From: the human T2T-CHM13v2.0 reference genome, Homo sapiens
Reading direction: 5' to 3' (one strand)
DNA: 64,000 nt
NCBI RefSeq assembly: GCF_009914755.1
Contig: NC_060944.1
Shown one piece after another: positions 1 through 64,000 of this stretch. The notes beneath the pieces are model-generated. The model ran no database searches. It was not told the DNA's origin and worked only from the letters and a program-made list of their open reading frames with translations. Position numbers and translations under genes: made by a program. Positions within the stretch are counted from its first letter, which is position 1. Each line of letters starts with the position of its first letter.

Positions 1-3000
1 AAATAACAGAAGAGAGAGGCAGGGGAGTATGCAGCCAGGGACAGGGGCCAGAGAGGCACCCTCCAGGATACCTTTGGGGCCCTGCACCCTTTCCTGTTCC
101 ATCCACATGCTGTGGGCAGTGACAGGGGCAGGGCAGAAGGCCCAGCGGAGTGCCTCTGCGGGTCTGGTTTGTCATGGAGGGATCAGTGTGTTTCCATGCC
201 TGAATGAGGAACACGCAGATCACAGTTCCCAGAGTACTTTATGTAAAGCTCGTCTTTGCGGCTTCTTGATTTTTATTTATAGAGAGCTATTTCACCTAAA
301 ATAGCAGTTATGCCTTGCCTATGAGCCCATGAGGATGGGATTTGCTCTTGGCAGTTTGGAAATGAGGAGAGGCCTAGAGGAGGGGAAACCAAGTCACAGT
401 CCTCATGGGAAAGGTGGTTTGGGGCTGGAGTGGGCAGTGGAAGGGGCTAGGCATAAAGAAGGTTGTATCTGGGGCTCTGCTGCCAATGTGCCCGGGCTTG
501 GACCCTGGCTCGCCCCTAGCCCTTGGGAGATCATTCAACCTCTCTGTGCCTCGGTTTCCTTATGAATGAAGCGAGCACGCCAGTTACCCCTCCATGGTGT
601 CGTCGGGGCAATTACCTGGATGAGAGATGTGCAGTGCTCAGCAGGATTGTCACGAAGCAGGGGCCGGCATGACAGCTGTGGCTAGGACTCCTTATGTGGG
701 GCCTCAGCCAAGGCTAGCACCAGGGAATGGGCTGATCGGGGCCCTTCATATGGCAGGTGAAGCTCTGCTAGGAACCTGGAAGCGCCAGGCTCCAGGGCAG
801 CACAGAGGAGGGCAGGCAGATGTCAATCAGCAAGCCAAGCCCCACAGTCTGGAAATTTGCACCAGTGTGAGTGGAGGTGGAGCCAGGGAGGAAGTAAATC
901 CCAGAGGAGAAGGCCTGGGCCAACATTTTAGAGCCCAGCGGCAGTACTGAGCCCACTTAGGGAGGTGCCATGGAGTCGTGGCCCCTGGAGCTCCTCGTGC
1001 GTCTGGTTGCTGTGGCAGGTAAGGGTCGGCCTTTGAGGTCCAGGGTCAGGAAAGGACAGGCGCCATGGCGTGCAATAACCCTTATGGGATTGATAGTAAA
1101 ACATACAGAAAATATGTTTCAATAGCAAGCACCACTGCCTCAGTCCTTAAGATGCTAACCAGTTGGCTCCAATGAGTGTGAGGTCAGCCGCGATCCATTT
1201 TGGGAATTCTTTGAAGGCACAAGTGGTGACTCGTGGAATACTTAATAAAACAAAGTAAGGGTTGCCCCTGGAGAACAGAGGTCTGTACAGGCTGGGAGAG
1301 CAGCCAGGAGAGGACAGGATGCTCAAGTCTTTTTGCAGGGCCAGTCATGTCCGAACAACGCCAATTCACTTGCCGTAGGTTGACAGGTGCAGAAGATGAA
1401 AGAGTGGCGAGCCTCAGATGCTATTGCCTTGATGTTATTAGCTCCTGATTCTGACAGCGCAGGGCCTGGCCCAGGGCACAGCTGCGCACAGGGTGAGCAG
1501 CATGCCCTGCTGCAGGAGGGATTTGCCTTGTCACCATCCCCATAGCAGACCCAGGACAAGGTCCGTCACGTTCCTGATGCCAGGGGATGTGACATGTACC
1601 TCCCTCAGTGGCTTCCAGGTGCAGACCCAACACTGACACTGACCTTACAGTCAAATGGCAAAGTAGAAAATCCAACTGTAACACCAGCAAAGGACACTAG
1701 CTTGACAGCACTTTGGAGTATCTGGAGGAAATTAAAAGTATGGTTATGCTTGAAGACATTTCACTAAGTCATAAGTCTCTGGGCTCCTGGGCACATCAAG
1801 ATTTGTGTCATGCACTTTCTGGGAAGAAAACAAAATGGAAAATGAGGACCTTCCATCAGGAAGCTGATCGTTTCCTTCAATGCAAGTACTCTTTGGAAAC
1901 AAAAGCAAAACAAAACAAAAACCATAAAAAATACAAGAACAAGAAATGCTGAAGACAGGTGGAAAGAATGAAAATAGGACTGAAGCAGGCCTGTGCCCTA
2001 GGCAGAGCCAGGCACACGCCTGCTGAGAGGACCCCACTAACAGGTGACCCAGGCAAGAGGCCCCCGGCCGGCTCCGTGTGAACAGATCCTCCCATCTTGT
2101 CGCGTCCGTGTCCACAGTGAAACTCCAGGCACCGCAGGGACGCTGGGGAGAGCCTTCTCTCCACACCCCCTTGGAATGTGCCCCCCACTTTTCGCTGTTC
2201 TGGTGGGCTTTTGGTTTCTTGTCAGGGTTGGGGCTCTGCCAAGTAGCCACAGTGAACACAGAAAGCAGCCCTTGAGCCTGGCCTTCAGCGAGAGTTGCTA
2301 AGGGGTGGCTAGGAGATGAGGAGGGTAGGCTCGGCCCCGCCGCCTCTGCTGTCTGGTTCGAGATCAGCTGCTGGCCACCACAGGGGACATGTGCATTGTC
2401 ATCTATCTTGGGAAAGACTTTGGTAAACATCCAAGTTTCAAAGGAAAAACAAAACCTCACGGTGGCTCCCCTGCAGGATAAAGGACAGCACTGCCTTCTC
2501 TTTTCTTCAGAGGCTGGCTTGAGCCAGGTTTGCATAATCCCCCACCTAGCCCTGAGGTGGGGAGAGAGTGTAAGAAGAGCAGCTTCAGGTGGGGTCCTTA
2601 GATCCTTAGTGCAGTCCCCACAACCGCCCCCTCCACCCCTCCTTCCCCCGCTACATTGCTGGAGTGTGAGGGGCCTATAAGGCCAAAGGGCTGCCCAGGG
2701 GAGGGGCCCAGCACCCAGCTTACCACCTGCACGCCCATCCCCCTTTCTCCATCTTCCTTCCCCTTTGCCTTGCCTCTCCCTGCATCCAGCCAAAGTCCAA
2801 CTCTGCCCTTCAACCTGAAAGCCAAATCCTCTAAGCAAAAGAACTGACACATTTTGGAAAGTGGCAGGAATTCAAGGTGCTGATGCACGTGATGCTGGGC
2901 ATGGCTTTGTGTGAGATTGAAGCATTGGTGGTGATGATCCTGTTGTGCTAATTTCACTAATGACTGGAGAAGAGAAAATCTACAAGGCTTCAGGCAGGTA

Positions 3001-3272
3001 AGGGATATTGAAATTCAAGGCCATCAAAATATTGAGATGCCCTCAGAAAATTTAGGGAAACCTTTGAATATTTCTGCATAAGTCATTCTCTTTCCTGTTT
3101 CTGTCAAAGTCAATTTCGTTGGAAAAATTACACAAGCAAACCTAAATGACACTTGATCATTTTTCACTCCAATTAGCACATACTTATAATCCAAGTAATG
3201 TGAAAAGCTAAATGAACTCACTTTCCTAGTTGTGGGTTTCCTTTATTGGCATGAAGCTGAACTGGCCCTCAT

Positions 3273-3495
3273 GTGCACACATCCACATGCATGGGCACAC
3301 AAGCATGCACGTGCACACACATCCATGCACAGGCATGGAAACACGCATGCACACACACATGTGGACACACACAGACATGCACGGGCACACACATGCTTGG
3401 CACACACAGGTACGCACACATACATGGGCATACACAGGTACACACACATACATGGGCACACACACATCCACATGCACACATGCAGGTACACACAC
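3273..3495. repeat. Degenerate (CA)n/CATG-rich simple repeat
   Basis: cacacacatg-like units throughout; explains the H/T/M and C/V-rich ORFs. Confidence 0.9.
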
Positions 3496-3584
3496 TGTGG
3501 TGAAGTTTGCTTACTGGTTTAAGTAGATTTGTTTTAACTACATCTTCCCCAATATTAAATATCCTTGAAGGTTTTGAGTTGCAG

Positions 3585-3670
3585 GCTCCATGAGAGGGTT
3601 TTTGTCTGGTTTTGTCACTGCTCTGTCAACTGGGCCTGAAATCTAGCACCTAGAAGATGCTCAAATGCTC
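3585..3670 (+). mobile_element. L2 3'-end fragment
   Basis: gtctggttttgtcactgct...tagcacctagaagatgctcaaat resembles the L2 terminus. Confidence 0.55.
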
Positions 3671-5698
3671 AGTGGAGTTGGTGAGCAGTGGAGGGTGGTG
3701 GAGGAGGAGCAGAGCTCTGTTTTGACACTGTAGTGTGAGGAGCTTTACCCCCACCCTCAGGGGACCATTGGGCAGCCGCAAGCTCAGAGGGGAGGCATGG
3801 CCGGGTGCTGGAGTCACCACCAGCATTGGAAGAGCACTGAGCCCCCCGGCTGGCCAAGCTCAGTAGGTAGTGAGAGAAGGAAGAAAAGATAAAGGAAGGG
3901 TCTTGGAGTCATCCCAACGTGTGGAGGCCCAGAGGAGGAGACCCAGCCCTGGAAGCTGGGGACAGAGCCGCGGATACTGGCCTTTTGAGATCCCTGGCTC
4001 TGGCAGCTCGGCTGGTTGCATCCCGGCCACACCCCTGCTCGCTGGGTATGGGGAGGGAGGATCTGGGAGAGAACTGGGTTTGAACACAGCAGAGGCTTCA
4101 CCAGCAAAGTACAGGGGCAGGGAAGAGGGCCGGGGGCGGGGCGGCGCGCATGGCCGAGGACTGGATCACTGAGTGCAGATTGAGAAGCACAGCAGGGCAG
4201 TATGTGTGGGACTTGTGGTGTAAGGGAAGATAGTGAAGGATGGAGGATTGAGCGCACAGTGTCAGGGAAGCTGCTGGGGGCATGAGCAGGGAGGAATGCT
4301 GAGAAGAGTGGCCTTAGAACCACACAGCTAGAGGAGCTGGCGGGTCCGAGGGTGACTGTGGGAGTGGATGGCTCAGGAGGAGCAGCAGGAGAGATCATCG
4401 AAGTGGGGCGTGACGAGCTCGAGAAGCTAGCACGTTGGGTGGGCACTGAAGTCACAGAGAGTGGCGTAGGCAGTGGTGGGTGAATGGACAGGGCGCCTGG
4501 TGCTGACATCACTCATTCCTGGGGGACTGGTGCCACCAAACATCTGTGAAATTGAGCCCTGAGGGATGAGGAGGAACAGGATGCAGGGAACAGACCCCCC
4601 CGGGAGAGGTGCATGTGGCCGGGAGGGTGGGCAGGACTGGAGGCAGCAGGGACCGGGGCCCTGAGGGGCCACCCTACTCACCCTGTCCCTTTGCCCTGCA
4701 GAAGGCTGGCCTGACTACCCAGAGGAACCCCTGCTGTGCTGGCTTCAGGGACCTCAGACGTGACAGGCACCTCCAGCCTTCCCCATGTACTGAGAGAGGA
4801 CCTGGTGGCCTTCTTCCCCTCTGAGGGAGGCCCAGAAATGCACTTGGTGCCCTGGCAGGGTGCAGGGCCTCCTCAGCCCTCTGAGTTTTTGCATTAATGT
4901 AGGACCCTCTGTCAGGAGTGACTCCTACTACCTCAGTCCAGGTCCAGGGTTCTCATTCAATCTATAACCATGCCCTGGTCAGTTAAAAAGGTAGAACTCA
5001 GTTACAAGAACAGTCACTAATGCATCTGCGGTAGTCATGGTCATTGACAGCTGTATTTATTATGCTTAACACTGTAAATTTAAACTAAGACAAGGATACG
5101 ATGCAGTACAATGGCCATGTTCCTCTACTAGGGTGGGATTTGCCACTTAAACTTTGTGACCCACTTTTATGACATTCTCAGGGACATCAGAAGGGAGGGT
5201 GGATTTCTTGTCAGCTGTTTCAGAAGACAGGACTACCCTCCAGGCCCTCAGCTCACTTCTGACCTGCCCTCTAGTCTGCCCCTGGCTTGCTGGAGGCCAG
5301 CCACTTGGCGGCTTTTAGAGGGTCACCTCCCCATTCACTGCACATGACACTTATCCAAGGCCACCCGCACCCCAGTTTATCCCTCAGGCATCACCCCAGT
5401 TACCAGTCCCAGCCCGCTTCATCCAGTTCCCCGAGCTGACGGATTCTCTGTCATGCAATGGCAGCGAGTCTGGGAATGTAGCCTGTGGTCTGGGGCCAGG
5501 AGGGCGGCTGTGCTGATCCACCTTTCCCTGAGATGCTGACTCGCAACCCAGCCTCCAGCAGCAATGTGCATAGCTGGAACAAACATGCCAGAGAACATCC
5601 CCTTAGAAAAGTGCCTTGGGGATTTATTTGGACAGAACAAGGATCAAGTCCTAGGGCTAGGACTTCACTCTCTTCATGCACAAAACGAGAGTAATTGA

Positions 5699-6127
<429 letters not shown>

Positions 6128-6144
6128 ATATTTCTGTTTTTAAA

Positions 6145-6460
6145 AACTGGGGTTGACTGCATGTTTCAGGAGCAGCAAGAGAGGGAACCCATCCTTCGCT
6201 TTTCCCCGTAAATGTTAATTTGACGATACACTTGTCCGTTCCGCCAGCTGTGGTGCTGATGGGACCGCACTGAATCTATGGCTGCGTTTGAGAAGTGTTG
6301 CCGTCTAATGATACTCAGTTTTCCAGTTAATGAACATGGATATCTCTCCATATATTTAGGTCTTCTGTGATTTCTTCCAATGAGATGTCTTGTAGCTCTC
6401 AGCAGACAAATGTTTCATTTCTTTTGTTAAATTTAATTCCTTAAGATTTTATCCTTTTTG
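6145..6460 (-). mobile_element. Old L1M ORF2 fragment
   Basis: tgaacatggatatctctccatatatttaggtcttc; minus-strand ERYPCS..GKLSII resembles L1 ORF2 ([12 protein letters not shown]). Confidence 0.7.
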
Positions 6461-6479
6461 ATTCTAAAAGCATGGGTTT

Positions 6480-6700
6480 CTATAGTGGAATAAATGTGGG
6501 TTTTGGCATTGGGCACACCTGGGTGTAACTCTTACTGACCAGGTTTGTAATGCAGGGCAAGATACTGTTTTGTTTTTTTCTGAACATCTGTTTTCTCATC
6601 TTTAAAATGGGCATCATAATTCATTTCTACTTGGCTTAGTGAGATGATCACTTGGGATAACGTATGTGAAAATACACAGCACAGTGTGGTAAATACTAGT
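6480..6700 (+). mobile_element. MIR
   Basis: ctgttttctcatctttaaaatggg core and gtgaaaatacacagcacagtg tail. Confidence 0.7.
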
Positions 6701-7139
6701 TTCCTTTCCCAGATCTACAGTAAAGCTTATCCTGACACTAAAGCACTATATCCCCTGACACAATATACCCAGAGCTGGGGGAGAAAAAAAGATCTGTTGG
6801 CTTTCACTTTTGTACTTTAAATATTTAAGATTTTTCTTATCCTTATTTTTTCTTTAGTGATGTAATTTTTATCTATTTCTAATTCTCAATTTCTATGCCT
6901 TCCCCCTCAAAATCCTCCTGGTACCTTTGAGTTTCTAGATCCAGCCTTAGTAGGCTTATTAGAGTTTTATATCTTCACAGTAGTACTAATACCATTTGCT
7001 TAATTTACTATTTCATTGCTAGCTCATATCTATCTTAGGAGATAGAATTTTATCAGAATTTTATTCTTCTGTTCTTACATATTTGAAATGAGATGATTGA
7101 TGTCCAGGCCCTGTGAATCAAGTAAGTTTTTTCTGCTTC

Positions 7140-7499
<360 letters not shown>

Positions 7500-8089
7500 T
7501 AGTATTTTCTTTTAAATCACAAATGGGCTTCTTAGATTTCAGCGCAGTTGGGGTCTTGGAAGGGATTGAACTAGTCTTCTATGTGCACTGTACTGCCCAT
7601 GCCATACAGAGGGGAGGTAAGAACAGATGGAAAAGGAGCATTTCTTCACGAACCTGGGGTCTCTGCCCAAAGTTAAATGGATACAAGGGCTTCTAGGCAA
7701 CCCTGGGGCCCATTGCTGTTAAAAAGAAAAACCAGGAGCTAGTGAAGAATGTCAGCTACAGGGGCTGAAGAGCAGAGCTTAGCTTATGGCCCCAGAGTGT
7801 ATTTGAAGATCATGCACTATTCTGGTTTTATATGTGATCTGTGGATCCACTTCTGCCTGAAGGAGATGGAAAACAATGGCTAAGTGCTGACAGTAAAGAG
7901 CTCTTTCAACCTGGATTGTCCAGACCCATGATCTTACACTGGAATCTCAACACAGGCTGTCATATAGAGCAGACTTGGCCATCAGCCAAAGGCCTGGGCA
8001 GGTTATTTAAATAAACACTAGAATCTCACAGCCCTCATTCCAGGGTGGTTTCCCACATGCTGATCTCACAGCCCAGCCTTTAAACAAAA

Positions 8090-9365
<1,276 letters not shown>

Positions 9366-10454
9366 TAGGACATGAGGTTTTATGTTCTCATTCTCAGGCC
9401 CAGTGGCACAGTTATTTCTGGCAGTGTGGAAGGATAATTAACTCATATTCACCACCACCCTACTCTGCTACCCAGGCAAGGCTGCACTGCATACATCCAT
9501 AAATGACAATTAGGATGTTTACCTATGAACATGAGAGAACTACCAACATGCGCCAACCTTTGATGGCATAAACACTTACAGCAACTAATGTGGACTAGAA
9601 GTGACATGTACGGACTGAGTCGGTCGGTACCTGTCCAGATTCACTGGCTTTGCCAAGAACCTAACTGTCCAAACAGCCATTCTCCATGCCCTGCCCGGGT
9701 AGAGGCTGCTCACTGGTGGGAGAGAAAGCAGGAAAGCAAAAGCATCCTTGGTAAGGCAAGGAGTGAACACGCTCCCATCATGTAAAAATTCTATACAACA
9801 CAATGAAAATCTTTATACATAGTTCATATCAATATATGTAAGGCTGATTCCTGATTATCAGCCAAGGGAGTGGGGTAATAGATGCCTTATAAATCATGCC
9901 AGTAATTTTCACGATTCTAATGCAAATAGCTACACTGAGAAGTGCCATCACTGCTCACTCCGTACCCACTCATCTCCCCGGATTTAGTGAGAAGTGAAAT
10001 GGCCCAAAGGTGGGCATCAGGAAAGGGAACCCAAAAAAGGCCACAGCCAGCCAGCCGTGTCCAGACTGTGGGTTTGCTGCCAAAGACTCCAGACTCAGTT
10101 TCTGTGCGTCTGTGTCGACAAAAGCACCAGAACTTGCTAGCATCCCTAGTCCTCTCGGTGATGGTGATGTTTGATTTATGCATGTATATCTCTCAAATGG
10201 CATTTTAAATGATGCCAAATGTGATTCCTATGTTTCTTTAAAAGTGAATAAATATAATTCACAGAAATCGTTGATAGAAAATGGCAGAAAAAATAGAAAT
10301 ACCTTCTATGTTGCCAAAGAAAGGATGGAGTCCTTTTCTATCGAGTGTTGTTTTCATCCTTTTTCCATGAGTTTCCACAAAACATTGGGCTGTTCAGGCA
10401 TTTCAGTATCAACTTAGAGAGTTGGCTGTTTCTAGTTGGAAAACAAAAGCAGAT

Positions 10455-10459
10455 TCTTT

Positions 10460-10512
<53 letters not shown>

Positions 10513-10565
10513 TTTCTTTCTTTCTTTCTTTTTTCTTTCTCTCTCTCTCTTTCTTCTTTTTTTCC
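10455..10565. repeat. (TTTC)n microsatellite
   Basis: About 13 pure TTTC units plus a CT/T extension. Confidence 0.95.
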
Positions 10566-11524
10566 TTCTGTCTTAATTCAAGTGATGTGTGCCATGCTTG
10601 TTACAGATCGTAAAACCCAAGCGCACTGCTGTGTGCAGACACCACAGCATCTTTCTTTAGACTTGACCTCACGTCTGGCTCCACAACATGCTTAGTTAAA
10701 GCTCAGCTTTTAAAATGATGGTCCTGTCAGCCATGTCCATTGGAATATCAGTGACCTGCCTGACCAAGGAGGACACTGCAGAGTGTGGGATTTATATTTG
10801 GAAGCATGTACTGTGGAAGATTCATTCCTCATAAAGCAAAATAAATTGCATTTATGATCTTAGGCTGACAAGGTGTATGCAGAACTCTGGGGAAGCCCTG
10901 AGGGAAAGTTTTCTAACTAGTGAAGAAATATTGAAAACAGAAGTGGGGTAGCTGTCCAACTCTACCGTATAAACACTAAAAAACACAAGAAATGAAACTT
11001 GAAAAAAAGATATTTCCTCAAACTGGCAAGCATACTAAAATAATTTGAAGCTTTTAGGAAAAGAAATCTACCTATCTATCTACTTATCTACCTATGTAGA
11101 TAACATCTATCTACCTATGTAGACAGCATATTTACATATTCCATCTATTTTTTTATATTATAAAGGTTATTTTGTACTTTACATATGTAGGGTGTGCTTT
11201 GCTTTGCAGATTGTACTTCTACTTATAATCTACTAAAACTCTTGAAGATGGCGATTCCTCTGGGACCTAAATGTCGTACCTGTAGCTTCCATATCCTCTG
11301 CAGCATGCACAGGGCAGTAGCCCCGGATGACAGCGAAGATAGCACGTGTGAGGTGCTCTGAGCAGCAGGAGTGGATTCCATGGATCGAATCTGTGAATCC
11401 AGTTCACGGATATCGTTGATCACCCTTCAAGCTTATTTCAGGCCCTAAGCTGTGCTGTGCCCAGCCGTTTATGTGGCTGCATTTCTGATGGGAAGCTATA
11501 TAGAGTAGGGACTGGGGACAGAGG

Positions 11525-11690
11525 TCCCAAGGCCACACCGGCTGGGTTCAGATTCCAGCCTTGCCACTTATTAGCTGTGTGACCATCAGTGACATACTTT
11601 GCCTCTCTGTACCTCTGTTCCCTCTTCTGGAAATGGGGGTAGTTATAGAATGTCCATGTCACAGGGGGTTATTACGTATTTCATGGTAAG
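11525..11690 (+). mobile_element. MIR
   Basis: ctgggttcagattccagccttgccacttattagctgtgtgacc...ctctgtacctctgttccctcttctggaaatggg. Confidence 0.8.
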
Positions 11691-11789
11691 CTTAGTCCCT
11701 GTGCTTCCGATATTATTCATCTGTCATGCACTAGACTCTGTCTTACAGAGTTAAAGAAGCACCCACTTGTGGTGTCTCATCCAGGAGAG

Positions 11790-12235
11790 TTTTATGCATC
11801 AGAGCAAGTAAGGCCGGTGCCCCAGGTGTACCCACTGGGCACTCACCTCTGCAGGCCCCGAGCTGCTTCTGGCTGACACCTGTGGCCTTTTTCCTGGGGA
11901 TTCTTTTCCAGCAAGGGGAGACTGCTCTGCCCATGCCAGGGCAAGCTAAGGGCCGAGAACGAATGGCCCACGAGCAGCCCTTGGCCAGTGGCGGGCAGGA
12001 CGTTGCTGGGAAGATGCCCCTGTCCTGATAGCTGTGAGTGAATGTCCTATACAGTCCCCTAGACGTTCCCACAGGGCTGAGCCCCAGCCACTGGCAGCAG
12101 CAACTGGCTTAACCACACATACCCCTCACCTTCTTTCTGTTCCCTACCTTTCTTGCCCCTACCCAGTGCTTTCTGGAACCACCTCCCAAGTGCACTCAGA
12201 TCCTCGTCGCAGGGCCAGCTTCTGGGAGGTCTTGG
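11790..12235. mobile_element. Old ERVL-type LTR (LTR16/LTR33-like)
   Basis: gcagcccttggccagtg...cacctcccaagtgcactcagatcctcgtcgcagggccagcttctggg. Confidence 0.45.
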
Positions 12236-13574
12236 GCATCATCCTGGATGCAGGAGTCATAGCCTTGTGGAAGCAGCAGGCCTGTTCTGCGTCATCTGCT
12301 TTCTCCCCATCACTAAGTGAATCCTGTCCAGGACAAGTGGCGAGCAGGGCTTGGAGTGTCACGTGGGAGGCAGTGTCTCTTGGGAAGCATCTCTGCCTGT
12401 GCATCAGTGCTGCTCTGATTCACAGAGCATCGTCCTGGCCTCTCCAGGATGAATCATACCCCGGGCACAGACAGGAATGAATGTCAGGGAGACAGAATCT
12501 CTCAGAATCCTCACCCTTGAATCTTCCCTGCAGAGTTCTGGGAAAGAATGACTTTGAAACAATCATTTATTTGACCCTGGCAGCTATTTCAGTGACTTTT
12601 AAGCAAGCTATTTTAGTGATTTTTAAGAGTTAGTGTCATTCCATGGATGTCCCATTCAAATCTTTGTTAAGAACATGCTAATTTGCTTTTCTGGATCAAA
12701 TGCACATCCTCCAAGTGCATTGCCATTTGGCTTCTGGTTAGGATGGTGTGAAGGCCTTGGGGCTGTCCTCTCTGTTAAAGGAAATAAAATACAAAGGTCA
12801 CTGAAGAAGAGAAGAGTGACAGTACTGATTCATACAGTGCCTGCTGACGTGTCTGGAAAGCAGAGCGCTGACGTGGGAGTTTTGTCTTTGCATTTATGTT
12901 AATTCTGCTTTAAACTCTGGGAAATTAAGTAGATACGAACTTTGGCACAATTATGTTCAGTGATCATTCAAGATGTCATAGCATGAAGCCCATCACACTT
13001 CCAAGTTTCAAGGGCCCTTTATCTGGGATGCGTGAATGGACAGATTCATGGTCAGGGTCTCAGAAGCTTTGTGGTCTTCAGCTGAGCTTGGGAAGCAGAC
13101 TGTGCCCTCATTCTTCTCATTCCTTCTTCTCTGTTGCTCCTTCCTGAGGACTGTGGGGGAAGGCAGGCGTCCCCTGCCAGAAGGCGGCTTGTAATGCCTG
13201 GAAATATAGCTGGGGATGCGTTCCTTCTGCACGGTACTTATCACGCAAGGCAGGGCGGACAGGTGGCAATATAACCAGCTAACTAAATGCACAGATGATC
13301 CTAACAAGGTGGAGGAAAAAGATCAGGAAAAATGAGATCACACCAAGAGGGAGGTGAGCACCTCAAATATATTTTGGTGTCTAGAGCTGGCTGTGTGCTC
13401 AGCAGCAGTGCTGAGAGGGAGACACAATCAGCAGCATGACTCACAGTGTCCACGCGGTAAAAATAGACCAGGGGCTCAGGAGAAGCTCGTCTACTTTTGC
13501 TCTGATACGGGATGCAGAGTTCTCATAGAAGCAATGAGCGTCACCCCCAAAATCCCCCAATGGGAATGCCTCCC

Positions 13575-13749
13575 CAGCCCCCCAGCGCTCCAGTCCCTCT
13601 GACCCTTTGCTAGCTTTCCACTGCTCTTATCTGCAGAACTCATTTATTGAGCTCATGATCTCAGCCCCCTGGCACTCCAATCCCCCTGACCCTGTGCTAA
13701 CTTTCCTACAGCTCTTATCTGCAGAACTCACTCATTGAGCTCATGATCT
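13575..13749. repeat. ~87-bp tandem duplication (2 copies)
   Basis: cagcccc...ctcttatctgcagaactca...attgagctcatgatct starting at 13575 and 13662. Confidence 0.9.
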
Positions 13750-13935
13750 GCCTCTCATCTTTAGGTCAAGTGTGAGCTTCACAAGAACACAGGCTTCTTC
13801 TGGCTGCTTCCCTGCCACCCCCAGCGCCTACTGCAGGGTGCGTACTCGGGCATGACTTGTTGAATGACTGGATTGAAGACATTTCATGAGGATTGCTGCT
13901 TACAAAGCAGATCCGTGGGATCCAGGGAGAGCAGG

Positions 13936-14236
13936 TTTTTTTTTTTTTTTTTTTTTGAGACGGAGTCTCACACTTTCGCCCAGGCTGTAGTACAGTGGCA
14001 TGATCTTGGCTCACTGCAAGCTCCACCTCCCAGGCTCACGCCATTCTCCTGTCTCAGCCTCCTGAGTAGCTGGGACTACAGGCACCTGCCACCACGCCGA
14101 CTAATTTTTTGTATTTTTAGTAGAGACAGGGCTTCACCGTGTTAGCCAGGATAGTCTTGGTCTCCTGACCTCGTGATCCGCCCGCCTCGGCCTCCCAAAG
14201 TGCTGGGATTACAGGTGTGAGCCACCGCGCCCAGCC
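13936..14236 (-). mobile_element. AluY
   Basis: AluY diagnostics; TSD ggagagcag on both flanks. Confidence 0.95.
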
Positions 14237-14639
14237 AGGAGAGCAGTTTTATGCTTTGCGGACTTTCATTGGTGTGGCTATCTGATGGCTTGTTTCACTG
14301 CAGTGTAGATTGTGGCATAGGTAGCCCGGGGAGCAATGAAGTCGCACATAATAAAGAGACCCTATGCGTAGCAAAAAGGCTTAAAGGAACCCCTGGAAAG
14401 AAAACAGGGAAAGACAGGACAGAGATGCAGCGAAGGAAACCCAAGCCCAAACAAGCCCGACTGAGCTCCCTTGGCCCTCTCTGGATGCCACCCTCACCCT
14501 GGCTCTAGGTCTCCATCTGTGGCTCGGAGGCTGCCTGGGGGCTGGGACCTGAGGCTGTATTGTCCCTGTGGTGGAGCATGGATGTTCTTAGTTTTCAGTT
14601 TTCTTCAGAATGAATCCGGATCCAAACTTTAAAATCTGT

Positions 14640-15330
14640 AGCTCATGAAGAACAGCTTCTACTTCAAAGAAGGCCAGTCACGAGGGAACATAGAGAGTTG
14701 GGAGATGTCAGAGTTGAGACGGAGACTAAACGGGGGTTGGCATATGCTGGCTCTCATGAGCTACGCAAAAGCCTTTGGTCTGTGCCCCGGGAGCTGGGTC
14801 ACTGAAGAATTCCTGCAGAGCTGTCACAGAATCAGTTCCCCATCTGAAAGACCCTGTGACTGCTGCACTAGCCCAGTAAGGATGTGGGGAAGCAACTAGG
14901 AAATCGTTGAAGTGGCCTGGGTGAGAGGATGGTAGCTTGGTCCAGGGTGACAAGGGGGAAGAATCAGTAGGACTTGTTGATGCTTTGATTTTCATGGAGG
15001 AGGTGGTGAACAGATCCCAGGTGTGGGGCAAGGCCAGGTGAGCCGCGGCAGGGCTGTTCACAGACGTGGTGGGTGAGGAGCCAGCAGAGGGTCTGTGCGT
15101 GTCCAGCTTGCTAGCTGAGTGGTCATCGGCACAGGGTAGGTAGGTGGCACCGCGGGCTACAGGGAGATGAGCTGGAAAAGGCTGAAGAGAGGACCTGGCA
15201 AAGAGTCATTGAGAAGTCATTGGGAAGCAGGAAAACCAGCCAAGGGTGCGCAGCCAGGGGAGCCCTGGGGAAATTCTCTCAAGGAGAAGGAAGATGCCCA
15301 GGGTGTCATATTTGTCTGAGGTCAGGCCTG
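14640..15330 (-). mobile_element. Degraded L2
   Basis: Purine-rich L2-like motifs (ggatggtagcttggtccaggg, gaatcagtaggacttgttgatg). Confidence 0.5.
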
Positions 15331-16939
15331 GTGGGCAGAGGCGGTCATCCTCTGGACTCACTGGCGTTTAGGACCCCCTCAGCGGGGAAGAGGGGGGCTC
15401 AGAGTGGCTCCTACATATCCAAACCCCAGATCTGCCCCCCTTACTCAACCTAGCAGCTAAATTGGGGTGGATTTTAGGAATCCACATGGATTGTTCCCTT
15501 CTGGGGTTTTTGTAAATGGCACTGCAACATTTTTAATAAAATTTAAATTGCAGAGCAGACTGGGTCCTCATTCTTAGGCAATCTTAGGTGGCTTCCGCCC
15601 ATATTTGCTGTCTTCATGTTTACTCCACTCGCCCAGGTCAGCTGTTTATGCTGTCTGGATGCCTCTCAGTGTTCTCCTTAGGAGACCAAGTCCTGGACAT
15701 CAGGGCACAGTGGAGCTGGGACTTATTTTAGAAGATCAGAAATCCGAATATAGAAAGTGGGATGCTAGACTTTCCCCTTGCAGCACTTGAAGCAAAGTTG
15801 CAAAAAATCCTGACAATAGAGACATGCCATTAAAAGAGTTGAAGCATTTTCAGTTGTCTCATTCTCCCTATTCTGCCAAATTCTGTGGTTTGGTAGTAGC
15901 TAGATGCAGTCATGAAAACAACACTGCTAAGGGGAAATGGTTTCTTTGTAACTGGTCCAGAACATAGGTGCCAGGATGGCAGGAATCAGAGAGGAGTCAC
16001 AGCAAATGCTGAACCTCCAGTGCCGACCCCAAGAGTATGACTTAGCTCCCACCAACTCTCAAGTCCTGGCCCCAGTTTATCCTAAGTGCCTTAATTTGGC
16101 ACCGCCAGGTCTGGTTCATAAATAATCTCCGGGAGGAATTTCCATGAATGTGAACTCAGCTGCAGCTGAGAACATACCCATTGCCCAGGTAAGAGTCTGT
16201 CTGTCCAGCCATCCATATCCTTAGCAAGTTATAAGACAAGGGACATGTGGAATAAGATGAGGTGAAACCTCTATCTAACTATGCCACATGCCAGGTGGCA
16301 GCACACCCACATACCCAAAAAGGGAAAGTGTGACTGTGATGCCACATCTGAGTTGTCAGGAAACCACTCCAGGTTTAGGAGACAGAAATTCCCCCAAGCG
16401 CCAAAGAGAGGGAGAGCATGGCCACAGTCCCCCTGGTGCCACCACAGCTGAGGGTGGACAGTGCTTTGGGGATTGGCACTGTTATTTTTTTCTTTCAAAA
16501 CTGAAGCAATAAGATCTCAGACTCTGAAGTTTCTCTTGAAGTCCTATTAAGGTCCACCAGAAAAGGTCCTTCTCTGGAAGCCCAGCCTGGCCCTGCTGCT
16601 GGGATGGAACTGTGGCCCTGTGGGCCTAATCTGGGATGGGCCACATCTAAAATAAAAGCTCCCATGGGTTCCCTCTGGTTTATTTCAAATCCGCTGATGC
16701 AGTGGTGTCCGGGGCAGTGGCTCCTCCAGGACCTGGCAAGCCGTGTTATTGTGGTCCCAGGCAGTCCCACATCGGTTCCCAAAGCCAGGCATACCTGAGC
16801 CCTGTGGGCCCCAGTCACATGTGAGGGGCAGGTTTGAGTCACTCACACAGGCAGAGAAGCTGGGCAGTGGGCAAGAAAGCCTCGGAGCTCATTTAGTCAT
16901 GAGGGGATTCTAGAATAAAGGAAGGATTTGGCAAGAGTG

Positions 16940-17340
16940 CCCAGGTATCTTAGATGGGCTCCCCAGAAGCCCCCTGAGATAAGGATTTGGGTGATTTGGG
17001 TGCATGTAGCTTGCATGGGAAGTGATGCCAGAAAGCACTGGAAGTGGAGTGGGAAGTGAGCTTTTAGGGAGGCTGGCCAACACACACTTCGTCATCAGCC
17101 GTTCCCAGCTGGGCAATGGGCCCCAGTCCACCTCTGAGTTACTGGTGGTCCATCCTCCACCTCTGTCCGTCAAGGCTGCGACTGCTCCTGGGCTCTGACC
17201 TCCCCCCACAGCCTGCCAAGCCTGTTGCCCACAGGAGCGTGCTGCCTGCTGGCCAGAGGATGCTGCCAGGGCTTGCCCAGGGATGAGAGCTGAGACACAC
17301 AGCCGGGCACCAGGAATGCCTGAACCTTTCTGATTCATCA
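16940..17340. mobile_element. Old ERVL-type LTR fragment
   Basis: ctcccagaagcccctgagataaggatttggg...gggaagtgatgccagaaagcactg. Confidence 0.45.
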
Positions 17341-18195
17341 ACTATATTCTCACGTGGTTCCTGAAGGAGGAATAAATAAGACTCAATACCAATTTGTCCC
17401 TGGCTGGTGAGAACCAGGGCTTTTCCAGAAGGAGCTGTGATGAGCTCAGCACAAGGCCCCTCCTTTGTTGGAAGCTCTGTTCCTAGCCCATCCCTCTCCA
17501 GCTCCAGGAACCTAGCCCTTGCCACACTCTGCTGCGCGCCTGGAGCCGTGAATGTGGCCTGCAGAAGAGTCCCCTTGCCTGCACCTGCTTAGTAGGAAGG
17601 TGGCAGCTTCCTCCTTTGGCTGCTGAAGGTCTGTGGGTGTGGGGGAGCCTTCCCTGCTAGAGATAAGAAACTGAGCAGTATCAGGTGTGAGCAAGGCATC
17701 TGAGCTAGGCCGAGGCTCCTCCTCCATTTAACCAGAAGAGAAGCAGGCAGCAGGGGCCTCCTGCGGCCATCTGTTTCCTCCTGTCCAGGACATGCTAATG
17801 GGTACCATTTGCCCAGAATCCATGGTCCCACTCAAGGAGCTCATCTCCGAGAAGTGCTGGTGGGACAGCCAGGAGGTGCGCTGTTCCACAACCCAGGAAC
17901 CTGCGCAGGGAAGCTGCCTTCCTGCAGGGAAGCACCCTCAGTGGATACAACAGTGACCTCTCAGAAGAGCCTGGGGCCCAAGAGGACCACTGCAGGCCAA
18001 ACTACGAAGAAGTGTTCTGGATCTCCCCAGGTACCTAATGTGGTCTTAAAAGCATAAACCAATAAAAAAAGAAATGAAAAGTAAATTCCTGAGGAAAAGA
18101 GAAGATAAAACATAGATAAGAAAGGTGAGAAGGTTAAGAGATTAACACAAAAACATTAACCATGAGGTAAGTGGAAAATTAAAATTAAGGAGGAT

Positions 18196-18551
<356 letters not shown>

Positions 18552-19784
18552 TGAAGAAAAACATAGGTGAAATAAAAGAGATTTTTAAACAAACGTTTAA
18601 ATGAACAAACAAAAAAACTAGAGCCAAAAAATTCAGAGGAAAGCCTAGAAGTTGAAGATCAAATTTTAAAGTAAAAATAAAAACCAAATGAGCAGGCAAA
18701 AGTTAAAACAAGGCTAGGAGTTGGAAGAGCAATAAATATAGTTCTTCAGACTGATAAAAACCATGAGTGTGCACCAGCTCCCACTCCACTACCCTGCAGG
18801 CGCAGGCTGGAGTCACATGAGAACTGAAGAAAAGGGGAATAAATAGAGGTGGAAGCGGGAGGCTGAAGATGAAATCGAGGATGTTACTACCAGGTCAACA
18901 AGAAATAAAAACCCAATTGCCCAGATGCCAGGTCCCACAACCCAACACATTCATGGCGATTTAAGAAAGTAACATGGAGTCAAAAGACCATCAGTAAAAA
19001 ATGTAAAGAATCCCACAGGCCTTAAACATAAACCTCCCTGCAATGAGCATTGGTTTACTGTTTGATGTCCCTTGGTCCCTGTAATTTTAGCAGAAACCCC
19101 TGATGCAGACACCTTAGTGTGAGTTTACAACCTGATGGGTTATGGGCATGTTTTATTTAGCCCCTTGAGGGATTTAGTGTACACACATGTGTGTATGTAT
19201 GTATATGTGTGTGTGTATTTCAATTATTTGTGATTATAAAATAATTCTGGAGCTCCAGTTTCTCTGAACTGTTTTTCTTTTCTCTGTCTACTGGCTTATA
19301 TTTTATTTCTATCATTAGATGTTACCCTTAAATTTTTAATATGCATTTCTTAATGTGCAAATTCTGGAGTTAATATTGTCCATCCTTCTTCCTAACAATA
19401 CAAGGAGTTTAGAATCCCCTTGCTTTCTTATGCTATTGTTCTGTATTTCAGTTCCTTCTAACTTTTGTTCCAGTAGAATTAACCATTGTGAGTGTGGTTA
19501 GTTTTGCTGTTGTTTTCTATAGTCAATGCTCATTAAATATCACTCGTGTTCTTTACTTACTTTCCACCTTGCATCTCATTTTTACTTTGTCTGATCAGTT
19601 TTCTTTTTTTCTGGAGAATATGCTTTAGTAGCCTTAATGAATGGCTGTTAGTGGTTCATTCAGTTTTTGTACAAAGGCCTTAAGTTTTCATTTGTGAATG
19701 ATAGTTTAAATAGGTGTAGAATTCTAGGATAAAATGTTCTCTCTCACAAATGCTGAAATTATTTTTGATTTCCTTAACGGTTTC

Positions 19785-20201
19785 TAACATAGTTTGGATA
19801 TATGTCCCCAGTCCAAATCTCATGCTGAAATGTAATCCCCAATGTTGGAGGTAGGGCCTTGTGGGAGGTGATTGGATTATGGGGGTGGTTTCTTCATGAA
19901 CGGTTTAGCGCTGACCCCTTAGTGCTGCTCTCACCATAATGAGTGAGTTCTCCTGAGATCTGGTGGTTTAAAGGTGTGTGCCACCTCCCCGCTCACTCTT
20001 GTTCCTGCTTTGGCCAGGTGACCTGCCTGCTCCTCTTTTCCTTCCACCATGATTGGAAGCTTCCTGAGTCCTCCCCAGAAGCTGAGCAAATGCCAGCACC
20101 ATGCTTCCTGTACAGGCTGCAAAACCATGAGCCAAATACACCTCATTTCTTTATAAATTACCTAGTATTTCTTTATAGCAATGCTAGAACAGCCTAATGC
20201 A
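19785..20201 (+). mobile_element. MaLR solo LTR (MST family)
   Basis: agtttggatatatgtcccc..ccaaatctcatgctgaaatgtaatcccc...ctttatagcaatgc..ctaatgca. Confidence 0.88.
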
Positions 20202-20277
20202 CTTTCTGTTGCTGTTGTTGAGAAACCTACTCTTGGTTTGCTTTTTTTCCTATAGGAATTTGAAATTATTTTCTCTG

Positions 20278-20604
<327 letters not shown>

Positions 20605-22096
20605 TCATATTTTTGTCTTTTGTATTGTATAGTTACTACATTTAGTGTGGGATAGCTTTAATTTACCTTGTATTATGTATGTCTGAATCTGTAAATTCAC
20701 ATCTTTTATTAGTTCTGAGAAATTCTCAGATATCTTCAGATATTGCCTCTTCCCCATTCTCAATGTTCTCTCAGTCTAGAATTCCCAATCTATTCATCTG
20801 GATTTTCTATTAGTAGATTGGGAGACCTTCTCATTTTTATCTTCCTACCTTTTAATATGTCTTTCATAATTTCCATATTATGCTGAATTCTAGGTAGTAT
20901 CATCAGTTCCATATTCCAGTTCAAGTCCCTCATCAGATATTTCAAGTTTGCTTATTAACTCATCCATCGTGTCTTAAATTCAGTAGTTATTTTTATTTCA
21001 GGAAATTCCAATTTGCCTTGTCTCTTTTAATAATGTATTTTTCCCTGTGTGGATTTGGTTTCTCCTTGTGTGCTAGAATATCTTAAAAGAGACTTACTTT
21101 ATCTATCACTTGAAATTCTTGGAAAGATGCTTTCCCTGCTGACTGAGGCTCAGGGCAGGCCATTTCTTGGTAAATTTTAAAATTTTGAATGTCAACCTTT
21201 CTCCATGACACTTTAACTGAAAACTGTCATTATGCATTTCCTGAAGTGAGGATGCAGTACCAGGTACCCCTCGGAATCACTGACATGTCACCACTTTTTA
21301 TGTTAGTTCCTCAGTGTAGGAGTTTCCTAGCTGCACAAATACTAAAATCCCAAACCCCGGATCCACATGGTGCTGTGTTTTCAGCATAGAACTTTCCCAG
21401 CACCAGGCCAATGGGACCACCCCATGTTTTCCCTCACTGAACTGATGGGCAGGGTGATTCTGGATTCTGAGTTTTCACTGGATACGTTATTCTCTGAGCT
21501 TCCCGTCTTTGTTTGGGGGTCTGATTTCCACTCCCTTCTTGAGGGGACCCAGGCCCTGTCTCCTCTGCCCCCGCCACTAAACACATGCCCTGTTGCCAGG
21601 ACTGGCTTCTCTCCCCACACTGCGGCAGTATCAGCTTGGGCTTAAGGCTTCATATCTAACTTTCCTCCTTAATTCTAGCCCCTGAAGATTTCCCTTGCTT
21701 TCCTATGACCTTAGCTGTGGCTTAAAAAAATTGCTATGTTATGCAGCATACTTACATGCTTTATTGCAGGAAGTGTTTGAAGTGAGTCTGGCACCAGGTT
21801 TAAAACCAGTTTCTGCTGAGAAATTTGAAGATCTGGCAATATGACGTCTGTCTTTCAGCAGGACTAAAATTGGCTAGTGTCAGGGGGCATGTACTCTCTG
21901 TTCAGTCTCTAACTCATCACCTGTAATATTATTTTGACTCCTGTGTAGGCATTTATGATTCAGCATAATATATTCCACCTTTTACCCTTTTCCACAAAAT
22001 GGACCCTAACAGCATCCAGTTCATATCCCAGTTCTGTACCACAAGCCTTTGCTACTGATATAGGAGAATGGCAGCCATGAGGCACCATTGGTCTTT

Positions 22097-22133
<37 letters not shown>
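22097..22133. repeat. (TA)n microsatellite, expanded 5' target-site copy of the L1
   Basis: About 16 TA units following tttaaaa. Confidence 0.95.
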
Positions 22134-22136
<3 letters not shown>

Positions 22137-22402
22137 GTGGTTCCAAGATGGCCGAATAGGAACAGCTCCAGTCAACAGCTCCCAGCGTGAGCGATGAAGA
22201 AGATGGGTGATTTCTGCATTTCCAACTGAGGTACTGGGTTCAACTCACTGGGGATCATCGGACAGTGGGGGCAGGACAGTGGGTACAGCCCACTGAGTGT
22301 GAGCCAAAGCAGGGCGAGGCATTGCCTCGCCCGGGAAGCACAGGGGGTCAGGGAATTCCCTTTCCTAGCCAAAGGAAGAGGTGATAGACAGCACCTGGAA
22401 AA

Positions 22403-22585
22403 TCAGGTCCCTCCCACCCTAATACTGCACTTTTCCAAGGGTCTTAGCAAACGGCACACCAAGAGATTATATCTCGTGCCTGGCTCCGAGGGTCCCACGC
22501 CCACGGAGCCTCGCTCATTGCTAGCACAGTAGTCTGAGATCAAACTGCAAGGCAGCAGCGAGGCTGGGGGAGGGGCGCCTGCCAT
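22403..22585 (-). pseudogene. L1 ORF0, truncated to 60 aa
   Basis: MAGAPPPASLLPCSLISDYCASNERGSVGVGPSEPG matches the primate L1 ORF0 peptide, in antisense within the 5'UTR. Confidence 0.85.
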
Positions 22586-23147
22586 TGCTGAGGCTTGAGT
22601 AGGTAAACAAAGCTGGGAAGCTCAAATTGGGTGGAGCTCAAAGAGGCCTACCTGCCTCTGTAGACTCCACCTCCGGGGGCAGGGCATAGTCGAACAAAAG
22701 GCAGCAGAAATCTCTGCAGACTTAAATGTGTCTGTCTGACAGCTTTGAAGAAAGTAGTGGTTCTCCCAGCACGGAGTTTGAGATCTGAGAACAGACAGAC
22801 TGCCTCCTCAAGTGGGCCCCTGACCCCCGAGTAGCCTAACTGGGAGGCAAACCCTAGTAGGGGCAGACTGACAACTCACATGGCCGGGTACCCCTCTGAG
22901 ATGAAGCTTCCAGAGGAACAATCAGGAAGCAACATTTGCTGTTCTGCAATATTTGCTGTTCTGCAGCCTCCGCTGGTGATAACCAGGCAAACAGGGTCTG
23001 GAGTGGACCTCCAGCAAACTCCAACAGACCTGCAGCTGAGGGTCCTGACTGTTAGAAGGAAAACTAATAAACAGAAAGGACTTCCACACCAAAACCCCAT
23101 CTGTATATCACCATCATCAAAGAACAAAGGTAGATAAAACCACAAAG

Positions 23148-24162
23148 ATGGGTAAAAAACAGAGCAGAAAAACTGAACATTTTAAAAATCGAGCACCTCT
23201 CCCCCTTCAAAGGAACGCAGCTCCTCGCCAGCAATGGAAAAAAGCTGGATGGAGAATGACTTTGACAAGCTGAGAGAAGAAGGCTTCAGACGATCAAACT
23301 TCTCCAAGCTAAATGAGGAAGGTCGAACCCAATGCGAAGAAGCTAAAAACCTTGAAAAAAGCTTAGATGAATGGCTAACTAGAATAACCAGTGTAGAGAA
23401 GCCCTTAAATGACCTGATGGAGCTGAAAACCATGGCACGAGAACTATGTGACAAATGCACAAGCTTCAGTAGCCGATTCGATCAACTGGAAGGAAGGGTA
23501 TCAGTGATTGAAGATCAAATGAATGAAATGAAGCGAGAAGAGAAGTTTAGAGGAAAAAGAGTAAAAAGAAACAAACAAAGCCTCCAAGAAATATGGGACT
23601 ATGTGAAAAGACCAAATCTACGTCTTATTTGTGTACCTGAAAGTGACGGGGAGAATGGAACCAAGTTGGAAAACACTCTGCAGGATATTATCCAGGATAA
23701 CTTCCCCAACCTAGCAAGGCAGGCCAACATTGAAATTCAGGAAATACAGAGAGTGCCACAAAGATACTCCTCAAAAAGAGCAACTCCAAGACATGTAATT
23801 GTCAGATTCACCAAAGTTGAAATGAAGGAAAAAATGTTAAGGGCAGCCAGAGAGAAAGGTCGGGTTACCCACAAAGGGAAACCCATCAGACTAACACGGA
23901 TCTCTCGGCAGAAACTCCACAAGCCAGAACAGAGTGGGGGCCAATATTCAACATTCTTTAAGAAAAGAATTTTCAACCCAGAATTTCATATCCAGCCAAA
24001 CTAAGCTTCATAAGTGAAGGAGAAATAAAATCCTTTACAGAGAAGCAAATGCTGAGAGATTTTGTCACCACCAGGCCTGCCTTACAAGAGTTCCTGAAGG
24101 AAGCACTAAATATGGAAAGGAACACCCGGTACTAGCCACTGCAAAAACATGCCAAATTGTAA
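23148..24162 (+). pseudogene. L1 ORF1, disrupted
   Basis: ATG GGT AAA AAA CAG start; frameshifts near 23190 and 23897; in-frame TAG near 24134; SLQEIWDYVKRPNLRLI motif. Confidence 0.92.
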
Positions 24163-24225
24163 AGACCATTGATGCTAGGAAGAAACTGCATCAACTAACG
24201 AGCAAAATAACCAGCTAACATCATA

Positions 24226-27075
<2,850 letters not shown>

Positions 27076-27313
27076 ACAATGAGAACACTTGGACACAGGA
27101 AGGGGAACATCACACACTGGGGCCTGGTTTTGGGTGGGGGAAGCAGGGAGGGAAAGCATTAGGAGATACACCTAATGTAAATGACGAGTTAATGGGTTCA
27201 GCACACCAACATGGCACATGTGTACATATGTAACAAACCTGCACATTGTGCACATGTACCCTAGAACTTAAAGTATAATAAAAAAAAAAATAAATAAATA
27301 AATATATATATAT

Positions 27314-28053
<740 letters not shown>

Positions 28054-29727
28054 TTTTTTAGGACTTTGAGGCTCACTTTCATTGAAGCCCACTAGCCAAA
28101 GACCAATAGAAACACACTTATAGTCAAATGAAATTGGTTGAATTTAGCTGCTGCAGCAAGAAAATGGACTACATGGAATATTGGGAACATCTTCAGTAGG
28201 AGGAGAAGGTTCTTCAAGGATGGGGGCCTGTGCTAAATAATATTCTCGGGAGCAAGCAGGGGAGTGGCCGGCTCTGGACTGGTACTAGGGAGAAGCATCG
28301 ACACCTAGCAATGGGGACTCTTTGCAGTCTCTACAGGCAGTGGAGGAGCTGTCAGGGCTGGGACTGCCACTGTGAGAAAGGGCATGGCTCAGAAGCAGGG
28401 ATCGAGGGCAGCTTTGTAGCTGCAGGAGGGTTCTGCTGTGGAAACACGGTATATGGGCATTATCCTTGTCCCGTTGGCAACACTGTCACCAGCAGGGCTA
28501 AATTGCACTTTTTGTCTGGGGGATCAGCTAATCTTTCAGAAAAGTATTTTTGTACAAGAGAAATTCCTTGTTTCAAAACAAAGCTCACTTCTTGTGACGC
28601 TCTGGGCAGAAGGTGCTGGGAGCAGCTTCCTGGGTGGCCCTGCTCGTGTCCCAGCCTCTGGCTTCCTGCTAGTATTGATTCACAAGGGCCCTAAGGCCAT
28701 CACAGAGGACGTATCTCCATATTCACCACTTGAGCATACCTCCCAGCTCCATGTTTCACTCGTGAAACCATGGTCTTCAAAACATAAAATAATTTACCAA
28801 GAGAAACCAGTTTCTGTCTGTTGGCATCCTGGTGACAACAACGAGGACCATCACCACCTGTCTTCTGGCAACCACAGACACACCCCGAGGAAGCAGGGTG
28901 CTCCAGCAGGGTCTCTGGAGTGAGTACCCTCTTCCAATTTGGGTTTCTTGACCTTGCTAGGGCGGCGCAGCCCATTACTAGCTGGCAGAGAATAACTCAA
29001 GAGCAAATGGCCCCAGGAATAAACTTGAGATATTAACATGGAAATGCTGGATTGAAATGTGACTCATTTTCTCATCAGTCAGCACGCTGATTAACTAATT
29101 TCAGCTACTGATATTTTTTATGTTTCCCAGACTGAGCTGTTGCTCTGTTTCTCATCCACAGGTCCAGGAGGCAGTGTGAGAGTTTATGATGTTAATTAAT
29201 TACAAGATGGACCACGATACTGTCCGTGAAATTGTGTAGTCATTTCTGAACCTTTTGTAATAAAGAAACTGTGCTTCCATATTGAAGAAGCACTTAGTTA
29301 TAGGAAAAATGTGAGAAATAGTCACTTTTTGTTTTTATGCTTTTGGTTTATTTCAGCAAATCTGAGGTTTAGTAAAAACCAATGGCACAGGAAAAAGCAA
29401 GTCACTCCACCATTTTGTTTTTGTGGGTACTTAAGATCTCATGTTGCACCCTAAGGATTTTTAAATAGATCATTTATGATGTGAATGATGAGCTGGCCAT
29501 GTTGTCACTTCTGGGTTCACTTCTGTGAACTTGGGAAGGTTAGAAGCATAGTATTCTTCAAGTTTCTTTTTTACCCTCTTCCACAAAATGGATCCTGGCA
29601 ACAGCCAATCCACATCCCAGTTCTCTACCACGTGCCTTTATTATTGATACAGAGAATGGCAGCCATGTGGCTCCTTTGATCTTTTGGTAAAGTTGTATTA
29701 CTCATGCAACCCTCAGTGCATAGTGGA

Positions 29728-29855
29728 TTTTTCTCTTTCTCTTTCTCCCTCCTTCTCCTTCTCCCTCTCTCTCTCTCCCTTAGACAGACAGACAGACACA
29801 CGCACGCACGCGCACATGCACACACACACACACACACCCCACCACCACCGCCATC
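29728..29855. repeat. CT-rich / (CAGA)n / (CA)n compound repeat
   Basis: Read directly from the sequence. Confidence 0.9.
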
Positions 29856-30392
29856 ACGAAAAACACAGAATGTCATCACTGTAGATTAAACTCATTTAGT
29901 AACTAACCCATGCTAAGGAATTTTCTGAGTAGTGTTGCAGTCTGTGGCTCTTTCTCTCTTAGTTTATTTTCTATTTAATAGTGCATTTCTCCAATTCTAG
30001 GATGTACATTCCTTTCTTTTCATTTGTTCCTATTTCTGAAATTCTGAAACAGTGATGCACCTCACAGTCAGTGGCTTCTGACCCTTGATGGAGTCCGACG
30101 GGGCTTTTCCCTGAGCATGCTTTTATGTATATAGGTAAATCTAAATGAATACTGACTGAATAAAGAAAAAACACTAACAAAATATTGTGGTGCTTATATA
30201 TGTTTAATATATAATTTTATATGTTTTTATATCTTACATAATAGTATATGTATATTATATATAATTTAAAATAAAGCCAACAATAGTACTACAGTACTAA
30301 ATTTGTAGATTGTAATCAGAATTAATATGTTTGAGGTTCTTATATTTTCCAGAAAGTGTAGAACTAACTTACATCAAATTCCAGTAAGTTCA

Positions 30393-30685
<293 letters not shown>

Positions 30686-30784
30686 TTACAGTAAGTTCAA
30701 AGGTACTATACTTGTGTATACTTGCACCTAACAATGTTGGCTTGTACACCAACATTGTTACTTCTTATTTTTTTGAGAAAAGTC

Positions 30785-31560
30785 CTTTTTTATTGTAGTA
30801 AATACATATAAAATATACCATTTTATTCCTTTTTAAATGTACAATTCAATGGCATTAAATCCATGCACATTGCTGTGCAGCCATCACCACCGTCCATCTG
30901 CAGAACTTACCACCATCCTAAACCAAGACCTTGTCCCCATTAAGCAGTAACTCTCCGTTCCCTCCCTTCTGCAGCCTCTGCAGCTGTGTTCTGTCTGTGA
31001 GTGTGACTATTCTAGGTACCTCATATAAGTGGAATCATACAGTATTTGACCTTTTGTGACTGGCGTATTTCACTTAGCATGTTGTCTTCAAGGGTCATCC
31101 ATGCTGTAACACTGAGGAAAATTTGCTTCATTTTGAAGGCTGACTAATAATTCAGGGTAGCATATGCCATATTTTGCGTATTCATTCCTCTGTCAATGGG
31201 CGTTTTCATTGTTCCCACCTTCTGACTACTTCTGCATCATGATGCTATGCACTTCAGTGTCCCCAAATCTGTGTTGGAGTCACTGCTTTCAATTTTTTTT
31301 AAGAGACAGGGCCTTACTCTGTTGCCCAGGCTGGAGTACAGTGACACAATCACACCTGCTTTCCATTTTGGGGAGTGTATACTCAGCAGTGAAATGGCTG
31401 CTGTATGGTAACTCAGTGTTGAATCTTTGAGGACCCACCGTCTTGTCTTCCACCGTGGCCACTCCATTTGACATTTTCACTGGCAACGCACAGGGTTCCA
31501 GTTTCTCTACAATAATATGAATTTTAAAGGCTATTTTCATATGGTTATTCTGGCTAGTAT
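30785..31560 (-). mobile_element. L1MB-type 3' end with a short reverse Alu fragment (31293-31357)
   Basis: ctattctaggtacctcatataagtggaatcatacagtatttg...tttcacttagcat. Confidence 0.8.
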
Positions 31561-31594
31561 AATAAAGGCATATTTAAAATTTAAGTAGTACCTC

Positions 31595-31948
<354 letters not shown>

Positions 31949-32057
31949 CTAACATATCACTTCATTTGCCCAGACACTTCTCAGAGGCAGCTCCTGCCCA
32001 CCTTCCTCTTTTGACTGTTATTGCCATACCCTGACAGCTGTGTTCATCCTGTTCTAT

Positions 32058-32370
32058 CTTTTTTTCTTTTTAGAGATGGAGTCTTGCTCTGTTTTCTAGG
32101 CTAGAGTGCAGTGGCATGATCATAGCTCACTGCAGCCTCAAACCCCTGGGCTCAAGTGATCCTCCAGCATCAGCCTCAGCTTCCTGCCTTAGTCTCCCAC
32201 CTGTAGCTAGGACTATAGGTGCATATGCCTGGCCAGCTTTAAAAATTTTTTGTAGAGATGGGGTCTCATTGTGTTGCACAGGCTGGTCTCCAACTCCTAG
32301 CTCCAAGCGATCCTCCCACCTTTGCCTCCCAGTGTGCTGGGATTATAGGCATGAGCCCATGTACCTGGCC
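32058..32370 (-). mobile_element. AluJ
   Basis: atcatagctcactgcagcctc...ctgggctcaagtgatcctcc (J diagnostics). Confidence 0.9.
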
Positions 32371-32631
32371 GCATCAAGTTATTTCTTGATCCGTTAGCTT
32401 TAAATTCTACCAGTGGACTCCCTGCTTTGAAAGGGTAGAGATTAGTTCACTTAAGGTTAGAATTTAGTTCACTTACACTACTGCCTATCTCCTCCCCACT
32501 TCTCCCAACTTCTTAGGGATGTATTATTTTGAGTCCTTCCCTTGGTTACTGTTGTATTCATTTCACTCTGTGGGATGAGGCTGTGGTTGGCATGCTTACC
32601 CACACTGTTTCTCTCTTCCCCATTGGCCTTC

Positions 32632-33041
32632 TGTATTAGTCCGTTTTGTGTTGCTGTAAGGGAATACCAGAGACTGGGGCATTTGTAAAGAAAAGAGGCT
32701 TATTTGGCTCGTGGTTCTGTAGGCTGTACAAGCATGGTGCCAGCATCTACTTGGCTTCTGGGGAAGCTTCAGGAAGCTTTTAATCATGGCAGAAGGGGAA
32801 GTGGCAGCCAACATGTCACCTGGTGAGAGGGAGCAAGAGAGAGATGTCAGGGTCTTTTAAACAAGCAGCTCGCATGTAAACTAACACAGCAAGAACTTAC
32901 TCCTTGCCACAAGGATGGCACCAAGCCCTTCATGAGGAATTCACCCCCATGACCCACACACCTCCTGTTAGGCCTGCCTTCAACACTGGTGATCACATTT
33001 CAATATGAGATTTGGAGGGGACACACAAGCAAACTGTGTCA
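32632..33041 (-). mobile_element. MaLR solo LTR (MST family)
   Basis: tgtattagtccgttttgtgttgctg...tgagatttggagggga...aaactgtgtca. Confidence 0.9.
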
Positions 33042-33104
33042 CTTTCCTATTGAGGTTGGCTGTGTCTTCAATTGTACATGAGAATGAGTGAGTCCAGCTT
33101 ACTG

Positions 33105-33330
33105 GCTATGAGTCAGACCCTGAAGTCAGGCTTCCTGGCTGTGAAATCCAGCTCTGCAGCTTATAGGCGAAAGACCTTAAACAGGTTGCTTCAGTTTTTG
33201 ATGCCTCAGTTTCCACATCTGCAAAAGGGATGATAATAACTATACCTACTTAATGGGGTTGTTATAAAAATTAAACAGGATAGTCCTTATTAAAAGTTTA
33301 GCACGATGCTTGGGATTTAGGAGAAGCTGA
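33105..33330 (+). mobile_element. MIR
   Basis: tgcctcagtttccacatctgcaaaagggatgataataac. Confidence 0.8.
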
Positions 33331-34343
33331 ACTCTTGGTCAAACTGATGATGATGACCACAACAACAATGATGTCAACTTGGTCAGGGTGAGGCACCTTT
33401 AAATTTTGGTTTTCAGTTACGTTGGGTTTATATGTAGATTCTAAATGTTAAATTACTAAACATTTATTGTCAAGATTCTGTAAATGTTATGGCTATAAAC
33501 CCAAGTTTTGGTAATAAGTTAATATTGCCTCTGTATTCAGCTCCTGAATCATAACCCCTGTGCCAGATAAAGGAAAATATAGTGTCCAGGTCAAACGGAT
33601 TCTGTCTTTTTAAATTCCACAGCTGTGTAAAATGACGGGAAATTTTGTTTTGCTTTATATTTGGACCGATGGAGTTCCTATACACCTATTCTGGCTGTGT
33701 GTGTTTTTCTGGAGTTTCTAAATGACATTCTTTTCACATTGAGGAAAGAAACCTGTGCCTTCCTCACAGCATCCATCTTAACTTCCAGCTGTGCATGCGC
33801 GCTGCCGTTCTTGCTCACAAAGATGGTCTTTGTGAAGCCCACGGGTGTTTGTTATAAATGGGACAGATTGCTGCTGGCCAGCTGCCATGCAGAGATTGCT
33901 TTTTATTCATTTAAGCTATTCACTGCTTTCCCCTTATCCTCTATTATCCACATCCATGGTTTTCACTGCCATTTGTTTCTGGAGTAAATCTCTAAGTTAC
34001 TTATTCAGACAGGCTGCTGTGAGCTACATCTTCTGACTCTTGAAAATATTTATTGTCATCCTTGTTTTGTTTCCTTTTTTGTTTTTACTCATCCTTGGAG
34101 GAGTGCTTGGTAGAGTACATACTTTAAAGGTTTTTCTCGCAACTTCGAAGGCGCTGACCCATTGCCTGTCCATGTGCATGGTTTTGATGAAAGGTCCTCT
34201 GCCAGCCCATGTTCCTGTGTCCTCTTGGCCATCTGCGGGCTCCAAACATAAATTCCTGGCTGCAGCTTCTGTCCACACTCCTTCTTCTCGCCTTTGGTTA
34301 GATTCCTCATCTACTGTTACGCTTTAAAATTATTTATCTTGTT

Positions 34344-34642
<299 letters not shown>

Positions 34643-34659
34643 TTATCTTGTTAAGGATG

Positions 34660-37600
<2,941 letters not shown>

Positions 37601-37716
37601 TTTGACCTTACTCTGTGGCTAAATTGGGGAGGGGGTCTTTCTCTTAGAGATGTTTGTTTCTATTCTGCCTGTAATGAGGAGTCGTCACTGAATTGGCTCT
37701 ATTGCAATCGACAGAA

Positions 37717-37893
37717 CAGTGGTTCTCAGAGTGTGGTCCCTGGATCAGCTGCAGCAGCGTCACCTGTGAGCTTCTTAGAAATGGAAACTTGGGTATCCTT
37801 TTCCACCCTGAGTAAGGAACTCTGTAGCCTGGCAACCTGGGGCTTAACATGCCCTTCAGGTGATTCAAATGCATGCTTAAATCTGAGACCACA
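37717..37893. mobile_element. MER5A (hAT-Charlie)
   Basis: cagtggttctcagagtgtggtccctgga...caggtgattcaaatgcatgcttaaatctgagaccac. Confidence 0.85.
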
Positions 37894-38356
37894 TCCGTAA
37901 AGAATCTTAGCTTAGAATAAGGTTCAGCCTCAACTTCTCTATCTTGTCTTTCTACAAGGCTATATAACTTACTATTACTGTTACTGTTGATGCCTAAATC
38001 AGTGCAGCTCTGCCCCTTCAAGTAATCTTCCATGGAAGAGTGGTGATATTTGGAGATTTTCCTTCGCAATCAGTAATGTCTCAAAGTGTGTTCTAATCCT
38101 GAATCTAATTTTGTAACAAGAGAATCTCTCAGAGCATCTAGTCAATTCTAATGCTAGAAATAACAGTTTGTCCATTGACTTTTAATTTCACTGATGTATT
38201 TTTATTTCTAAAAGTCCTAAATCTTTCATTTGTAAAGTATCCTAAGTATGGTTGTTTTATAATCTTCATCTGAAAGTGTTAATACCTACATTCACTGTGG
38301 GCCAGATTTGTGATATTTCTGCTCACCCTTGCTTATTTCTTCCTGTGTTTAGTGCT

Positions 38357-38737
38357 TGTCTTAGTTTGCTTCTGCTGTTACAACAAAATACCACACAGTG
38401 TAATTTATCAATAATAGAAATTTATTTCACACAGTTCTGAAGGCCGGGAAGTCCAACATTGAAGTGCTGGCAGATTCAGTGTCTGATAAGGACTCACTCT
38501 CTTCTTCTAAGATAGCACCTTATTACGTGTCCTCTGGAGGGGATGAACACTGTGTGCTCACATGGCAGAAGCGCAAGAAGGGGCTAACTCTCCCCCTCAA
38601 GCCCTTTTGTACAGGCACTAATCCTATGGGCGAGGGCTTAATCACCTCCAAGGGCTCCACCTCTTAATGCCATCACCTCAGGAATTTAGTTCCCACATAT
38701 TAATTGCAAAGGAATATATGCATCCAAACCATTAGCA
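38357..38737 (-). mobile_element. MaLR solo LTR (MLT1A/MST-like)
   Basis: TG...CA ends with perfect 5-bp TSD gtgct (38352-38356 and 38738-38742). Confidence 0.88.
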
Positions 38738-39372
38738 GTGCTCATTTCCCTCCCTTGAATCCCAAACTCAGGTTGTTTTCTGAGACTATCCATGGGCATT
38801 TTCTAGTCCTGTCTTTAACATACATTATCCTAGAGGACATTTGCATTTGCTTCTGCCAAGAATCACAGTGGTGGATTCCCAGCCCCAAACACTACAAACT
38901 AAGTGTTCAACTGTGTTTTTCAAGGCACATTAAGAGTGTGAAATCTCAGAGAGAGTGTGAGTGCAGGCTTGTGGTTAGAAATTCTCAGAGATGAAGCCCC
39001 TCTGGCCCTCCTCCAAAGGAAAAAAAAACAGTTTTACCCAAAATAATTTTAGAGGTGAGAATGCGTTCAAGGCTTTCTCTTTCTGTCCTTCAGTGGGTGG
39101 GGAGGAAGACGTCTTGGCTGAGTCTGTGTCCACATTCACAATCTTATCAGTTAAATCTTTGGTCACATGGGAGCCTCTGCATCTCTAAACCATGGACTGT
39201 GTGTGTGGGAGGACATCACTGTTGATGGTAATGATGACAATGGTACTGGTGACATTACTTGTACCAACAGTGATGTTATTGTTAGTAGTAGTAGTGGTGG
39301 TGATGTAATGGTGGTTGTGGATTTCTGGTAGTGATGGTGGTGGTGGTGGTGGTGGTATGGAAGGGATGATGG

Positions 39373-39697
39373 CTAGGAATCAGTAAAATTTTTCTGTAAA
39401 GAGTCAGATAATATTTTAGGCTTCATGGACAATATGGTCTCTGTCACAACTGCTCAACTCTTCCCTTGTCATGAAGAAGAAGCCATAGACATATGTGCAT
39501 GAATGGTTGTGGGTGTAGTCCAATAAAACTTTATTTATGGACACTGACATTTGAATTTCACATAATTTTTGTGTGTCATAGAATATTCCTATTTTCTTCA
39601 ACTACTTAAAAATGTGAAAACCATTCTTAGCTTGTGGGCTGTACAAACGCAGGTGTTAGATGTATTTGTTCTGTGGCCTTGATTTTCCAAATCCTGG
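39373..39697. mobile_element. MER58 (hAT-Charlie)
   Basis: ttttctgtaaagagtcagata...ctctgtcacaactgctcaactc...ccaataaaactttatttatggacactga. Confidence 0.85.
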
Positions 39698-39699
39698 CA

Positions 39700-40895
39700 G
39701 TAGTGTCAGCAGTGGGGATGATGGTGGTAATGGTGATGGTACTCCTATTGACAGTTTCAGTGGTGGGGACGGTGATAGTGGTACTCCTGCTGATGGTGTC
39801 AGTGGTGGGGATGGTGACGGTGGTACTCCTTCTGACAGTGTCAGTGGTGGGGATGATGGTGGTGATGGTGGTGAGGGTGATGGTAGTACTCCTGGTGATG
39901 GTATCAATGGTGGGGATAATGATGGTGATGGTGTCAGTGTTGGGAATAATGATGGTGATGGTGGTGGTGATGGTGTCAGTGGTGGGGATAATGATGGTGA
40001 TGGTCGTGGTGATGGTGGTAATACCCCTGGTGATGGTTTCAGTGGTGGAGATGATGACAGTGATGGTGGTGGTGATGGTAGTACTCCCGGTGGTGGTGTC
40101 AGTGGTGGGGATGGTGATGGTGGTGGTGATGGTGTCAGTGGTGGGGATGGTGATGGTGGTGGTGATGGTGTCAGTGGTGGGGATGGTGATGGTGGTGGTG
40201 ATGGTGATGGTAGTATTCCCGGTGATGGTGTCAGTGGTGGGGATGGTGATGGTGGTGGTGATGGTAGTATTCCCGGTGATGGTGTCAGTGGTGGGGATGG
40301 TGATGGTGGTGGTGACAGTAGTACTCCCAGTGATGGTGTCATGGTGGAGATGGTGATGGTGGTGGTGATGGTAGTACTCCCGGTGATGGTGTCAGTGGTG
40401 GGGATGGTGATGGTGGTGGTGATGATGGTAGTACTCCCGGTGATGGTGTCAGTGGTGGGGATGGTGATGGTGGTGGTGACGGTAGTACTCCTGGTGATGG
40501 TGTCAGTGGTGGGGATGGTGATGGTGGTGGTGATGGTAGTATTCCCAGTGATGGTGTCAGTGGTGGGGATGGTGATGGTGGTGGTGATGGTGTCAGTGGT
40601 GGGGATGGTGATGGTGGTATTCCCAGTGATAGTGTCAGTGGTGGGGATGGTGATGGTGGTGGCGATGGTGGTATTCCTGGTGATGGTGTCAGTGGTGGGG
40701 AGAGTGGTGGTGATGATGGTAGTACCCCTGGTGGTGGTGATTATGAAAATGGCTATGTCAGTGATGCTGATTGTGATGGTGACTGAAGTTCTGGAGGTGA
40801 TGGGGTAATGAAGGTAGTGATGGCTATGGTGGTGATGGTGGAGATAATGGAGATGGTGGTCATGGTGAGGGTGGTGGAGTTGGTAATGGTGGACA
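39700..40895. repeat. (GGT/GAT)-derived minisatellite with ~51-bp higher-order unit
   Basis: Repeated ggtgatggtgtcagtggtggggatggtgatggtggtggtgatggtagtactccc, about 20 copies of the tcagtggtgggga core. Confidence 0.95.
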
Positions 40896-41596
40896 TGGCA
40901 GTGTCACAGGGGAAGAAGCTTCCTCCCTCCACATTATCCTTAAAAATGAAGTGGAGACTTACAAAGCTAAAGGGAGTTGGCACAACTTTTAAAAGCAGCA
41001 ATGGTCTGAATCTGCAGGTTTTCTTGTTTCCAAAATCACATCATATCTGCTATATATGTCTGACTGCTTATAAATCAGATTTGGAGTTCCTGTGGATTGT
41101 GACCCAGTGGTGCTGTGCTATGACAAAGCATCACTCACCAGCAGAAGTTTGGGTTGGCTTTGTGAACAGGAAGTCCCAGGCCACCAAAAATGATACATAG
41201 GATGATGTAGCATTTTGCAATTGTAATGTGCCATTTAAATGCTAAATAGTAATAACTGATCTGGTCCCAAATGTTTCATTAACTCTCTCCACTGCCAAAT
41301 CACAGGCTTTTCTGTGTGTGCTAAAGGCAAATTTTAATTGTTTTAATGAGGGTTTGCAAGCAGCTCTTTTCTCTATACACTTGGGCCTTGGTGAATTACA
41401 CGTATCATTCGCTTAGCAGTAGGGAAGTTTTACTATTTACACAAAAGGCTTCTAACAGTGTTAGGGTTTGGGAAAGACCCAGCACCTGGTGCCCTCCTAA
41501 TGCCTTGACAAATTGAGCTGTATAAGAAGGGTCAGGAGCAGCCATACCTGTCAAACATGCCAAACACTCTGGCTAAATGAAACTGCAATTAGTTTT

Positions 41597-41931
41597 GTGG
41601 GGGGTTTTGTTTGTTTGTTTTTTGGGTTTTTTGTTTTTTTTTTTTTCGGAGACGGAGTCTTGTTCTGTCGCCCAGGCTGGAGAGCAGTGGTGCAATCTCT
41701 GCTCACTGCAACTTCTGCCTCCTGAGTTCAAGCGATTCTCCTGCCTCAGGCTCCTGAGTAGCTGGGACTACAGGCGCATGCCACCAAGCCCAGCTAATTT
41801 TTTTGTATTTTAGTAGAGACAGGGTTTCACCATGTTGACCAGGCTGGTCTTGAACTCCTGAGCTCAGGCAGTCTGCCTGCCTCAGCCTCCCAAAGTGCTA
41901 GGATTACAGGTGTGAGCCACCGTGCCTGGCC
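41597..41931 (-). mobile_element. AluS
   Basis: TSD tgcaattagtttt on both flanks. Confidence 0.94.
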
Positions 41932-43094
41932 TGCAATTAGTTTTATTTTCTCCTTCAGTTGCATAGGTAGCTGACTTCATTCTGTTTCTACTTGGAGAGG
42001 CTGCTACAGAGATGGTCTTATATGTTAAATATGACTGATACTGCACAATATAATCGGCATTCGAGTTTTCTAATTAGCCACACAGGGATGGACATGGAAT
42101 ACTATGTTGTGAAGTTCCTTCCACTCTATACAGTAACAAATCATAAACCAACAGTGCAGATCTTTAAGTCATTCTGTGAAAGGAGTAGGTATGTTTAAGA
42201 AAGGGAGATGAGTGGGTGGTAGGGTGGGCGAGACATAGACTTTTAAAAAAAATCTAGACTTATTCGTAGGTTCAGAAAAAAAGGAAAACTAGTAAGAGAA
42301 AGTTCTGATTCTCCAGTTTTTCTGTATTTCTTTATTCATGCATTTGTTTGAAAATAATTGCACTTGCAATCCTGGTTCCCAAAACATTCACTGGATTTTT
42401 TCTAGCCAATTCCTCAGAGCAAAACCATCTATTAAACATTAGAGACAATTTTGAAAAAAAAAAAATGCTACCTGTAATGAGTAATCAAAATTTCTTCATG
42501 GATAGGACCATGTATAACTCTGTCACTTTTACAATGCATAATTCCCCCTGGAGCAGGCTGGCCTTCTTCACAGAAGGTGTGTGCTATGTGTGCTACGTGC
42601 AGGTGGAGCATGAAATTGCTCAGATCCCATTTCTGGTGGGGAAGATGGCTTCTGCGTGTGCTGGTTTATTCTGCTGGGACACTCGGCATGCAAAAGCATC
42701 TGCTGTATTTAGGGGACTGAGTTTTTCTATCTCACAGTGAGTAAGCAGGCCCAGCCTGCAGCATTTTCTTCCATTGGTGGGTAACAGAGGCTGCCTCCAG
42801 CAGGATTTGTCTGGTCCATCTAATGCCTCTGCTTCCTGAACATCTACTATGTTGTCACTTTGTGTTCCAGGCCATACACAAAATGCCATTCCCTCACCCC
42901 AGAGGTACTCTACCACTGAGGGCTTTGTTTTTAAGGTAGTTTTATTCTCACTATATACCTGCCAGAAAAAGAACACACTGTCTTATCAACCATTCAGCCA
43001 AAGAGCTGTAATCATAATTAGCCCCGTATTACACAAGAGCTAAAGGATAGCAACCACCATTTCCCCCCACAATGAAAGCACAGTGAAGGTAAAC

Positions 43095-43460
43095 ACAGTG
43101 CAGTGCTTCCGTACCATGGAATATGAGCCCGCCATGAGAAGAAATGACCTCAAACACATCATGCCAAGTGAAAGAAGGCAGTCATGAGAGGCCACATAGT
43201 GTATGATTCCAGTTATATGAAATGTCCAGAATAGGCAAATCCATAGAGACAGAAAGTAGATCAGTGTTTGCCAGGGGCTGGGGAAAGGAACCACATCATG
43301 GGCATGGGGTGACAGGAATGTTCTGGAATCAGATAGTGATGAGGGTTGCACTGCACAACTTGGTGAATATACTAAATCTCACTCAATTATACATCCTTAA
43401 ATTTGGATGAATTTCATGGCATGCAAATGATATTTCAGTAAAGCAATTATTTTAAAAAAT
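43095..43460 (+). mobile_element. L1MB/ME 3' end
   Basis: atatgaaatgtccagaataggcaaatccatagagacagaaagtagat. Confidence 0.85.
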
Positions 43461-44679
43461 GAATGAAAATACTAATTAAAGTTAAAGAAAGCAACAGAGT
43501 TGGGATCTTCCTGCACTCCCAGCCTTTCAGCCGTGAGCATCCATGCATGGCCCCACAGCCTGAGCTGTTTCGCCAGCTTTCCAACAGAGACCTGGGGTCT
43601 TCTGCTCCATGAGGACTGTAAGACTTGGAGTCAGAAACTCCTGGGCTCAATCTCCACCTATTTCTCTTCGTATCTTTTCTATCTGCATTTAGATCAACAA
43701 CTGTTAGGATTTAGGACCTTGTGGAATCCAAAAGACATCACCAGGGCACATCCTGGAGGTTGCTGGAGCAGTCATTTTCTTGGGAAGGGGTTGGGGGGTC
43801 TGAGTCTTCCTTCTCCTGGGTCTCAGAAGCCAGGAAAGCTAACTGTTCCCCAGCACGTGGGAGAGAATCCGTCTTTTAGGGGCAGGATTAGATTACTCCG
43901 CCTTCTGAGACTGCTCTGGAGGACCAGAATGCCATTGAGCACTGAGGAGTCATTCTCCTAGGAACTGAGGACACCGAGACATGCTCTCCCTGCAATCAGG
44001 CAGCTTATACGCTTGCAGAAAGAATTAACTGTCCTGGCCTTTTTCTAATTTTTGTTGTAAGACGTGTTTGTCCACGTAGGCACATTACCTTCCTCCTTGC
44101 AGGCTGGGAGGCCTTCCAGCTCTTTCTGGTGGTTTCTGCTTGGACCTGTGAAGGCAGATATTTACCCCCTTCTCCAGTTCTGACCACAGAAACAAACTGC
44201 AGTCGTCTAATAATATTTACAGAGCTGTGGGTTTACAGACATACAAGTTGGCCTGCTTAGTTTTCTTGTCCATACAGAAGTTGTGATAACACCTCGCAGG
44301 CTTGTTGACAATAGTCTGATGCCTTGGGTTTGTCCCCAAGAAACAAGCCTGGGGATGAGAATTTGGGAGAGGAGGGGATCCCGGGAAGCACCACCGAGGA
44401 CCAAGGAGGGAAGGCCATAGACAAATGCTGTGTTGTACAGCAAGTTGATCTCTGGGGGGCGCTGGGGAAGTGTCAAACACCAGCCTCCGAGCTGTCCCAC
44501 CCCAGGACAAAGGTGCTGGGTGCTGATCCATCAGCTTCTCACTGTCACTGGCTGAGGCTGCACCAGGTGCCATAGCCCCTTTGGCCTGGCCTGACCTGTA
44601 TGTGAGCCGTGATAGCACCATCAATCCCTGGGATGATGGGAGCCAGGGCACGGAGTAGGGCACCCACGGATTCAGCCCC

Positions 44680-45042
44680 TGTGTTAGTCCATTTTGCATG
44701 GCTATAAAGGTATTCACCTAAGCCTGGATGGTTTATTTTTAAAGGAAGTTTGTTTGGGCTTACGGTTCTGCAGGCTGTACAGGCACGGCACTGGCATCTG
44801 CTCAGCTTCTGGTGAGGCCTCAGGAGGTTTTTATTCATGGAAGAAGGTGAAGGGAAGCAGGCACATCACATGACAAAGGGGGAGCAAGAGAAAGAGGAGG
44901 GGGTCCCAGTCTCTTTTCAACAACCAGCTCTTACGAGAGCTTATTACCCTAGGGAGGGCACCTCGTTCCCGGCCCCACCTCCAACACTAGGGATCACATT
45001 TCAACCTGAGATTTGGAACCCACAAACATCTAAACTGTAACA
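44680..45042 (-). mobile_element. MaLR solo LTR (MST family)
   Basis: tgtgttagtccattttgcatggctataaagg...aaactgtaaca; perfect TSD gcccc. Confidence 0.9.
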
Positions 45043-46305
45043 GCCCCTGGTTGATGTGACTTTGTCATCATCCCTTTCCCTAATCCGAGGGCCTAAGCTA
45101 GAAGCAGGGGGCCCCCTCCTCACAGCCTCCACCCCTCCCCTCCATCTGGGGCACTCAGGGAAGCCCCAGGAGCCTGTAGATCCCACCTGGACTCCTGAGG
45201 TTGTCAGCACAAGCTCCGGGGCTCCTGCCTGGCCAGGCCTGTGCCCTCCCTCTCTTCTTTTCTGAACCTCTGCACAGGTCCCTCTGCTGGCCTTTGCCTC
45301 AGGGCCCAGTGTGCTGGGCAGGGATTTCCCCCAGCCGGAACAGTGCCCCTCGGTCTGGCCCTGGCTAACTCCTCACCCCGTTCAGGGCTTGCCGTCAGTG
45401 GGTCTTCACAGGAGATTGTGCCCTGTGTTTCTTCCTTCAAGGCAGCTTTGTCTCGCCCACTGGTTACACGTTGGCGCTCATTCAAAAAATTGTCTTTCTC
45501 CTGTGCTGCGTGCAGGGTCCCTGCTGGTGGTCACCTAGGTCCCCAGCTACACCCCCGCACTCAACACACTACACACTGCCTGCACACGGTAGGTACCCAT
45601 TAAGTGCCTGTCAGGTGGATGCATGGAAGTACCTGCCACATGCTCGTGGTGTGGTAGGGGCTGGACACGGTGCGGCTTCCTTTATTCCCTGGGTTTGAGG
45701 GAGGGAGTTCTGTTTTGAAACTTTTATTGGTGACATTGCATTAGGACTTGCGGCCACCTCTGCTCTGAAGAGCTGGCTTTTGCCCAGCTGGAGTATTATT
45801 TTGTCACCAACCACTGGATGGTTTTCACTTGCATTGAGAGATGATTGTCACTTGGTGTGGGGTGTGGTGTTTGCTGGTTTAGGTTTAGGAAGCTTCCAAC
45901 ATGCAGAGCCATAAGAAAACAGTGACTCTTTACCTGTTATGATCTTGGTTTCAGTAGGCCATTACCTTGAGTTAAGACAGGGATGAGATGGGAACCATTG
46001 CCAGTTCTGAAGCAGCACCATAGTTGTTTGCCGATGTTTTCTGCTGGCTTGTGTGTAGACACCTCCTGGTGAGAGCATAGGAGTAGCTCTTCATGTCAAA
46101 GGGAAGATGTGGGAAATTGCTTGATGAAGATCCAAACCTCATCACTAAATGTACAGCAGTGTGCTTTCTTCCTAAGTACTACTGAATTTCTGGCTAGAAT
46201 AGTTCCTTCCCAAATGGAAGGTTTATTTACAAATCAAGAAAAGCTACTAGCGTTCAATAACTTAATCCAAGATAGACGGGCTTTTAAATTACACATCTCT
46301 CTAGG

Positions 46306-46719
46306 TGTCAACCTTAATCATAAACAGAGAGAAGCTCTCTAAAAGAAAAGATGTTTATCTGGGCATAAAGCTTTGCAATGGGAACACACATGCCATAGTA
46401 AACTGTGTGCACATTCAGGGAGGTAAAAGAAGACAAAGGTTTTTCATGAAAAAAAAAGGGTGAAGATTGCACAATTGTTTTGAAATAATTATCCTTGGCT
46501 ATAAAGATTAATAACAAGGGTGACACCACTCTGAGTCTGGACGGGCAGTTGCTGGGCAGATGATCTCGCAGAAGTGTTTTTTGTGTAAAATGCTGTGGGT
46601 TTTGTAGTCTTGTTATTAAGCATACAAGCATGAGACCCCTCTCTTCATGGCCTCCCCTGGCTCTATTTGTCAGGGTTTTCTTAACGTTACTGACTCCATT
46701 TTGATTCTGACAACTTTCA
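46306..46719 (-). mobile_element. ERV1 (MER4-group-like) solo LTR
   Basis: Reverse strand begins tgaaagttgtcagaatcaaaatggagtc; TG...CA ends; flanks ctagg/ctggg. Confidence 0.7.
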
Positions 46720-48144
46720 CTGGGGTACTGACTTAAACAAGTAATTTTTCCTCATTGATGGAGAGTTCATCTGTTTTCATCAGTGAAGTTCTTGACACAC
46801 ATGTTTGAGGATTCATTTGCGGCTGCTATTGGCAAAACATCACTCAGTTATTCATCAAGTGCTAATGGAACAGATGAATTGTACAGGATGCATCATCAGA
46901 ACTGCAAGGATGGTTGAGATCATGGCTGTGATGGGAGAGCCTGCAGTGCAGCCGCGATGACTTGTCCCCAGCAGAACCAGAGGGGCGTGGCCATGCTGTC
47001 ATCCAGGCCTGAGCTGGGCAGCCTGGGAGCCCAGATGACCAACTCTGCTCCAGAAAGAGGTGATATCTGAGTGTGGCCACGGGTGAAATTACCGGGGAGC
47101 CACATTCCCGTGGGTGTCAGCGCACTCAAAGGCCAATTCAGAATGGACATTTGTCTCCAGAGGCAGGGAGGAGTTGGGCATCCTGAGTCTTGCTGTGTTC
47201 CTCAAACACTCTCCAAGCAAGAAAGGCCCCACTGAATACGTCATTGCCACCCCATTCAGGAGACCCGGCTGCCTGGATCAGCTCCTTCAAGGCACTAAGA
47301 AGCGCTGTCTGTCTGTCTGGGAGCACTCCCTGGGCATATTGGAGATAGCCTCAGGCCCCATAGCCACCTCTGTGTTAGAAACCGGGTGTGCCCTTCCTAA
47401 ATATCCTCCGGGTTACGCCTGCTTACTCAGGTGAGCCAAGCTGAACAGCCTTCCACACACAGCCTGGAGAAGTGTCTGTACCTGAGAGGGACAAGTGAGA
47501 GCCCCAGCGCACTTTCATTCATCACTCCTACTGCCAGCATGGTCTCAGGCCCCCCATGTCTCTCAGGGAGGACCCTGTGATCTGAGCTGCTGAATGTGGA
47601 ATCCTCCAGCTGTGGGATGAGGCTACACATTTTGCCTCTTCATGACCCATTTTTCAAATAAAATACATAAAGCAGGGAACCATCACTGGGGCTCTGTTGG
47701 GTCCTGGACCCCAAAGTTTCCTGGAGGGCATCACACCCTTCTTACTGCCCAAAAGCACTTTGAGCAGTAGAGGACCACCGCATCTGTCAGTTGTCCACAC
47801 CACCAGGGCTTATTGTGCTTCTCCTTGTACCCATTCCTCATGCTGTTCACACATCCATCTGCCTGAACTGCCTCTATGATGATCACATCCCACTTAAGCC
47901 TTTCTTCCACATGCCTATTGCTTACTATGAGCCTCTAAATGAGACCCGCCCCTCCTAACTTTATCTCTCCAGCCTCCTCCTCTGCTTCCTAAACACTACC
48001 TATGCTGTTCCCTCTGCCTGGAACATCTCCCCTGCACAGCTTAACCTGTTGATTTTTTCAAACCTCTCTATTACAGAAAATTTCAAACACACATGAAAGG
48101 AGAGAGGATTCTATAATGAATCACATGCACCCATCAACCAACTT

Positions 48145-48430
48145 TGGTGGTCAGCCCACAGCCAGTCTTGTTTTCTCAGTATGGTATACACTCCTCCTTC
48201 AGTGGTCAGTCCACAGCCAGTCTTGTTTTCTCAGTATGGTATACAGCACACCTTCATTCATCACTCCTGCTGCCAGTCTTGTTTTCTCTGTATGGTATAC
48301 ACTCCTCCCTCAGTGGTCAGTCCACAGCCAGTCTTGTTTTCCCTGTATGGTATACAGCACACCTTCATTCATAACTCCTGCTGCCAGTCTTGTTTTCTCG
48401 GTATGGTATACACTCCTCCTTCAGTGATCA
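48145..48430. repeat. 55/56-bp alternating tandem array (111-bp dimer)
   Basis: gccagtcttgttttc at 48161, 48216, 48272, 48327 and 48383. Confidence 0.95.
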
Positions 48431-48440
48431 GAGATGGTCA

Positions 48441-48657
48441 GAGATGACCACAGGTAATGGCTGTCAGATGGGGCTCCAGATGGCACTGCTGGTGGGTTCA
48501 TCGGGGATCCCTGCTGTCCCACATCCCATGAGACAGAGAGGTCATTGGCAAGATGAAAGAGGGATGCCTGATCCTAGAGCCTCATGAGGCTGGAAGTGTA
48601 CTTGAGGGGGTACACTTTGGGAGGTGTTTCTGCCGTCACCTGTGGTTCCTTGACTTT
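48441..48657 (+). repeat. Dispersed direct duplicate of 54632-54835
   Basis: Hand alignment about 90% identical over ~204 nt. Confidence 0.93.
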
Positions 48658-48929
48658 CTGCTGTCATCTGTGGTTCCTTGACATCCTAGGATGTGAAGGA
48701 GGAGGAGGAATTCCAGATGAGAATTCCAATTGAGATGATCAGTGGTCAGCGCACAGTCTTCTTTTCTCGGTATGGTGTGCACTTCTCCTTCCTATCCAGA
48801 TGATTTTAAACAAGTCCCAGACAGTGTATCTTTTATTTCATCTGTAAATACTTTAGCATGAATCTCCACATAGATAGCTCTTCTTTTTATGTTTTATTTT
48901 AGTTCAGTTTAATTGAGTTTGTCTAATTT

Positions 48930-51835
<2,906 letters not shown>

Positions 51836-53134
51836 GTAGAAAATCTCTATCTATTGCCATAAAACCCTAAAACTCTTTGACTAAGACAGAAAAAATCAGA
51901 GCTGAAAGGGACCTGAAAGCTTTCCTTGCTCAATCACCCCATTAATAGTTCCACTTTCATAAGCCACTTGCCAACAGTCAGATATTTAGTAGCAAAACTA
52001 GGGCTGAATCTCTGGCCTCGTGACTTTTAGTAAAAAGTGTTCTTTATACCGTGACAGTCTCCAAGTAAAAAAATGTATATGTGTTTATGTAGAATATAAA
52101 ACTTGTATAGAATATGTTGTATACCTACTTTCTGACTTATATTTTTCTTTCACAACCCCTCAATTTTCCCACTCACCTGATATTCACCACGACTCATGGT
52201 TAGCTGTGCATGTTAGTAACTCCCCAGGAGAGTTCTTACAATAGTGTTATAGAAAGAGACTAAGAACTAGGGACTCAAATGCAAGGCCACAGAGGCCCCT
52301 CTTCATCCTGTCTCCTCCTCCAGCTGCCTTCCTCTATAAGGAAGCAGGTGGAGCATGATTGGCCAGTGATGCATTTAAGGCGGCTTCCTCTGCCAAGCTC
52401 AAAACCAGACTCCCAGTCTTATAAGATGATGACATGGGGAACTCAGTGGTTGATGCAGCCCAGAAAGTGTTTGGTCAAGAGAAGGGAGCATCCTAGACAT
52501 AGCAGAGACTGCTTATGCAGAAATAAAGAGTCAGGCAGGAGGCTTTCATCTCTGTAGCTACTGGTTCTGAGTATCATCGACTGAGAAAAAAATAAATAAA
52601 AAATCCCACAAAAGTTATAAAGGGAATTGGAAGAACAGTAGCACTGTCCTGGGGCAAGACTCCGGAGTGCATTGGTACAGAGAGCCATGTGGATAACCCT
52701 AGATGGCAGCCTCATTAGAGGCATTCTCTCTCCTCCCATCAACCCAGTTTCATCTCTGAGCGGATGAACCCAGGCCCAGGGAAAGGCTCTGAGCAGGTAG
52801 GAGTGGGTACCAGCAAACGTGGAAGGAAATGAGCTAATGGGAATTATGAAGCAAAGGCAATATATATGACAAACCAGTCTGTGTTGAAAGAGATATCGAA
52901 GGATGCGGAAATGACAAAATAAAATTCCACTAATTTTGATCCCTTTCATTCATACTTAGTCATAATTTATGATACTCAAAATTGAAAAAATTCACTTCAA
53001 TAAGAAAAAAAGTTGTTCTTTTAAAAAAATAAATTGTTTGACATAATTTGAGTACATTTTAAAATTTAGTAAATAATCAGTTGTAAAATCAACTTGTTCA
53101 GCAGGCCAAAATGTGCACTGTACACTGTAGCCCA

Positions 53135-53305
53135 GCACCTCCTCAGCTTTAATGTGCAGACTCATCAGCTGGGATCGTGTTAAAATGCAGATTCTGATTT
53201 AGTAGGTGCAGGTGCTACTCAAGATTCTGCATTTCCAACAAGCTCCCAGCTGGTGCTGATGCTTCTGGTTCTCAGCAAATTCTGAGTGGCCAACTATAGA
53301 GAGCA
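53135..53305. mobile_element. MER5-family DNA transposon
   Basis: gttaaaatgcagattctgatttagtaggt...ctgcatttccaacaagctcccagctggtgctgatgct. Confidence 0.8.
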
Positions 53306-53842
53306 CCCTAGGAGACCAAGCTGTGCCTCTCTCAAGATGCCTCAGTAGCAGATTCGTGTTTGGGACTTGACACCTCAAGATCATCACTAAGTAGAGATTA
53401 TTGCAATCACATAATTTCCTGCTTGAATGAACAGCCATGTACCTGGGAAGAGCTAATCGCCTTTACAGATTTGCAGTTCTGTTTTCCTATGGACTTGTCA
53501 GATGCTAATGCGATTGGGTTTATTTACCTGTGGGTTTCAGGATGTCTGCTAGCAATCAAAGGTTCCTCTAGGCTGCAAGGGAGCCAATTCCTGCAGTCTC
53601 CTTCATTTGGAAGCAGAGACTTTATAGAGATTCAGGTAATCAATTTCTGCTAACTCTGGCTAGCCGCCCCCACAGACCCTTTTTAACATTCACTGAATAG
53701 GTAGGACTGCATTTTATCTAACTCTCACAGTTACTATGCGTTTATCAGCTGGCTGGTACAGTCTGAAACAATGTGGGTCTGGGTGATTAGCTTGTTTTCA
53801 AGTGTGATTCTCTTGTCTCATCTCTGTTTTCTCCTCCTCCAG

Positions 53843-53920
53843 GAGAAATGGCTTCCCTGAGGCAAGTGTAACCTACATTCCCAGCCCACCAGCCTGACGC
53901 CCAGCCAGGGAGAGAGTACC
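53843..53920 (+). other. SYNDIG1: 5'UTR part (78 nt) of the SYNDIG1 first coding exon
   Basis: Polypyrimidine tract tctcttgtctcatctctgttttctcctcctcc followed by AG at 53841-53842. Confidence 0.88.
53848..53871 (+). promoter_or_regulatory. uORF MASLRQV* in the SYNDIG1 5'UTR
   Basis: gaaATGg (purine at -3, G at +4); ATG GCT TCC CTG AGG CAA GTG TAA; ends 49 nt before the main ATG. Confidence 0.65.
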
Positions 53921-54400
53921 ATGGATGGCATCATTGAACAGAAGAGCATGCTGGTGCACAGTAAAATCAGTGATGCTGGCAAGAGGAATGGTTTAATTAA
54001 CACCAGAAACTTGATGGCCGAGAGCAGAGATGGTCTGGTGTCTGTTTACCCAGCGCCCCAGTACCAGAGCCACCGGGTGGGGGCCAGCACAGTGCCGGCC
54101 AGCCTGGACAGCAGCAGGAGTGAGCCGATGCAGCAGCTGCTGGACCCCAACACCCTGCAGCAGTCAGTGGAGTCCCGCTACCGGCCCAACATCATCCTCT
54201 ATTCAGAGGGCGTGCTGCGCTCCTGGGGGGACGGTGTGGCCGCCGACTGCTGCGAGACCACCTTCATCGAGGACCGGTCGCCCACCAAAGACAGCCTCGA
54301 GTACCCGGATGGGAAGTTCATTGACCTCTCAGCTGATGACATAAAAATCCACACCCTGTCCTACGATGTGGAGGAGGAGGAGGAGTTCCAGGAGCTGGAG
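53921..54400 (+). CDS. SYNDIG1: SYNDIG1 first coding exon, aa 1-160 (N-terminal region; the CD225/dispanin membrane domain is encoded by exons beyond the window)
   Basis: Translation MDGIIEQKSMLVHSKISDAGKRNGL...YDVEEEEEFQELE recognised as the human SYNDIG1 N-terminus. Kozak accATGg, CpG-rich codons, donor GAG|GTCAGA at 54400/54401 after exactly 480 nt (phase 0). Confidence 0.96.
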
Positions 54401-57129
54401 GTCAGAGGATGTGTTTGTCAGAGGCCCTCTAGGAATGTGTGATGGGGATTCTAGGGAGGGCAGGAGCCATGAATGCCTGGCAAAAGTTAGGGAATGAAAC
54501 TAGTGTGCAAAAATGCAGAAACCAAAGGCAGTCTTGGTGCCCTTCACTCTTGAGTGCTTATGGAAGATAGAAGGAGAGGAAAGACTTAGATTAACAGAAA
54601 CCCAGGGGCGCTTCAGCGGTGATTCTGGTATGAGATGACCCCAGGTAATGGCTGCAGATGGCAGTGCTGGTGGGTTCATCGGTTTTCCCTGCTCTCCCGC
54701 ATCCCATGAGACAGAGAGGTCATTGACAAGATGAGAGAGGGACACCTGATCCTAGAGCCACATGAGGCTGGAAATATACTTGACAGGGGACACTTTGGGA
54801 GGTGCTTCTACTGTCACCTGTGGTTCCTTGACTTTGCATTCCACAGTTACTACTGAGAGATTGTTGATAGAGCTGAACTGTGCTGGAAGAAAGTGTAGGT
54901 ACTGATAGCCTGAAGGGAAGATAAGTTGACTTCTTAGATGACTCGCTTCTTTAATGGACTGGAGGGCAGGTGACAGCATTTGAATTACATGCACAGAGAT
55001 GTACACACTGCACGTTGGATATAGTGTGGTAGGCACAGTGGTTGCTGAGTGTGTGGCACATTGTCCCCCCAGGACAGCACTGGTGAGAGGGTGAGAGCAG
55101 CTGCTGCAGGCCATGGACTAGCGGTTTGCTGCCCATGCCTCCCAAGTCATTCCACTGCAGTGAGGCCAGGGGTGTTTTCCCAGGACGCGATGTCAGGGAA
55201 ACACGTGCCAGGCTTTCCGTCAGTTTGGTGGGGAAGGAAACCGCCGAGCAGGTCCAACCTTCAGAGGCAGTGTGTGGCCAAAAGGGGAAGGGATGTCTGT
55301 TTTTCACTAAGGTAGGCGAGAACATTTTTGTAGGTGGAGAGGAAATGTTCAGAATGGAAAATTCAGGATCGTGGCCAGCAGCTGGGGAGTGGTCTTGGGG
55401 AGGCAGGAGCTGAACTCCAAGCATGTATGTGTGAGAGCTGGCCTCTCAGAAGAAGTCCACATGCTGGCCTGGGAGAGAAGAGAAGGGTGGGGTAAGGGAA
55501 AGTTTGAAGGGCTCTGGGTTGAAGAGGAAGAAAAGGAGGGGTTCGTGTTGGCTGAGCATCAGCACAGCCAGAGAAGCTCCTGGGGTGTGAGGAGATTGCA
55601 GACAGTCTAGAGCAATGAACTGGGGGAAGTGCCCATTCTAGAAAAGACTCCTGGAGAAACTGCCCAGCTGCAGTATGAGTTTGTGTGAAGATCTGGTCAG
55701 ACCCAGGGCTCTGTGACTTTCTGCAGCCATGTGGGACCATCTTTAGCAGGTGAGGCTCCCTTGGCAAGGTGCACTCTGCCTGGAAGGTGGAGGAGGCAGG
55801 AGAAAGCAATAGGGAGGAAGTTTGGAGCAGAATCAGACCCACAACCATGGGACCCCACACTTGATAGAAAGGCCGGAGAAATTGCAAGGGAATGACAGGC
55901 CAAGGAGACCAGAGGATCAGGATTGGAGAGACCCCATTGAGAACCAGGAGCTGAGAGATCCAGCGTTAGTCAGGAGGGAGGATTAGAAATGGAGAGGGAA
56001 ACTTTGGTGCAACTCCAGCCGGTGGAGCCCGGGAAGCCCACTGGCAGGGAGTGGAGAGTCGTGGCATGGAAGAGGACCAAGACGTGATGCCTGGGCATCT
56101 GCGCAGGCCCCAATGCCCTCTGGTGACACCTGTGAAGGGAGGGCACTCACGCTGCAGCTGTGGAAAGTTGGGAGCATGCTTGGCTTCTGTTCAGAAGCCT
56201 CTGCCCTGTCTACTAAGTTTTCCAAGATCTGAGGGCTTTGCTGACAGCAAAGCGTAAATGCTGCCCGACTCGCATGGAGTGGAATTAGAGAGGCAGATGC
56301 ACGAAAATGCAGCCCCAGGAGTTATGGGAATGGAATACCCCATCAGCTCTGAAGAGGGTCTGGGGCCCTGAGCTCAATGCGGGGTTCAGAAGTCATCACA
56401 CAGGCAGGAGCCCTCCCCCGGCTGAGTCTTGAGGATGAGTAAGAGGAGGCTTGAGGGGAGCTTAAATAAAAGCTAGGAATGGGTGGGGGCAGACACAGAC
56501 TTGTCTGTCTTAGTAGGTCCAAGGCTCTGACAAGTAGTATAGACTTCTGGGGAGGTAACCTTTCCCACCCAGTCCTGCTTCTCTGATCTAGCAGCAGAAG
56601 TGGAAGCCCACCAGAAACAATTCTTTTAATAATACAGCAATAAGAATCTTTAGTCATAATAACGGTGCCTACTCTGTATTAATATTTCTAGTGACTTTTG
56701 AATATAACGTAAGATGGAGCATGTTGGCATTTATACTAAAGTAACATCGATGAAACAGCAAGTTGTTTACTTAGGCACTTTAGTGAGACTTTCTGGTCGG
56801 CTTCCAAGGAGCTCACCTGGACCAAGAAATGGCCCCTTCCACAGGCTCTGAGCAGAAGGAATGGAGACACATTATGGCTGCTGCTGCTTCTACATGCGGC
56901 TCAGGATGCCGAGGAGGATTTCAGAGCCTCACCACGGTGGTTAACTTCGTCCTTTTTCTCTGAAAACAAAGATTTTCTCAGAAACATTCTTACAGTATAG
57001 CTATGGTGCTTTTCATTCCCTTCTTCGGTAATTAACAAAATACTAATGACTGGTTAGAAGTGTCATTGAACATGCAGTAGCTGTTCTTTGGTTTACTGTT
57101 TTCTCCATTCCATTAAATAATAAAGGGTC

Positions 57130-57580
57130 ATGTATTGGTTAACATTTGCTGCATAACAAATCACCCCCAAAACACAGTGCCTTAACAACTCTTTCTTCAG
57201 CTTATGATTTCTGAGGGTCGGCAATTGAGCTGGGCTCAGCTGGGTGATTGTTCTGCTGGTCTCACCTGGGCTCACTCACTTGTCCATAGCTAGCTGTGAT
57301 AGGCTGGGAAGCCAGCCTCTGGTGGGCTGTTGGCTGCAGTGACAGAGGTAACTGCATCACCCAGCTGTCACCCGTCCTGTCCCAGGCTTCATTTTGCGGC
57401 AGCCAGAGAGGTGGGGCCCACTTTGTGAGGGCTTGTCAAGTCTTTGCCTGTGTCCTGCATGTTACTATCTCATTGACCAGAGCAGGTCCCACAGCCAAGC
57501 TCAGTCAGTGTGGGAGAGACTGCTTAGGGTCACAATATAGGGAAGTGATAACAAATTGGGTGCCAGTACTGCAACCACAG
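57130..57580 (-). mobile_element. Old MLT1-type MaLR LTR
   Basis: tttgctgcataacaaatcaccccaaaac...gctgggctcagctgggtgattgttctgctggtctcacctgggctcactca. Confidence 0.75.
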
Positions 57581-57818
57581 AGCCAAAAACCATAGACTTT
57601 TGGCATCATTTTTTTTTTCAGATGGTCTAACTGAACAGAATGACAACTACTGAAACAAAAGAACAGTGAATACTGATCTGAGCTCTTTCCAGAAGGCAGT
57701 TCTACTCAGACAAAAAAGAAAAAAAAATGTGATTTTTAACTTCTTTGAGTATTGTATAGCTTCACTTGGTTTATAGCAAATGGATACTGTTTCCCAAATA
57801 ATGCCGTTTTCAAAAAGC

Positions 57819-58015
57819 CATTGCCCTGGTTCAGAATGGGGCCCCCTCATTGCCCTTGTTCAGAGGGGGCCACCTCATTGCCCTTGTTCAGGGCCCCTCC
57901 CATTGCCCTGGTTCAGAGTGGGGCCTTCTCATTGTCCTGGGTCAGAGCAGGGCCCCCTCATTGCCCTGGTTCAGAGCAGGGCCCCTCGTTTCCCTGGTTC
58001 TGAGCGGGGCTCCCT
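57819..58015. repeat. ~29-bp minisatellite, 7 copies
   Basis: cattgccctggttcagagcagggcccct units. Confidence 0.95.
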
Positions 58016-60253
58016 TGCTGGAGCTCCTGGGCACTGGGTGGCTGGCTGTGTTTTCCCCAATCACTTTCCCAAGACAGGTGCATCCCTGGCATTTATGAAG
58101 GAGCCTCTCCAGGTCCGAAGAGGTCGGCCTGTCTGACATATGTTTGCAAGGGCATGTGGAGCGTTCAGTTTGCCTTCGAGGTTGTGGTAGTAACAAGAAC
58201 AGGTTCTATGGCTAACTTTGAGAATATTTATGGGAGGTTCTCAACTATTCGACAAGTGTTTATGATCTGTCCTGCTCCACCTTAAGTCGCCAAGTAGAGC
58301 ATGGCTTGACATTAGACAGGTAGATGTAGGGGACCTCTGGGGCTTTGCGGGAGTGCAGAGGTGCCATGCCGCTCATTATCTAGTGCCACTGCGCTCAGGG
58401 TGACAAGACAGGCATCCTGTGGGGGTGCCCTCAGGGCATCCTGGGTAGTGATAATTGGGCCTGATGTCCGACAGCCCAGGCCTCTTCCCAGGTATGTGAA
58501 CACTGCTTCATCCACTTCCCAGCCAGTAGCTAAAAACTGCTGTCTCTGGGAATACCAGCAGTGGGAAGCCACTTCTCCTTTCACACAAATAAACTCAGAG
58601 AGACTTCAGGGACAAGTAATGAAGTAGGTCTACAAAATATACAATTTGAGTTTACAGCCATGAAATGAAGTGGATGGAGTCCAGGTGCAGAGGCCTGACC
58701 ACCCTCCTGCCCTTAGAGATGGTGACCAGATGTTGAATGGCACTTACCTGTGGCAATGCAAAACCTCTCAGACCCGAAGTACATGACGGTCACCACCTAG
58801 AAGCGGTGCCCATGGGGGCTGAGCCTTTTCTTCACTGAAGGAAGAAGGGGGAAGGGAACGCTCATCGATGGAGCACCTTTTCTGCCACGCCCTCCAAGTG
58901 CACTTGGCCATCGAATCCTCGAAGCGCTTGGGGATGGGTCATGGTGCTGTCCTCATCCTACACGTGGAGAGACAGAAACTTGGGGTGTTTCCAAGATCAC
59001 ACACGTGGCTCTGCTGTCAGCCCTTGGATCTGAGACAGATCTCCTGACTTTAGACTCTGTCTCCTCATGATGACGCTGTTCTTTCTACATTAGGGGGAAA
59101 AATGTGTTCCAGTAAACTTCTGTTTCAGCATTATGCCAGAGTCCAAGGACAAAGCAGGAAGAGACGGCACCAGGACTTCACTTCTGTGAACTCTCCGCCA
59201 AGCTTTCCAAGGCCTTCCAGTCTGTCTTCCCATGTAAAAACTTGAAAGCTGTTGGAGGACACAGAATTCTATAACTGCAATAGAGCACTTTACATATACC
59301 TCAGTCATAAGTATGGAAAGAGGGGCGAGGACTCAACACACATGTGAAGAAAACCCAAAAGCATGAATGAGACAGAACAACAACAAATAGAACAGTTGAC
59401 CCAGAGGAAAGAGAAAGAGTTCAGAAAATAATAAACAGCATTTTGAAAATTATTTTTAGTATCTCCAGAGAGATTTGAGGTGCTGCTGATTTGGGTGGAA
59501 GGAAATTTGGGGGTTTTGTTTTGCTCATTTGTTTGTTTACCTCATAGCACTGGCCAGAACCTCAAATACATTGTTTAGTGTGAGTGAACGAACATCCTTG
59601 CCTTGCTCCTGATCTTAGGGGGAGCTTTTAGCTTTCATGATGAAAGGTGATGTTTTTGTAGTTCTTTGTAGACACTCATAATCAGGTATAGGAAGTTCCC
59701 TTTGTCACTACTTTGTTGAAGAGGTTTTTTATTTTATTTTTTATTTAATTTTATTTTTTAATAGACAAATAAATGGGATATTCATATTCATGGGGTATAT
59801 AGTGATGTTTTGATACATGTAACATATGGTGATCAGATCAGGGTAATTAGCATATTCATTATCTCAAACTTTGATCATTGCTTTGTGTTGGGAGCATTCA
59901 ATAACCTCCTCTTAGCTATTTGAAACTGCATAATATATTATTTTTCAACTGTTTTCATGCTACAGTGCTGTAGAACACTGGAAGTTATTCATATCTAGCT
60001 GTAATTTTGTATGTTTTAATACATCTCTTCCTATCTCTCCCTTCCTCCTACTCTGCCCACTCTCTACTATTCTTCCTTCTACTTTTACTTCTATAAAATT
60101 AACTCCTTTTAGCTTCCACGAGTGGAACATGCAATGCTTAACTTTCCCTCCTGACTTATTTCATTTAACATAATGTCCTCCAGTTTCATCCATATTTGCT
60201 GCAAATGACATAATTTCATTATTTTTTTATGGCTGAATAGTATCCTGTGGTGT

Positions 60254-61013
60254 TGAAATGGGAGAGTTCCCTGATTCCCCTTGCAGGACGTGGGGTGGGT
60301 GTGGTTCACCTGTTCTGTTGCTGCTCAAACCCCTTGCAGGACTGGAGCATGCAGAAGGGCAGGTGCAGAGGCTGGGGCGAGTGCTTTATGCTCTGGCCTT
60401 GCAGTAGTGTCTAGGGGTGGGTGACTGCAACCCCACTGTTACAAAGCTCTTTCAGCTTTGCTGTCCACAGACGGCTTGAATACTAACAGGCTCAATGGGC
60501 CCTTTGCCTTTTCGCAAGGACAGAGGGCTGGATCCAGAGCTGTTGCCCAGCATCCTGGAAAAATCAGGTCACATACGGGCTTGAAGGATGAATGTGAAGT
60601 TTTTTTGAGTGGTAGAGGTGGTTTTCAGTGGGATGGATGTGGAGCCGGGAAGGATACTGGAGTGGGAAGGTGATCCTCCCCTGGACTTGGGCCACCCAGT
60701 GGCTGGACTCCTCTCTGACCATCCCCAACCAAACTCCTCTCGGCATTCAGATGTTCCTCCTCTTCTCCCTTTCTCTGCCATGTTGTTCTGCCATCTGTCT
60801 ATTTGCTGGTCTTCTGGCTTGCTAGTCTGCTTCTGGGTCCTGGGTTTCAGGGTTTATATGGGTGTAGGCATGCGGGCCAAAATACAACTTTTTGGGTACA
60901 AAAACAGGAATGCCTTTTCTCACTTAGGGCCACAGATATCCAGGCTTGAGGATGGGGCTTTGCCAGGAAACTGCCCTCTTCTACCCAGTATTTCCCTGGT
61001 TCCTGTCCTATCA
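60254..61013 (-). mobile_element. ERV1 solo LTR (LTR1/LTR27/MER52-related), 760 bp
   Basis: Reverse strand starts tgataggacaggaaccagggaaatactgggtagaagagggcag; TG...CA ends; 4-bp TSD gtgt (60250-60253 and 61014-61017). Confidence 0.85.
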
Positions 61014-61260
61014 GTGTACAACTACCCCATTTTCTTTATCCATTTATCTGTTTGTTGTTGGAGACCTAGGTTAATCCCATATCTTGGATATTGCGAATAG
61101 CACTGCAACAAACGCATGGTGTAGATGTCTCTCTAATATACTGATTTCGTTTCCTTTGGATAAATGCCAAGTAGTGGGGTTGCTGGATTGTATGGTAGTT
61201 CTATTTGTGGTTTTTCTAGGGAGTTGCATATGGGTGTTCAATTCGTCAGGTACTACTTAG

Positions 61261-61632
<372 letters not shown>

Positions 61633-63034
61633 TACATTAACTGCTTTGCAGATAACAGACCATCCTTGCATTTGGGGGTAAATCCCACTTTGTCGTGGTT
61701 TATAATCCTCTTTAAGTGTCACTGGATCTTTTCTAATCCTTGGATAAGGATTTCTGTGCCTATATTCATGAGGGATGTTGATCTGCAGTTTTCTCTTCTT
61801 GTGCCATCTTTTCTGGGCTCTAGTATGAAGGTAATATTGGCTGCATAGAATAAGTTGGGAATTATTTCTCTCTTTATTTTCTGAAAGACTCTGTTTAGTA
61901 TTGGTATGATTTCTTTTTGTTTGTTAGAACTCACCAGTGAAGGCATTTGGGCCTGGCCTTTTCTTTGTGGGAAGATTTTCAATTACTGAACTGATTCTAT
62001 TACTTTACTAGTTTAAGTCTCTTGTTTTAAAGAAAATCTGAAGATCGTCCTTTATTCTTGTCCCAGTTTTAGTATTGTGACACCTAATTTGTTGGCATGA
62101 AGTTGTTCATCATATTCCATTTAAATCCTTTTACTTTCTGTATGGTTGGTAATATTTACTCTTTCATGCCTCATTTTAGTAATTTAAGTTTCTCTATTTC
62201 TTTCTTGGTCAGTCTAGATAGAAATTGATCATTTTTTGGATCTTTTCAAATAGCTGACTTCTGGTTCCATTGATTTTTCTCTCGTTATTTAGTTTTCCAT
62301 TTTATTAATTTTTTACTCAGATATTTATGACATCCTGCCCTCTGTTTCCTTTGGCTTAAATTTGTTCTTTTTTACCTATTTTTTTTTTTAGGCGTGAGCT
62401 GGGATTACTTATTTGACATTTGTTTCTTCTTATAATGTATATTCAAGGCTATCACTTTCTTTCAAACACTGTTTTAACTGTGTCCTGTAAATTTTGATTT
62501 GTTGTGTTTTAATTTTTATATAGTTGAAAATACTTCTGTAGCCATTGTGATTTTTTATTTTTCTAATGAGTTATTTATTAATGTGTTGTTTAATTTCCAA
62601 ATATTCAGGGATTTTGTTGTTTCCTATTATTTATTCTTAATTAAATCTCATTAAGGTTGAAGGACATAGTTTGTATAATTTCTCTTTTAAATTGATTGAG
62701 ACTTGATATGTGGCTTAGTGTCTGATATGTTCTGGGGAATATGCCATGTGAACAAGGAAAGAATGAGTGTTCTGTCCTGCAAAGTGTTTTATACAGATTC
62801 GCAAGGTCGTGTGAGTTAATTCCTGTTCGTGTCTCCTGTTCTTTCTGTTTGTCTGCCTAGTTGTCACAATTAGGAGTGGAGTATCAGAAATATTTACTTT
62901 TAGGGAATTGTCTATTTCTTTCTTTTATTTTGTCAGTGTTTACTTCATGTGTTTTGGGGCTCCGTTGTTAAGAGTGTGTACATTTATAATTGTTATATCT
63001 TGCTGAACTGTTGGCCATTTTATTATAAAGCTTC

Positions 63035-63128
63035 TGTCACTGAAACACCAGGGGTTCCATCTAGAACCTGCTGCTCCACACACAGAAAGCCAATCACTGA
63101 GACGATTATTGCCAAGGAAGAGGGCTTT
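63035..63128. mobile_element. ERV1-type LTR end, cut by the L1PA insertion
   Basis: tgtcactgaaacaccaggggttc...cagaaagccaatcactgagac. Confidence 0.55.
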
Positions 63129-64000
63129 TTTAAAAAATTATTATTATACTTTAAGTTTTAGGGTACATGTGCACAATGTGCAGGTTAGTTACATATGTAT
63201 ACATGTGCCATGCTGGTGTGCTGCACCCATTAACTCGTCATTTAGCATTAGGTATATCACCTAATGCTATCCCTCCCCCATCCCCTCACCCCACAACAGT
63301 CCCCAGAGTGTGATGTTCCCCTTCCTGTGTCCATGTGTTCTCATTGTTCAATTCCCACCTATGAGTGAGAACATGAGATGTTTGTTTTTTTTTGTCCTTG
63401 CAATAGTTTACTGAGAATGATGATTTCCAATTTCATCCATGTCCCTACAAAGGACATGAACTCATCATTTTTTATGGCTGCATAGTATTGCATGGTGTAT
63501 ATGTGCCACATTTTCTTAATCCAGTCTATCATTGTTGGACATTTGGGTTGGTTCCAAGTCTTTGCTATTGTGAATAGTGCTGCAATAAACATACATATGC
63601 ATGTGTCTTTATAGCAGCATGACTTATAATCCTTTGGGTATATACCCGGTAATGGGATGGCTGGGTCAAATGGTATTTCTAGTTCTAGATCCCTGAGGAA
63701 TCGCCACACTGAAATCCACAATGGTTGAACTAGTTTACAGTCCCACCAACAGTGTAAAAGTGTTCCTATTTCTCCACATCCTCTCCAGCACCTATTGTTT
63801 CCTGACTTTTTAATGATTGCCATTCTAACTGGTGTGAGATGGTATCTCATTGTGGTTTTGATTTGCATTTCTCTGATGGCCAGTGATGGTGAGCATTTTT
63901 TCATGTGTTTTTTGGCTGCATAAATGTCTTCTTTTGAGAAGTGTCTGTTCATGTCCTTCGCCCACTTTTTGATGGGGTTGTTTGTTTTTTTCTTGTAAAT
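63127..64000 (-). mobile_element. Young L1PA (PA2/PA3-like) 3' end, continues past the window
   Basis: Intact ORF2 C-terminus (CWWDC...IILSKL) 63359-63952; 3'UTR aatgctaaatgacgag and ctaaaacttaaagtataataa on the minus strand. Confidence 0.95.

What the first reader, a model, noticed from the sequence alone, without database searches (positions are those of the whole stretch)
48420..48795. Patchwork insertion copied from the SYNDIG1 exon and its downstream intron, ~6 kb away
Seen: 48441-48657 is a direct copy of 54632-54835 (about 20 mismatches in ~204 nt by hand). It is followed by a 28-bp stutter (48627-48654 / 48655-48682) and then by tcctaggatgtgaaggaggaggaggaattccag (48684-48716), which matches coding sequence 54359-54391 (SYDVEEEEEFQ) at 30/33. 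The two donor pieces appear in swapped order. Micro-stutters sit at the junctions (tcagagatg twice, cagatgg twice, aattcca twice), and the local array unit resumes at ~48738. There is no poly-A and no TSD. Inference: this is an old iterative template-switching scar (FoSTeS/MMBIR or polymerase-theta-type templated insertion) copied from the exon region, because the donor copies lack the stutters and one donor is conserved coding DNA.
Basis: partly seen in the sequence, partly recalled or inferred. Interest (0 to 1): 0.8.

Follow-up and report, generated by a model that had tools for sequence, protein, structure and literature searches.

The report
Fossil template-switch insertion in SYNDIG1 intron
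A 307-base patch copied long ago from a SYNDIG1 exon and its neighbouring intron sits inside an old LINE-1 relic 6 kb upstream, and its scars point to an error-prone DNA repair polymerase that kept jumping between templates.

Summary
48435-48657 copies 54626-54835 (84% over 223 columns). 48684-48716 copies exon bases 54359-54391 (30/33). The two donor pieces appear in swapped order. In the 3.1-Gb assembly each piece has only these two copies, so the interspersed-repeat refutation fails.

The recipient is the 3' UTR of a minus-strand LINE-1. Eight aligned paralogues carry one array unit and no insert.

New here:
- The insert (48432-48738, 307 nt) is flanked by an 11-nt direct repeat, so "no TSD" is inexact.
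- The same array holds a second patch, 48244-48276, templated from 47505-47537.
- 12 of the 26 copy/donor mismatches lie in perfect inverted repeats that exist only with the copy's bases. The donor side has none, and 0 of 5000 simulations reach 12.
- An intact array junction matches the donor just upstream of the copied block at 12/15 (P=0.006).

Together with four short tandem stutters, this is the known signature of template-switch-prone repair synthesis of the MMBIR/FoSTeS class. The polymerase, the age (roughly 25-55 My) and whether it was a single event remain inferred, because no primate outgroups were available. It is a new member of a known kind.

The parts
48065..50635 (-). Host element: 3' part of an old LINE-1 (end of ORF2 plus 3' UTR). 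The array and the insert lie about 90-700 nt from its 3' end.
   Evidence: The minus-strand ORF 50345-50635 matches human LINE-1 ORF2p residues 778-856, E=7e-22. The left flank 48030-48210 has at least 14 dispersed copies at 71-88% identity. The 3' boundary near 48065 is read from where 8 paralogues start to align. An Alu-like masked block interrupts the element at 50542-50905 (hub table).
48147..48431 (+). Tandem array made from one segment of the LINE-1 3' UTR (55-nt units, 111-nt higher-order period).
   Evidence: TRF: period 55 x5.1 at 78% and period 111 x2.4 at 95%. Paralogues have a single unit.
47505..47537 (+). Template of the second, short patch (Z2).
   Evidence: 30/33 and 29/33 to the two array copies. 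47470-47570 finds only itself genome-wide.
48244..48276 (+). Z2 patch, copy 1. About 26 nt of non-LINE-1 sequence replaces the end of one unit and the start of the next. CA on the left and GCCAG on the right are shared with the template.
48355..48387 (+). Z2 patch, copy 2, carried along by the 111-nt duplication.
   Evidence: 1 difference from copy 1
48421..48431 (+). Left copy of the 11-nt flanking direct repeat (TCAGTGATCAG).
48432..48738 (+). The whole insert (307 nt, GC 0.52).
48428..48447 (+). 10-nt stutter across the entry junction (TCAGAGATGG/TCAGAGATGA). Alternatively it is the start of the copied block after the 12/15 homeology.
   Evidence: TRF; alignments
48435..48657 (+). Piece B: copy of intron bases 54626-54835.
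48459..48483 (+). 12/13-nt stutter inside piece B. The donor has one copy, at 54650-54661.
48627..48682 (+). 28-nt stutter of the end of piece B, ending at the B|A junction.
48675..48700 (.). 26-nt inverted repeat (13-nt arms, no spacer, 12 of 13 pairs) centred on the B|A junction. It contains the perfect 14-nt palindrome 48681-48694.
48684..48716 (+). Piece A: copy of coding bases 54359-54391 (SYDVEEEEEFQ in the exon; the copy reads a stop at the Tyr codon).
48708..48733 (+). 13-nt stutter across the exit from piece A.
48732..48738 (+). GAGATGA: the same 7 nt as the start of piece B (48441-48447; donor 54632-54638). Possible third short copy (B').
48739..48795 (+). Right copy of the 11-nt repeat followed by the last, most diverged array unit. 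After it the LINE-1 sequence continues.
54626..54835 (+). Donor of piece B, 226-435 nt into the intron after the coding exon. It has no stutters and no perfect inverted repeats at the mismatch sites.
54611..54625 (+). Donor sequence CTTCAGCGGTGATTC directly upstream of the copied block. It matches an intact array junction at 12/15.
   Evidence: shuffle P=0.006
54359..54391 (+). Donor of piece A, 10-42 nt before the end of the SYNDIG1 coding exon.
   Evidence: hub gene table

Best explanation
This is the fixed scar of one DNA-level repair or replication-restart episode of the MMBIR/FoSTeS/SDSA class.

Proposed sequence of events (inferred):
1. A broken or stalled 3' end lay in a tandemly repeated part of a LINE-1 3' UTR in the SYNDIG1 intron.
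2. It paired with a homeologous 15-mer 6.2 kb downstream and copied about 210 nt of intron.
3. It let go, re-primed 476 nt further back in the coding exon and copied 33 nt.
4. It possibly touched the start of the first template again for 7-9 nt.
5. It returned to the array 11 nt behind its point of departure.

The polymerase was poorly processive. It re-copied short stretches, giving four stutters. It repeatedly used the nascent strand's own hairpins as template, which turned imperfect inverted repeats into perfect ones.

Shown: the copies, their uniqueness, the direction of copying, the stutters, the flanking repeat, and the excess of inverted-repeat-perfecting differences.
Inferred: the order of the steps, that they were simultaneous, and the enzyme.

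The insert has no annotated function and is best read as neutral.
For: (1) Both pieces are single-copy and have their only other copy within 480 nt of each other, 5.7-6.2 kb away on the same strand. In a self-comparison of the window only 6 dispersed two-copy pairs exist, and these are two of them.

(2) The recipient is a LINE-1 3' UTR. 8 of 8 aligned paralogues go from one unit straight to the right flank. Those 8 were picked from 14 fetched; 6 were dropped because their right flank aligned weakly.

(3) An intact array junction matches the donor 54611-54625 at 12/15, with shuffle P=0.006.

(4) 12 of 26 mismatch sites over 243 aligned columns lie in perfect inverted repeats or palindromes that vanish when donor bases are put in. 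There are 0 such sites on the donor side. The simulation mean is 1.10 and 0 of 5000 runs reach 12. Narrower definitions give P=0.0018 and P=0.0004-0.0076.

(5) Two perfect palindromes of 14 nt or more lie in 307 nt, against 0.19 expected from the window.

(6) A 26-nt inverted repeat lies exactly on the B|A junction.

(7) There are four short tandem duplications absent from the donor. Three are TRF-detected in 323 nt against 0.27 expected, P=0.003. Their halves differ by 7-15%, like the copy/donor divergence of 10%.

(8) A second patch in the same array, 48244-48276 from 47505-47537, has CA and GCCAG shared at its edges and the same divergence of about 9%.

(9) The literature describes this combination:
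- Germline templated insertions with up to five templates, and microhomeology (PMC8421209, passages).
- Repair synthesis giving quasipalindrome mutations and microhomology-mediated template switches (bioRxiv 10.1101/2023.08.09.552703, abstract).
- Thousands of local template switches over the whole human-chimp comparison (PMC5453318, abstract). By my arithmetic this is far too few to put about 5 into 300 nt by background.
Against: - The inverted-repeat test was devised after I saw the palindromes, so it is post hoc.
- Without an outgroup the polarity of the differences in piece B is unknown. Only the TAC to TAG change is surely derived in the copy.
- Junctions B-to-A and A-to-next show no significant microhomeology (P=0.48 and 0.97), and one orphan base (48683) sits at B|A.
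- With the present-day left flank rather than an intact unit, the entry homeology is not significant (P=0.20).
- Stutter density is also high just outside the insert: 3 TRF rows in 48898-49146. The placement of stutters at junctions is not significant by my estimate.
- The array does not fold unusually as single-stranded DNA (z=+0.37), so no fork barrier is evident.
- The array units to the left are only 2-7% apart, so part of the structure is younger or has been homogenised.
Confidence: 0.6

Rival explanations
1. Polymerase-theta-mediated end joining of a double-strand break. Iterative annealing, short synthesis, dissociation and snap-back copying produced the templated filler.
For: - Stutters lie at or across junctions.
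- A spacer-less 26-nt inverted repeat on the B|A junction looks like snap-back synthesis.
- Two junctions have little or no microhomology.
- Hairpin-templated changes are present.
Against: From recall, no call: polymerase theta fillers are mostly under 30-50 nt and are copied from within tens to hundreds of bases of the break. Here one block is about 210 nt, from 6.2 kb away. The sequence alone cannot name the polymerase, so this is a variant of the best explanation rather than its opposite.
Confidence: 0.15
2. Capture of free DNA fragments. Two separate fragments released from the exon/intron region were ligated into a break by end joining. The stutters and palindromes arose later.
For: - The order of the pieces is arbitrary (swapped).
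- There is an orphan base at 48683.
- Microhomology is weak at two junctions.
Against: - It does not explain the 12/15 entry homeology, the 11-nt flanking duplication, or the excess of inverted-repeat-perfecting changes found on the copy only.
- Both fragments would have to land in direct orientation and come from within 480 nt of each other.
Confidence: 0.08
3. RNA-templated patch (class 2 templated sequence insertion). Unspliced SYNDIG1 pre-mRNA was reverse-transcribed, or used directly, to bridge a break in the gene's own upstream intron.
For: - Both donors lie in one primary transcript and are in the sense orientation (hub gene table).
- There is no poly(A), no AATAAA and no TTTT/A site, as described for class 2 events (PMC5110952, passages).
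Against: - There is no splice junction or other RNA mark.
- The swapped order needs a backward jump on the RNA.
- Class 2 events are described as lacking target duplications, whereas an 11-nt repeat flanks this insert.
- From recall, not tested: SYNDIG1 is mainly a brain gene, so pre-mRNA in the germ line is not expected to be abundant.
Confidence: 0.07
4. Copying from, or reintegration of, a small extrachromosomal circle derived from 54359-54835. On a circle the order B then A, then the start of B again, is natural.
For: - The order is B-A, followed by GAGATGA, which is also the start of B.
- If one 13-nt stutter unit is removed, the text after piece A reads as 9 nt of donor 54630-54638 (my reading).
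Against: - A circle of the contiguous segment would include 54392-54625, which is absent, so an extra deletion is needed.
- The 7-nt match is short; my rough chance estimate is about 0.01, with no call.
- It does not by itself explain the hairpin-type changes.
Confidence: 0.06
5. Not an insertion event at all: a chance similarity, an interspersed repeat, or the decayed remnant of a larger colinear segmental duplication or retrocopy.
For: None beyond the low-complexity GGA run inside the 33-mer.
Against: - Each piece has two copies only in 3.1 Gb, and the reversed control gives 0.
- E=9e-69 for piece B.
- The order is swapped, so it is not colinear.
- There is no poly(A).
Confidence: 0.02

Closest known systems
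Microhomology-mediated break-induced replication / fork stalling and template switching: templated insertions (MMB-TI; Osia et al. 2021, PMC8421209)
   Same: - The insert is copied from nearby templates.
- Several templates are used in one event.
- There is microhomeology at an entry point.
- Synthesis returns to the original template.
- Such events are known to persist as germline or evolutionary variants (passages read).
   Different: - The main block (about 210 nt) and its distance (6.2 kb) are larger than the short, within-100-bp events that define the yeast signature.
- Two of the junctions lack clear microhomology.
- This one is old and fixed, and one of its templates is coding sequence of the host gene.
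Mutagenic double-strand-break repair synthesis with quasipalindrome correction (Sugawara et al. 2023 preprint, abstract; Hicks et al. 2010, recalled)
   Same: The triad of strand dissociation and re-alignment is present: slippage, quasipalindrome perfection and microhomology-mediated switches to another template (abstract).
   Different: That system was shown in yeast gene conversion with a homologous donor. Here there is no long homology, and the evidence is a sequence fossil.
Short local template switches in primate genomes (Loytynoja and Goldman 2017, PMC5453318)
   Same: Clusters of nearby substitutions create perfect hairpins (abstract). Examples here are 48505-48507, 48596/48598/48611 and 48439/48440/48450.
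   Different: Those are isolated events scattered over the genome. Here about five are packed into one 307-nt insert and are absent from its template.
Templated sequence insertion polymorphisms, classes 1 and 2 (Onozawa and Aplan 2016, PMC5110952)
   Same: A patch templated from elsewhere in the genome is inserted at a presumed break. It has no poly(A) and no LINE-1 endonuclease site, as in class 2.
   Different: - It has a flanking 11-nt duplication, which is a class 1 trait.
- It has two templates in swapped order.
- The donor is only 6 kb away in cis.
- There is no sign of an RNA intermediate.

Membership tests
MMBIR/FoSTeS-type templated insertion | The inserted sequence has an identifiable template elsewhere in the genome. 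| tested here: met
MMBIR/FoSTeS-type templated insertion | Microhomology or microhomeology at the junctions. | tested here: inconclusive
   At the entry, an intact array junction matches the donor at 12/15 (P=0.006). This falls to P=0.20 with the present-day flank. B-to-A gives P=0.48 and A-to-next gives P=0.97.
MMBIR/FoSTeS-type templated insertion | More than one template used in series, with return to the original template. | tested here: met
   The order is B, then A, then possibly B', then the array. A second patch lies in the same array.
MMBIR/FoSTeS-type templated insertion | Error-prone synthesis: extra point changes or small indels in and near the copied tract. | tested here: met
   There are four stutters. 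12 of 26 differences perfect inverted repeats on the copy only. Whether they arose at the time of copying is inferred.
MMBIR/FoSTeS-type templated insertion | Dependence on replication or break-induced replication factors. | not testable with these tools
   Needs genetics.
Polymerase-theta end-joining filler | Short filler copied from close to the break (feature as recalled). | tested here: not met
   The block is about 210 nt, from 6.2 kb away.
Polymerase-theta end-joining filler | Snap-back inverted copies at the junction. | tested here: inconclusive
   A 26-nt inverted repeat lies on the B|A junction. However, its right arm is also the exon copy.
Class 1 templated sequence insertion / LINE-1-mediated retrocopy | Target-site duplication of 5 bp or more. 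| tested here: met
   An 11-nt repeat, 10/11 identical. It is ambiguous inside an array.
Class 1 templated sequence insertion / LINE-1-mediated retrocopy | A poly(A) tail with an upstream AATAAA, and a TTTT/A insertion site. | tested here: not met
   None found in 48400-48800.
Class 2 templated sequence insertion (RNA or cDNA patch) | No target duplication, with end-joining marks (microdeletion, non-templated bases). | tested here: inconclusive
   An orphan base is present at 48683, but so is a flanking 11-nt repeat.
Class 2 templated sequence insertion (RNA or cDNA patch) | An RNA intermediate. | not testable with these tools
   The donors are within the SYNDIG1 primary transcript (hub table). 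No splice junction is included.
Interspersed repeat / transposable element | Many dispersed copies. | tested here: not met
   Two copies only. In contrast, the host flank has at least 14 copies.
Segmental duplication or processed retrocopy | A colinear copy of the source; for a retrocopy, intron loss and poly(A). | tested here: not met
   The order is swapped, 234 nt are skipped, and intron sequence is included. There is no poly(A).

The most novel reading that the evidence does not exclude
The whole 650-nt structure was built in a single germline replication-repair episode. That structure comprises the unit duplications of the LINE-1 segment, the three patches templated from -0.74, +5.7 and +6.2 kb, the four stutters, and about five hairpin-templated correction events. 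All three patches are about 9-10% diverged from their templates. On this reading it is a miniature chromoanasynthesis preserved for tens of millions of years. Nearly half of the apparent divergence of the copy would then be birth defects rather than age. Such fossils could be used to read the error spectrum of human-lineage break-induced synthesis, and divergence-based dating of small duplications would be biased upwards.
Probability: 0.22. Interest if true: 0.6.

Novelty: new member of a known kind. Interest (0 to 1): 0.4.

Why it matters
Complex templated insertions are well known in patients, tumours and polymorphism catalogues. Fixed ancient examples whose template survives next door are useful because copy and template can be compared base by base. 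Here that comparison suggests the copying itself introduced a large share of the differences: stutters and perfected hairpins.

If confirmed with outgroups, two things follow. It gives a direct view of the fidelity of this repair pathway in the primate germ line. It also warns that divergence between small local duplicates can overstate their age.

No function is implied. The insert lies in an intron, overlaps no annotated exon or functional element in the hub table, and the coding fragment carries a stop.

Tried and rejected
- Pfam scan of five short minus-strand ORFs gave nothing useful. One ORF (49351-49566) also had no PDB match. A third ORF gave the LINE-1 ORF2p match.
- blastn did not carry the LINE-1 paralogues across the array. 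Local alignments and a MAFFT fragment alignment were used instead. The family name of the LINE-1 was not determined, because no repeat library was available.
- Single-stranded DNA folding of the array showed no unusual structure (z=+0.37), so 'structured array as fork barrier' has no support. The insert folds somewhat better than shuffles (z=-1.98, 2 of 100). The donor block does not (z=+0.76).
- A 12-mer scan of 48100-48830 against the window found no further convincing templates. A 13-nt minus-strand match to exon 54111-54123 is at chance level by my arithmetic.
- A literature search for SYNDIG1 with 'template switch' found 2 papers, 1 listed, irrelevant. I found nothing in print on this insert with that one search.
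- Rejected: interspersed repeat, chance match, colinear duplication, retrocopy (see rivals).
- No primate or other mammalian sequences are reachable with these tools, so the empty-site test by orthology was not done.

Full report
**Observation**

- 48435-48657 matches 54626-54835 at 84.3% over 223 columns (22 mismatches, one 13-nt gap, E=9e-69).
- 48684-48716 matches 54359-54391 at 30/33 (E=7e-7).
- Both matches are in direct orientation, and the order is swapped relative to the donor.
- From 48442 the ungapped alignment is 180/200 identical (11 transitions, 9 transversions, K2P 0.108).
- TRF finds the 28-nt stutter at 48627-48682, a 10-nt stutter at 48428-48446 and a 13-nt stutter at 48708-48735.
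- A fourth stutter, of 12/13 nt at 48459-48483, shows as the 13-nt gap in the alignment. The donor has that unit once, at 54650.
- The array text resumes at 48739.
- 48400-48800 has no poly(A) signal, no A or T run of six or more, and no TTTTA/TAAAA.

**Chance or repeat family**

The window's own 3.1-Gb assembly was searched.
- The 286-nt insert query finds only itself and the donor.
- The 600-nt donor query finds only itself and the insert.
- The 33-mer with up to three mismatches finds exactly two places, itself and the exon. The reversed control finds none.
- The tool warns that its counts are lower bounds.
- In a self-comparison of the window, only six dispersed two-copy pairs exist at E<1e-4. 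Three are LINE-1 against LINE-1, one is noted below, and two are these.

**The recipient site**

The flank 48030-48210 is itself an interspersed repeat, with at least 14 dispersed copies at 71-88% identity. A minus-strand ORF at 50345-50635 matches human LINE-1 ORF2p residues 778-856 at E=7e-22. Counting on from there, ORF2 should end near 49120. The stretch from about 49120 down to about 48065 is then the 3' UTR of a minus-strand LINE-1.

Of the 14 paralogues fetched, I aligned the 8 whose right flank could be placed. L016, L018, L019, L020, L022 and L024 were dropped. In all 8, the left flank is followed by one unit and then directly by the right flank. The first unit of the window (48147-48201) and its last unit (48739-48795) align to the same columns.

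The array is therefore a local expansion of one LINE-1 segment, and the 307-nt block is an insertion into it. This gives an empty site by paralogy, though not by orthology. Together with the TAG in the copy where the constitutive exon has TAC, it fixes the direction: the exon region is the donor.

**Anatomy**

- The insert is 48432-48738 (307 nt).
- It is flanked by TCAGTGATCAG (48421-48431) and TCAGTGGTCAG (48739-48749). 'No TSD' is therefore inexact, although in a 55-nt-period array this may equally be a return to a neighbouring unit.
- Reading left to right:
  1. A 20-nt zone with two readings: either a 10-nt stutter across the junction, or the start of the copied block.
  2. Piece B, with its internal 12/13-nt stutter and its terminal 28-nt stutter.
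  3. One orphan base (48683).
  4. Piece A.
  5. A 13-nt stutter across the exit from A.
  6. GAGATGA (48732-48738), which is also the first 7 nt of piece B (48441-48447; donor 54632).
- If one 13-nt unit is removed, the text after A reads as 9 nt of donor 54630-54638. The order may therefore be B-A-B'. This is my reading and is only suggestive.

**Junction pairing**

- An intact array junction (CTTCAGTGGTCAGTC) matches the donor sequence immediately upstream of the copied block (54611-54625) at 12/15, with shuffle P=0.006.
- With the present-day, truncated left flank the test is not significant (P=0.20).
- The B-to-A and A-to-next junctions show no significant homeology (P=0.48 and 0.97).

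**The new signature**

The copy contains perfect palindromes at 48504-48511, 48578-48591, 48681-48694 and 48707-48714. None of them exists if the donor's bases are put back at the mismatch sites.

With hairpins included (arms of 6 or more, loop of 10 or less), further perfect stems appear only with the copy's bases:
- 48435-40 / 48445-50
- 48594-601 / 48610-17
- 48707-13 / 48721-27

Over the full column map (243 columns, 26 mismatches):
- 12 mismatch sites lie in such copy-only inverted repeats.
- None lies in a donor-only repeat, in either context.
- Random substitution of 26 sites on the donor-state sequence gives a mean of 1.10, and 0 of 5000 runs reach 12.
- Narrower definitions give P=0.0018 and P=0.0004-0.0076.

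Other points in the same direction:
- A 26-nt inverted repeat with no spacer sits exactly on the B|A junction.
- All three differences in piece A improve an inverted repeat (48689, 48696, 48710).
- Two of the perfect palindromes of 14 nt or more in the 64-kb window lie in these 307 nt. That compares with 0.19 expected counting every hit (P=0.016). By my count's list, about ten non-simple loci exist in all.
- As single-stranded DNA the insert folds better than shuffles (z=-1.98), whereas the donor block does not (z=+0.76).

Caveats: the test was designed after I had seen the palindromes. Polarity in piece B needs an outgroup.

**A second patch**

The variant array units carry 48244-48276, and its duplicate at 48355-48387. 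This matches 47505-47537, 0.74 kb upstream and outside the LINE-1, at 30/33 and 29/33.
- The template region finds only itself genome-wide.
- The patch is bounded by CA and GCCAG, which are shared by the array and the template. Bounds that short cannot be significant on their own.
- Its divergence is about 9%, equal to that of pieces A (9%) and B (10%).

**Relative ages**

- The last unit differs from the left units by 14-21%.
- The patches differ from their templates by 9-10%.
- The stutter halves differ by 7-15%.
- The 111-nt repeats differ by 4.5%, and unit 1 from unit 2 by 2.4%.

The insert therefore entered an already duplicated segment, and the left part later expanded or was homogenised.

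Using recalled substitution rates (about 1-2.2e-9 per site per year), K2P 0.108 gives about 25-55 My. If the 12 inverted-repeat sites were made at birth, the remaining divergence of about 5-6% points to the lower end of that range.

**Mechanism**

The combination seen here is:
- cis templates within 6 kb;
- serial switches with return to the origin;
- an entry homeology;
- short re-copying;
- perfected quasipalindromes on the copy only.

This is what is described for template-switch-prone repair synthesis:
- Germline templated insertions with up to five templates and microhomeology (PMC8421209, passages).
- Dissociation and re-alignment giving quasipalindrome mutations and microhomology-mediated switches during break repair (bioRxiv 10.1101/2023.08.09.552703, abstract).
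- Hairpin-creating local switches in primate genomes, thousands over the whole human-chimp comparison (PMC5453318, abstract). By my arithmetic that is orders of magnitude too rare to place about five in 300 nt by background.

I therefore favour one MMBIR/FoSTeS/SDSA-class episode (0.6). Polymerase theta end joining is a variant I cannot exclude (0.15). Fragment capture, an RNA patch (class 2 of PMC5110952) and a small circle are lesser rivals. FoSTeS, MMBIR, theta filler sizes, microDNA and SYNDIG1 expression are cited from recall.

**Verdict**

This is a new member of a known kind, of moderate interest. The decisive test, orthologous sites in other primates, could not be run here.

Noticed in passing
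window 21934-22096 and 29516-29684: Another direct two-copy pair in the same intron: 82% over 117 nt, extending weakly to about 165 nt, 7.6 kb apart. These are its only two copies in the assembly. The first copy abuts an (AT)n run at 22100-22133 and what looks, from recall, like the 5' end of a plus-strand LINE-1. It may be a second local templated copy or an old small duplication.
   Followed up: partly
window 48244-48276, 48355-48387 and 47505-47537: A short patch in the array is templated from unique sequence 0.74 kb upstream and bounded by shared CA and GCCAG. Two of its three differences make the ends CAGCA...TGCTG complementary. With 5-nt arms and a 19-nt loop this is weak, and it is my reading.
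   Followed up: partly
window 48451-48461 and 54642-54652: Both the copy and the donor carry CAGGTAATGG, which resembles a 5' splice site (resemblance recalled). No annotated exon uses either site according to the hub table.
   Followed up: no
window 48898-49146: Three short tandem duplications (periods 10-11) lie in the LINE-1 3' UTR just right of the array. Local stutter density is therefore high outside the insert as well, which weakens the stutter-enrichment argument.
   Followed up: no
window 50542-50905: A masked block interrupts the LINE-1 ORF2 region. ORF translations there look Alu-like (recall).
   Followed up: no
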